Virus record (IMG/VR): IMGVR_UViG_3300022936_000020
Location: 1 to 38,229 of that record
Length of the DNA stretch: 38,229 bases
Strand: one strand, 5' to 3'
Origin: a virus
Lineage: Duplodnaviria > Caudoviricetes
The position numbers were made by a program, and so were the translations under genes. Positions 1 through 38,229 of this stretch are shown in pieces; within the stretch, counting starts at the first letter, position 1; each line of letters begins with the position of its first letter. The notes below the pieces were generated by a model that worked only from the letters and a program-made list of their open reading frames with translations, was not told the DNA's origin and ran no database searches.

Positions 1-363
1 TGCATGGCGCTTGGATGGTGCGGATCTGGAATTAGCAAGTGGACGGCTGGCGGGAAGCGCGGTGTCTATACGCACAACACCAACAGCAGCACCCGCGAGG
101 GAACGCACCCTACCGAAAAGCCGCTCACGCTTATGATGGAATTGCTTTCAGACTTCACCTTCAACGGCGAAACCATCCTCGATCCGTTCATGGGTTCAGG
201 AACAACCGGCGTTGCTGCTGCTCAATTAGGACGTTCATTTGTTGGGTCTGAAATGGACACGCGATATTTCGACATCGCCTGCCGCCGCATAGAAGCAGCC
301 TACAAGCAGCCCCGTCTATTCGCTGAGCCTGTCGTTAAGGCCGTCCAAGAGTCGCTGCTATGA
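1..363 (+). CDS. DNA methyltransferase (N6-A/N4-C, beta class), C-terminal part; N-terminal part is at 37881-38229
   Basis: HPTEKP and ILDPFMGSGTTGVAA (FxGxG SAM-binding) motifs; frame is open from base 1; the catalytic DPPF half lies at the window end. Confidence 0.92.
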   Translation, partial: CMALGWCGSGISKWTAGGKRGVYTHNTNSSTREGTHPTEKPLTLMMELLSDFTFNGETILDPFMGSGTTGVAAAQLGRSFVGSEMDTRYFDIACRRIEAAYKQPRLFAEPVVKAVQESLL

Positions 364-419
364 CCCGCCCCTCCAAGCTCCCGACGTGCGAGAAGTGCGA
401 GGGGGGGGGAGGTGACCTC

Positions 420-908
420 ATGACCTACTTTATCGGGATTGACCCCGGTCTGTCTGGCGCGATTGCTCGCTATGACCCGTCAACCAACGACCTCGCCGTC
501 TATGACGTGCCGACATACGAACTGAAGCGCAACGGCAAGACCAAGCGCGAAGTCGATCTGCACAGCTTGGCGCGGATCATGGATGACCTGACCAAACTAA
601 CGGGGGGGTCGATCCTTATCGAACAGGTCGGGTCGATGCCAGGTCAGGGCGTCTCTTCCGTATTCGCCTTCGGCAAGGTTTACGGCATCCTATTGGGGGT
701 GAGCGCGGCGACCTTCGTTCCCCTCGATACCGTTACGCCTGCCGTGTGGAAGAAGGCCATGGGTGTCACGGCGTCCAAGGACGGATCACGCGCTAAGGCG
801 TCCAGCCTGTTGCCTCAGTGGTCGCACTATTGGTCGAGAGTTAAGGATGACGGACGGGCAGAGGCTGCGCTGTTGGCTATTTACGCTTCAAGGAAAGATG
901 GAAAATGA
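420..908 (+). CDS. RuvC-like Holliday junction resolvase
   Basis: IGIDPGLSGAIA, IEQVGSMPGQGVSSVFAFG, PAVWKK, DGRAEAALLA; ATG 420 follows GGAGGT (in-frame upstream start at 360 is also possible). Confidence 0.9.
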   Translation: MTYFIGIDPGLSGAIARYDPSTNDLAVYDVPTYELKRNGKTKREVDLHSLARIMDDLTKLTGGSILIEQVGSMPGQGVSSVFAFGKVYGILLGVSAATFVPLDTVTPAVWKKAMGVTASKDGSRAKASSLLPQWSHYWSRVKDDGRAEAALLAIYASRKDGK

Positions 909-1663
909 ACGCTTTCGAAACGCACGGCCTGACGCACCTCTCAGCATCGCAAATCAATCTCTGGCTCAATGCGCCTTCGCTTTGGGTATTGGAGAAGTTG
1001 ATGGGGAAGCGCGGGGGCATGGGATGCGCCGCGCACAGAGGGACCGCAGCAGAGGCAGGGATTAGCGCAGGGCTGTTTGACCCGTCGCTGAGCCATGAGG
1101 ACTGCGTAGCGGTCGCCATGCCCGTCTATGACCGTCTGACGGCGCTCTCTGGCGATCCTAAGCGCGACACAGAGCGTGCGGTCATTCCCGGCATGATTAC
1201 GCAGGGCCTTTCGTTGCGTGAGCACGGATTGCCGATCCGTCCGAACGAGGGCGATCAACATAAGATTGAGGTCCGTCTAGAGGGCGTCAGCGTCCCGATC
1301 ATCGGCTACCTTGATTGGCTTTACGCTGACGAGGTGCTGGACCTGAAGACGACCATGCGTGTGCCTAGCGCGATGTCGGAGACGCATTTGCGCCAGGCCT
1401 CGCTCTACAAGACTGCTCACATGGATAAGCGCGTTCGCTTTTTCTATGCGTCCGACAAGAAATCCGAGAAGCACACCTTGACGAAGGATCAATATGAGGC
1501 TTCCATGCGTCAGCTAACGCTTTCGGCTCAACGGCTGGAGCGGTTTCTTGGATTGTCAAAAGACGCAAGAGAGCTTGCGGCCATCGTGCCGCACGACAGC
1601 AGCAGTTTCTATTTCGCAGACGCACAGACAAAGGCGAATGCAATCGAGATTTACGGCTACTAA
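905..1663 (+). CDS. PD-(D/E)XK exonuclease (RecB/Cas4-like phage exonuclease)
   Basis: HLSASQIN, AAHRGTA, IIGYLDW..VLDLKT, QASLY motifs; sits in recombination cluster. Confidence 0.85.
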   Translation: MNAFETHGLTHLSASQINLWLNAPSLWVLEKLMGKRGGMGCAAHRGTAAEAGISAGLFDPSLSHEDCVAVAMPVYDRLTALSGDPKRDTERAVIPGMITQGLSLREHGLPIRPNEGDQHKIEVRLEGVSVPIIGYLDWLYADEVLDLKTTMRVPSAMSETHLRQASLYKTAHMDKRVRFFYASDKKSEKHTLTKDQYEASMRQLTLSAQRLERFLGLSKDARELAAIVPHDSSSFYFADAQTKANAIEIYGY

Positions 1664-1718
1664 CGGTCGTAATGCGCGGTCCCGACGCTTTTCGGGTGGG
1701 TGAAAACGGAGAAAAGCA

Positions 1719-2360
1719 ATGGCCCTTGGCCTGGTTACAGAATCGAATGGTGGTGGCGACTTCAACAAGGTCGTCAAGTTTGATGCCCGCGCAGGACGCA
1801 TGTTCCGCGTGGACCGCGAGCAAGACTCGGGCGGTCAGTGGACGACGGAGAACGTCGAAATCACGAACGGCTTTACCGCCGTCATGGACCTTGAGAACAT
1901 CGAAGTGGGTTGGTGCCTGTTCGCCGCTGGCGTCGCGCCTCAACTGACGCTGGTTCCTCTGGGTCAGCCCCTTCCGGCCCGTCCGTCTGATCAGCACAAG
2001 CAAGGCTTCCGTCTTATGATGAAGCTCGGCAAGTCGTCGGGTGGAGACGTGCGGGAGATCAGCGCCACGTCTAAGGCTGTTCTTGGGGCCGTGGACGAGC
2101 TTCACACGGCCTATGAGGCGCAGAAGGCCGCTAACCCCGGCAAGCTGCCCCTGGTAGCCCTGACGGGTTCCAAGCCCATCGTTTCGACGGGCAAGGGTCA
2201 GACCTCGACCAACTATGCGCCGATCTTTGAAATCCAGAAATGGATTGATCGTCCTGCTGAGTTGGGCGGGGCAGCTTCGTCTGGCGAGGCCAAGGAAGAT
2301 CCGAAGCCGGAACCGGTGAAGGAAACTCCGAAGGCCGATAGCGGCGACGAAGAGTTCTAA
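1719..2360 (+). CDS. Putative single-stranded DNA-binding protein
   Basis: Follows exonuclease; beta-rich sequence, NYAPIFEIQKWIDRP, acidic tail ending SGDEEF. Confidence 0.65.
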   Translation: MALGLVTESNGGGDFNKVVKFDARAGRMFRVDREQDSGGQWTTENVEITNGFTAVMDLENIEVGWCLFAAGVAPQLTLVPLGQPLPARPSDQHKQGFRLMMKLGKSSGGDVREISATSKAVLGAVDELHTAYEAQKAANPGKLPLVALTGSKPIVSTGKGQTSTNYAPIFEIQKWIDRPAELGGAASSGEAKEDPKPEPVKETPKADSGDEEF

Positions 2361-2364
2361 GAGG

Positions 2365-2393
2365 GAAGGGGGTCGAGAGGCCCCTTTCTTTTT
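2365..2393 (+). terminator. Intrinsic terminator
   Basis: GAAGGGGGTC-GAGA-GGCCCCTTTC hairpin (GNRA loop) followed by a T run, just after the SSB stop. Confidence 0.8.
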
Positions 2394-2418
2394 GTCTGGG
2401 ACTATCCGCAAGTAGCGC

Positions 2419-2446
2419 TTGCGTGTAATTGATTTGAGAGTATGGT
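2419..2446 (+). promoter_or_regulatory. Putative sigma70-type promoter for the replication genes
   Basis: TTGCGT and TATGGT hexamers at promoter-like spacing, upstream of AGGAGGT RBS. Confidence 0.5.
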
Positions 2447-2465
2447 AACCGAAATAGGAGGTGTC

Positions 2466-2663
2466 ATGATCGAACCAGATCCCATAAATGAATTGAGCGC
2501 AGCAATTGAGCGAGCGGGGACTCAAACGAAGTTCGCCGCCGAGTGCGGCTTGCCTCAATCTTATATTTCAGCGGTCATGCGCCGCGAGCGACCACCCTCT
2601 GATAAGCTTCTGTCTATCCTTGGACTTAAGCGCGTCGTTATCCAGGTGGAGAAGCGGGCGTGA
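2466..2663 (+). CDS. Cro/XRE-like helix-turn-helix protein
   Basis: GTQTKFAAECGLPQSYISAVMRRERPPS HTH; ATG 2466 after AGGAGGT. Confidence 0.8.
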   Translation: MIEPDPINELSAAIERAGTQTKFAAECGLPQSYISAVMRRERPPSDKLLSILGLKRVVIQVEKRA

Positions 2664-5440
2664 TGACGGATAATAATCAGGACATCCGCCAACTCGACGC
2701 CAGCACCATTGCGGCGATCTCGGAAGAGATTGGAGCAGCCAAGGCGCGCGGCTGGCTTCAGAACGACCTAAAGCGGTGGTTTACGTCAAAATCGGTCGCA
2801 CATGCGGATTACAAGGTTGCCTTGTCGGGTGGTGGCGTTCCTGCTGGAGTTGCCGGAACCTTGGCGCAAATCAGCATCACGGGCTTGCCAGATAAGCCGT
2901 GTGTCCCGAACGCCGACGATATTCGCAGCCACATTGAATGGTTGATTGAGCCAGCGAAAAGCGATTACGCCGATGCGCTGTTTGAGATCGCCTATGATGC
3001 GGGGAACGGGCATTGCAACGCGGCTGCGTTGTTTGATCTGGATGAGGTCGAGAAGGCCGTTGAGTTCGCCGTGCAGCGCAATGCAAACGGGTCGAACGTC
3101 TATATCGCAGCGGCACTCAAGCTGCCCGACACGGATCGTAAGGGTCGTTCAGAAGCGAAAGACTTCTACGTCGCGACGGCTGTGCCAATCGACATCGACA
3201 GCGACTATGATAACACCCGCGCTCGCATGGCGACTGTCTGCGAGGATGCGCTTGTCGTCACCACGGGCCTGACGCCTGAGCGGCGGTCGCAGCATTGGAC
3301 GAGACTTGTTGAGCCGTGCGACGATGAAGGCGATTTCGCCCATGCGTTCGCCGCCCTCGTGCTTCACACCAACGCTGACGCAAAAGTCAAAGATTCGGCC
3401 CGAATCATGCGGCTGGGTGGAACGGTTTCCTATCCAGGCGAGCGCAAGCAGGCCAAAGGCTATTGCACAGAGCTAACCGTCACGACGATCCGAGAGAACG
3501 CCAAACCGTCCGACATTGAGCGGCTGAAAGGGCTTGAGGAAGCGCCAGCGTCTATGCGTCAGGACGTGACGCGCGAGGCAGGCGCAAGCGGAGAAATCCA
3601 GAAGGATTGGGTGGGCCGAGTTACTGACGGTCGAGAGTCGCACTTCCGCGATATTCTGTTGCGTCACATTCGTCAGTTTCAGGAAGAGAACGGCGCAGAT
3701 CCAGAGCCTCAAGAGTTGTTCGACAGCGCCTTTGCAGAGTTCAGCGACCCTCGCAACGTTAAGAATGATGATGGACGTTGGACGAACGTCGCGGGACAAC
3801 AGCAGCTTCTAATGCGGGTTCAGAACACCATGCGCCGCTTGCGTAGTGGCCGATTGGCGAAGCTGGGTCTCTACAGCTACGAAACCGGAGAGGGCCAGGC
3901 TCAGGCTGAGGCCGCGCAGACCAACCGAAATGCGGTCATGGAGGCGCGAAAAAAGCCCGAGACCTTCGTGGCTGAGGTTGTGTCAAGCGAGGGTGAGATC
4001 ACGCCGATCATCACTGAGACAGAATCCGTCACTGCGACAGGCGCGTCTATCTTCGATCCTTGGGAGCGCTACGCTGTTCCAGGCTTTCCTCTGGAAGTGC
4101 TTCCGCCTGTGTTGCGGGATTACGTGGAATATCTGTCGATCAGCACCGGGGGCGACAGGTCGGCGGTTGCGATGTCTGCCCTTGCAGCCCTGTCTGGATG
4201 TATGAGCCAAGAGTTTGCGCTCAAGATGAAGCGTTCAGGCGATTGGTATGTGAAGCCGCGCCTATGGGTGATGTTGGTAGGCGATCCGTCTTCCAAGAAA
4301 TCACCCATCATGTCGGCCTGTGTCCGACCCGTTCGGTCGTGGGAGTCGGTTGGGGTCAAGGAATACCAATCTTCCTATGCGCGCTGGAAAGCTGACGGCG
4401 ACAAGAACGAGACAGAGCCAACCAAGCCGACGCGGTTTCTGCTCAACGAGGTTACGTCTGAAAAGCTGGGTGAGATACTCTCTCGCCAGGACAGGGGCGT
4501 TTTGGTCGAGCAAGACGAGGTGTCGGGCTGGATTGGCGCGATGGATAAATACGGTGGCGGTAAGGGGGCGGCTGCTGACCGTGGGTTCTGGCTTGGGGCC
4601 TATAACGGAGGCCCGCGCACAATCGACCGGCTTGGACGGGGCGAGACGTTCGTTCAGAACCTATGCGTCGCCTTCGTTGGAGGTGTGCAGCCTGATCGTC
4701 TGGCTGAGATGGCGAACCTTACGTCTGACGGCCTCCTACAGAGATTCTTGCCCGTCATGATGACGCGGGCGATCTATTCCGGCGAGGTAGAAGACGAAGC
4801 CCCCGCTGAAGCCTACAAAGATTTGTGCTTTAGGCTTCTTCGTATGATGCCCGCCAAGCTTCAGATGGATGAAGGGGCCAGGGAGGCGTCAGGGGCCTTC
4901 CAGAGGTTTCTTCATGACCTTGAGGGTATGGATGGTCTCGGGAAGGGCTTCTGCGGATTCGCAGGCAAACTATCGGGCATTCACGGCTCATTGTCTCTCG
5001 TGCTCCATATGATCAGCGATCCTGACGCGATTTTGGACGCGGTTTCCGAGCGCACGGTCAGGGATGCAGAACGCATCATTCGCGACTTCTGCATTCCGCA
5101 TGGCCTGGAGCTTTATCGCAGTTCGACGGACGGCGGCGATTGGGAGGCCTTGCGTAAGATCGCCAGTTTCATTCTGACGAGTGATAAAGAGCGCTTCACG
5201 GCGTCGGACTTCACGGCAGGCGTTCGCTCTTTGCGCGGCCTTACGACGTGGGAAATTGGACAGCGCGTGTCGCCGTTGGTTGCTGGTGGATGGCTATCTG
5301 AAGACGAGGGCGGCAAGGGCTGGACTGTCGTTAAGAACCTTCGCCTAGCGATGGCCGAACGCCGCGCAGAAGAGGCGAGAAGGAAGGCCGAGGTGATGAA
5401 AATCATCAAAAAGGGCCGAGTTGGCGGCGATGTGGAATAA
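2660..5440 (+). CDS. Primase-helicase (RepB-like primase domain plus DUF3987/YfjI-type P-loop domain)
   Basis: IDID, SQHW and KDSARIMRLGGT primase-type motifs; LVGDPSSKKSP Walker A-like, EQDEVSGW, GGVQPD, DGLLQRFL. Confidence 0.85.
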   Translation: MMTDNNQDIRQLDASTIAAISEEIGAAKARGWLQNDLKRWFTSKSVAHADYKVALSGGGVPAGVAGTLAQISITGLPDKPCVPNADDIRSHIEWLIEPAKSDYADALFEIAYDAGNGHCNAAALFDLDEVEKAVEFAVQRNANGSNVYIAAALKLPDTDRKGRSEAKDFYVATAVPIDIDSDYDNTRARMATVCEDALVVTTGLTPERRSQHWTRLVEPCDDEGDFAHAFAALVLHTNADAKVKDSARIMRLGGTVSYPGERKQAKGYCTELTVTTIRENAKPSDIERLKGLEEAPASMRQDVTREAGASGEIQKDWVGRVTDGRESHFRDILLRHIRQFQEENGADPEPQELFDSAFAEFSDPRNVKNDDGRWTNVAGQQQLLMRVQNTMRRLRSGRLAKLGLYSYETGEGQAQAEAAQTNRNAVMEARKKPETFVAEVVSSEGEITPIITETESVTATGASIFDPWERYAVPGFPLEVLPPVLRDYVEYLSISTGGDRSAVAMSALAALSGCMSQEFALKMKRSGDWYVKPRLWVMLVGDPSSKKSPIMSACVRPVRSWESVGVKEYQSSYARWKADGDKNETEPTKPTRFLLNEVTSEKLGEILSRQDRGVLVEQDEVSGWIGAMDKYGGGKGAAADRGFWLGAYNGGPRTIDRLGRGETFVQNLCVAFVGGVQPDRLAEMANLTSDGLLQRFLPVMMTRAIYSGEVEDEAPAEAYKDLCFRLLRMMPAKLQMDEGAREASGAFQRFLHDLEGMDGLGKGFCGFAGKLSGIHGSLSLVLHMISDPDAILDAVSERTVRDAERIIRDFCIPHGLELYRSSTDGGDWEALRKIASFILTSDKERFTASDFTAGVRSLRGLTTWEIGQRVSPLVAGGWLSEDEGGKGWTVVKNLRLAMAERRAEEARRKAEVMKIIKKGRVGGDVE

Positions 5441-5451
5441 TCGCTGTTTCC

Positions 5452-5590
5452 GTCAGGATTGTCAGGATTTTGGTATTTTTCCTGACAATCCTGCTTGCGC
5501 GTATGTAAGCAAACTTGAAAATCCCTCTCTCTCTACCTTTAGGCGGGAAGTTCGGTGACGCGCACGCAAGCAAGATTGTCAGGATTTTGG
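5452..5590. repeat. Direct and inverted repeat cluster, putative replication origin
   Basis: CAGGATTGTCAGG at 5454-5466, exact inverse CCTGACAATCCTG at 5481-5493, and CAAGATTGTCAGGATTTTGG at 5571-5590; directly after the primase-helicase stop. Confidence 0.7.
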
Positions 5591-5607
5591 AAAATGGAGA
5601 GATCGAA

Positions 5608-6156
5608 ATGAACGAGGACACAACCACGCTGAAGGCGCACATAGACGGCGTGGACCACATCGCGCAGCGCATGGAATCGAAGTGGGGCGTGGACCGACTG
5701 CCGCTTCTCGTAGGCGCAGACACCCGCGCCAAGTTCTATCGCCAGGGCGAACGCATGAGGGATGCCCTAGAAGCCTGCTACGGCGCGAAGGTCATCACGC
5801 GCGATATGCTGGACACCGTGGCGAGCGCGACAGGCGGCATGGAGCGCGCTTGGGCTGCTCTGGACAAGCAGGCCGAACAGGCGGGCGAGAAGCCGATAGA
5901 TCCTGACGTTTGGGAGACGCCCTTGTCGGATGGCTCGCTTGTCGCTATCGTGCAGACAAACGCAGATGCGTCGAAGGTTATTCGGGATGGGCGACTCAAG
6001 AACGTCTGGACGCTCGAAGAGGTGGCTCGCGCCATTGAGGCCTTCCCTGATATTGTGCGGTCGATCAAGGAGACGTTTCCCGGTGCGCTGGTTCAACCTA
6101 TCAAAACGAAGCGAGCGCGTGGGGAGAAGCTTGATGACCCAATTCCGTTCGGTTGA
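5608..6156 (+). CDS. Hypothetical phage protein
   Basis: ATG 5608 after GGAGAG; MESKWGVDRLPLLV; ends DDPIPFG. Confidence 0.75.
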   Translation: MNEDTTTLKAHIDGVDHIAQRMESKWGVDRLPLLVGADTRAKFYRQGERMRDALEACYGAKVITRDMLDTVASATGGMERAWAALDKQAEQAGEKPIDPDVWETPLSDGSLVAIVQTNADASKVIRDGRLKNVWTLEEVARAIEAFPDIVRSIKETFPGALVQPIKTKRARGEKLDDPIPFG

Positions 6157-6350
6157 GGCGTAGCATCATGCAGCAGTTTCGATCATACGCAGATAACGGC
6201 ATGGCAGACATGCTGAAAGAGGCGAGAAAATCTCCGTTTGGAAAAATCACACCGCGAGGCAAAATCACTCGCGACGTGAAACTTTCCAATGCGAGCCTAA
6301 AACCTTCTGAGGGCGTCGCTCTTCGTAAGTTTTCGTGGGAAGCCGAATGA
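6153..6350 (+). CDS. Small basic hypothetical protein
   Basis: Overlaps the stop of the previous gene and the start of TerS; start uncertain. Confidence 0.5.
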   Translation: MRRSIMQQFRSYADNGMADMLKEARKSPFGKITPRGKITRDVKLSNASLKPSEGVALRKFSWEAE

Positions 6351-6802
6351 CTGGACGACCCTCAGTCTTCACGCCAGAGATCGCCGCAGAAATTTGCGAG
6401 CGTATCGCCATGGACGAGTCGCTCATCAAAATCTGTGAGAGCGATCATATGCCGTCAACGAACACGGTTTATCGGTGGCTGAACGATGAGGACAAACAAG
6501 GCTTTCGTGATGACTATGTGCGCGCACGAGGCAACCAGGCGCACACCGTAGCGGACCAGGCCAAGAAGGTTCGGGAAGACTTGCTCGCTGGTCTGATCGA
6601 TCACCAAACCGCGAACGCCCTGCTCAACTTCATCAAGTGGGAGACGGGCAAGCGCAACCCTAAGACCTACGGCGACAAGATCACGCAGGAACACACCGGC
6701 ACAGACGGCGGGCCTATTCGGACGCAGGGGACGGTGGACGTGACGGGTCTGAGTGCCGAGCAGCTAGCGGTTCTGGCGAGCATTCCGGTGGCGGGGGAGT
6801 AG
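6347..6802 (+). CDS. terS: Terminase small subunit (Sf6 gp1-like)
   Basis: MTGRPSVFTPEIAAEICERIA..SLIKIC..MPSTNTVYRWL, KW..GKRNPKTYGDKITQEHTG. Confidence 0.9.
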   Translation: MTGRPSVFTPEIAAEICERIAMDESLIKICESDHMPSTNTVYRWLNDEDKQGFRDDYVRARGNQAHTVADQAKKVREDLLAGLIDHQTANALLNFIKWETGKRNPKTYGDKITQEHTGTDGGPIRTQGTVDVTGLSAEQLAVLASIPVAGE

Positions 6803-6804
6803 AA

Positions 6805-7026
6805 GTGACGAACGTGGTTCAGCTTGAGGTGCTGCAAGGGGACGGCTTTCACATGGAGGCCGATGACGTTCTGAATGGCGCTGTAGGTCGCTTGAGACAG
6901 TGTTTCGTTGTCGGCATTGACGAGGACGGCGAGATTTACATGGCCGGCACTGACGGATGCGCTGAGAGCGTGTTTCTCATGGAGCGCGCCAAGGCCTTGA
7001 TGGTTGGGTCTGACTATGGGCGCTGA
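6805..7026 (+). CDS. Hypothetical protein
   Basis: GTG after GGGGAG RBS; 73 aa. Confidence 0.7.
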   Translation: MTNVVQLEVLQGDGFHMEADDVLNGAVGRLRQCFVVGIDEDGEIYMAGTDGCAESVFLMERAKALMVGSDYGR

Positions 7027-7037
7027 GAAATAACCCG

Positions 7038-7084
7038 TTGACACCGTGACCGGTCGTGATTAGTGTCGGTTATCAGATGGAGAG
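7038..7084 (+). promoter_or_regulatory. Repeated promoter cassette, copy 1
   Basis: TTGACA-N17-TAGTGT with GTGACCGGTCGTG in the spacer, then CAGATGGAGAG RBS. Confidence 0.8.
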
Positions 7085-7090
7085 ACGGAC

Positions 7091-7228
7091 ATGGCAATCG
7101 TTGGACAAGCAGCAAACACCGTTTACGGCAAAGGCATCGTCGCCAAAGTCAACGGTAAGTCGGTGATCGTCACTGTGAACGGCCAGGCTCACAAGCTGAG
7201 CGCCAAGCAGTTCGGGATCATGAACTGA
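7091..7228 (+). CDS. 45-aa hypothetical protein (small beta/SH3-like), absent from ORF track
   Basis: MAIVGQAANTVYGKGIVAKVNGKSVIVTVNGQAHKLSAKQFGIMN; strong RBS; TGATG overlap with next gene. Confidence 0.8.
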   Translation: MAIVGQAANTVYGKGIVAKVNGKSVIVTVNGQAHKLSAKQFGIMN

Positions 7229-7455
7229 TGACGAAGGATAATTCCAACCTCGTCCGTGAGTGCTACATGCACGATACGGGCGTGGTGCCTGAGTTCGATC
7301 AGCGCACCTTCATGGACTGGTGCGAAAAGCACGTCGTGGAATGGAAAGCCAAGGTCACGGCGCTAGGGTATGATTGGCCTCGCTGGAGCATTCCAGAGGA
7401 CTATCACGTCCGCCTGACCTATCACGAATGGCTCAAGGGAAGGGTCGGGCTGTGA
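7228..7455 (+). CDS. Hypothetical protein
   Basis: Translationally coupled on both sides; Trp-rich, 75 aa. Confidence 0.75.
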   Translation: MTKDNSNLVRECYMHDTGVVPEFDQRTFMDWCEKHVVEWKAKVTALGYDWPRWSIPEDYHVRLTYHEWLKGRVGL

Positions 7456-7610
7456 GCCAGCATGACGAGGAGCGCGCACAAGAGCGCCTTTATGCACGGA
7501 CGCGCTGGATCACGCGCGAGGATCTAGAACGTCTTTATCCGTCCGTTCAGCCTGACGAAAATTATGCGGACGACGAAATCGTGCTCACCGATCCGAATCC
7601 TTTCAAATAA
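7452..7610 (+). CDS. Hypothetical protein, 52 aa
   Basis: GTGA overlap with previous stop; MSQHDEERAQERLYARTRWITREDLERLYP... Confidence 0.65.
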   Translation: MSQHDEERAQERLYARTRWITREDLERLYPSVQPDENYADDEIVLTDPNPFK

Positions 7611-7613
7611 CGC

Positions 7614-7660
7614 TTGACCATGTGACCGGTCGTGCTATGTTGGCTCCAACAGATGGAGAG
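7614..7660 (+). promoter_or_regulatory. Repeated promoter cassette, copy 2
   Basis: TTGACC-N16-TATGTT with identical GTGACCGGTCGTG spacer motif and CAGATGGAGAG RBS. Confidence 0.8.
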
Positions 7661-7666
7661 AACGAC

Positions 7667-7801
7667 ATGTCTTTGAACGAACTGCTGGCCCAAACGATCA
7701 GCCTGCGCGACAAGACTCAGGCCAACAACCCCAACAGCCAGCGCCTGTCGATCCTAGAGCGCGATATTCAGCGCCTGAAGCGCATGGGGGCGGTGGCATG
7801 A
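7667..7801 (+). CDS. 44-aa hypothetical protein, absent from ORF track
   Basis: MSLNELLAQTISLRDKTQANNPNSQRLSILERDIQRLKRMGAVA; RBS; ATGA overlap with next gene. Confidence 0.75.
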   Translation: MSLNELLAQTISLRDKTQANNPNSQRLSILERDIQRLKRMGAVA

Positions 7802-7989
7802 CTTACGTCACCACAAGTCTCCGCAAAGCCCGCAAAGCCATTCAGGACGGACAGGCTGATGGTATAGCCCAGGCTGTCTCTCTTCTGGTTGAGTCGCAGC
7901 CTGACGTTCATCCCGACAATCAGACATGGGATTCAGCTATCGCCATGCTTCGTATTTTTGAGGCTAACGTGCGGAGTTCGGCAGCATGA
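7798..7989 (+). CDS. Hypothetical protein
   Basis: ATGA overlaps on both ends. Confidence 0.7.
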   Translation: MTYVTTSLRKARKAIQDGQADGIAQAVSLLVESQPDVHPDNQTWDSAIAMLRIFEANVRSSAA

Positions 7990-8282
7990 CCCCCTCCCGC
8001 CGTGCCGCAGAGGCGGCTTTGAATATCCTGAGTGGTGAGCAGCGTTTCCTTAAAGAGATCCTCCGTCAGGACAGGGAACGCCACCGCAAACTGCACCTTG
8101 GCTACACGATTGAGGAGGAACGCATGTGGCTACTGTTCAATCGGTGTTGCCATCCAGGCCGCAAAATCCGCCTTTTGCCGCGTGTGATGAGAATGGCCGT
8201 GACCAGACCAAATCAGATTGTTGTTCGTCGCCGCACGTTTACCGATGAGCAGGCGCGCGAAATCATAAGGGCCTCCCAATGA
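7986..8282 (+). CDS. Hypothetical Arg-rich protein
   Basis: ATGA overlaps on both ends. Confidence 0.65.
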   Translation: MTPSRRAAEAALNILSGEQRFLKEILRQDRERHRKLHLGYTIEEERMWLLFNRCCHPGRKIRLLPRVMRMAVTRPNQIVVRRRTFTDEQAREIIRASQ

Positions 8283-8470
8283 CCCCCGACACCATCCGCA
8301 AACGCGCCGAACGCCTGCGCAGGAAGGAGGCGGGGTATAAGCGCGTGGAGTGCTGGTTGCCTACTGAAGACGTAGCGTGGGCGGATCAGATCGCCAAGGA
8401 TAACGATGACTCGCTGGCTGACATTGTCGCCTGGTGCGTTTCGAGCATGAGGAAGGATTTCAGCGAATGA
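8279..8470 (+). CDS. Putative ribbon-helix-helix-like DNA-binding protein
   Basis: RKRAERLRRKEAGYKRVECWLP basic helix plus strand, followed by two helices. Confidence 0.55.
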   Translation: MTPDTIRKRAERLRRKEAGYKRVECWLPTEDVAWADQIAKDNDDSLADIVAWCVSSMRKDFSE

Positions 8471-8802
8471 CCAACCCGACCCTTGAACGCGCGGCTAGGG
8501 CTTTGGCTAGAGGCCGAGCAGACCCGAAGGGCGTGATGTCAGACGAGGAAGTTGCTGCATGGGCTGAGCAAGTTTGGACGAACAAATATATTCGCGCAAA
8601 CCTGTTTCGTGATGCCCGCGCCGTGCTGATGGCTGTGCGGGAGCCGGATGAGACGATGGTCAAGGCTGCGGAGGATCGAGAAGAGGAGATTGTTGGGACG
8701 TATGGCTGTGCAGATCCTACAGGAGGATTTGAAATAGATGGCCCGAAGATTTGCTTCGTTGCCATGATCGACGCGATCCTTGGCGAAGGAGAGGGGGAGT
8801 GA
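8467..8802 (+). CDS. Hypothetical phage protein
   Basis: MTNPTLERAARALA..ARAVLMAVREPDETMVKAA..AMIDAIL; ATGA overlap. Confidence 0.75.
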   Translation: MTNPTLERAARALARGRADPKGVMSDEEVAAWAEQVWTNKYIRANLFRDARAVLMAVREPDETMVKAAEDREEEIVGTYGCADPTGGFEIDGPKICFVAMIDAILGEGEGE

Positions 8803-8990
8803 TGGAGCCTTGGTATGGAGATCGTGACCCCCACGAGGTCGATCAGGGATGCGGAGAATACGACGGAACTTCGTGCGAAGTGTGCGGAAGAGAGCGCGTC
8901 ATGATCGGCGGCGCGACTGGCAAGCGCATCTGTGAAAAGTGCGGCCATTATCAGGAACCCCCCACCCCCACCCGCGTTGACGCAGCATGA
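8802..8990 (+). CDS. Small zinc-ribbon protein
   Basis: CEVCG...ICEKCG; ATG 8802 after GGGGAG. Confidence 0.7.
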   Translation: MEPWYGDRDPHEVDQGCGEYDGTSCEVCGRERVMIGGATGKRICEKCGHYQEPPTPTRVDAA

Positions 8991-9151
8991 CCCTTCTCCT
9001 CACCCTCCTAATCGCTCTCGTCGTTCTGGTGCTGATCCTCTACGCCATCGACATGATCCCGCTGGGCGACGTTCGCATCAAGCGCCTGATTCAGGCCGTT
9101 GTCGTCCTCCTCGCCGCTTTGTGGGTTGCGCAGAGGGCGGGGGTGTTGTAG
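8987..9151 (+). CDS. 54-aa two-TM membrane protein (resembles Thivi_2564-type small membrane proteins), absent from ORF track
   Basis: MTLLLTLLIALVVLVLILYAIDMIPLGDVRIKRLIQAVVVLLAALWVAQRAGVL; ATGA overlap. Confidence 0.8.
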   Translation: MTLLLTLLIALVVLVLILYAIDMIPLGDVRIKRLIQAVVVLLAALWVAQRAGVL

Positions 9152-9227
9152 TTACTTGGCGCTTCCAAAGCTGTCGCGAAGTCAGATTCGCGGTTAGAGG
9201 GTTTGGGTTAAGCCCAACCGACAACGG

Positions 9228-9265
9228 CCCGCCAATGTCCTTGCGATGTTGGCGGGTTTCGTTTT
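9228..9265 (+). terminator. Intrinsic terminator overlapping a promoter
   Basis: CCCGCCAATGTC-CTTGC-GATGTTGGCGGG then TTTCGTTTT. Confidence 0.75.
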
Positions 9266-9270
9266 ATAAT
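9241..9270 (+). promoter_or_regulatory. Putative sigma70 promoter
   Basis: TTGCGA-N18-TATAAT. Confidence 0.65.
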
Positions 9271-9275
9271 AACCA

Positions 9276-9404
9276 CACAGAGACCGACTGGATTCCGGTT
9301 GGATGCGCACTCTGTAAGCGGTGCAGGATTTGAACCCCGGCCGCGAATGGCTGCGGAGCCATATAAGCCCCTCGCTCCCTAACCGGACGAGGGGCTTTCT
9401 CTTT
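9276..9404 (+). ncRNA. Putative structured small RNA (~125 nt)
   Basis: Bounded by a TATAAT promoter and a terminator; ACAGAG/CTCTGT stem encloses a CCGACTGG/CCGGTTGG hairpin; no RBS-led ORF inside. Confidence 0.5.
9365..9404 (+). terminator. Intrinsic terminator
   Basis: AAGCCCCTCG...CGAGGGGCTT followed by TCTCTTT. Confidence 0.8.
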
Positions 9405-9446
9405 GGAGTGAGCGGGGGTATGGTGGGCGGTCAGATGGAGAGAGAC

Positions 9447-9701
9447 ATGACCGAGCCAGCAATTCAACCCGACCTTCTCAAGTGTGCAACGCTTCTGTCA
9501 GATGATGGCGATCCCGTTGTCAGCGCTGTCGCTTTCTGGGTTAACGAAGAAGACCGAGGCCTTGGCTTCGTTCGTAACGTAAACAGCAAGGAAGACGCGC
9601 AGGATTTGGCGAAGATGCTGAGAGATCACGCCAACACCCTAGACAACTGGAAGCCAACAGATTGGAAGGCGTTTTACGCCGAACTGGAGGAAGTCCAATG
9701 A
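9447..9701 (+). CDS. Hypothetical protein
   Basis: ATG after CAGATGGAGAGAGAC; MTEPAIQPDLL... Confidence 0.75.
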   Translation: MTEPAIQPDLLKCATLLSDDGDPVVSAVAFWVNEEDRGLGFVRNVNSKEDAQDLAKMLRDHANTLDNWKPTDWKAFYAELEEVQ

Positions 9702-9922
9702 CCACGCCCATCAAATCCACCGCCGCGCACGTCCTGTCCACTGGCGAAGCGACTGATGAGGAAGCCAGGTCGCTCGCGGCCTACGCGCTTGGCGACGCTG
9801 CTCCGACGCGAACCACGCGCAGCTTGTCTGACCTCCAGGCACTATACGACAAGGTGAATGGCGTGGAGGGGCAGACGGAGCGCGCAAGGGCGATTAAAGC
9901 TGAGATGGAGCGCATGTCGTGA
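9698..9922 (+). CDS. Hypothetical protein
   Basis: GGAGG RBS, ATGA overlap; MTTPIKSTAAHVLS..ARSLAAYALG. Confidence 0.75.
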   Translation: MTTPIKSTAAHVLSTGEATDEEARSLAAYALGDAAPTRTTRSLSDLQALYDKVNGVEGQTERARAIKAEMERMS

Positions 9923-10128
9923 ACCGCCGCGCCCTTGAACTTTCATCTGGCTCCACGCTTGCGCACCAACCGACTGACTGGAACGCCTCGTTCGCAAAGG
10001 CTGCGATTGTACATCAGGGCTTGTATGGCGCTCGTTTAGATAGCGACAGTGCGGCAATTGTCCGTGCCAACGCCATCAAGGAAGCGCCGCTTGTGCCGCT
10101 GCTAGAGATCGTTCGCGGTAGGCTGTGA
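9919..10128 (+). CDS. Hypothetical protein
   Basis: GTGA overlaps at both ends, bridging to TerL. Confidence 0.55.
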   Translation: MNRRALELSSGSTLAHQPTDWNASFAKAAIVHQGLYGARLDSDSAAIVRANAIKEAPLVPLLEIVRGRL

Positions 10129-11504
10129 GGCTTGCGGTCACAGACGTTTACGAGGCCCGCCAAGAGTTAATGCGGCGAGGGGTTCGCGACTATAGCTGGG
10201 TTGAGGTTCCTCCCAAGCTGGCCCCGATGTTCAGCAAGCCCAGCCGCTACAAAGGCGCGTATGGAGGGCGTGGATCTGGCAAGACGCGATCTTTCGCTCT
10301 CATGTCCGCCGTGTTCGGAACAGCAGCAGTCGCGCAGGGGAAATCAGGCGTCATCCTATGCGGACGTGAGTTTCAGAACTCGCTAAGTGATTCGTCGTTC
10401 GCAGAGGTTAAGGCTGCAATCGAGTCTGACCCTTGGCTTGCGCGTCAGTGGGAGATTGGTCGCCAATACATCCGGCACGTGTCCGGCAAGGTCGAGTATG
10501 TCTTTTCGGGCCTGCGCCACAACATCGAATCGTTGAAAGGCAAGGCGCGCATTCTTTTGGCTTGGGTCGATGAGGCCGAGCAAGTCAGCGAAATGAGTTG
10601 GAAGACCCTCATTCCTACGGTGCGTGAGCCTGGGTCGGAGATATGGATTACGTGGAACCCGTCTAGCCCTGATAGCTCCACGCATCGTCGCTATCGCACT
10701 GAGGCGACCGACGACATGCAGATTGTAGAGCTAAATTGGAGTGACAACCCTTGGTTCCCGTCCGTGCTGGACGATGAACGCAAGCGCGATCTTCTCGTCA
10801 GGCCCGATGACTACACGCACATCTGGCAGGGCGGCTTCATGGCCCGCTCTGATGCCAAGGTGTTCAAGAACTTCCGTGTTCAAGAATTCGACAGCCCCGC
10901 CAACGCTACATTCCGCTTTGGAGCGGATTGGGGCTTCTCCGTTGATCCGGCTGTCCTGTTGCGTGGGTTCATCGGCAAGTGGGAAGATGGCAGGCCTGTC
11001 AACGACCCATCGGGGCGGGTGCTGTTCATTGACCATGAAGCTTATGAGGTAGGGATTGAGGTTGACGAAACGCCAGCTTTCTTTGACCGCATCCCAAGGT
11101 CTAGAGACTTCCGCATTACAGCAGACACGGCACGTCCTGAGCTTGTCAGCTACATGCGCAGGCACGGCTTCCCAAAGATCATCCCGGCTACAAAAGGCGC
11201 AGGATCTATCGAGGATGGCATATCGTTCTTGCAGTCATTCGAGATTGTGATTCACCCCCGTTGCCCTGAGACAGCGCGGGAGTTTGGCGGCTTCAGCTAC
11301 AAGATCGACAAGCAGACGGATGAGGTCTTGCCGTTCCTAGATGCTTGGGATGACCACACTATTGACGCGGCTCGATACATGCTAGAGGGGCTGAGACGAC
11401 AAGGCGTTGCGCCTAAGCCTGAAAAAGGCGATACTCGACGCCCGAAAGACCTGTATTCACGCGACAGATACGCAGACGAGGACGGCGGCGGACTTTATGG
11501 CTGA
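10125..11504 (+). CDS. terL: Terminase large subunit (PBSX family)
   Basis: YGGRGSGKT Walker A, WVDEAE Walker B, TWNP, GADWGF, DHTIDAARY nuclease motifs. Confidence 0.96.
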   Translation: MRLAVTDVYEARQELMRRGVRDYSWVEVPPKLAPMFSKPSRYKGAYGGRGSGKTRSFALMSAVFGTAAVAQGKSGVILCGREFQNSLSDSSFAEVKAAIESDPWLARQWEIGRQYIRHVSGKVEYVFSGLRHNIESLKGKARILLAWVDEAEQVSEMSWKTLIPTVREPGSEIWITWNPSSPDSSTHRRYRTEATDDMQIVELNWSDNPWFPSVLDDERKRDLLVRPDDYTHIWQGGFMARSDAKVFKNFRVQEFDSPANATFRFGADWGFSVDPAVLLRGFIGKWEDGRPVNDPSGRVLFIDHEAYEVGIEVDETPAFFDRIPRSRDFRITADTARPELVSYMRRHGFPKIIPATKGAGSIEDGISFLQSFEIVIHPRCPETAREFGGFSYKIDKQTDEVLPFLDAWDDHTIDAARYMLEGLRRQGVAPKPEKGDTRRPKDLYSRDRYADEDGGGLYG

Positions 11505-13422
11505 TGTATTTTTCGCTGAAGAAGAACTGTTGCTCTCTCCCGAAGAGCAGGAGCAGGCCGATCTAGTCGCGCGTCTTCGGCTGATCGACAGCGCGCCACT
11601 CAAGCGCATGGTGGACGAGTTTCGAGACGGGACAGAGATTGGTCGCGCTCAGTCCGAGAAATGCCGCAGATATTATGACGGCGAGCAGCTAGACGGACCG
11701 AAGACGCTGGCTCTACGCCGGGCCAGACAGCCCCGTGTCATCCGCAACGAGATCAAGCCTGCCATCAATGGCCTGCTAGGCATCCTGCAACAGGCCAAGG
11801 TTGACCCCCGCGCCTGGCCTCGCAATCCCGACAACGAAGATCAGGCGGATGTTGCGTCCAAGGCCCTGCGCTACGTGGCTGACGTTAATCGCTTCCACAA
11901 GACGAAGATCGACGTTGCAGAGAACCACCTGATTGAGGGGGTGGCGGCGGCTATTGTCGAGGCAGATGAGAAGACCGGCGCGGTGATCCATCGCATTCGG
12001 TATGACGAGATTATTTACGACCCCCGTTCACGTGAGGCCAACTTCTCGGATGCCATCTTCAAGGGCGTTGGCAAGTGGCTGTATGAGCAGGACGTGCAGC
12101 GCATGTATCCGCATTTGGCGGAAGACATCGGCGTGTCATTTGAGACGGGCTGGGGCGTGGATCTAGGCCTTGGCACGATGTATGAGGACAAGCCTGATAG
12201 CGTGGGCGGAAACTCATATTGGATGGACAAGAAAAAGCGACGCCTGTTTGTCGTGGAACTCTATCACCGCGAAGACCAGTGGATGCGGACGGTGTTCTAT
12301 GTCGGTGGCGTCCTAGAGCAGGACGTGTCGCCGTATCTGGACGACGATCAGGAGCCAATTTGTCCTATCGTCATGGGGTCGTGCTTTATCGACCGAAAGA
12401 ATCAGCGCTATGGCCTCGTGGCGTCTATGCTGTCGCCGCAGGACGAGCTAAACGCATACACGTCTCGCGCGCTGCACTTGGCTAACCATCGCCAGCTTCA
12501 GATTAGCGATCCAAACTTCCCGCCTGAGGTGGATTCCAAGACGGCAAGTGCCGAAGCGGCTAAGGCAGATGGCGTGATTCCGCTGGGATATACAGCCGTT
12601 CCCACGAACGACATGCTGCAATCCATCAGCCTGATGATGGCGGACGCCCGTCAGGCGCTCGTCAGGCAGGCCCCCACGCCCGCTGTGCTGGCTGATGCAT
12701 CAGGGTCCAACGAATCGGGCCGGAGCCGCTTGGTGCTGCAACAAGCGGGCATGACGGAGATTGCTCGTGCGCTGGGTCGCTTGGAGGATTGGGAGAACGA
12801 GATCTATCGCCAAGCATGGTTGCGCCTGAAGCAGTTCAAGACGGAACCGTGGTGGATCAGGATCACGGGGGACGAAGGCAAGCCAGACTTTGCGGGCGTT
12901 AACATGCCCGCTGATGCACAGGGACAGCCGATTGATCCTCAAGTCGTCCAGATGATGCAAATGCAGGGGATTCAGCCGCCGCAGATCACAAACAAGCTGG
13001 CTGACATGGACGTGGATATTGAGGTAGAGACCGTGCCTGACACGGCGAACCTACAGGCTGAGCAGTTTGAGGCTATCGCGCCTCTGTTGCCTCAGATCGC
13101 CGAAGCCTATGGTCCGGCTAAGGCCCTAGAGCTTGCACTGGCGTTGTCGTCCATTCCCGACAAGGGCCGCATCAAGTCGATCCTGGATTCCGAGAAGGAC
13201 GATCCGCAGGCGCAGCAGATGGCGCAGATGCAGCAGCAAATGCAACAAATGCAAGTTGAGCTGGGGATGCGTAAGGCTCAGGCAGATATTGCGAAAGTCG
13301 AGAGCGATACGGCGCTCAATGTGGCCCGCGCCAAATCTGAAGAGGCTGGTGTGGTAATCGACGCGGCGGAAATGCAGCAGAAAGCCTATGACCTTGCAAC
13401 TCGAAAAGAACCACAGTATTAA
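11497..13422 (+). CDS. Portal protein (P22-like)
   Basis: Follows TerL; RRYYDGEQ, NEIKPAIN, IIYDPRSREANFSDA, SPQDELN; Q-rich C-terminal barrel. Confidence 0.92.
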   Translation: MADVFFAEEELLLSPEEQEQADLVARLRLIDSAPLKRMVDEFRDGTEIGRAQSEKCRRYYDGEQLDGPKTLALRRARQPRVIRNEIKPAINGLLGILQQAKVDPRAWPRNPDNEDQADVASKALRYVADVNRFHKTKIDVAENHLIEGVAAAIVEADEKTGAVIHRIRYDEIIYDPRSREANFSDAIFKGVGKWLYEQDVQRMYPHLAEDIGVSFETGWGVDLGLGTMYEDKPDSVGGNSYWMDKKKRRLFVVELYHREDQWMRTVFYVGGVLEQDVSPYLDDDQEPICPIVMGSCFIDRKNQRYGLVASMLSPQDELNAYTSRALHLANHRQLQISDPNFPPEVDSKTASAEAAKADGVIPLGYTAVPTNDMLQSISLMMADARQALVRQAPTPAVLADASGSNESGRSRLVLQQAGMTEIARALGRLEDWENEIYRQAWLRLKQFKTEPWWIRITGDEGKPDFAGVNMPADAQGQPIDPQVVQMMQMQGIQPPQITNKLADMDVDIEVETVPDTANLQAEQFEAIAPLLPQIAEAYGPAKALELALALSSIPDKGRIKSILDSEKDDPQAQQMAQMQQQMQQMQVELGMRKAQADIAKVESDTALNVARAKSEEAGVVIDAAEMQQKAYDLATRKEPQY

Positions 13423-13493
13423 AGACTACAGGGACACTCGCCGATGATCGGGGTGATTTCGGTTAGCCGCCGTTAATCAGGCAAGGAGACGGA

Positions 13494-14276
13494 ATGACTG
13501 ACGTTGTTGATCGCATGGGCGATGATTGGCTTGAAGAAGCCGGTGAGACCCAAGATCCTGTCGAAGCGCCGGAAGTTGTGGCGGCACCTGATGTCGTAGA
13601 GACGCAGGAACCACAAGAGCCGGAACCGACGCAGGAAGTTCAGCAACAAGCCGAGCCGGAAGAGAAGTTCAACCCGACGCTCTACAAAGAGATGAAGGAA
13701 GAACGTCGCAAGCGGCAGGAAGCGGAACGTGAGCGCGAGGAGTTGCGGCAACAGTTCGCAGCAGTCCAGCGCCAACAACCGCAGCCACAGGCGCAAGTTA
13801 TTCCCGATGCGTATGAAGACCCCAACGGCTTCGCGGCTTATGTTCAGTCTGAACAGGCCAAGATGAAGTGGGATGCGACCGTTGAGATTTCCAAGTTCAA
13901 GGCCGAACACAAGTTTGGCGAGGACACGGTTAAGGAAGCGATTGCATGGGCTCAGCAGCAAGCCTCCGCTGATCCCGCCTTGGACATGCGTATCGGACGC
14001 GCTCAGTCTCCAGTAGAATTCGTAGTTCAGGAATACCAGCAGTCACGGACCCTTCAATCACTAGCCGGTAAGTCTCCAGAAGACTTCGCGCGGGACTATG
14101 CGATTAGCCAGGGCTGGATTGTTGCTCAACCGGAGGCCGCAGTGCCTTCTCAACAGCAACCGTCTCCCTCTAAAACGCCCCCTCGCAGTCTTGCTTCGAA
14201 GCCCGGTAACGGTGGAGTTAGCCAAGTTCCTCAAGGTGCGGATTGGTCGGAGGTAAAATTCGCACTGGATAGGTAA
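13494..14276 (+). CDS. Capsid scaffolding protein
   Basis: Acidic Pro-rich N-terminus, KEERRKRQEAE coiled coil, PPRSLAS tail; lies between portal and capsid. Confidence 0.85.
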   Translation: MTDVVDRMGDDWLEEAGETQDPVEAPEVVAAPDVVETQEPQEPEPTQEVQQQAEPEEKFNPTLYKEMKEERRKRQEAEREREELRQQFAAVQRQQPQPQAQVIPDAYEDPNGFAAYVQSEQAKMKWDATVEISKFKAEHKFGEDTVKEAIAWAQQQASADPALDMRIGRAQSPVEFVVQEYQQSRTLQSLAGKSPEDFARDYAISQGWIVAQPEAAVPSQQQPSPSKTPPRSLASKPGNGGVSQVPQGADWSEVKFALDR

Positions 14277-15406
14277 TGGCCGAAGTCATTATTAACTCGA
14301 ATCTCAACGAGACTCGCTGGCTAATCAACGACTACTACAAGCCCTACATTCGCGCCTCCGGGTTCGATATGTTCATGGGCGAGGGTTCGGATGCGGTTAT
14401 CCGCATCTTCAACGAATCCAAGACCGATGGCGGCAAGGACATCATCGTTCCGCTACTGGGTGTCATCAAGAACGCGGGTGTTCGCGGTTCTCAGGTCCTT
14501 GAAGGCAACGAAGTCGATCTGGAACAGTTCGTTGACAAAGTCACGACGGAATACCGTCGTAACGCTGTCAAGGTTCCGAAGTCCACCAGCTACAAGTCGA
14601 ACATGGACATCCTGCGTGTTGCGGGTCCGTCTTTGCGCGATTGGGCTGCTCGGATCGTTCTCAAGACCGGCATCATCGAGAACCTGACCGGTATCCCTGT
14701 TCAGGGCCTGTCGAACGCTGAAGGCTTCCTGACGCCTGACGTGGTTGTGCCTTACACCACCGCTACCCCTGCACAACGTAACGCCTTCCTGGTGAATAAC
14801 GCGGATCGCGTTCAGTTCGGCGTCCTCGTGTCGAACGGCTCGTCCAACGTCATGGCTACGGCTCTGGCGACTCTGGACAACACTGACGACAAGATGAGTA
14901 CGGCGGTTCTGGATCTGGCTCGTGAACGTGCGGCCGCTACGGCTGACATCTCCGCGACTGGACCGGCGATCAACCCGTATCGTCTGGACAACGGCGAAGA
15001 GTGGTATGTGGTCTTCGTCCAGCGTCGTCAGATGCGTGATCTGCGCCGCGACCCAACGATGTTCCAAGCCAATCGTGATGCGATGGAACGCGGTCGTGAT
15101 AACCCCTTGTTCCGCAACGGCGACTTGCTGTGGAACGGCATGATCATCAAGGAGATCGCCGATCTTCCGGTGATCGCAGGTGCTGGCGCTGGCGGTATTG
15201 ACGTGGCTCAAGCCACGCTGTGCGGTCAATCTGCAATGGCTGTTGCCTGGGGTCAGCGTCCGCGCCTGATCACTGACAACTCGCAAGACTACGAGTTCCG
15301 TCCTGCCAAGGCCATTGAAGAGCTGATCGGCATCAAGAAGACCACCTTCCAAGGCGTCAACTACGGCGCATATCACATTTACACGGCTGCTTCGGCCTCC
15401 CTGTAA
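14276..15406 (+). CDS. Major capsid protein (N4-gp56/DUF4043-like)
   Basis: GVRGSQVLEGNE, NPLFRNGDLLWNGMIIKE, LCGQSAMAVAWGQ; strongly biased codon usage. Confidence 0.92.
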   Translation: MAEVIINSNLNETRWLINDYYKPYIRASGFDMFMGEGSDAVIRIFNESKTDGGKDIIVPLLGVIKNAGVRGSQVLEGNEVDLEQFVDKVTTEYRRNAVKVPKSTSYKSNMDILRVAGPSLRDWAARIVLKTGIIENLTGIPVQGLSNAEGFLTPDVVVPYTTATPAQRNAFLVNNADRVQFGVLVSNGSSNVMATALATLDNTDDKMSTAVLDLARERAAATADISATGPAINPYRLDNGEEWYVVFVQRRQMRDLRRDPTMFQANRDAMERGRDNPLFRNGDLLWNGMIIKEIADLPVIAGAGAGGIDVAQATLCGQSAMAVAWGQRPRLITDNSQDYEFRPAKAIEELIGIKKTTFQGVNYGAYHIYTAASASL

Positions 15407-15417
15407 TCACCAACCAT

Positions 15418-15450
15418 TCCCCCGGCTAGGCAATCCCGTCTAGCCGGGAA
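15418..15450 (+). other. Stem-loop after the capsid gene (attenuator or mRNA stabiliser)
   Basis: CCCGGCTAG...CTAGCCGGG inverted repeat without a long U tract. Confidence 0.55.
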
Positions 15451-15471
15451 ACGGTAGAAGGAAATATCTCT

Positions 15472-15933
15472 ATGGCTGTTTTCAACAGTGACGCTATTGC
15501 CCGCGCTCTTCCGGTCCCCGGTTTCGGCGCTGGCGGCGGTCAGGTTCGTTGCCAATACACCAAGGTCACTCTGACCGCTGGCGCGACCACGACCGACACT
15601 ATCAACCTGTTCCGCCTGCCTGCGAACTTCCGCATTCAGGATATTCGGGTGAAGTATCCCGCTTTTGGTGGCGCGACGACCTTGAACATCGGTGACGCTG
15701 GGTTCACTCAACCTGACGGCACCGTTTTGGCTGCTGACCCTGACCGCTACTTTGCGGCTGGCTCGATTGCCACGGCGGGGAACTCTGATGCCATCGCCAA
15801 TACCGGCCTGTTCCTGCGTGGCCCCTCCAGCCGGTTCCTGACAGTCACGGCGGCTCTTGCGGCTGGCACGGTTGCGACGCCGGGTGATCTGGAAGTCGCT
15901 CTGTTCTACACGGTTGAAGAACCTCAAGCGTAA
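15472..15933 (+). CDS. Putative capsid decoration/minor capsid protein
   Basis: Directly after MCP; DTINLFRLPAN, TLNIGD..DPDRYFAA; high-expression codons. Confidence 0.7.
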   Translation: MAVFNSDAIARALPVPGFGAGGGQVRCQYTKVTLTAGATTTDTINLFRLPANFRIQDIRVKYPAFGGATTLNIGDAGFTQPDGTVLAADPDRYFAAGSIATAGNSDAIANTGLFLRGPSSRFLTVTAALAAGTVATPGDLEVALFYTVEEPQA

Positions 15934-15943
15934 GGAGGATGTG

Positions 15944-16285
15944 ATGAAAGTCACCTATCACGGAGAATATCCCGAGGGCCAGGTCAATGAGGACGGTGAT
16001 CAATTCATCGTCCAGCATGACCACACTTTCGTTCGCGGCAAGTCCGTGGACGTGAAGGAAGAGGTCTTGCAAGCCAAGTTCGCTCAGAACCGTTTCTTTG
16101 AGACGGCAAAGAGCGACAAGGACGATGTTGATGCAGCAAAGGATGAGGCAGAAGAAGCCGAAGTCCAAACGCTGCGTGACTATCTGAAGGCTGAAAACGT
16201 GCCTGCTCATCACAAGCTAGGGCTGGAAGGCTTGCGCAAACTGAAAGCACAGCACGAAGACGCCAAGGATAAGGCTCAAGACTGA
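15944..16285 (+). CDS. Hypothetical virion-cluster protein (C-terminal short helical hairpin)
   Basis: AAGGAGG RBS; LRDYLKAENVPAHHKLGLEGLRKL. Confidence 0.7.
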   Translation: MKVTYHGEYPEGQVNEDGDQFIVQHDHTFVRGKSVDVKEEVLQAKFAQNRFFETAKSDKDDVDAAKDEAEEAEVQTLRDYLKAENVPAHHKLGLEGLRKLKAQHEDAKDKAQD

Positions 16286-16914
16286 TGAAGACGGCAAGAG
16301 ACGTTATCACGCTGTCGCTTAAGAAGATCGGCGTTCTCCGCTCAGGCGGCGAGGCGTCGGCTTCTGATGCGGCTGACGCGCTGGCATCTCTTGCCTCTTT
16401 GTATGAGGAATGGATCTCGCAGGGCGCATTCGGACGGGTGCGCGATGTGGTGGTGAATGTCGCTGGCGAAGCGACGGCCTATCCGAGTGTCCACATTAAC
16501 GAGATGGTTGATGGCGTAACCATCGATCTGCCTCAGACGGTTCCGTATGACTACTGGTATACGTGGCGTCCCTATCGCGACTACGGCTGGGGGCTGAATG
16601 TCCCGCTTGGTGGCGACGACGGCTATAACGTCCCGCGCGATAAGTCAGTGATCCGCATCACGTCGAGCGAGAACACGACGCGCGCAACCTACATTTACGA
16701 CGGCACGATTCAGCGTTGGATGCGGATCGACAATATCACGCTGGCTGACGAAGCTCCGCTGAGTGCTAGAGGCTTTGATGGTCTCGCCTCGGTGCTGGCT
16801 GTTCGCCTGACTGAATTGTTCGGCTCTGAACTGGCAGGGCCTCAAACGCTTCGCAGCGCCAACCGCTACAGCGTTGCGCTAGTCACCAATTACGGCAACG
16901 AGGAAGACTGCTAA
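16285..16914 (+). CDS. Head-tail adaptor (P22 gp4-like)
   Basis: MKTARDVITLSLKKIGVL..GEASASDAADALASL..W; LAVRL near C-terminus. Confidence 0.75.
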   Translation: MKTARDVITLSLKKIGVLRSGGEASASDAADALASLASLYEEWISQGAFGRVRDVVVNVAGEATAYPSVHINEMVDGVTIDLPQTVPYDYWYTWRPYRDYGWGLNVPLGGDDGYNVPRDKSVIRITSSENTTRATYIYDGTIQRWMRIDNITLADEAPLSARGFDGLASVLAVRLTELFGSELAGPQTLRSANRYSVALVTNYGNEEDC

Positions 16915-17348
16915 TGCCTGGTCCCTACAACCCTGGTCAAGCGGCCATTCGCGCCGTTATGGTCAACCCCACAACGGGCGCTGATGTCGTACCCGCGACG
17001 AGCGCTACGGATGGTTCGACACGGAATACGGGCGCTAACGGCACTAGTGCCGCCACGACCGCTAATCCGGTCCCTACAGCGACGTATGGCGCGGCATCTC
17101 TTGCCACGTCTCAGGTAACCGTCGGCACGGGTGCAACGCAGATTGTCGCGGCTCGCTCGGGCCGTATGGCTGTGACCATTACGATGGTGGGCGCGGGTGA
17201 CGTGTTTGTTGGCGTTACCGGAGTCACTGTCGCCAACGGCGCTCTGCTGCTAGGAACAAAAGGCTCCAGCATCACAATCCCTACCCAGGCCGCTGTCTTT
17301 GGCATTGGGGCTGTGGCGCAGGCCGTGAGCGTTCTGGAGACCTTCTAA
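16914..17348 (+). CDS. Putative virion structural protein
   Basis: Thr/Ala/Gly/Val-rich beta-type sequence in tail cluster; coupled start. Confidence 0.65.
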   Translation: MPGPYNPGQAAIRAVMVNPTTGADVVPATSATDGSTRNTGANGTSAATTANPVPTATYGAASLATSQVTVGTGATQIVAARSGRMAVTITMVGAGDVFVGVTGVTVANGALLLGTKGSSITIPTQAAVFGIGAVAQAVSVLETF

Positions 17349-17801
17349 GTGGCCGATCAAGGATCTAACCCCGCTGTAGACACGTCATCTTTCGCTCGTA
17401 AGGACGAAATGCCGACTGCTGCAACGAGTGCGCCTCCGTCTGTGGCGGATAACAGCGCCTTGGGGACGCAAAACACCGTCTACGCTCTGGCGAACCACAC
17501 CCATGCCTCAAAAGCCCGCAAGTCTCGTATGACGAGTGCGGCAGATGGGTCTCTTGTCTGGACGTTCAATCCGCCGTTCACCAATGGCGTAACGCCTATC
17601 ATCAGCGCCATTGCAGAAACTGGCGTAGGCGTCACAGACGTGATCAACGTTCAGGTCGAAGGGACACCTACAAGCACGTCAGCAAATCTTCGTGTCACAC
17701 GCACGAATAGATCAACTGTCGCTCTCATTGGCCTAACGATTCTTTCCTTGCCTTCATCCCCTGGCGCGACAGTCGTTCATGCTATCGCTCTGGAGCCGTA
17801 A
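17349..17801 (+). CDS. Putative virion structural protein
   Basis: YALANHTH fibre-type motif; Ser/Thr-rich; coupled to neighbours. Confidence 0.65.
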   Translation: MADQGSNPAVDTSSFARKDEMPTAATSAPPSVADNSALGTQNTVYALANHTHASKARKSRMTSAADGSLVWTFNPPFTNGVTPIISAIAETGVGVTDVINVQVEGTPTSTSANLRVTRTNRSTVALIGLTILSLPSSPGATVVHAIALEP

Positions 17802-19174
17802 TGCCAGAAATCCAGCTCGGCACGTCTAGTAAGAAGCGTCAAACGCAATGGATGCCCGTCATCCGTGCGGTGAACATGCTTGTCGAGCAGAGTGTTACTA
17901 ATCGGTTCAACGGCATTGACCATATTCAACGCCCGGGCGAGGTTTTGTTTGCCGATCTAGGCGCAGACATCATTCGGGGCGTGTTCCGCCAAGCGGGGAC
18001 ATTCGACGGCGACTTTATCGTCGTTTCTGGCGACGACCTATACCGTGTGGACGACATAGGCGACGATACGCTTGTCGGTTCCGTCCCTGGCTCTCTTCGT
18101 GTCTCTATGGCCGCGACATCCTCTCGGGTGCTGATTGCTTCTGACGGCATTGCTTACAGCAGCACAGGCGCATCTGTGACGACCGTCGTCATGCCTGATG
18201 GTCGGCTTGTTGGATCTGTCGCGCAATTGAATGGCTACTTCATCCTACCCGAGGAAGGTTCAGCGCGGTTCTACTGGACCGAGCCGGGGCAGACAAACCC
18301 TGACGGCCTGTCATTCGCCACTACGGAATCCAGCCCCGGCGACATCGTAAAGGTGGAGCGCGTGGGGGATGAGCTTTGGTTCTTCAAGGAAGAGGGGATT
18401 GAGGTTTGGGTACCTACTGGCGACGCAGACCTGCCCTTCCAGCGCGTTCCGGGGAGAAACTACGACAAAGGCTGCCGCGCCAGAGATAGCGTGTGCCGAT
18501 TCGATAACTCGGTTGCTTGGGTTGGAAACGATGGCCTTGTCTATCGTGGCGATCAGGCTCCGGTGCGTTTCTCCGATCATTCGCTTGAGGAGCAGATCCG
18601 CAAGTCGGATGTGGATAGCCTCCGCGCGTGGTCGTTTCCCGTCGATGGTCACTCTCTGTGGTGTCTGACGATTTCTGATGGAACATATGCCTACGACGCC
18701 TCTACGCAGCAATGGTCGGAATTTCAGACTTACGAACGCGCAGGATGGCGTTGTCATGTGGGAGATATGGGAGAGACGTTCGTCGTTGCCGGAAGCGATA
18801 CAGACGGGAAGCTTTACCGCCTAGATCCACAAGTCGCCAACGACGCGGGGTTGCCGATGGTTCGGCGCATTACCGGAGGCATTGGCGTCGTCGGTCAGCC
18901 TCAACGCATCAACGCGCTTGACCTGTATGCCTATACCGGGACGGCACAAGACCCAAATCTATACCCCAAAGTCCGCATAAGCCTGTCTTACGATCTTCAG
19001 ACCTATGATGATTGGTTCGACGTGTCGATAGGGCGTCAGGGAAACTACGGAGAGCCGGTGCGGCTGAACCGTCTTGGCGTGGCGCGCTATCCTGGCATGT
19101 TGGTTCAGTTTCAGGTGACTGACGACATCATCTGGACCGTCTCAGGTGCGGCATATAACGAGCCGTCTCGCTAA
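17801..19174 (+). CDS. Tail hub / packaged DNA stabilization protein (P22 gp10-like)
   Basis: SFATTESSPGDIV, ELWFFKEEGIEVW, FQRVPG, YAYDASTQQWSE, GRQGNYG..RLG. Confidence 0.85.
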   Translation: MPEIQLGTSSKKRQTQWMPVIRAVNMLVEQSVTNRFNGIDHIQRPGEVLFADLGADIIRGVFRQAGTFDGDFIVVSGDDLYRVDDIGDDTLVGSVPGSLRVSMAATSSRVLIASDGIAYSSTGASVTTVVMPDGRLVGSVAQLNGYFILPEEGSARFYWTEPGQTNPDGLSFATTESSPGDIVKVERVGDELWFFKEEGIEVWVPTGDADLPFQRVPGRNYDKGCRARDSVCRFDNSVAWVGNDGLVYRGDQAPVRFSDHSLEEQIRKSDVDSLRAWSFPVDGHSLWCLTISDGTYAYDASTQQWSEFQTYERAGWRCHVGDMGETFVVAGSDTDGKLYRLDPQVANDAGLPMVRRITGGIGVVGQPQRINALDLYAYTGTAQDPNLYPKVRISLSYDLQTYDDWFDVSIGRQGNYGEPVRLNRLGVARYPGMLVQFQVTDDIIWTVSGAAYNEPSR

Positions 19175-19827
19175 TGGCTGCGTTCAAACTTCCTCGCCTC
19201 AAGGCCAATCTTGCCATTGTGAATGGTCAGGGCAAGCCGCTCGACTATTTCTTGCGGTTTTGGAATATCGAAGTTGCACCCCGCATTGAACAGCAGGAGG
19301 CGGATCAGAACGCCATCTTGGCTCAGATCCAAGAACTTCAGGCCTCTCAGGCTCAACAACTCATACTGATCAACGAGGCGCTTGAGTTGGCTGGTATCGC
19401 TATCGGGCTGTCGGGCGGCAACAGTGGATCTCAGACGGTTGAGCGCGATATGCTTCCGTCTGCGTGGGTGCTGGGGCCTCAAGTCGATCTTACAGGCGTT
19501 GTCGCTGGAGATCTTACCATTCCAGGATCTGGGCTGTTTTCTAAATCTACGACAACCTCTCTTTTTGGAGAGACTAATGGCGAAATCCGACTAGTCGAGG
19601 TCGTGGCGGGCGTCGATACGATCATCGGCGGACCTTGGAACTTCCTGATTACGCGCGCTGATCCAAATCCAGCAGGAACAGTTTACGTCACAAACCCTTC
19701 AGAAATCCCAGTCTTTACGTCTGCCAGAACGACGACAGGCGCGGTCTCTTACCGTATCGACACCCGTATGCTAGACGGTGATGTGAACAACATTGACGTG
19801 AAGCTTTATGCAAGGCGGACGACGTGA
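19174..19827 (+). CDS. Putative tail needle/accessory protein
   Basis: Follows gp10-like gene; N-terminal coiled coil then beta domain. Confidence 0.55.
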   Translation: MAAFKLPRLKANLAIVNGQGKPLDYFLRFWNIEVAPRIEQQEADQNAILAQIQELQASQAQQLILINEALELAGIAIGLSGGNSGSQTVERDMLPSAWVLGPQVDLTGVVAGDLTIPGSGLFSKSTTTSLFGETNGEIRLVEVVAGVDTIIGGPWNFLITRADPNPAGTVYVTNPSEIPVFTSARTTTGAVSYRIDTRMLDGDVNNIDVKLYARRTT

Positions 19828-20279
19828 TCAATAGGGATGTCAAGTTCTGGGATTCTGTAGCTTTTCATCCTGAAGTCGCTCCGTTTGTGTTCATGGAGTG
19901 TGAAAAACAATCCCTTTCTCCATTGATCAAGAACGAATGCAACGAACCGTTTGCATCAGATAACGGCGGTGTTCTTTTTGTAAAAACAGATCATCTTGGA
20001 TCGATTTATGAAATGCACACGCTATTCACTCCAGAGGGGTGGGGCAGAGAGGTAGCAACGACAGGTGCGAAGGCGCTACATCACATTTTCAGCAAAGCCT
20101 TGCTCGTTTTCACTTACGAACAAGAAGGACATTGGCAGTCGCGACCCCCGAAAAGCCACCGCTGGAAGTCGTCTGGTGAGTTTGTTGACCAAGGCCTCTC
20201 AAAAAGGCTAAAACTATGGTATCTAACGCGAGATGATTGGTTGTCTTCGCCTGTAGGAAAGAAGATTCGATGCCCGTAG
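19824..20279 (+). CDS. Putative GNAT-fold protein
   Basis: IYEMHTLFTPEGWGR motif; usual podovirus position before ejection proteins. Confidence 0.6.
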   Translation: MINRDVKFWDSVAFHPEVAPFVFMECEKQSLSPLIKNECNEPFASDNGGVLFVKTDHLGSIYEMHTLFTPEGWGREVATTGAKALHHIFSKALLVFTYEQEGHWQSRPPKSHRWKSSGEFVDQGLSKRLKLWYLTRDDWLSSPVGKKIRCP

Positions 20280-20905
20280 CGGTTCCTCTTATTGCAGCAG
20301 GCGTCGGAGCGGCAGGCACTATTGCCGCTTCAAAGTCTCAATCGAACGCCGCCAAGAGCGCAGCCAATGCGTCTCAGCAGGCTACGGATGCGACAATTGC
20401 TGAACAGCGGCGTCAGTTTGACATCGCGCAGCAGAATCAGCAGCCCTGGCTTCAAGCAGGAACGCAATCGATTGGTCATTATGCCAATCTTTTGGGATTG
20501 AATGGCGCTGGCGCTTCTGCGGAAGCACAAAGAGTCTTTGAGGCCAGTCCTGACTATCAGTTTCGCCAGAACGAGCAGGGCCGAGCGCTGACGGCGAGAA
20601 ACGCCGCCCTCGGCATTCAGGACAGTGGCGCAGCGCAAAAGGCCGCTCTTCAATACAGTGGAAACTTGGCTTCAGGCGAGTTCAACAATTACGCCAATCG
20701 CCTAGCCTCTCTGGCTGGCGTAGGCCAAACGGCTGCAAATCAGAGCGCGGCACAGGGCCAGAATTTCGCTAACAGCATGGGGAATGCGCTCGGCAACAAT
20801 GCACAGAACCTGGCGTCGAGCTACGCGACCCAAGGCGCGGCGAACGGTCAAATGTGGGGCCAGTTGGCGGGCATTGGCTCTGGCCTTATCAATCGGTGGG
20901 GATAG
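20270..20905 (+). CDS. DNA ejection protein (P22 gp7-like)
   Basis: Hydrophobic Gly/Ala N-terminus, QQPWLQAG, SPDYQFR, SGAAQKA; Ala/Gln/Asn-rich. Confidence 0.8.
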   Translation: MPVAVPLIAAGVGAAGTIAASKSQSNAAKSAANASQQATDATIAEQRRQFDIAQQNQQPWLQAGTQSIGHYANLLGLNGAGASAEAQRVFEASPDYQFRQNEQGRALTARNAALGIQDSGAAQKAALQYSGNLASGEFNNYANRLASLAGVGQTAANQSAAQGQNFANSMGNALGNNAQNLASSYATQGAANGQMWGQLAGIGSGLINRWG

Positions 20906-22807
20906 ATGGTTCAGTTGATTAACCCCCTTGCAGCCGTAACCGAAGGCCAGCAATTCGTTGACGGCCTGTTCACTCAGCGCGCAAATCGTCAGGCCGGGGC
21001 TTTGTTGGCGGGAGGTAACAGTCAAGGAGCGGCGAACACCCTTTACCAATCTGGCGATCTCGCTGGAGGCCGTCAAATTGCGACGCAAGCAGCCACAGAC
21101 GCTACCGCTGCTCGCACTCAGCGAACGGCTGATTCTGCACGCCAGCTTCAAACGACTATGCAAGTTGTCAAGGCGCTTAAGGCCCAGCGCGACGCCGGGC
21201 AGGATGTAACTGCTGCTCTTGCGTCATACCGTCCTACGTTTTTGGCTATCGGGACAAACCCGCAAGAGTTTGATCAAATTGCTGCTCAGGTCGCTGCCAA
21301 CCCTGCGTTTTTGGATCAGGTGGAGGCGCTAACCGCTCAAGCAATGGAATATGAGCTGAGGGCTGGCGCTAACGGAGACACCGTTGCAGTTGGCCTTAAT
21401 CCGCTTACGGGACAGACATCTTCGTCGGTCGCTTACTCAGCGCCGCGTGAGGCCAAGCGCGTTGCTGTCGGCAATGATTTTATCGAGGTTTCAGAAGACG
21501 GAACCGTTACGCCGCTTTACCAAGGAGCCAAGGCCCCCGAGTATCGTTCAGTTCGAAATTCTGATGGAACGGAAACGATTGTTGAGGTTGGCGGGCGTCC
21601 AGGCGGGGTGATTGGAGGGTCTGGAGCGTCCGCAAACTCCGGCGTTCCACGCGGAATCCGCAACAATAATCCAGGCAATATCGAGGACGGTCCATTTGCT
21701 AGGTCGTTGCCGGGTTATGCTGGATCGGATGGTCGGTTTGCTATCTTTAATGACCTGTCGTCTGGAGAGGGAGCGCAAACTCGCCTGCTAGGGTCATACG
21801 TTCAGAGAGGGTTCGACACTCCCGCTGAGATCATCAATCGGTGGGCTCCTCCGTCTGACAACAACCCTACAGGCGCATACATCAACTATGTTGCGCGCCG
21901 CGCCGGAATAGGCCCCAACGACCGCGTAACAGAAGACAAAATCCCGCTGATCGCTCAAGCTATCCGTGAGTTTGAAAACGGATCTCGTAGCCCTTCTAAT
22001 GGCGCTGCTGCTCCCGCCACATCGGCAGGCGGCGGCGCTCGGGTTGTCGCACAGGGCGAAAATCGAGGTCTAAGCCCTGCTGAGCAGCGCGCACAGGCTA
22101 CGGCAGATCGCGCGGAGCGTCGGCAAGACCAAGCAGAGGAGAATTCAAATCGACGCGATGAGGTCAATCTTCGGCGTGAGTTTAACAACCGTCAGGAAGT
22201 CAAAGACTTTCGAACTGTTCAGTCTGCCTATAACAGCGTTCAGGCTGCGGCTCGCAATCCGTCTGCTGCGGGCGACCTTTCTCTAATCTTCGCTTACATG
22301 AAGATTCTAGATCCCGGCTCGGTTGTTCGGGAGCAAGAGTTTGCCAATGCTCAAAATGCTGCTGGCGTTCCTGAACGTATTCGCAACCTCTACAACCGCG
22401 CAATCAATGGTCAGCGCCTAAACCCCAATCAGCGCAATGACTTTTTAACCCAAGCGAACAATCTGTTTCAAACTCGTCAGCAAACTTATCGCGGTATTGA
22501 GAACGAGTATCGTGGATATGCGGATAGCTACGGCGTTTCGCCTGATCGGGTTGCGCCGCCGCAAGGTGGCCAGCCTCAACGCCAGCGCTCAGGCAACACG
22601 CCTGGCGTTCGCTTTGACCTGACGCCCGCGCAACAGCAGGCGCGTCAACGCGTGATCGGTTCTGGCGGTCGCCCTTCTGAACGGCTGGGAAGCACTCGCA
22701 ATCCCTATTACATCAACCCCGCTGACGTGACGGCTAGTTTCGCCAACGTTCCACGCGGTGGATATTTCATCACGCCTGATGGTCAGGTTCGGGGGCCTAA
22801 ACCTTAA
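20906..22807 (+). CDS. DNA ejection/internal virion protein with lysozyme-like domain
   Basis: RGIRNNNPGNI..GRFAIF..IINRWAPPSDNNPTGAYINYVA; MKILDPGSVVREQEF. Confidence 0.8.
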   Translation: MVQLINPLAAVTEGQQFVDGLFTQRANRQAGALLAGGNSQGAANTLYQSGDLAGGRQIATQAATDATAARTQRTADSARQLQTTMQVVKALKAQRDAGQDVTAALASYRPTFLAIGTNPQEFDQIAAQVAANPAFLDQVEALTAQAMEYELRAGANGDTVAVGLNPLTGQTSSSVAYSAPREAKRVAVGNDFIEVSEDGTVTPLYQGAKAPEYRSVRNSDGTETIVEVGGRPGGVIGGSGASANSGVPRGIRNNNPGNIEDGPFARSLPGYAGSDGRFAIFNDLSSGEGAQTRLLGSYVQRGFDTPAEIINRWAPPSDNNPTGAYINYVARRAGIGPNDRVTEDKIPLIAQAIREFENGSRSPSNGAAAPATSAGGGARVVAQGENRGLSPAEQRAQATADRAERRQDQAEENSNRRDEVNLRREFNNRQEVKDFRTVQSAYNSVQAAARNPSAAGDLSLIFAYMKILDPGSVVREQEFANAQNAAGVPERIRNLYNRAINGQRLNPNQRNDFLTQANNLFQTRQQTYRGIENEYRGYADSYGVSPDRVAPPQGGQPQRQRSGNTPGVRFDLTPAQQQARQRVIGSGGRPSERLGSTRNPYYINPADVTASFANVPRGGYFITPDGQVRGPKP

Positions 22808-25050
22808 TGGCTGATCCTTGGGATAACATTCCGGTCGTTTCTGCGCCGCGCACTCGTGAACCTCAACGGCCTGCGTATGGCGTTGTGGCAGAATCCTATA
22901 CGAATGAGCCTGCTGAGCAACTTCGTGCGCAAGGTTACGAACTAGAGCCTTCGACTGGCAAATGGGTCAAGGTTGTTGGAACAGCGCCTTACCCTGGCTC
23001 AGAGACTCAAAGCCCTGCGCCTTGGGATAGCGTTCCCGTCCTCACAGATTCCCAAACACGCGCAGCCGAACAGGCTGTCACGACCAACGGCGCATACGAC
23101 GCAGGCAACTCCGTCTATCAGGGACTGTTGGCTGGCTTTGCAGATGAGCTTGCGGGCAAGTCCGCTCGCCTGGGTCAGCTAGGCCGAAATGCAATCCGTC
23201 GCGTTCGGGGTCAGCCTATCGAGATCAATTCGGCAGACCTTAGCAACGCCGTAACGAATGAATGGCGTCAACAAGAGCGTCAGTTTGCGCAATCCAATCC
23301 TGTTCAGAACATAGGCGGTCAGGTCGCGGGCGGCTTGCTGACAGGCGGACTCGCTGTTGGCACAGGCGTTCGCGGCGCAGCTATCACCGGCTCTCTCTAC
23401 GGCGCGACATCAGGCGCGGGCAACGCAGAAGGCGGCGTAGTCGAGCGCCTGCCTAGCGCGGCTGTGGGCGGTGTTGTGGGCGGTGCGTTGGGCGGCGCTG
23501 TGCAGGGCGCTGGTCAGGTTGCTGCTCCGTATATCAGCCGGATTGCGGGGATTACGGGTGTCGGAACGCGGCCTATCCGAGAAGCGGCGGGGAATGTGTT
23601 TGGTCAACGTGCCGCTCCCGAAGTCGTCGCAGCACGCCGTTTGTCTGACCAGCTTGGACGCAGCGGCGTCACGCCAGAAGCCGCATCGGCAGATATTCTT
23701 CGGTTCCGTAGCGCTGGCCTTGAGCCGTCCATTATTGATGTTGGCGGTCAAAATCTTCGCGCCACTGTTCGGGCCTCCGCTTCTGGCGAAGGGCCTGGAC
23801 GTGAGTTAGCGACGCAATACGCAGAAGGTGTTCGCTCGTCTGTCGGGCCTCGCACTATTGCGCGCGCACGCAGGCTGACGACGGATAACCGCGACGCTAT
23901 CCAAGTGGCTCGCGATCTGACTTCGGCGCGTCGGACGGAGGCCCGCGATCTCTACGGTGACGCCTACAATCAGGAAATCACCGTGCCGATTGAAATCGTC
24001 GGTGCGCTTCGTGGTCCTGAAGGCGCGGCTGCTATTGCAGAGGCCCGTCGCATTGCCGCCCTTGAGCGAGACGCCGATGCGCTTCGCGCGTTGGATGATC
24101 TGGCGACGGCTGATTTCGATCAAGCCACGACTGCGACAGGCAAGGCTCTGGATTACGTGCGTCAGGCATACGCCGACATGGCGCAAGGAGCGGAAGGCAA
24201 TCTTGGCGCGGCTCTAACAGGGCGTGTTAATGAAATCGAAGAGGGGCTGAACCTCATTCCCGAACTTCGCACGGCTCGCAATGCCTATCGGAGCGCATCG
24301 GAACAGATTGATGCGGTGGGCGGCGTTCCAAACGGCTTGGGTCGCCAACAACTTGGCAGGCCAGATCGTGCGCCCCAGAACGTGATCACAACCGATGCGT
24401 CTCGCTATGGCGAATACGTCGGAGGGCTGTCCGAGCCTGCTCAGGCCGCAAACCAAATCTATCAGCGCGACCAGATCGTCCGTTCGCTAGGACAGGCCAG
24501 AGAAGGCGCTGTAGGGCCTTTAAACGCTATAAGCGCAGGCAGCAATCTTCCGGCTGGACCGAACGCCCCCATAGTCGCGCGTAACCTTGAGGCGACATTC
24601 CCTGGTCAGGGCCAGCAGTTCCAGCAGGATATTCGCCTTGCCCGCGATCAAGTCACGGGCGCGAACTTCATCGATCCCAACTCTGGATCTCAGTCCGCTC
24701 CACGCTTGCAAGACGCGGCGGCGGAAGGCCTGCAACAAACCGCCAATGTCGCTACAGGCGGAAAAGCCGCCATCCTTCGCTTGGCTATCGACAACGCCAT
24801 TCGTCGCGTCGGTCTGAACGAGGCAGAGCGCGAAGCTATTGTTCGGCTTGGCATTGGTTCGGCTGATGAACTGGAGCGCATCGCTCGTCTAGCGGAAGAG
24901 TCGCGCCGCCTAGGCCGTCGCACGCCTAGAGAAGTTCGCGCCTATATTCTGCGGACTCGCAACGTGCTTGGCGCTCAGACGCCCGAACAATTGCAAATCG
25001 AGCGTCTTCTTTTGCCTGCTCCCGCATCAGCAGAAGAAGAACAGCAATGA
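22807..25050 (+). CDS. Large DNA ejection/internal virion protein
   Basis: 747 aa, Ala/Gly/Arg-rich, with Gly-rich hydrophobic stretches; third gene of the ejection cluster. Confidence 0.75.
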   Translation: MADPWDNIPVVSAPRTREPQRPAYGVVAESYTNEPAEQLRAQGYELEPSTGKWVKVVGTAPYPGSETQSPAPWDSVPVLTDSQTRAAEQAVTTNGAYDAGNSVYQGLLAGFADELAGKSARLGQLGRNAIRRVRGQPIEINSADLSNAVTNEWRQQERQFAQSNPVQNIGGQVAGGLLTGGLAVGTGVRGAAITGSLYGATSGAGNAEGGVVERLPSAAVGGVVGGALGGAVQGAGQVAAPYISRIAGITGVGTRPIREAAGNVFGQRAAPEVVAARRLSDQLGRSGVTPEAASADILRFRSAGLEPSIIDVGGQNLRATVRASASGEGPGRELATQYAEGVRSSVGPRTIARARRLTTDNRDAIQVARDLTSARRTEARDLYGDAYNQEITVPIEIVGALRGPEGAAAIAEARRIAALERDADALRALDDLATADFDQATTATGKALDYVRQAYADMAQGAEGNLGAALTGRVNEIEEGLNLIPELRTARNAYRSASEQIDAVGGVPNGLGRQQLGRPDRAPQNVITTDASRYGEYVGGLSEPAQAANQIYQRDQIVRSLGQAREGAVGPLNAISAGSNLPAGPNAPIVARNLEATFPGQGQQFQQDIRLARDQVTGANFIDPNSGSQSAPRLQDAAAEGLQQTANVATGGKAAILRLAIDNAIRRVGLNEAEREAIVRLGIGSADELERIARLAEESRRLGRRTPREVRAYILRTRNVLGAQTPEQLQIERLLLPAPASAEEEQQ

Positions 25051-25144
25051 GCGTCGCCAACCAGAATGGCTCCGCTGACTGCCATATGATATACGTGATC
25101 AAGAACGCTCGCACGAGCCAACAATACCACAGGGAATACGATTA

Positions 25145-26968
25145 ATGGCTAGCGGTCGTCTTTTTATCCCCGGCTGGATGCCCGCTCGCGATAGCAATGG
25201 CGATCCTATTCCTAATGTGGTTGTGTCGTTTTATCAGAACGAGACTGACGTTCTTGCGTCTGTTTATGCTGATGAGGCCCTGACTGTCCCTCTGACGAAC
25301 CCTGTTGCAGCCAATTCATCGGGTCGATTCCCTCAGATATACGCCAGCGACGCCATGACCTACAGTGCATCTGTTGATGCGCCTTATGGTCCCGCTGGAC
25401 AGCCCTTCACGTTTGATGGCCTCCAAGCATCTCAGGCTGCGGACATCGCAGCCGCAAATCTGGCACAAGGCGCTGCGGAAGATGCTGAGGCTGCTTTGGC
25501 AGCGACTGAGGCGGCTATTGATGCCGCAACTCAGGTTGGAGGCGGCGCGGCGGCCCTTGCTGGCGCGCTTGCGGGGGCCACCGCTGGCACAGCCGCCGCT
25601 AACGTGGTTGTGGCGACAAAGCTGGATAAGGGTCAAAATCTAGCCGATCTAAATTCCATTGCCACAGCACGGGCCAACATCGGCTTGGGCGTCTATAAGC
25701 GTCCAGAAGACTTTGACCCGACAGCGGGAAGCGGAGGCGATGATACAGCCGCGATCCAAGCCGCAATCGACGCAGCAAAAGGCTCGGGCGCAAGCGGACG
25801 CGCTTCTGCATCTGTGCTTCTGTCAGCTAAAGATTACCGGGTAACAGGACTGACGATCAATCGTCCTTTGGATATGTTTGGAGTAGGATCAAAGGCTAGT
25901 CGAATCATTCTTGTTGAATCCGCTACAGCCCCTGCCGTAAAAATCAACTGCGCTTTTGACACCACTAATTACTGGATAAGCGGAGGAACGCCAGCAGAGG
26001 TAAGGCTTGGCGGGTTCACCATTGTTGGCCCTAACCGCGATGCCGCTGCTGGTCAGAACGTTGCTCATGGTGTTTCTCTTGAGAACGCGGCTGTAAACCC
26101 GATTTACACGCGCGTCGTTCTAGATGACCTATTCATTAACGGTGTTCCTGGTGACGGTTTGAGCGCGACCGGATGGCAAGGGCTGCTTGAGTGGAGGTCT
26201 GCTTATATCGCCTATGTCGGACGATACTCGGTTTACGCAAACTCGGTCACAGACTGGCGCTTTATCAGCGGCGATATTTTCGGAGCCAAGAAAGACAACT
26301 TCTTGTTTTCGGGCGCTGTTGCAATGCAGCTTGTCGGCGTTAACTGTTATGTCGCACTCGAAAATAACATGAACATCTTTGGCGCAAGCTCGGTGGTGGC
26401 GCAGGGTTGCTATTTTGATCTTGCGGCGCAGCACAATATTCGCGCCAATATGGACCATCCATCTGCTGACCTTCGGATGTCAGATTGCACGGTTCGCTGG
26501 GCTAGTCAGCAGACTGACAATGTTTATTCCGACTTGTACATTGATCCTTCCCCTCGCGGGGGTCGCGTTCAGTTGAGCAATGTCAAGTTTGAAAACCCTC
26601 TTGTGAATGGATTTAGCGCTAAAGGGCCGAAATATAATATCGAGTTTGCGACGACAGCGATAGCGCTGACCCGGATACCCGGCGTGATTTTCATTGCAGA
26701 TGACGACACTGATCCGACTCGGGGTCCGCTGGCTCGTGCGCGGATCTCCAACGATATGCGCCGGGTTCGTATGTTCCGAGGGGAAATTCCGGCGGCGACT
26801 ACGGCGCAGCTTCGAAGTGCATCGGACCTGGTCAACACCACAAACAAACGACCTGGCGCACAGGTTTTTGAAATCGACAACAACCGATACTTGTCCGCGA
26901 TCAACGGCACTGTGACGGGTGGATGGTATCTAAATGGAACCTTGGCGATCAACGTTGACCTTCCGTAG
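25145..26968 (+). CDS. Tailspike / receptor-binding protein (head-binding domain plus beta-helix)
   Basis: N-terminal LTNPVAANSSGRFPQIY anchor; DDTAAIQAAIDAA pectate-lyase-3-type start of beta-helix. Confidence 0.85.
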   Translation: MASGRLFIPGWMPARDSNGDPIPNVVVSFYQNETDVLASVYADEALTVPLTNPVAANSSGRFPQIYASDAMTYSASVDAPYGPAGQPFTFDGLQASQAADIAAANLAQGAAEDAEAALAATEAAIDAATQVGGGAAALAGALAGATAGTAAANVVVATKLDKGQNLADLNSIATARANIGLGVYKRPEDFDPTAGSGGDDTAAIQAAIDAAKGSGASGRASASVLLSAKDYRVTGLTINRPLDMFGVGSKASRIILVESATAPAVKINCAFDTTNYWISGGTPAEVRLGGFTIVGPNRDAAAGQNVAHGVSLENAAVNPIYTRVVLDDLFINGVPGDGLSATGWQGLLEWRSAYIAYVGRYSVYANSVTDWRFISGDIFGAKKDNFLFSGAVAMQLVGVNCYVALENNMNIFGASSVVAQGCYFDLAAQHNIRANMDHPSADLRMSDCTVRWASQQTDNVYSDLYIDPSPRGGRVQLSNVKFENPLVNGFSAKGPKYNIEFATTAIALTRIPGVIFIADDDTDPTRGPLARARISNDMRRVRMFRGEIPAATTAQLRSASDLVNTTNKRPGAQVFEIDNNRYLSAINGTVTGGWYLNGTLAINVDLP

Positions 26969-27025
26969 CGTCGCGCCTGTCTATATAGAGGTGTAGGGCA
27001 ATCCTGCCCCTAATGGATGACTGAC

Positions 27026-27157
27026 ATGGCCGATGACAGCGGACCCATCAACCCCGACAACCCGCCTCAGCCTCCTCCGAAACGCTGTCCTGGATGCGGC
27101 AAGATTGGCTGTTCCGAACACGGCGAAGACAATGGTGGGATTGGAGGCAACTCATGA
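27026..27157 (+). CDS. 43-aa Pro-rich peptide with CxxC-x3-C-x2-H, absent from ORF track
   Basis: MADDSGPINPDNPPQPPPKRCPGCGKIGCSEHGEDNGGIGGNS; ATGA overlap with next ORF (alternative start 27017). Confidence 0.6.
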   Translation: MADDSGPINPDNPPQPPPKRCPGCGKIGCSEHGEDNGGIGGNS

Positions 27158-27240
27158 CCAAGCCACGCAAGACAAGCGGCCCGACGAATCCGACGAGACC
27201 GCCTAAACCACCGACTAAACCCGGAACCAAGAAACGATAA
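27154..27240 (+). CDS. 28-aa basic Pro-rich peptide, absent from ORF track
   Basis: MTKPRKTSGPTNPTRPPKPPTKPGTKKR; GGAGG RBS; TAATG overlap with the membrane protein gene. Confidence 0.65.
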   Translation: MTKPRKTSGPTNPTRPPKPPTKPGTKKR

Positions 27241-27782
27241 TGATCGTGGCTGTCTCCATCGCTGGACTTTGTTTGCTGGCTCTCGGGCTTGCCGACACGC
27301 GAGCGCGCTACATGGCGCTGATACTTGCGCTCGTCTGGCTGGAGACAGCCCTTTTCGACCTGATGGCGTCTGTCGATATGGCTATCGCGATGAGGCCATT
27401 GATCGACTTTTGCGGAGCTATCATGGCTCTTGGCGTCGTCACGCGAGAGCGTTGGAGCAAACTCGTTCCGGCGCTCTTTGCCGTCATGATGCTGTGTCAC
27501 TCAGCCTATTGGCTTGCATGGCATAACGGTGTTGATTTGTGGTATGCCTATCCACACGCGCTGAATGCGTTGTGGTTGTGTCAACTTGCCGCCGTAGCGT
27601 GGCCTGGTGGGGGTCAGTTGGTTGGAGTCGTTGGCGCTTGGCTTAGCCGTGTTTTCAATGGGTGGCGCAGTAATGCTGTCTTGGTTCCTTGGGAACAAAA
27701 AGCCCGCGCAATCGGCTCATATAGACAAGATGATGTCGGGGCCTGTAGCGACGTATATCTACCCTTCGATAAGCGAGCTTGA
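27240..27782 (+). CDS. Polytopic (about 5 TM) membrane protein
   Basis: Several hydrophobic segments with embedded D/H/N/Q; coupled to the upstream peptide. Confidence 0.75.
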   Translation: MIVAVSIAGLCLLALGLADTRARYMALILALVWLETALFDLMASVDMAIAMRPLIDFCGAIMALGVVTRERWSKLVPALFAVMMLCHSAYWLAWHNGVDLWYAYPHALNALWLCQLAAVAWPGGGQLVGVVGAWLSRVFNGWRSNAVLVPWEQKARAIGSYRQDDVGACSDVYLPFDKRA

Positions 27783-27786
27783 ACCG

Positions 27787-28104
27787 ATGCAGCACGACGA
27801 GACAGGAAACCCCGACGTGGACATGCGGATCGCACTTGCTAGGCAAGAAGAAAAGGTTGAGGGCCTACGTCAGACCGTTGAGCGCGAGTTTGCGCGCGTC
27901 GGCAAGGGCCTGACCGATCTCGCACAGGCGATGAACCAGTCTGTCAACGACATGAAGGGGCAATATGTCTCTCGTGCTGAACACGCAATCCTAGAGAGCC
28001 GGTTTGCGCGTGTTGAGAAAATCGTCCTGACGGCGTGCGGCATTATCCTTGTCGCAGTATTCGGTGCTGTCATCGCCCTTGTGGTGGTGAAGGGGGGCGC
28101 ATGA
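27787..28104 (+). CDS. Coiled-coil protein with C-terminal TM helix (holin-like/lysis accessory)
   Basis: RIALARQEEKVEGL..YVSRAEH..TM helix; start uncertain (in-frame ATGs near 27730 also possible). Confidence 0.65.
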   Translation: MQHDETGNPDVDMRIALARQEEKVEGLRQTVEREFARVGKGLTDLAQAMNQSVNDMKGQYVSRAEHAILESRFARVEKIVLTACGIILVAVFGAVIALVVVKGGA

Positions 28105-28526
28105 AAATCCGTATTCCAAACGCTGCTGAATGGATGCTAGGCGCGTCCCTTATCGGAATATTGGTGATCGGCGGTTTCATGGTCGTTCGGGCTTTTGAGC
28201 CTCTGCCTGTGCGCTTTGAAAGCCTGAATATCGTGAATTCTCCTAAGCCTGGAGAGACGCTAACAGTAGAAGCGACCGTAACGCGCGTTGAGAAAAAAGA
28301 CTGCACGAACGGAGTCCAGATTGATTCTCGGGATTCAAACGGGGTCGAATCTCGCTTGCCTGTTCCGACGCGTCAGGTTTCAGGCCCGTTCACGCGATAC
28401 ACTATCGCCATCCCCACCGAGATACAGCCCGGTCCTTATGATCTTCGGGTCCGGGAAACAATCTATTGCGGCGGCAATCCACGGATCAGCGAAACGCCGT
28501 GGCTGGCTTTTGAGGTGATGCGGTGA
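28101..28526 (+). CDS. Membrane-anchored periplasmic beta-sandwich protein (antiholin-like position)
   Basis: One N-terminal TM helix, two Cys, PGPYDLRV; ATGA overlap. Confidence 0.65.
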   Translation: MKIRIPNAAEWMLGASLIGILVIGGFMVVRAFEPLPVRFESLNIVNSPKPGETLTVEATVTRVEKKDCTNGVQIDSRDSNGVESRLPVPTRQVSGPFTRYTIAIPTEIQPGPYDLRVRETIYCGGNPRISETPWLAFEVMR

Positions 28527-28780
28527 CTCGATCTGAACGGCTGGCATGGTTCATTGGCGAAACCGCTAGGCCTCTCGCCATTATGGCCTCGTCCTTTTCG
28601 GCATCGATAGCCGCTGTGATCGTTGCGACTAAGGTTGAGAATGGAAACGATGGAGCGATTTTGATTGCAGCTATCTTCGGCGGTGCTGGCGTCTTCTACG
28701 GGTTCAAGGCAGTCGAGACGTGGAAGGCCAAACAAGCAGATAGCGATGTTGAAGTCGCCAAGGTGGAGGCGAAGAAGTGA
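28523..28780 (+). CDS. Putative holin (two TM helices)
   Basis: Two hydrophobic helices and charged tail, directly before the endolysin. Confidence 0.65.
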   Translation: MTRSERLAWFIGETARPLAIMASSFSASIAAVIVATKVENGNDGAILIAAIFGGAGVFYGFKAVETWKAKQADSDVEVAKVEAKK

Positions 28781-29463
28781 CCCAGGCATCGGATAACGAA
28801 GCCTTCGTCCGCGCGGCACAGGCCGCTAAAGGCCTCAAGGTGGACGGATGGGCGGGCGACAAGACGTGGACGGCGTGGGGGCTGTCTGCGGAGGCTACAG
28901 GCTCCGTCACAGACCTGACCGAACGCGGCGTTCTTGAGTTGATCTCGCACGAGGCCATCGTTCAGGAAGCCTACAAGGACTCGGTTGGCGTCTGGACATG
29001 GGCTATTGGCGTCACTAACGCATCGGGTCATGAGGTCTATCCGCGCTACAAGGACAATCCTCAGAGCCTGGCACGCTGCATTGAGGTGTCTGTCTGGCTG
29101 ATGCGGACGAAATATCTGCCAGACGTGTTGAAGGCGTTTGAGGGCCACGCGCTGACCGAAGCGCAACTGACCGCCGCCCTTTCGTTCCATTACAACACAG
29201 GCGCTATCCGCCGTGCGGATTGGGTGGATTCGTGGAAGAATGGCCGTGCGGATAAAGCGCGGCTTGAAATCATGAATTGGAAGTCCCCGCCTGAGATCGT
29301 TAAGCGACGTGCGGCTGAACGGGATCTGTTCTTTGACGGCAGGTGGTCAAATGATGGAATGGCGACGGTCTATCCCGTCAGTAAGCCTTCGTATTCGCCA
29401 GCTTGGAGCAAGGCGAAGAAGGTTGACGTGACGGCGGCGGTTAAGGTGGCGCTCAATGCGTGA
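28777..29463 (+). CDS. Endolysin (GH24 phage lysozyme with short N-terminal peptidoglycan-binding element)
   Basis: GLKVDGWAGDKT; HEAIVQEAYKDSVGVWTWAIG (E-x8-D-x5-T); SFHYNTG; RRAAERDLF. Confidence 0.92.
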   Translation: MTQASDNEAFVRAAQAAKGLKVDGWAGDKTWTAWGLSAEATGSVTDLTERGVLELISHEAIVQEAYKDSVGVWTWAIGVTNASGHEVYPRYKDNPQSLARCIEVSVWLMRTKYLPDVLKAFEGHALTEAQLTAALSFHYNTGAIRRADWVDSWKNGRADKARLEIMNWKSPPEIVKRRAAERDLFFDGRWSNDGMATVYPVSKPSYSPAWSKAKKVDVTAAVKVALNA

Positions 29464-29740
29464 GGTTAAGTCCTGGCTCTACCTCGCCGCCGTGATCGCA
29501 CTCCTGATCTTGGCTACGTTCGTCGTCAGCCGCTGCACTCAGTCACGAGATCAATCCGCACGAACAGAGAAAGCCACATCCAAGGCGCTCGATAACGTCG
29601 CCACACAGACACCGGCCATTCGCCAAGAGCAAGAGGACAAACAGCGTGAAGTTGACAACATCGAAGGCTCTGACCAGCGCTTGCCTGATGGGTATGGCCG
29701 CGATTTGCAGCAGTTGCGCGACAAGCGTAATCCCCGATAG
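29456..29740 (+). CDS. Inner-membrane spanin (Rz-like)
   Basis: N-terminal TM helix plus helical periplasmic part, after the endolysin. Confidence 0.75.
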   Translation: MREVKSWLYLAAVIALLILATFVVSRCTQSRDQSARTEKATSKALDNVATQTPAIRQEQEDKQREVDNIEGSDQRLPDGYGRDLQQLRDKRNPR

Positions 29741-29912
29741 CCTCAAGACGCCGTGCGTGTCCACTGTGGACGTGTCTGGCGCTCAGACTATCGGGGATCT
29801 TGGTAAGGCGATCATTGCTGGGGACGGCGATTTAAGGGTGTGCTCCGTTCGTAAGGATGCCGTAGTCGCGATTGCAGAGGCTAACTCGCGGCCTTGGTTC
29901 TGGCCCTTCTAA
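29646..29912 (+). CDS. Outer-membrane spanin lipoprotein (Rz1-like)
   Basis: Overlaps Rz in another frame; signal peptide with ICSSC lipobox-like site; start uncertain. Confidence 0.75.
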   Translation: MKLTTSKALTSACLMGMAAICSSCATSVIPDSLKTPCVSTVDVSGAQTIGDLGKAIIAGDGDLRVCSVRKDAVVAIAEANSRPWFWPF

Positions 29913-30217
29913 CACTCATCGCTCAACCCGCGTGTGGCATTGCGTGGGGTGTGCGGTTCCTCCCCCTTCCCATTGCGGACGAGGAAGGCGTCTGTGAGGT
30001 CTTCCAGCGCTTCGGTCGGGAGGTCGGATCGCCAGCGTTGCAGCAGTCCCCTCGCCTCCTTCAGTTCAGCGATCAGGGCTTTGATGTCCTGTGCGGCCCT
30101 GATCTTTCCGCCCGCGCCATACGTGCGAGCCATTGCACCTGATGTCGAATACGCGCCGCTGTCGAAAGCATCCGCCAGCTTCTCCAGCGCGTCTAGGTCC
30201 TGCGGGGTCATTTCCAT
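29909..30217 (-). CDS. Hypothetical protein
   Basis: Last gene of the leftward operon; converges on the spanin stop. Confidence 0.7.
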   Translation of the reverse strand: MEMTPQDLDALEKLADAFDSGAYSTSGAMARTYGAGGKIRAAQDIKALIAELKEARGLLQRWRSDLPTEALEDLTDAFLVRNGKGEEPHTPRNATRGLSDEC

Positions 30218-30657
30218 GTCCTTCCGTTTTTGACAGAACTAATCGTGGTTTTGCTGACGCCATATTCAGCGGCAAGATTGGCAACGGTTTTTGTGGAAGA
30301 GCGAATGGCGGCAGCGGATTCATTATTGAGAATGGCTCTAGGGTTTCCCTCACCCGCGCGCCTGCCATTCCACTTAACGGATCTACCCTTACGGACCATG
30401 TCGTCCGAGTTTGCCTGCGTATCACCTAAAAACAGGTGCTCGGGATTAACGCAGGCTGGAATATCGCACTTATGGCAAACCAGCATCCCCTTAGGTATCT
30501 CACCCCTGAACGCTCGATAGCTCAGCCTGTGAGCCATGTTGACGCCTGCCACGGTTTTGATTTCTCCGTAGCCGTCGCGGTTCAGCCATCGCGTCCACAA
30601 CCAGCACCCGCCGTTCGTGTCGTATTCGACTATGCTTCTGATAGTTTCCTGATTCAT
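30208..30657 (-). CDS. HNH endonuclease with C-terminal HTH
   Basis: GCWLW..GYG..AHRLSY..VCHKCDIPACVNPEHLFLGD..NSDDM. Confidence 0.92.
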   Translation of the reverse strand: MNQETIRSIVEYDTNGGCWLWTRWLNRDGYGEIKTVAGVNMAHRLSYRAFRGEIPKGMLVCHKCDIPACVNPEHLFLGDTQANSDDMVRKGRSVKWNGRRAGEGNPRAILNNESAAAIRSSTKTVANLAAEYGVSKTTISSVKNGRTWK

Positions 30658-31022
30658 GTTTTCGCACCTGTCGGGGCGGCGGGAATCTCATCCGGCGCGT
30701 CGTCCCAAGGCACTCGGCTGGCGAATGCTTCTGAAGCGATGTCCAGTTCTCGAAGTTCAGACTGCGAGGGATTTTCGAACGCTACCCTGCGAGCCGCAAC
30801 GACCAGACGCGCCACGTCAGCAGGAACCCCGCCCCCTTCCGGCAGCGGCGATGCGGGGGCGGCTGCGACGAGAAGTTCGTATGCCAACTCGATGTGTGGC
30901 CCGAGTTTCATCGCCTCTTCCGCGCCGATCTCAGCGGACAGGTTGAACGCGGCGGTTTCTAGTTGCTGCGACGTGGCCTTTACAGGCACCAGGCGCATCG
31001 CATCGGTGGGGGCATGGGTCAT
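30654..31022 (-). CDS. Hypothetical phage protein
   Basis: RLVPVKAT..YELLVAAAP module; ATGA overlaps. Confidence 0.75.
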   Translation of the reverse strand: MTHAPTDAMRLVPVKATSQQLETAAFNLSAEIGAEEAMKLGPHIELAYELLVAAAPASPLPEGGGVPADVARLVVAARRVAFENPSQSELRELDIASEAFASRVPWDDAPDEIPAAPTGAKT

Positions 31023-31243
31023 TTGATCTCTCCGGCATAGTGGATCGACATCAGGCCCTTGATGTCGGCCATGAACTCGTCAGCGTCAGACAAGCGGATA
31101 ATGAGCCAAGAGTCGGGACGGTGGCGGCTTCCGCTGATGGTCAGCGTCTCGCCTTCGAGTTCCAGCTTCCATTCGCGGACGGTCTGGTCCGAAGCGTCAT
31201 CGTCATCGCGCAGGACGCGCTCAACAGTGATCTTGCTACTCAC
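31019..31243 (-). CDS. Hypothetical protein
   Basis: Coupled overlaps at both ends. Confidence 0.7.
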   Translation of the reverse strand: MSSKITVERVLRDDDDASDQTVREWKLELEGETLTISGSRHRPDSWLIIRLSDADEFMADIKGLMSIHYAGEIK

Positions 31244-31524
31244 GGCTGCGTCTCCTGCTGTAGGGCGGATCGGGCGATAGCCACATTGCTGACGCCCTTT
31301 TCATGTGCGATCCGCTCCAAAGCCTTCGCCAGCCGATCCGCTCGGGCTTTCTCGGCGTCTATTGCGGCTTGAGCGGACGCGGCGGTGACGAGGGGTTCGA
31401 CCTCGCAGCCTTCGTGTCGTCCACCGAGGCCAGTGTAAATCCAACCGCTGTCGGCATGACCACGAAAGCGCCAAGCCACCACTTCCAGCCCCGCAGCTTC
31501 GGGGGTTTGGGAGGGGGCGGTCAT
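31240..31524 (-). CDS. Hypothetical phage protein
   Basis: EVVAWRF..VEPLV module; coupled overlaps. Confidence 0.7.
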   Translation of the reverse strand: MTAPSQTPEAAGLEVVAWRFRGHADSGWIYTGLGGRHEGCEVEPLVTAASAQAAIDAEKARADRLAKALERIAHEKGVSNVAIARSALQQETQP

Positions 31525-32237
31525 GCTGCGGCTTTCTGATGATGTGCTGCAGCCAGGATTGCGCGGCCTATGATTTCGGGGACTGCTGGTGAGACGGCGT
31601 TGCCGAGGACCCGACGTCTGTGTGACCCATCGGGAAATCCATCATCCACTCGACGAACATTGGGTTCGGTACTCCACCTAGCGCTGTGCTGAGAGAGGTG
31701 CCGCCCTGCGCAAACTTGGCCTTCCGGTAGCCCGTTTCCGAAGCCAGCGGGGTAGGCAATAACCCAGACGCGATCCCGCCTGTGAGGCGCGCCAAGGGGG
31801 TTAAGGGGCAGACAGTGCCACTCCGCATCAAACCCGAGCGAAGAGAACCGGCTGAGAACTTCGTCCAATCCACGAGTGCGAAGGACCGGGGAGTTTTCGA
31901 TGATGACGAACGTCGGCTCGACATCTTCAATGATGCGGGCGAGCTCCCACCACATTGAAGACTTTTCGCCGTCGAGGCCTCGCATACGTCCAGCGAGACT
32001 GATGTCTTGGCAGGGGAATCCGCCCGTAACGATGTCGATAGGTCCAACTCCATCTGCGGCCAATCGTTGTGCGGTGAGGGTTCGGATGTCGTCATAACAA
32101 GGCGCCTCGGGCCAGTGTTTTGCCAGCACACGCCGGCAAAACGAGTCAATTTCACAGAAAGCGACGGTCTGCATTCCGGCGCGCTCCAGCCCGAGGCTGA
32201 AACCACCAATGCCGCTGAATAAGTCCAGAACCCTCAC
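31521..32237 (-). CDS. C5-cytosine DNA methyltransferase, short alpha-type chain
   Basis: DLFSGIGG (I), GGFPCQD (IV), ENS (VI), PHRRDRVW (VIII), LGNAV (X); no target-recognition region or motif IX. Confidence 0.92.
   Translation of the reverse strand: MRVLDLFSGIGGFSLGLERAGMQTVAFCEIDSFCRRVLAKHWPEAPCYDDIRTLTAQRLAADGVGPIDIVTGGFPCQDISLAGRMRGLDGEKSSMWWELARIIEDVEPTFVIIENSPVLRTRGLDEVLSRFSSLGFDAEWHCLPLNPLGAPHRRDRVWVIAYPAGFGNGLPEGQVCAGRHLSQHSARWSTEPNVRRVDDGFPDGSHRRRVLGNAVSPAVPEIIGRAILAAAHHQKAAA
31568..32095 (-). CDS. Nested alternative-frame ORF, putative beta subunit of the C5 methyltransferase
   Basis: Long open frame inside the MTase gene; LLPTPLASE and PNPMFVEWMMDFPMGHT (motif IX-like); ATG 32095 with GAGG upstream. 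Confidence 0.7.
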   Translation of the reverse strand: MTTSEPSPHNDWPQMELDLSTSLRADSPAKTSVSLDVCEASTAKSLQCGGSSPASLKMSSRRSSSSKTPRSFALVDWTKFSAGSLRSGLMRSGTVCPLTPLARLTGGIASGLLPTPLASETGYRKAKFAQGGTSLSTALGGVPNPMFVEWMMDFPMGHTDVGSSATPSHQQSPKS

Positions 32238-33736
32238 GACTTCTCCCCTTCCTTCGCGGCGGTCGATTTCAGGGCTTCAGCAAGATATGCGTCGGCCTCT
32301 TCCTTGGTGGGGAATGTCTTGATCTCATAGTCATCGGCCTCGCCGTCGCCAGTCGTGTCGATGTCGATGCGAACAGCATAGATCGGGTCGAACTCATGAG
32401 CGTTACCGATCTTGGCGACGCCGCGCATCTCGCCTTGGGTGGCGTCTTCATAGGCGTCTTCAAGATCACATCGCGTGACCTCCCAATCCTCGGCATTCCA
32501 CCACAGAGAGGGCCGCACCCTGTCGGCATCGGCGGCGGGGGTCGGGGATGGGTGGGCGTAGAGGGGGGCCTCATCGGCGTTGGGTTTGCGCGTCGGCCAA
32601 ACCAAAGCAGCGTCGCCTTTTACGAGTCCTGCCAAGCTCTCTTTCGAGACCCATCCCACAGGCTCCCCCGCCGCCCCTTCGTCCTGGGCCTCGGCTCGGG
32701 CGGGGGTGGTGGCAGGCTTGGCCCCGTGCAAAGCGTCGCCCATGGTCTGACACAGGGTTACGAGAGGGTGCAGCGCCCATGATCCGAGCGGACGCAGCGA
32801 GCGGGCTTCCAGCGCGACACCGGGCGAGACTACAAACACCGGAACGCCAGCCGCCAAAGCCATGCCGACCTCGATAAACGCCCCTTTCAGCGGGAAGTCG
32901 TCAGGCTCGACATAGAGGATCAGGCGTTCGGCCGAAGTGACCTCGCGCAAGATGCGCTCCCACAGTTCGCCGAGATCGTGGCTCTGACCTTCGCCGTCTT
33001 CGTCGATCCACGTCGAGATGATCGGAGCGCCACCAGCGCGAAGGCTGCGCCACATTTCGCCGCGCGCTGGAACACTTGCACGGCTGGCAACGTAGATGCC
33101 CTCCCGCGTCTCTCCGCTCGGTTGGGGGCGGAGGGCGGACATGGCCGCGCGCTCTTCGGGGCCGTCGAGCATGTAGATCATGTCATTGGCGAATGCTTTG
33201 GCTCGCCGCCCCGCTTGGTCGTACTTATACTCTCGCGAGTTAGTATCTGTGCCGTGGAAGGTCACGTCGCCGTTTCGGTCTGTGTAGTCCTCTGGGACCA
33301 GATAGGCGGTCGCCATCCGCTGCATGGCTCGGACGTGCTCGCGAAGAGGATCGTCCGACCCGCTCGCTTCGACCGGAGCGGTGGGGGCGAGGCGGAAGGC
33401 GATGATGTCGGACCAAGACAAACCGTCAGAAGGTTGCAGCCCCACCACAACTTCTGGAACCCATCGTGATTTAACTTCCACCCTCTGCCCCGGCACCGGG
33501 TTCTCGCCGCCAGACCACGGCATCCAGCCGTCAGCGTCAGGGCGGCCGATGAAGGTCACAAGCGAGGGCAGATAGCCGTTGCCGCTGGCTAAAACGACGA
33601 AGTCAGGGTTTGCGGTTTTCACGGTTTCAATCTGACCGTTAGGGCCACGAACAATATCGCCCTGCAACAGCGGACCGGGTGTGGGGGCTTGCTTCATCGC
33701 ATCGGCCCCTTTATTATCGTCTTGATCTTGCGGCAT
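32234..33736 (-). CDS. Mosaic accessory protein with central nucleoside 2-deoxyribosyltransferase-like domain
   Basis: IYVASR..STWID..GAFIEVGMALAAGVPVFVV; flanked by GWMPWSGGENPV and GEPVGW..PLYAHP modules; ATG 33736 after GATGGAGAG. Confidence 0.7.
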   Translation of the reverse strand: MPQDQDDNKGADAMKQAPTPGPLLQGDIVRGPNGQIETVKTANPDFVVLASGNGYLPSLVTFIGRPDADGWMPWSGGENPVPGQRVEVKSRWVPEVVVGLQPSDGLSWSDIIAFRLAPTAPVEASGSDDPLREHVRAMQRMATAYLVPEDYTDRNGDVTFHGTDTNSREYKYDQAGRRAKAFANDMIYMLDGPEERAAMSALRPQPSGETREGIYVASRASVPARGEMWRSLRAGGAPIISTWIDEDGEGQSHDLGELWERILREVTSAERLILYVEPDDFPLKGAFIEVGMALAAGVPVFVVSPGVALEARSLRPLGSWALHPLVTLCQTMGDALHGAKPATTPARAEAQDEGAAGEPVGWVSKESLAGLVKGDAALVWPTRKPNADEAPLYAHPSPTPAADADRVRPSLWWNAEDWEVTRCDLEDAYEDATQGEMRGVAKIGNAHEFDPIYAVRIDIDTTGDGEADDYEIKTFPTKEEADAYLAEALKSTAAKEGEKS

Positions 33737-33764
33737 GTGACTCTCCATCCGTTCCGCGAGTGAT

Positions 33765-33797
33765 GGCGGCGACTTTTAACGAGGTCGCCGCCTTTTT
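33765..33797. terminator. Strong hairpin; T tract is on the + strand
   Basis: GGCGGCGAC-N10-GTCGCCGCC followed by TTTTT. Confidence 0.65.
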
Positions 33798-34047
33798 ATT
33801 CGTATTGCGCTGATACGACCTGAATGTTTCCGACGTTCAGAAACATATCCGATCCAGCAAACATTTCATCCTTCACGTCAGACGACATGAGTGCGAACCT
33901 AACACACTCAGCAACCTCTTTTGGATGATAGTCCGACACGGTGGGATCAGGCTCACCTTCCTCGGAGAATTCATAATATCCCGCGTCAGTCAGTTCTTCG
34001 TCCGACATATCGGAAACATCAATCTCAAGCGTAACGACCAGTTTCAT
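33796..34047 (-). CDS. Acidic hypothetical protein
   Basis: Start after GATGGAGAGAG; MKLVVTLEIDVSDMSDEEL. Confidence 0.7.
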   Translation of the reverse strand: MKLVVTLEIDVSDMSDEELTDAGYYEFSEEGEPDPTVSDYHPKEVAECVRFALMSSDVKDEMFAGSDMFLNVGNIQVVSAQYE

Positions 34048-34074
34048 CACTCTCTCCATCCAGCCGCCAACCGG

Positions 34075-34269
34075 CTATGTGTCTTTATTGCTTAGCATCG
34101 TATCGGCGTCAACCGATTTATTCCACCGACTGTCCGCAGCAGCCTTAGCCGCCTCCGGGTCGTCGTAATGACGCGCCTTCTTCGCCTTCCCGCCCTTGGA
34201 CCGTATCTCCCTCGCCCGGTCGGGATCTGTGAGGGCAAGGGCGGCGAGGCCACGGGGGCGGAGGGTCAT
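34075..34269 (-). CDS. KGG-motif (stress-induced family-like) small protein
   Basis: RGLAAL..DPDRAREIRSKGGKA. Confidence 0.7.
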   Translation of the reverse strand: MTLRPRGLAALALTDPDRAREIRSKGGKAKKARHYDDPEAAKAAADSRWNKSVDADTMLSNKDT

Positions 34270-34505
34270 GTGTCTTCCTCAACGAACAAGCTGTCTGGCT
34301 CGTGAAGAACGCCATCCGCGTCTCGAAACACCGAGAAATCTGTCACCCATCGGCATTGAAGCAATCCGCACACGTCAATCCGACACATACCGGATTCTAC
34401 CTCAAAGTCGTTAACGGGCCACCACCAGTCGTCCTTTCCAAGGTCACGTCCAAAGATTGGCTGAGGCAAGCTGTTGATGAAGTCCATGCGCAGAACGTCA
34501 CTCAC
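34266..34505 (-). CDS. Hypothetical protein
   Basis: DFINSLPQP..WWWPV..RIDVCGLLQ; coupled overlaps. Confidence 0.75.
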   Translation of the reverse strand: MSDVLRMDFINSLPQPIFGRDLGKDDWWWPVNDFEVESGMCRIDVCGLLQCRWVTDFSVFRDADGVLHEPDSLFVEEDT

Positions 34506-34780
34506 TCCACCACCTCCATCATCATCCGGCTCCGCTCGACAATCTCACGGTCCTTTGCTCGGTCGCGCTCAGCCTGTGCGGCGTCACGCTTGATCGTTCG
34601 GATAGCCGCCAGAAGCGCCGTAATCTCGGGCTGGACGCGCTTCAGCTTGATCTCAGCCGACACCACGCCATCCGCCGTCGTGAACCCCTGTAGGGTGCTG
34701 GCGACGCTGGCGAGCATGTTGGCGGCATTCCTGGCTCGCTCCTGCGTCTGGCTGGGGACTGCGATACGAAGGGCGGTCAT
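34502..34780 (-). CDS. Hypothetical helical protein
   Basis: ATGA overlaps. Confidence 0.7.
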   Translation of the reverse strand: MTALRIAVPSQTQERARNAANMLASVASTLQGFTTADGVVSAEIKLKRVQPEITALLAAIRTIKRDAAQAERDRAKDREIVERSRMMMEVVE

Positions 34781-34956
34781 TGGATAACTCCCTGGTGGCG
34801 CAAGGCCTCTTCACAGGTCATCGTGTGACATTCAGGCTCGTCAATCTGGCCGCACGAAATGCAGCGACACGTTCCGTCACGAACGGCCTTCGGGTACGGA
34901 ATGAACCGCGTGTATTCCTTGTGGCCGATGGTGATCTTCTCAACCGGTTTGGTCAT
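34777..34956 (-). CDS. Small Cys-rich (zinc-binding?) protein
   Basis: CRCISC..CH..C; start after GATGGAGAGAAG. Confidence 0.65.
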   Translation of the reverse strand: MTKPVEKITIGHKEYTRFIPYPKAVRDGTCRCISCGQIDEPECHTMTCEEALRHQGVIQ

Positions 34957-35249
34957 CACTTCTCTCCATCCTCTGCCGCGCACGTCCGCAGCTTGTCCAA
35001 AACGTCTAGCTTCTGTTCGGCGGTGTAAAGGCCGGGTTTGATAGAGCCGTCACCATAGCCCATGCTGGCGAGGATCAGGCGGGCTTCGTGGGGCGACAGC
35101 ACCTCGTTAGATAACCGCGCAATCAACTCAATCAGAGCCGAAATATCAGAGTGGATATAATATCCCTCATGCTGTCCCCTGATAAACAAATCAGGTTGCC
35201 GCTCTACGCATCGTGCGATGACAGCGTGGTCATCTGGCGTGTATTTCAC
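34956..35249 (-). CDS. Hypothetical protein
   Basis: GTG 35249 (MKYTPDDH...) overlapping the previous stop. Confidence 0.6.
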   Translation of the reverse strand: MKYTPDDHAVIARCVERQPDLFIRGQHEGYYIHSDISALIELIARLSNEVLSPHEARLILASMGYGDGSIKPGLYTAEQKLDVLDKLRTCAAEDGEK

Positions 35250-35365
35250 GTCATCACCTTCAGCGCCACAAACAGCGCAACCGCGCCAACGACAGGCCAG
35301 AACAGCAGCCTTGCGATGCCTTCCGCCAGTTGATCCGGCGTTATTTCCATTGCGTCCCAATTCAC
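35246..35365 (-). CDS. 39-aa single-TM protein, absent from ORF track
   Basis: MNWDAMEITPDQLAEGIARLLFWPVVGAVALFVALKVMT; GTGA overlaps at both ends. Confidence 0.65.
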   Translation of the reverse strand: MNWDAMEITPDQLAEGIARLLFWPVVGAVALFVALKVMT

Positions 35366-35550
35366 GCTACATCTCCCTTATGCAAAATCGCGCTTGCCGA
35401 CTTGGCCCATGTCCGATCCAGGCGACCGACTTGCTCAGCCAGACGCGAGGACTGGCATTGAGTGGTCGGCCAGTGTTCGTCCAGCGCTTTGACGGCTGCT
35501 ACGAGGTGCGACATCGCGCTCTCGAATGAGTTAGGGCAGAGGTCGGTCAT
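35362..35550 (-). CDS. Hypothetical protein
   Basis: Coupled overlaps. Confidence 0.55.
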   Translation of the reverse strand: MTDLCPNSFESAMSHLVAAVKALDEHWPTTQCQSSRLAEQVGRLDRTWAKSASAILHKGDVA

Positions 35551-35774
35551 GGAAACGGCTCCATTTTCTGGAATACATGCTCGACTGAGCGCGCTAAGTG
35601 CTTGCGAATTGCGCGGACACGAGTCCCGTCAGGCTTGGTGAAAATAGCGCGCATAGCCAACATATCGTCGTCATCGTTCAGGAGGGCTTCGACGTTTTCA
35701 GGACCGGTCCAATCTTTGCCGACTAAAAACATGTCTCGGTTTGCGCCGCCGATTGGTTGCCAGTTCTCAGCCAT
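35547..35774 (-). CDS. Hypothetical protein
   Basis: MAENWQPIG; GGAGGGG RBS, TGATG overlap. Confidence 0.65.
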   Translation of the reverse strand: MAENWQPIGGANRDMFLVGKDWTGPENVEALLNDDDDMLAMRAIFTKPDGTRVRAIRKHLARSVEHVFQKMEPFP

Positions 35775-36052
35775 CACTTCCCCTCCTCCAAAGCCACCGC
35801 AACCGCACAAGCGACGAGGTAGGCTTCTTCCGGTCCAACTTCCTTTATGGCCTCAATCATCCAGTCAATCGACTCAGGCGATAGCTTGGCCCGCGTTCCC
35901 AAATCTACCGCCAACTGACCCAGTGACACGCACCGTCCAGCGATCTCATGCGCCTCGTCTCGCGTCGCTTGGTTCTGTCCGTGCGCCTCGACGTAATCGC
36001 GGATGAACTCGTTGTAGGCGTTGGTTAGCTTTTGTTGGGTGGGAGTGGTCAT
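35774..36052 (-). CDS. Hypothetical protein
   Basis: Coupled overlaps; 92 aa helical. Confidence 0.7.
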   Translation of the reverse strand: MTTPTQQKLTNAYNEFIRDYVEAHGQNQATRDEAHEIAGRCVSLGQLAVDLGTRAKLSPESIDWMIEAIKEVGPEEAYLVACAVAVALEEGK

Positions 36053-36132
36053 CGGTCCGACTCGATTAATGCAACCATTTCGGCAATCCGCTGAGCCAAC
36101 CGCTCAATAGTTTCGGACTTCTCGCTTGTCAT
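36049..36132 (-). CDS. 27-aa first peptide of the leftward operon, absent from ORF track
   Basis: MTSEKSETIERLAQRIAEMVALIESDR after CAGATGGAGAG; ATGA overlap with next gene. Confidence 0.6.
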   Translation of the reverse strand: MTSEKSETIERLAQRIAEMVALIESDR

Positions 36133-36139
36133 CGCCATC

Positions 36140-36278
36140 TCTCCATCTGGCTCGTTTCGTTGAGCCGAGATAAGCACGGGCTAGGATGGGTCGTCAATAG
36201 GGTGCGAATATATTTCTGCATGGGCTGGACATGGGTCGTTTTGCCGGTCTATGAATAACGACCATTCAGGAGAACGAC
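36140..36278. promoter_or_regulatory. Divergent promoter/operator region
   Basis: Leftward TTGACG (36197-36192) then GCTTATCT; rightward TGGACA..TATGAA; ATGGGTCGT at 36186 and 36231, inverted ACGACCAT at 36258. Confidence 0.7.
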
Positions 36279-36443
36279 ATGGCTAAACGAACTGAACTTG
36301 TCCAACTGGCTCTGACCAAAGAGGAAAAGCAAAAACTGCAAAGCGCCGCCGACGCGCTCGCAATTCCCCTCGCATCTTGGGTTCGATCACATGCGCTGAC
36401 GGAAGCAAGCCACATCACCCTCCGCATCAAAGGAGCAGCCTAA
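36279..36443 (+). CDS. 54-aa ribbon-helix-helix regulator, absent from ORF track
   Basis: MAKRTELVQLALTKEEKQKLQSAADALAIPLASWVRSHAL...; CAGGAG RBS; TAATG overlap. Confidence 0.8.
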   Translation: MAKRTELVQLALTKEEKQKLQSAADALAIPLASWVRSHALTEASHITLRIKGAA

Positions 36444-36760
36444 TGTCCGAGACCATCACATCGCACACAAAGGGGCCGTGTATCGAAGAGGTTGACCCTG
36501 ACTATCCTGATCAGCCGAGCGGCTGGATTGTCGGGGTTGTCGAATACGCCGGATGCGGATCGCACGAGGCTAAATGGACATCGGAAGCAAACAAACGGCT
36601 GGCTCTGTCGGCTCCTGATCTCCTGGAAGCTCTTACGTGGGTCACCAGAGCGCTAGAAAAGGCTGAGGCAGGCTATCCCTACAATCTCGCAGATCAGGCT
36701 ATCAGGCGCGCTAATATGGTCATCTCAGCCGCCACCGGAGAAGCCTCCGATGCTAACTAA
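36443..36760 (+). CDS. Hypothetical phage protein
   Basis: HTKGP..ANKRLALSAPDLLEAL pattern, common in phage early proteins. Confidence 0.75.
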   Translation: MSETITSHTKGPCIEEVDPDYPDQPSGWIVGVVEYAGCGSHEAKWTSEANKRLALSAPDLLEALTWVTRALEKAEAGYPYNLADQAIRRANMVISAATGEASDAN

Positions 36761-36947
36761 CCCCGAAGCCCTAGACATCATCAAAGCCAAGATCCAAGCG
36801 ACAGGCGGACCCGCTGCCTTCTCGTCAAAGCACGACATTGCAGAGCCCTACGTTCGCAACGTCCTCGCCGGTCGCACCGAACCCGGCAAACGCACAGCAA
36901 AAGCAGCCGGGCTTGTTAAGCAAGACGGCGCATGGAGGTGGATGTGA
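36750..36947 (+). CDS. Cro/XRE-like HTH protein
   Basis: GGPAAFSSKHDIAEPYVRNVLAGRTEPG; resembles 2466-2663. Confidence 0.7.
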   Translation: MLTNPEALDIIKAKIQATGGPAAFSSKHDIAEPYVRNVLAGRTEPGKRTAKAAGLVKQDGAWRWM

Positions 36948-37624
36948 GTAAGCGAAACGTCTTCACAGATGCGACAGACAATAAGATCAGGACGCTCTAC
37001 GGTCAGGGTATGGGCCACAAGGCCATTGCCGACACGATTGGCTTCGGCAAGACGGCGACGAGCAATCGCATTCGTCACCTCGGGTTATCCAAGGCAAAGC
37101 CTCGCCAACTCAAGTGGACGCCAGAGATGGACGCCACGATCAGGCGCTACATCAACGTCCTGACGCGCGGCGAGATCGCCAAGAAGATCGGCAAGGGCGC
37201 GACCGCTGCGGCCGTCATTAGCCGTGCGGCTCGTTTGAACCTTCAGGGTGTCAGTCCGGTCGCTCCGCAGCCCTGGACCGCCGAAGAGGACCAATACCTT
37301 CGTGATCGCGTCGGCTCTCTAAGTCAGCGCGACATGGCCGAAGAACTCGGACGCGAACGCTCATCGGTTTTCCGGCGTCTCGAAAAACTAGGCATCAAGC
37401 CTGAGCGCGCCATCGTTACATACATCGCACCCAAGGCGGTGAAACCCTCACAGGTCATTCCTCTGACTGCCCGTCCCTGGCTCACGCGCACGTCTCGTGA
37501 ATGCAAATACCTCTACGGTCAGCGACATGCCTATCTGGCCTGTTGCGAGCCTGTATGGGGTGATACGGGTCATTGTGAGGCTCACGCTGCGCTGTGCGGC
37601 GGGTATAAAAAGGTGGCGGCATGA
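36944..37624 (+). CDS. GcrA-like regulator with three tandem HTH repeats and C-terminal Cys/His domain
   Basis: FTDATD.., WTPEMD.., WTAEED.. repeats each ending R..LG/NL; CKYLYG..CC..HCEAH resembles the GcrA C-terminus. Confidence 0.75.
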   Translation: MSKRNVFTDATDNKIRTLYGQGMGHKAIADTIGFGKTATSNRIRHLGLSKAKPRQLKWTPEMDATIRRYINVLTRGEIAKKIGKGATAAAVISRAARLNLQGVSPVAPQPWTAEEDQYLRDRVGSLSQRDMAEELGRERSSVFRRLEKLGIKPERAIVTYIAPKAVKPSQVIPLTARPWLTRTSRECKYLYGQRHAYLACCEPVWGDTGHCEAHAALCGGYKKVAA

Positions 37625-37881
37625 TCTGGACCTCCGACCTCACAGAAGCCCTCGTCGCACACAAGCGCGCCGGTCTCTCTCATGCGAAGATTGCCGTAAA
37701 AATGGGGCTGACAAAAAACATGGTGTGTGGAAAGCTGAACCGGCTAGGCATGGTTGGGTCTGCCAAGCGGCCTTACAAGCCGCCTCCCGCTCCCCGCAGA
37801 CCTATCGATTCGTGGGACATAAAGCTGTTCGAACCCTACGGCGTCCGAAAGGCGCGGTTGGCTGCTGAGGGGAGGGTGTGA
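37621..37881 (+). CDS. GcrA N-terminal-domain-like protein
   Basis: [38 protein letters not shown] matches the GcrA HTH pattern. Confidence 0.8.
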
Positions 37882-38229
37882 TGCGGATCGAGACGATAGG
37901 CGACTGCACACTGTATTTAGGGGACTGTCGGGAGGTTTTACCGACGATCGGCCCCGTCAACCATATCATCACTGACCCGCCTTTTGAGAAGGAAGCCCAC
38001 ACTGACGTGCGGCGAACTCAAAAATCCATCAAGTCGGGAACGAAGGATAATATCGACTTCGGGCAAATCACTGAGGAACTTCGGGCCTTTATCCCGTCGT
38101 GGGCTAAGGAGAATTGCACCGGATGGATCTTGGCTTTTTGTCAGGTCGAAGCCGTGTCGCAGTGGCGGGACGTGATGGAAGCGGCGAACCTGAAATACAA
38201 GCGCGGAATGGCTTGGGTTAAGCCGGATT
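37881..38229 (+). CDS. DNA methyltransferase (N6-A/N4-C), N-terminal part, runs off the window end
   Basis: [35 protein letters not shown]; no stop before the end. Confidence 0.92.

What the first reader, a model, noticed from the sequence alone, without database searches (positions are those of the whole stretch)
26969..27782. Two paralogous Pro-rich micro-peptides coupled to a polytopic membrane protein at the head of the lysis operon
Seen: 27026-27157 (SGPINPDNPPQPPPK, then CPGC-x3-C-x2-H) and 27154-27240 (SGPTNPTRPPKPPTK) share the motif SGPxNPxxPPxPPxK. One peptide is acidic and the other strongly basic. Both are chained by ATGA/TAATG overlaps to a ~5-TM protein with intramembrane polar residues (LID, MMLCH, ALNALWLCQL), and all three sit upstream of a complete holin/endolysin/spanin set, so they are extra. 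Inference: an undescribed peptide plus membrane receptor/processing module that times lysis (peptide signalling or lysis inhibition), or polyproline ribosome-stalling leaders that make lysis depend on EF-P or translation state.
Basis: partly seen in the sequence, partly recalled or inferred. Interest (0 to 1): 0.75.

Follow-up and report, generated by a model that had tools for sequence, protein, structure and literature searches.

The report
Phage peptide–sensor module mirroring Caulobacter HmrBC
Just ahead of its lysis genes this phage carries two tiny conserved proline-rich peptide genes and a five-helix membrane protein that is a distant relative of the Caulobacter lifestyle regulator HmrC; the same peptide-plus-membrane layout recurs in many phages and bacteria, and it is likely a peptide signal with its sensor that may set when infected cells burst, which is untested.

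Summary
Both peptide ORFs are real genes: codon changes against relatives are mostly synonymous, and a Gly/Pro-tailed small ORF abuts the membrane gene (M) in 21 of 26 phage-type loci versus 10 of 749 control gene starts. M has no Pfam or PHROG name. It belongs to a wide 5-TM family with conserved intramembrane Asp/His, which includes phiCbK gp289, enterobacterial and Vibrio phage proteins, and, remotely, C. crescentus HmrC. In Caulobacteraceae and Sphingomonadaceae chromosomes M follows an HmrB-like helical protein ending in G-x-x-D/N-K-P, next to a hybrid kinase (HmrA) or a membrane-tethered LuxR protein. The phage peptides look like that tail without its leader, but direct sequence homology to HmrB is weak. 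Best reading: a leaderless peptide ligand plus membrane sensor, likely acting on the holin-like gene that usually follows. The lysis link is positional only: the downstream genes are unrelated, and phiCbK's pair lies far from its lysis genes. Polyproline stalling is unlikely to be the core function. Binding was not tested (co-folding unavailable). The scan noted a similar layout before on other DNA (e1-5698687); the HmrBC link was not found in my searches.

The parts
26995..27009 (+). Stem-loop (GGGC-AATCCT-GCCC) just before the P1 ribosome-binding site; a generic phage gene-start hairpin, not specific to this module
   Evidence: Single exact copy in the window. Present before the first peptide in L001, L005, L007, L139, L140 with stem changes. 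A pattern scan gave 123 viral loci; stem-extending pair complementary in 121 of 130 matches; M found in only 2 of the 123.
27026..27157 (+). P1: acidic 43-aa peptide, G-P-x-N-P core plus Pro-rich stretch, then a CxxC-x4-C-x2-H tail found in some relatives only
   Evidence: Counterparts in L007, L388, L136, L140 (Cys tail) and L001, L005, L137, L327 (no Cys tail). 9 synonymous: 3 non-synonymous codons vs L007.
27154..27240 (+). P2: basic 28-aa peptide with the same core; ATGA overlap with P1, TAATG overlap with M
   Evidence: Counterparts in L001, L005, L007, L388, L136, L137, L327, L134, L135, L139, L101. 13:2 and 3:0 synonymous:non-synonymous.
27240..27782 (+). M: five-helix membrane protein (core about residues 1-125, variable basic tail), remote HmrC relative; conserved W33, D56, W72, H87, W91, Y104, N109, Q115, PGG
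   Evidence: AF2 helices 2-18, 23-42, 45-69, 75-95, 103-120, block pLDDT 79-95 over residues 1-120. 116 family representatives; conservation. Profile-profile match to hmrC-syntenic proteins, prob 93.7%, E 1.9e-7.
27787..28104 (+). Holin-like protein (coiled coil plus one C-terminal TM helix); candidate output partner, inferred
   Evidence: phrog_689 holin, E 0.01 only. Starts 4 nt after the M stop.
28777..29463 (+). Endolysin (phage lysozyme with PG-binding motif); context
   Evidence: PF00959 E 1e-10; phrog_7 E 1e-17
29456..29912 (+). Inner and outer spanin pair; context
   Evidence: phrog_1026 E 1.7e-4, phrog_456 E 7.7e-6, LysC E 1.5e-5

Best explanation
The two peptides and the membrane protein form a conserved phage gene module related to the bacterial HmrB-HmrC pair, in which the peptides are likely ligands, the five-helix protein is likely their membrane sensor, and the sensor would tune the holin-like protein encoded next to it, and so lysis timing. 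SHOWN: the ORFs are conserved and under protein-level selection; M is a 5-TM family protein with conserved Asp/His; its chromosomal relatives sit behind an HmrB-type protein and beside a membrane-bound regulator (hybrid kinase or LuxR-HTH with a C-terminal TM helix). INFERRED: (1) the functional unit of the partner is the short G-[G/P]-x-[D/N]-[K/P]..P core, because it is the one element common to 110-aa host proteins, 65-105-aa phage forms and 24-45-aa phage forms; (2) M is N-out/C-in, with D56, H87, Y104 and N109 in the outer half of the membrane, which suggests a pocket open to the periplasm; (3) lytic phages can drop the leader and the host-type C-terminal motif because lysis itself would release the peptides; (4) M would act by helix-helix contact on a neighbouring membrane protein, as HmrC was modelled to do on HmrA; in the phage the nearest candidate is the holin-like protein. 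The result would be a lysis-inhibition-like switch reporting nearby lysis. Two peptide genes (one acidic, one basic, in either order) would raise dose or broaden specificity.
For: Pairing: 21 of 26 phage-type M loci vs 10 of 749 control starts; 4 of the 5 misses show Gly/Pro-tailed peptides by eye. All 8 near-complete relatives with 78-85% identical capsid protein carry M, each behind a short or long partner. Long and short partners alternate within that clade (L133, L138 long; L134-L137, L139, L140 short), with bridging cores such as GPIDKPP (L136) and GGTDPGPKP (L229). HmrC link: the phage-derived profile A4 finds hmr-syntenic proteins (per-genome E 1.5e-7 to 7.6e-5). A4 vs 30 such proteins scores 48, against at most 15.5 for 30 column shuffles and 21.5 reversed, with D/W/H/Y/N in register. 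L253 shows serA-serC-M-P divergent from a HAMP/HisKA/HATPase/REC kinase. L290's partner has 108 aa, H50 and H74, as published for HmrB. The model of a host M returns all 13 top viral-library hits of the window M model, phiCbK gp289 first (TMq 0.76; all E > 0.001). Published: hmrA, hmrB and hmrC deletions give the same phenotype; HmrC modelled beside the HmrA TM helices (PMC11481889, sections 11, 12, 16). Modular outputs: 29 of 30 Sphingomonadaceae loci have a long partner and 29 of 30 a LuxR-like HTH gene upstream. Lysis link: a small TM ORF follows M in 18 of 29 phage-type loci. In Edwardsiella phage PEi21 and Klebsiella phage JD001 the peptide-M-holin-like unit stays together while endolysin and spanins are transcribed divergently. 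PEi21's peptide holds three DAGGRGKTR repeats. Topology: family mean K+R is 2.1, 2.5 and 6.2 in loops 1, 3 and the C-tail against 0.5 and 0.6 in loops 2 and 4.
Against: Genes after M are of at least three unrelated types (coiled coil with C-terminal TM, multi-TM, N-terminal TM), which argues against a specific M-holin interface. In phiCbK, CcrBL9, CcrSC and C2 no holin-like gene follows, and phiCbK's lysis cassette is genes 104-107, not 288-289 (PMC3556154). Only 5 of 80 viral and 0 of 80 bacterial-genome loci with a related endolysin carry M within the fetched flanks, so it is dispensable for lysis. The tail-fibre/lysis junction is a known insertion spot for accessory genes (recalled). Peptide-to-HmrB homology is weak: a host-partner profile gave at most 11.3 bits on 51 phage-side ORFs, with the window peptides not above 4 bits (reversed at most 1.7). 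The narrow comparison of close M relatives with hmrC-syntenic proteins is not significant (E 0.083). HmrB needs His74 (invariant in 30 of 30), which the short peptides lack. How a 3-4.5 kDa peptide would cross the outer membrane is unexplained.
Confidence: 0.42

Rival explanations
1. Host hijack: M plus a leaderless, constitutive HmrB-tail mimic plugs into the host's HmrA kinase or LuxR-TM regulator and shifts c-di-GMP, flagellum and holdfast output (more motile cells, or loss of the phage receptor). The position before the lysis genes only gives late expression.
For: Hosts carry the system: HmrB-like genes in 60 of 61 genomes of the hmr-syntenic genus, 1-5 copies each; M-like genes in 52 of 101 Sphingomonadaceae genomes. 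The pair is far from lysis genes in phiCbK-like phages. Host partners mostly end in a hydrophobic LRxV..AA-type motif (43 of 58) that phage forms lack.
Against: The same module occurs in phages of Klebsiella, Edwardsiella and Vibrio (77 records; three contexts read). The host cassette was found in only 2 of 251 genomes sampled across the class of G054. Gammaproteobacterial chromosomes were not searched.
Confidence: 0.25
2. M is an AgrB-like processing or export enzyme (intramembrane Asp/His) that cuts at the Gly motif and releases a mature peptide read by another receptor.
For: D56 (94%) and H87 (84%) are conserved and kept in host proteins. Partners have leader + Gly + variable core anatomy. 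PEi21's triple repeat resembles a multi-copy precursor. HmrA has a periplasmic domain (PMC11481889).
Against: No fold match to a peptidase stood out (best Z 9.4, generic helical bundles; inconclusive). Short phage peptides have almost no leader. Phage loci hold no separate receptor gene. LuxR-TM partners have almost no periplasmic part.
Confidence: 0.13
3. The peptide ORFs are cis-acting polyproline leaders whose EF-P-dependent stalling gates translation of M and the lysis genes.
For: Start-stop overlaps in most phage loci; runs of 5-9 Pro in L025, L135, L137, L327.
Against: No Pro-Pro in L056, L078, L223, L225, L226, L227, L229, nor in the PEi21 and JD001 peptides. Host pairs are separated by about 30-90 nt rather than overlapped. 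hmrB complements a deletion and needs His74.
Confidence: 0.11
4. Toxin-immunity or exclusion: the basic Pro-rich peptide acts like a proline-rich antimicrobial released at lysis, and M protects or excludes.
For: P2 has 9 K+R and 8 Pro in 28 aa; the likeness to insect proline-rich antimicrobial peptides is recalled, not tested.
Against: Many partners are acidic or neutral. The hmrC deletion is viable and phenocopies hmrB.
Confidence: 0.06

Closest known systems
HmrB-HmrC(-HmrA) of Caulobacter crescentus (Zappa et al. 2024, PMC11481889; abstract, sections 11, 12, 16 and passages read)
   Same: 5-TM protein of the same remote family directly behind a small partner gene; Asp/His kept; partner tail G..D/E-K-P resembles the peptide core.
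   Different: Phage-borne; partner cut to 28-43 aa, duplicated and without the His74 helix; overlapped reading frames; followed by a holin-like gene, not a kinase. The paper reads HmrB as an atypical phosphotransfer protein, a role the short peptides could not fill.
phiCbK gp288-gp289 (phrog_13785), CcrBL9 gp274c-273c, RLK gp079c-078c
   Same: M family members (A4 E 7.5e-11, 1.2e-19, 1.6e-36) behind a partner ending [ST/V]GG-x-DKP with prolines.
   Different: Single partner of about 80 aa with a His-bearing helix; all annotated hypothetical; phiCbK and BL9 copies are not at a lysis cassette.
T4 lysis inhibition (RI/RIII antiholins) and arbitrium (AimP/AimR) (recalled)
   Same: Works like: a phage-made cue from other infections would change a lysis decision.
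   Different: No sequence or family match found. Arbitrium uses a Sec-exported pro-peptide, re-import and a cytoplasmic TPR receptor in Bacillota; RI is a periplasmic antiholin.
agr-type AgrD/AgrB/AgrC (recalled)
   Same: Precursor, membrane protein and kinase anatomy in the host hmr locus; Pro-containing acidic tail.
   Different: No AgrB Pfam hit in 120 members; no conserved Cys in M or ring Cys in the peptides; Gram-negative hosts.

Membership tests
HmrC-like 5-TM family | Five consecutive TM helices with short loops | tested here: met
   AF2 models of window M and of an hmr-syntenic M both give five helices; charge bias fits N-out/C-in
HmrC-like 5-TM family | Sequence homology to hmrC-syntenic proteins | tested here: met
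   Broad profile: prob 93.7%, E 1.9e-7, above shuffles and reversal. Narrow profile not significant (E 0.083), so remote only.
HmrC-like 5-TM family | Adjacent to a membrane-bound kinase or LuxR-TM regulator | tested here: not met
   Window neighbours are tail fibre, holin-like and lysis genes
HmrB | About 108-aa helical hairpin with His74 | tested here: not met
   P1 and P2 are 43 and 28 aa with no such helix; host profile not above 4 bits on them
HmrB | Gene directly upstream of an HmrC-like gene, with a G-x(1-4)-D/N/E-K/P/C tail | tested here: met
   40 of 58 host tails; window cores GPINP and GPTNP; motif chosen after viewing
agr (AgrB/AgrD) | AgrB family membrane peptidase | tested here: not met
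   No AgrB hit among 120 members at E 0.01; no conserved Cys
Arbitrium / RRNPP | Sec-type signal on the pro-peptide and a TPR receptor gene | tested here: not met
   Peptides have no hydrophobic stretch; no TPR protein among the ten neighbours scanned
Antiholin / lysis-inhibition system | Binds the holin and delays lysis | not testable with these tools
   Needs experiments; co-folding was unavailable
Known solved membrane folds | Structural match standing above generic helical bundles | tested here: inconclusive
   Foldseek best E 0.17; VIA best Z 9.4, rmsd 3.1, 108 aligned
EF-P-dependent polyproline leader | Conserved Pro-Pro stall motif in all members | tested here: not met
   Absent in at least 9 partners

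The most novel reading that the evidence does not exclude
HmrB-HmrC is an unrecognised peptide-signalling system of Gram-negative bacteria (HmrB a signal precursor, not a phosphotransfer protein), and phages of alpha- and gammaproteobacteria have captured a leaderless version that uses lysis itself to broadcast the peptide, giving a widespread arbitrium-like communication channel that times lysis or steers neighbouring hosts.
Probability: 0.25. Interest if true: 0.92.

Novelty: new variant of a known kind. Interest (0 to 1): 0.7.

Why it matters
Peptide communication between phages is known from Bacillota, and lysis inhibition has a mechanism mainly for T4 (both recalled). This module is common in phages, usually unannotated (the JD001 peptide is not called), and present in cultured phages of a model host (phiCbK, RLK on C. 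crescentus), so it can be tested at once. It also offers a different reading of a published pathway: only H74, not H50, is conserved in HmrB relatives (30 vs 3 of 30), the pair couples to different outputs, and phage versions keep only the tail. That makes the signal sensed by the Hmr pathway directly testable with synthetic peptides.

Tried and rejected
Family scans: no Pfam, PHROG or NCBIfam name for M or the peptides; across 120 members only phrog_13785 (4 members) and scattered weak hits. Solved-structure searches gave generic bundles only. The Atlas search gave three unnamed, mostly viral clusters at 0.90-0.91 (lead only). Pattern-based locus search with close relatives found nothing in bacterial genomes; two divergent alignments were unusable for it. 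A word-indexed search with distant members added nothing. The upstream hairpin first looked module-specific; rejected, as it precedes many phage genes and its folding z-scores are unremarkable (the L007 stretch given there missed the hairpin). No sigma-70 promoter or useful terminator was called in 26800-30100. Peptide-M co-folding was not available (queue full; nothing folded), so no verdict on binding. Expression: no RNA holder listed. Literature: seven searches found no description of the phage module; the phiCbK genome paper does not mention gp288 or gp289 (passages); the BLAST XVIII review only restates the Hmr model (one passage). Supplements of PMC11481889 were not opened and may bear on HmrB/HmrC models. 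The library lacks most subscription papers. Dropped rows: P0100 (repeat protein), P0076 and P0125 (fragments), and 19 near-identical close homologues were left out of alignment A4. Whole records were searched for 50 of the 107 capsid- and endolysin-related viral loci; the others only within their fetched flanks.

Full report
Setting. The window is a 38,229-nt virus record, 96% complete, with P22-like portal, head and ejection genes. Its closest endolysin relatives in named genomes lie in Brevundimonas, so a Caulobacteraceae host is inferred. After the tail-fibre gene (25145-26968) come P1 (27026-27157), P2 (27154-27240), M (27240-27782), a holin-like gene (27787-28104; phrog_689, E 0.01), two unnamed genes, a lysozyme and two spanins.

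The observation. Coordinates, shared motif, charges and overlaps are as reported; the Cys spacing is x4, not x3. The peptides behave as protein-coding genes: synonymous:non-synonymous codon differences are 13:2 and 3:0 for P2 and 9:3 for P1. The three closest relatives with upstream DNA (L001, L005, L007) have both peptides. All 8 near-complete records whose capsid protein is 78-85% identical carry M; in all, 8 of 50 records searched and 8 of 17 near-complete ones do. Each of the 8 has a small partner ORF abutting M. An acidic plus a basic peptide occur in either order (window, L007, L388 versus L136, L137, L327). Others have one short peptide, or one partner of about 70-80 aa ending in [ST]GG-x-x-KPP (L133, L138). 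A motif test gave 21 of 26 phage-type M loci against 10 of 749 control starts (post hoc motif, related loci).

The membrane protein. M has 27 close homologues and 116 representatives at 50% identity. Conserved positions among distant members are D56 94%, Y104 92%, H87 84%, W91 84%, W72 83%, W33 78%, Q115 78%, N109 77%. AF2 gives five confident helices over residues 2-120, and loop charges indicate N-out/C-in, which places D56, H87, Y104 and N109 in the outer half of the membrane (inference from helix order; the model's coordinates were not inspected). No named family or solved fold matches. The 120-row profile A4 finds RLK gp078, CcrBL9 gp273c and phiCbK gp289 (E 1.6e-36, 1.2e-19, 7.5e-11), each behind a partner of about 80 aa ending in GG-x-DKP with prolines. 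It also picks ORF-50 of Edwardsiella phage PEi21 as best of 172 frames (E 1e-6). There a 41-aa peptide with three DAGGRGKTR repeats precedes it and a holin-like gene follows. That protein has relatives in 77 phage records. The two further contexts read, JD001 and Vibrio 367.14, show an uncalled Gly-Gly peptide, M (weak scores, E 0.008 and 0.003) and a holin-like ORF.

The host counterpart. A4 matched 47 of 201 genomes of the family of a Brevundimonas genome. Of 30 loci read, 23 had a partner upstream, 2 were tandem M arrays, 1 had a LuxR gene directly upstream, and 4 showed none. Fourteen partners were helical proteins of about 110 aa with a conserved His and a G..DKP tail. Several loci lie between serC and a divergent HAMP-HisKA-HATPase-REC kinase. 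This is the layout of C. crescentus hmrC-hmrB / hmrA (PMC11481889; abstract, sections 11, 12, 16 and passages read). One partner has the published length and histidines of HmrB (108 aa, H50, H74). In that genus 60 of 61 genomes have HmrB-like genes, with M downstream in 30 of 30 loci; H74 is kept in 30 of 30 and H50 in 3 of 30. A4 against these 30 M proteins gives probability 93.7%, E 1.9e-7, well above shuffled and reversed controls; the narrow comparison is not significant. A model of the host protein (pLDDT 93; its alignment included phage-type rows) retrieves all 13 top viral-library hits of the window model, phiCbK gp289 first (all E > 0.001). In Sphingomonadaceae 52 of 101 genomes match; of 30 loci, 29 have a long partner and 29 a LuxR-like HTH gene upstream; the examples read in Caulobacteraceae end in a hydrophobic segment. 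A class-wide sample gave 2 of 251. The paper reports identical phenotypes for hmrA, hmrB and hmrC deletions, complementation of hmrB, loss of function for H50A and H74A, and an AF2 model of HmrC beside the HmrA membrane helices; it reads HmrB as an atypical phosphotransfer protein.

How it likely works. The partner-M pair recurs with different membrane-bound neighbours: a kinase, a tethered LuxR protein, or holin-like proteins. The one element common to all partners is a short Gly-led core followed by D/N and K/P. I therefore read M as a sensor and the peptides as leaderless ligands. This step is inferred. A host-partner profile scores phage partners weakly (best 11.3 bits; window peptides not above 4), and binding could not be modelled. 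The output is less certain. For lysis: a small TM gene follows M in 18 of 29 phage-type loci, and in PEi21 and JD001 it stays with the pair while the endolysin is transcribed away from it. Against: those genes are of unrelated types; phiCbK-like phages keep the pair far from lysis genes 104-107; and only 5 of 80 viral and 0 of 80 bacterial loci with related endolysins carry M nearby. I give 0.42 to ligand-sensor control of lysis, 0.25 to hijack of host Hmr or LuxR signalling, 0.13 to M as a processing enzyme, 0.11 to polyproline stalling (at least 9 partners lack Pro-Pro) and 0.06 to toxin-immunity.

Novelty. The host pair is genetically described; the phage module and its link to HmrBC were not found in seven literature searches or in five look-ups of earlier scan notes. 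Verdict: real, a new variant of a known kind, interest 0.7, directly testable in C. crescentus with phiCbK or RLK.

Noticed in passing
window 26984-27009; L001, L005, L007, L139, L140; L317-L439: A GGC-AATCCY-GCC stem-loop precedes a ribosome-binding site in about 200 viral stretches, some contigs with several copies. The stem extends by a complementary pair in 121 of 130 matches, and the loop (UCC) could pair with the downstream GGA of the Shine-Dalgarno. In four module loci a -10-like hexamer lies 5 nt before it (by eye; the promoter scan called none).
   Followed up: partly
L001:3678-3797; also L135, L137 upstream of the peptides: A conserved ORF of about 38 aa (ILACY-x-SGQM-x-E-x-x-W pattern) often sits between the tail fibre and the peptide genes; absent in the window.
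   Followed up: no
window 28101-28526 and 28523-28780: Two extra genes inside the lysis cassette: a TM-anchored beta-rich protein (141 aa; also in L001 and L025) and an 85-aa two-helix membrane protein (also in L001) that could be the true holin; no family hits.
   Followed up: no
window 27607-28104 and L001, L006, L025: The variable tail of M overlaps an open frame continuous with the holin-like gene, with an upstream ATG 53 nt before the M stop; a dual-start holin/antiholin arrangement is possible.
   Followed up: no
L234, L233, L247: The LuxR-HTH-TM genes beside host pairs contain a conserved nested ORF in another frame (100-170 aa, similar across loci), suggesting an overprinted gene or frameshift product.
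   Followed up: no
L242, L252: Tandem arrays of M paralogues in some Caulobacteraceae genomes, recalling the multi-membrane-protein cassette in note e1-3143636.
   Followed up: no
L287-L316: HmrB His50, reported as required in C. crescentus, is His in only 3 of 30 relatives (otherwise Asp or Asn), whereas His74 is invariant; relevant to the phosphotransfer model.
   Followed up: partly
L226, L227, L229, L230: Phage-type partner-M pairs in bacterial contigs; the two contexts read (L226, L229) look chromosomal, suggesting exchange between phage and host.
   Followed up: partly
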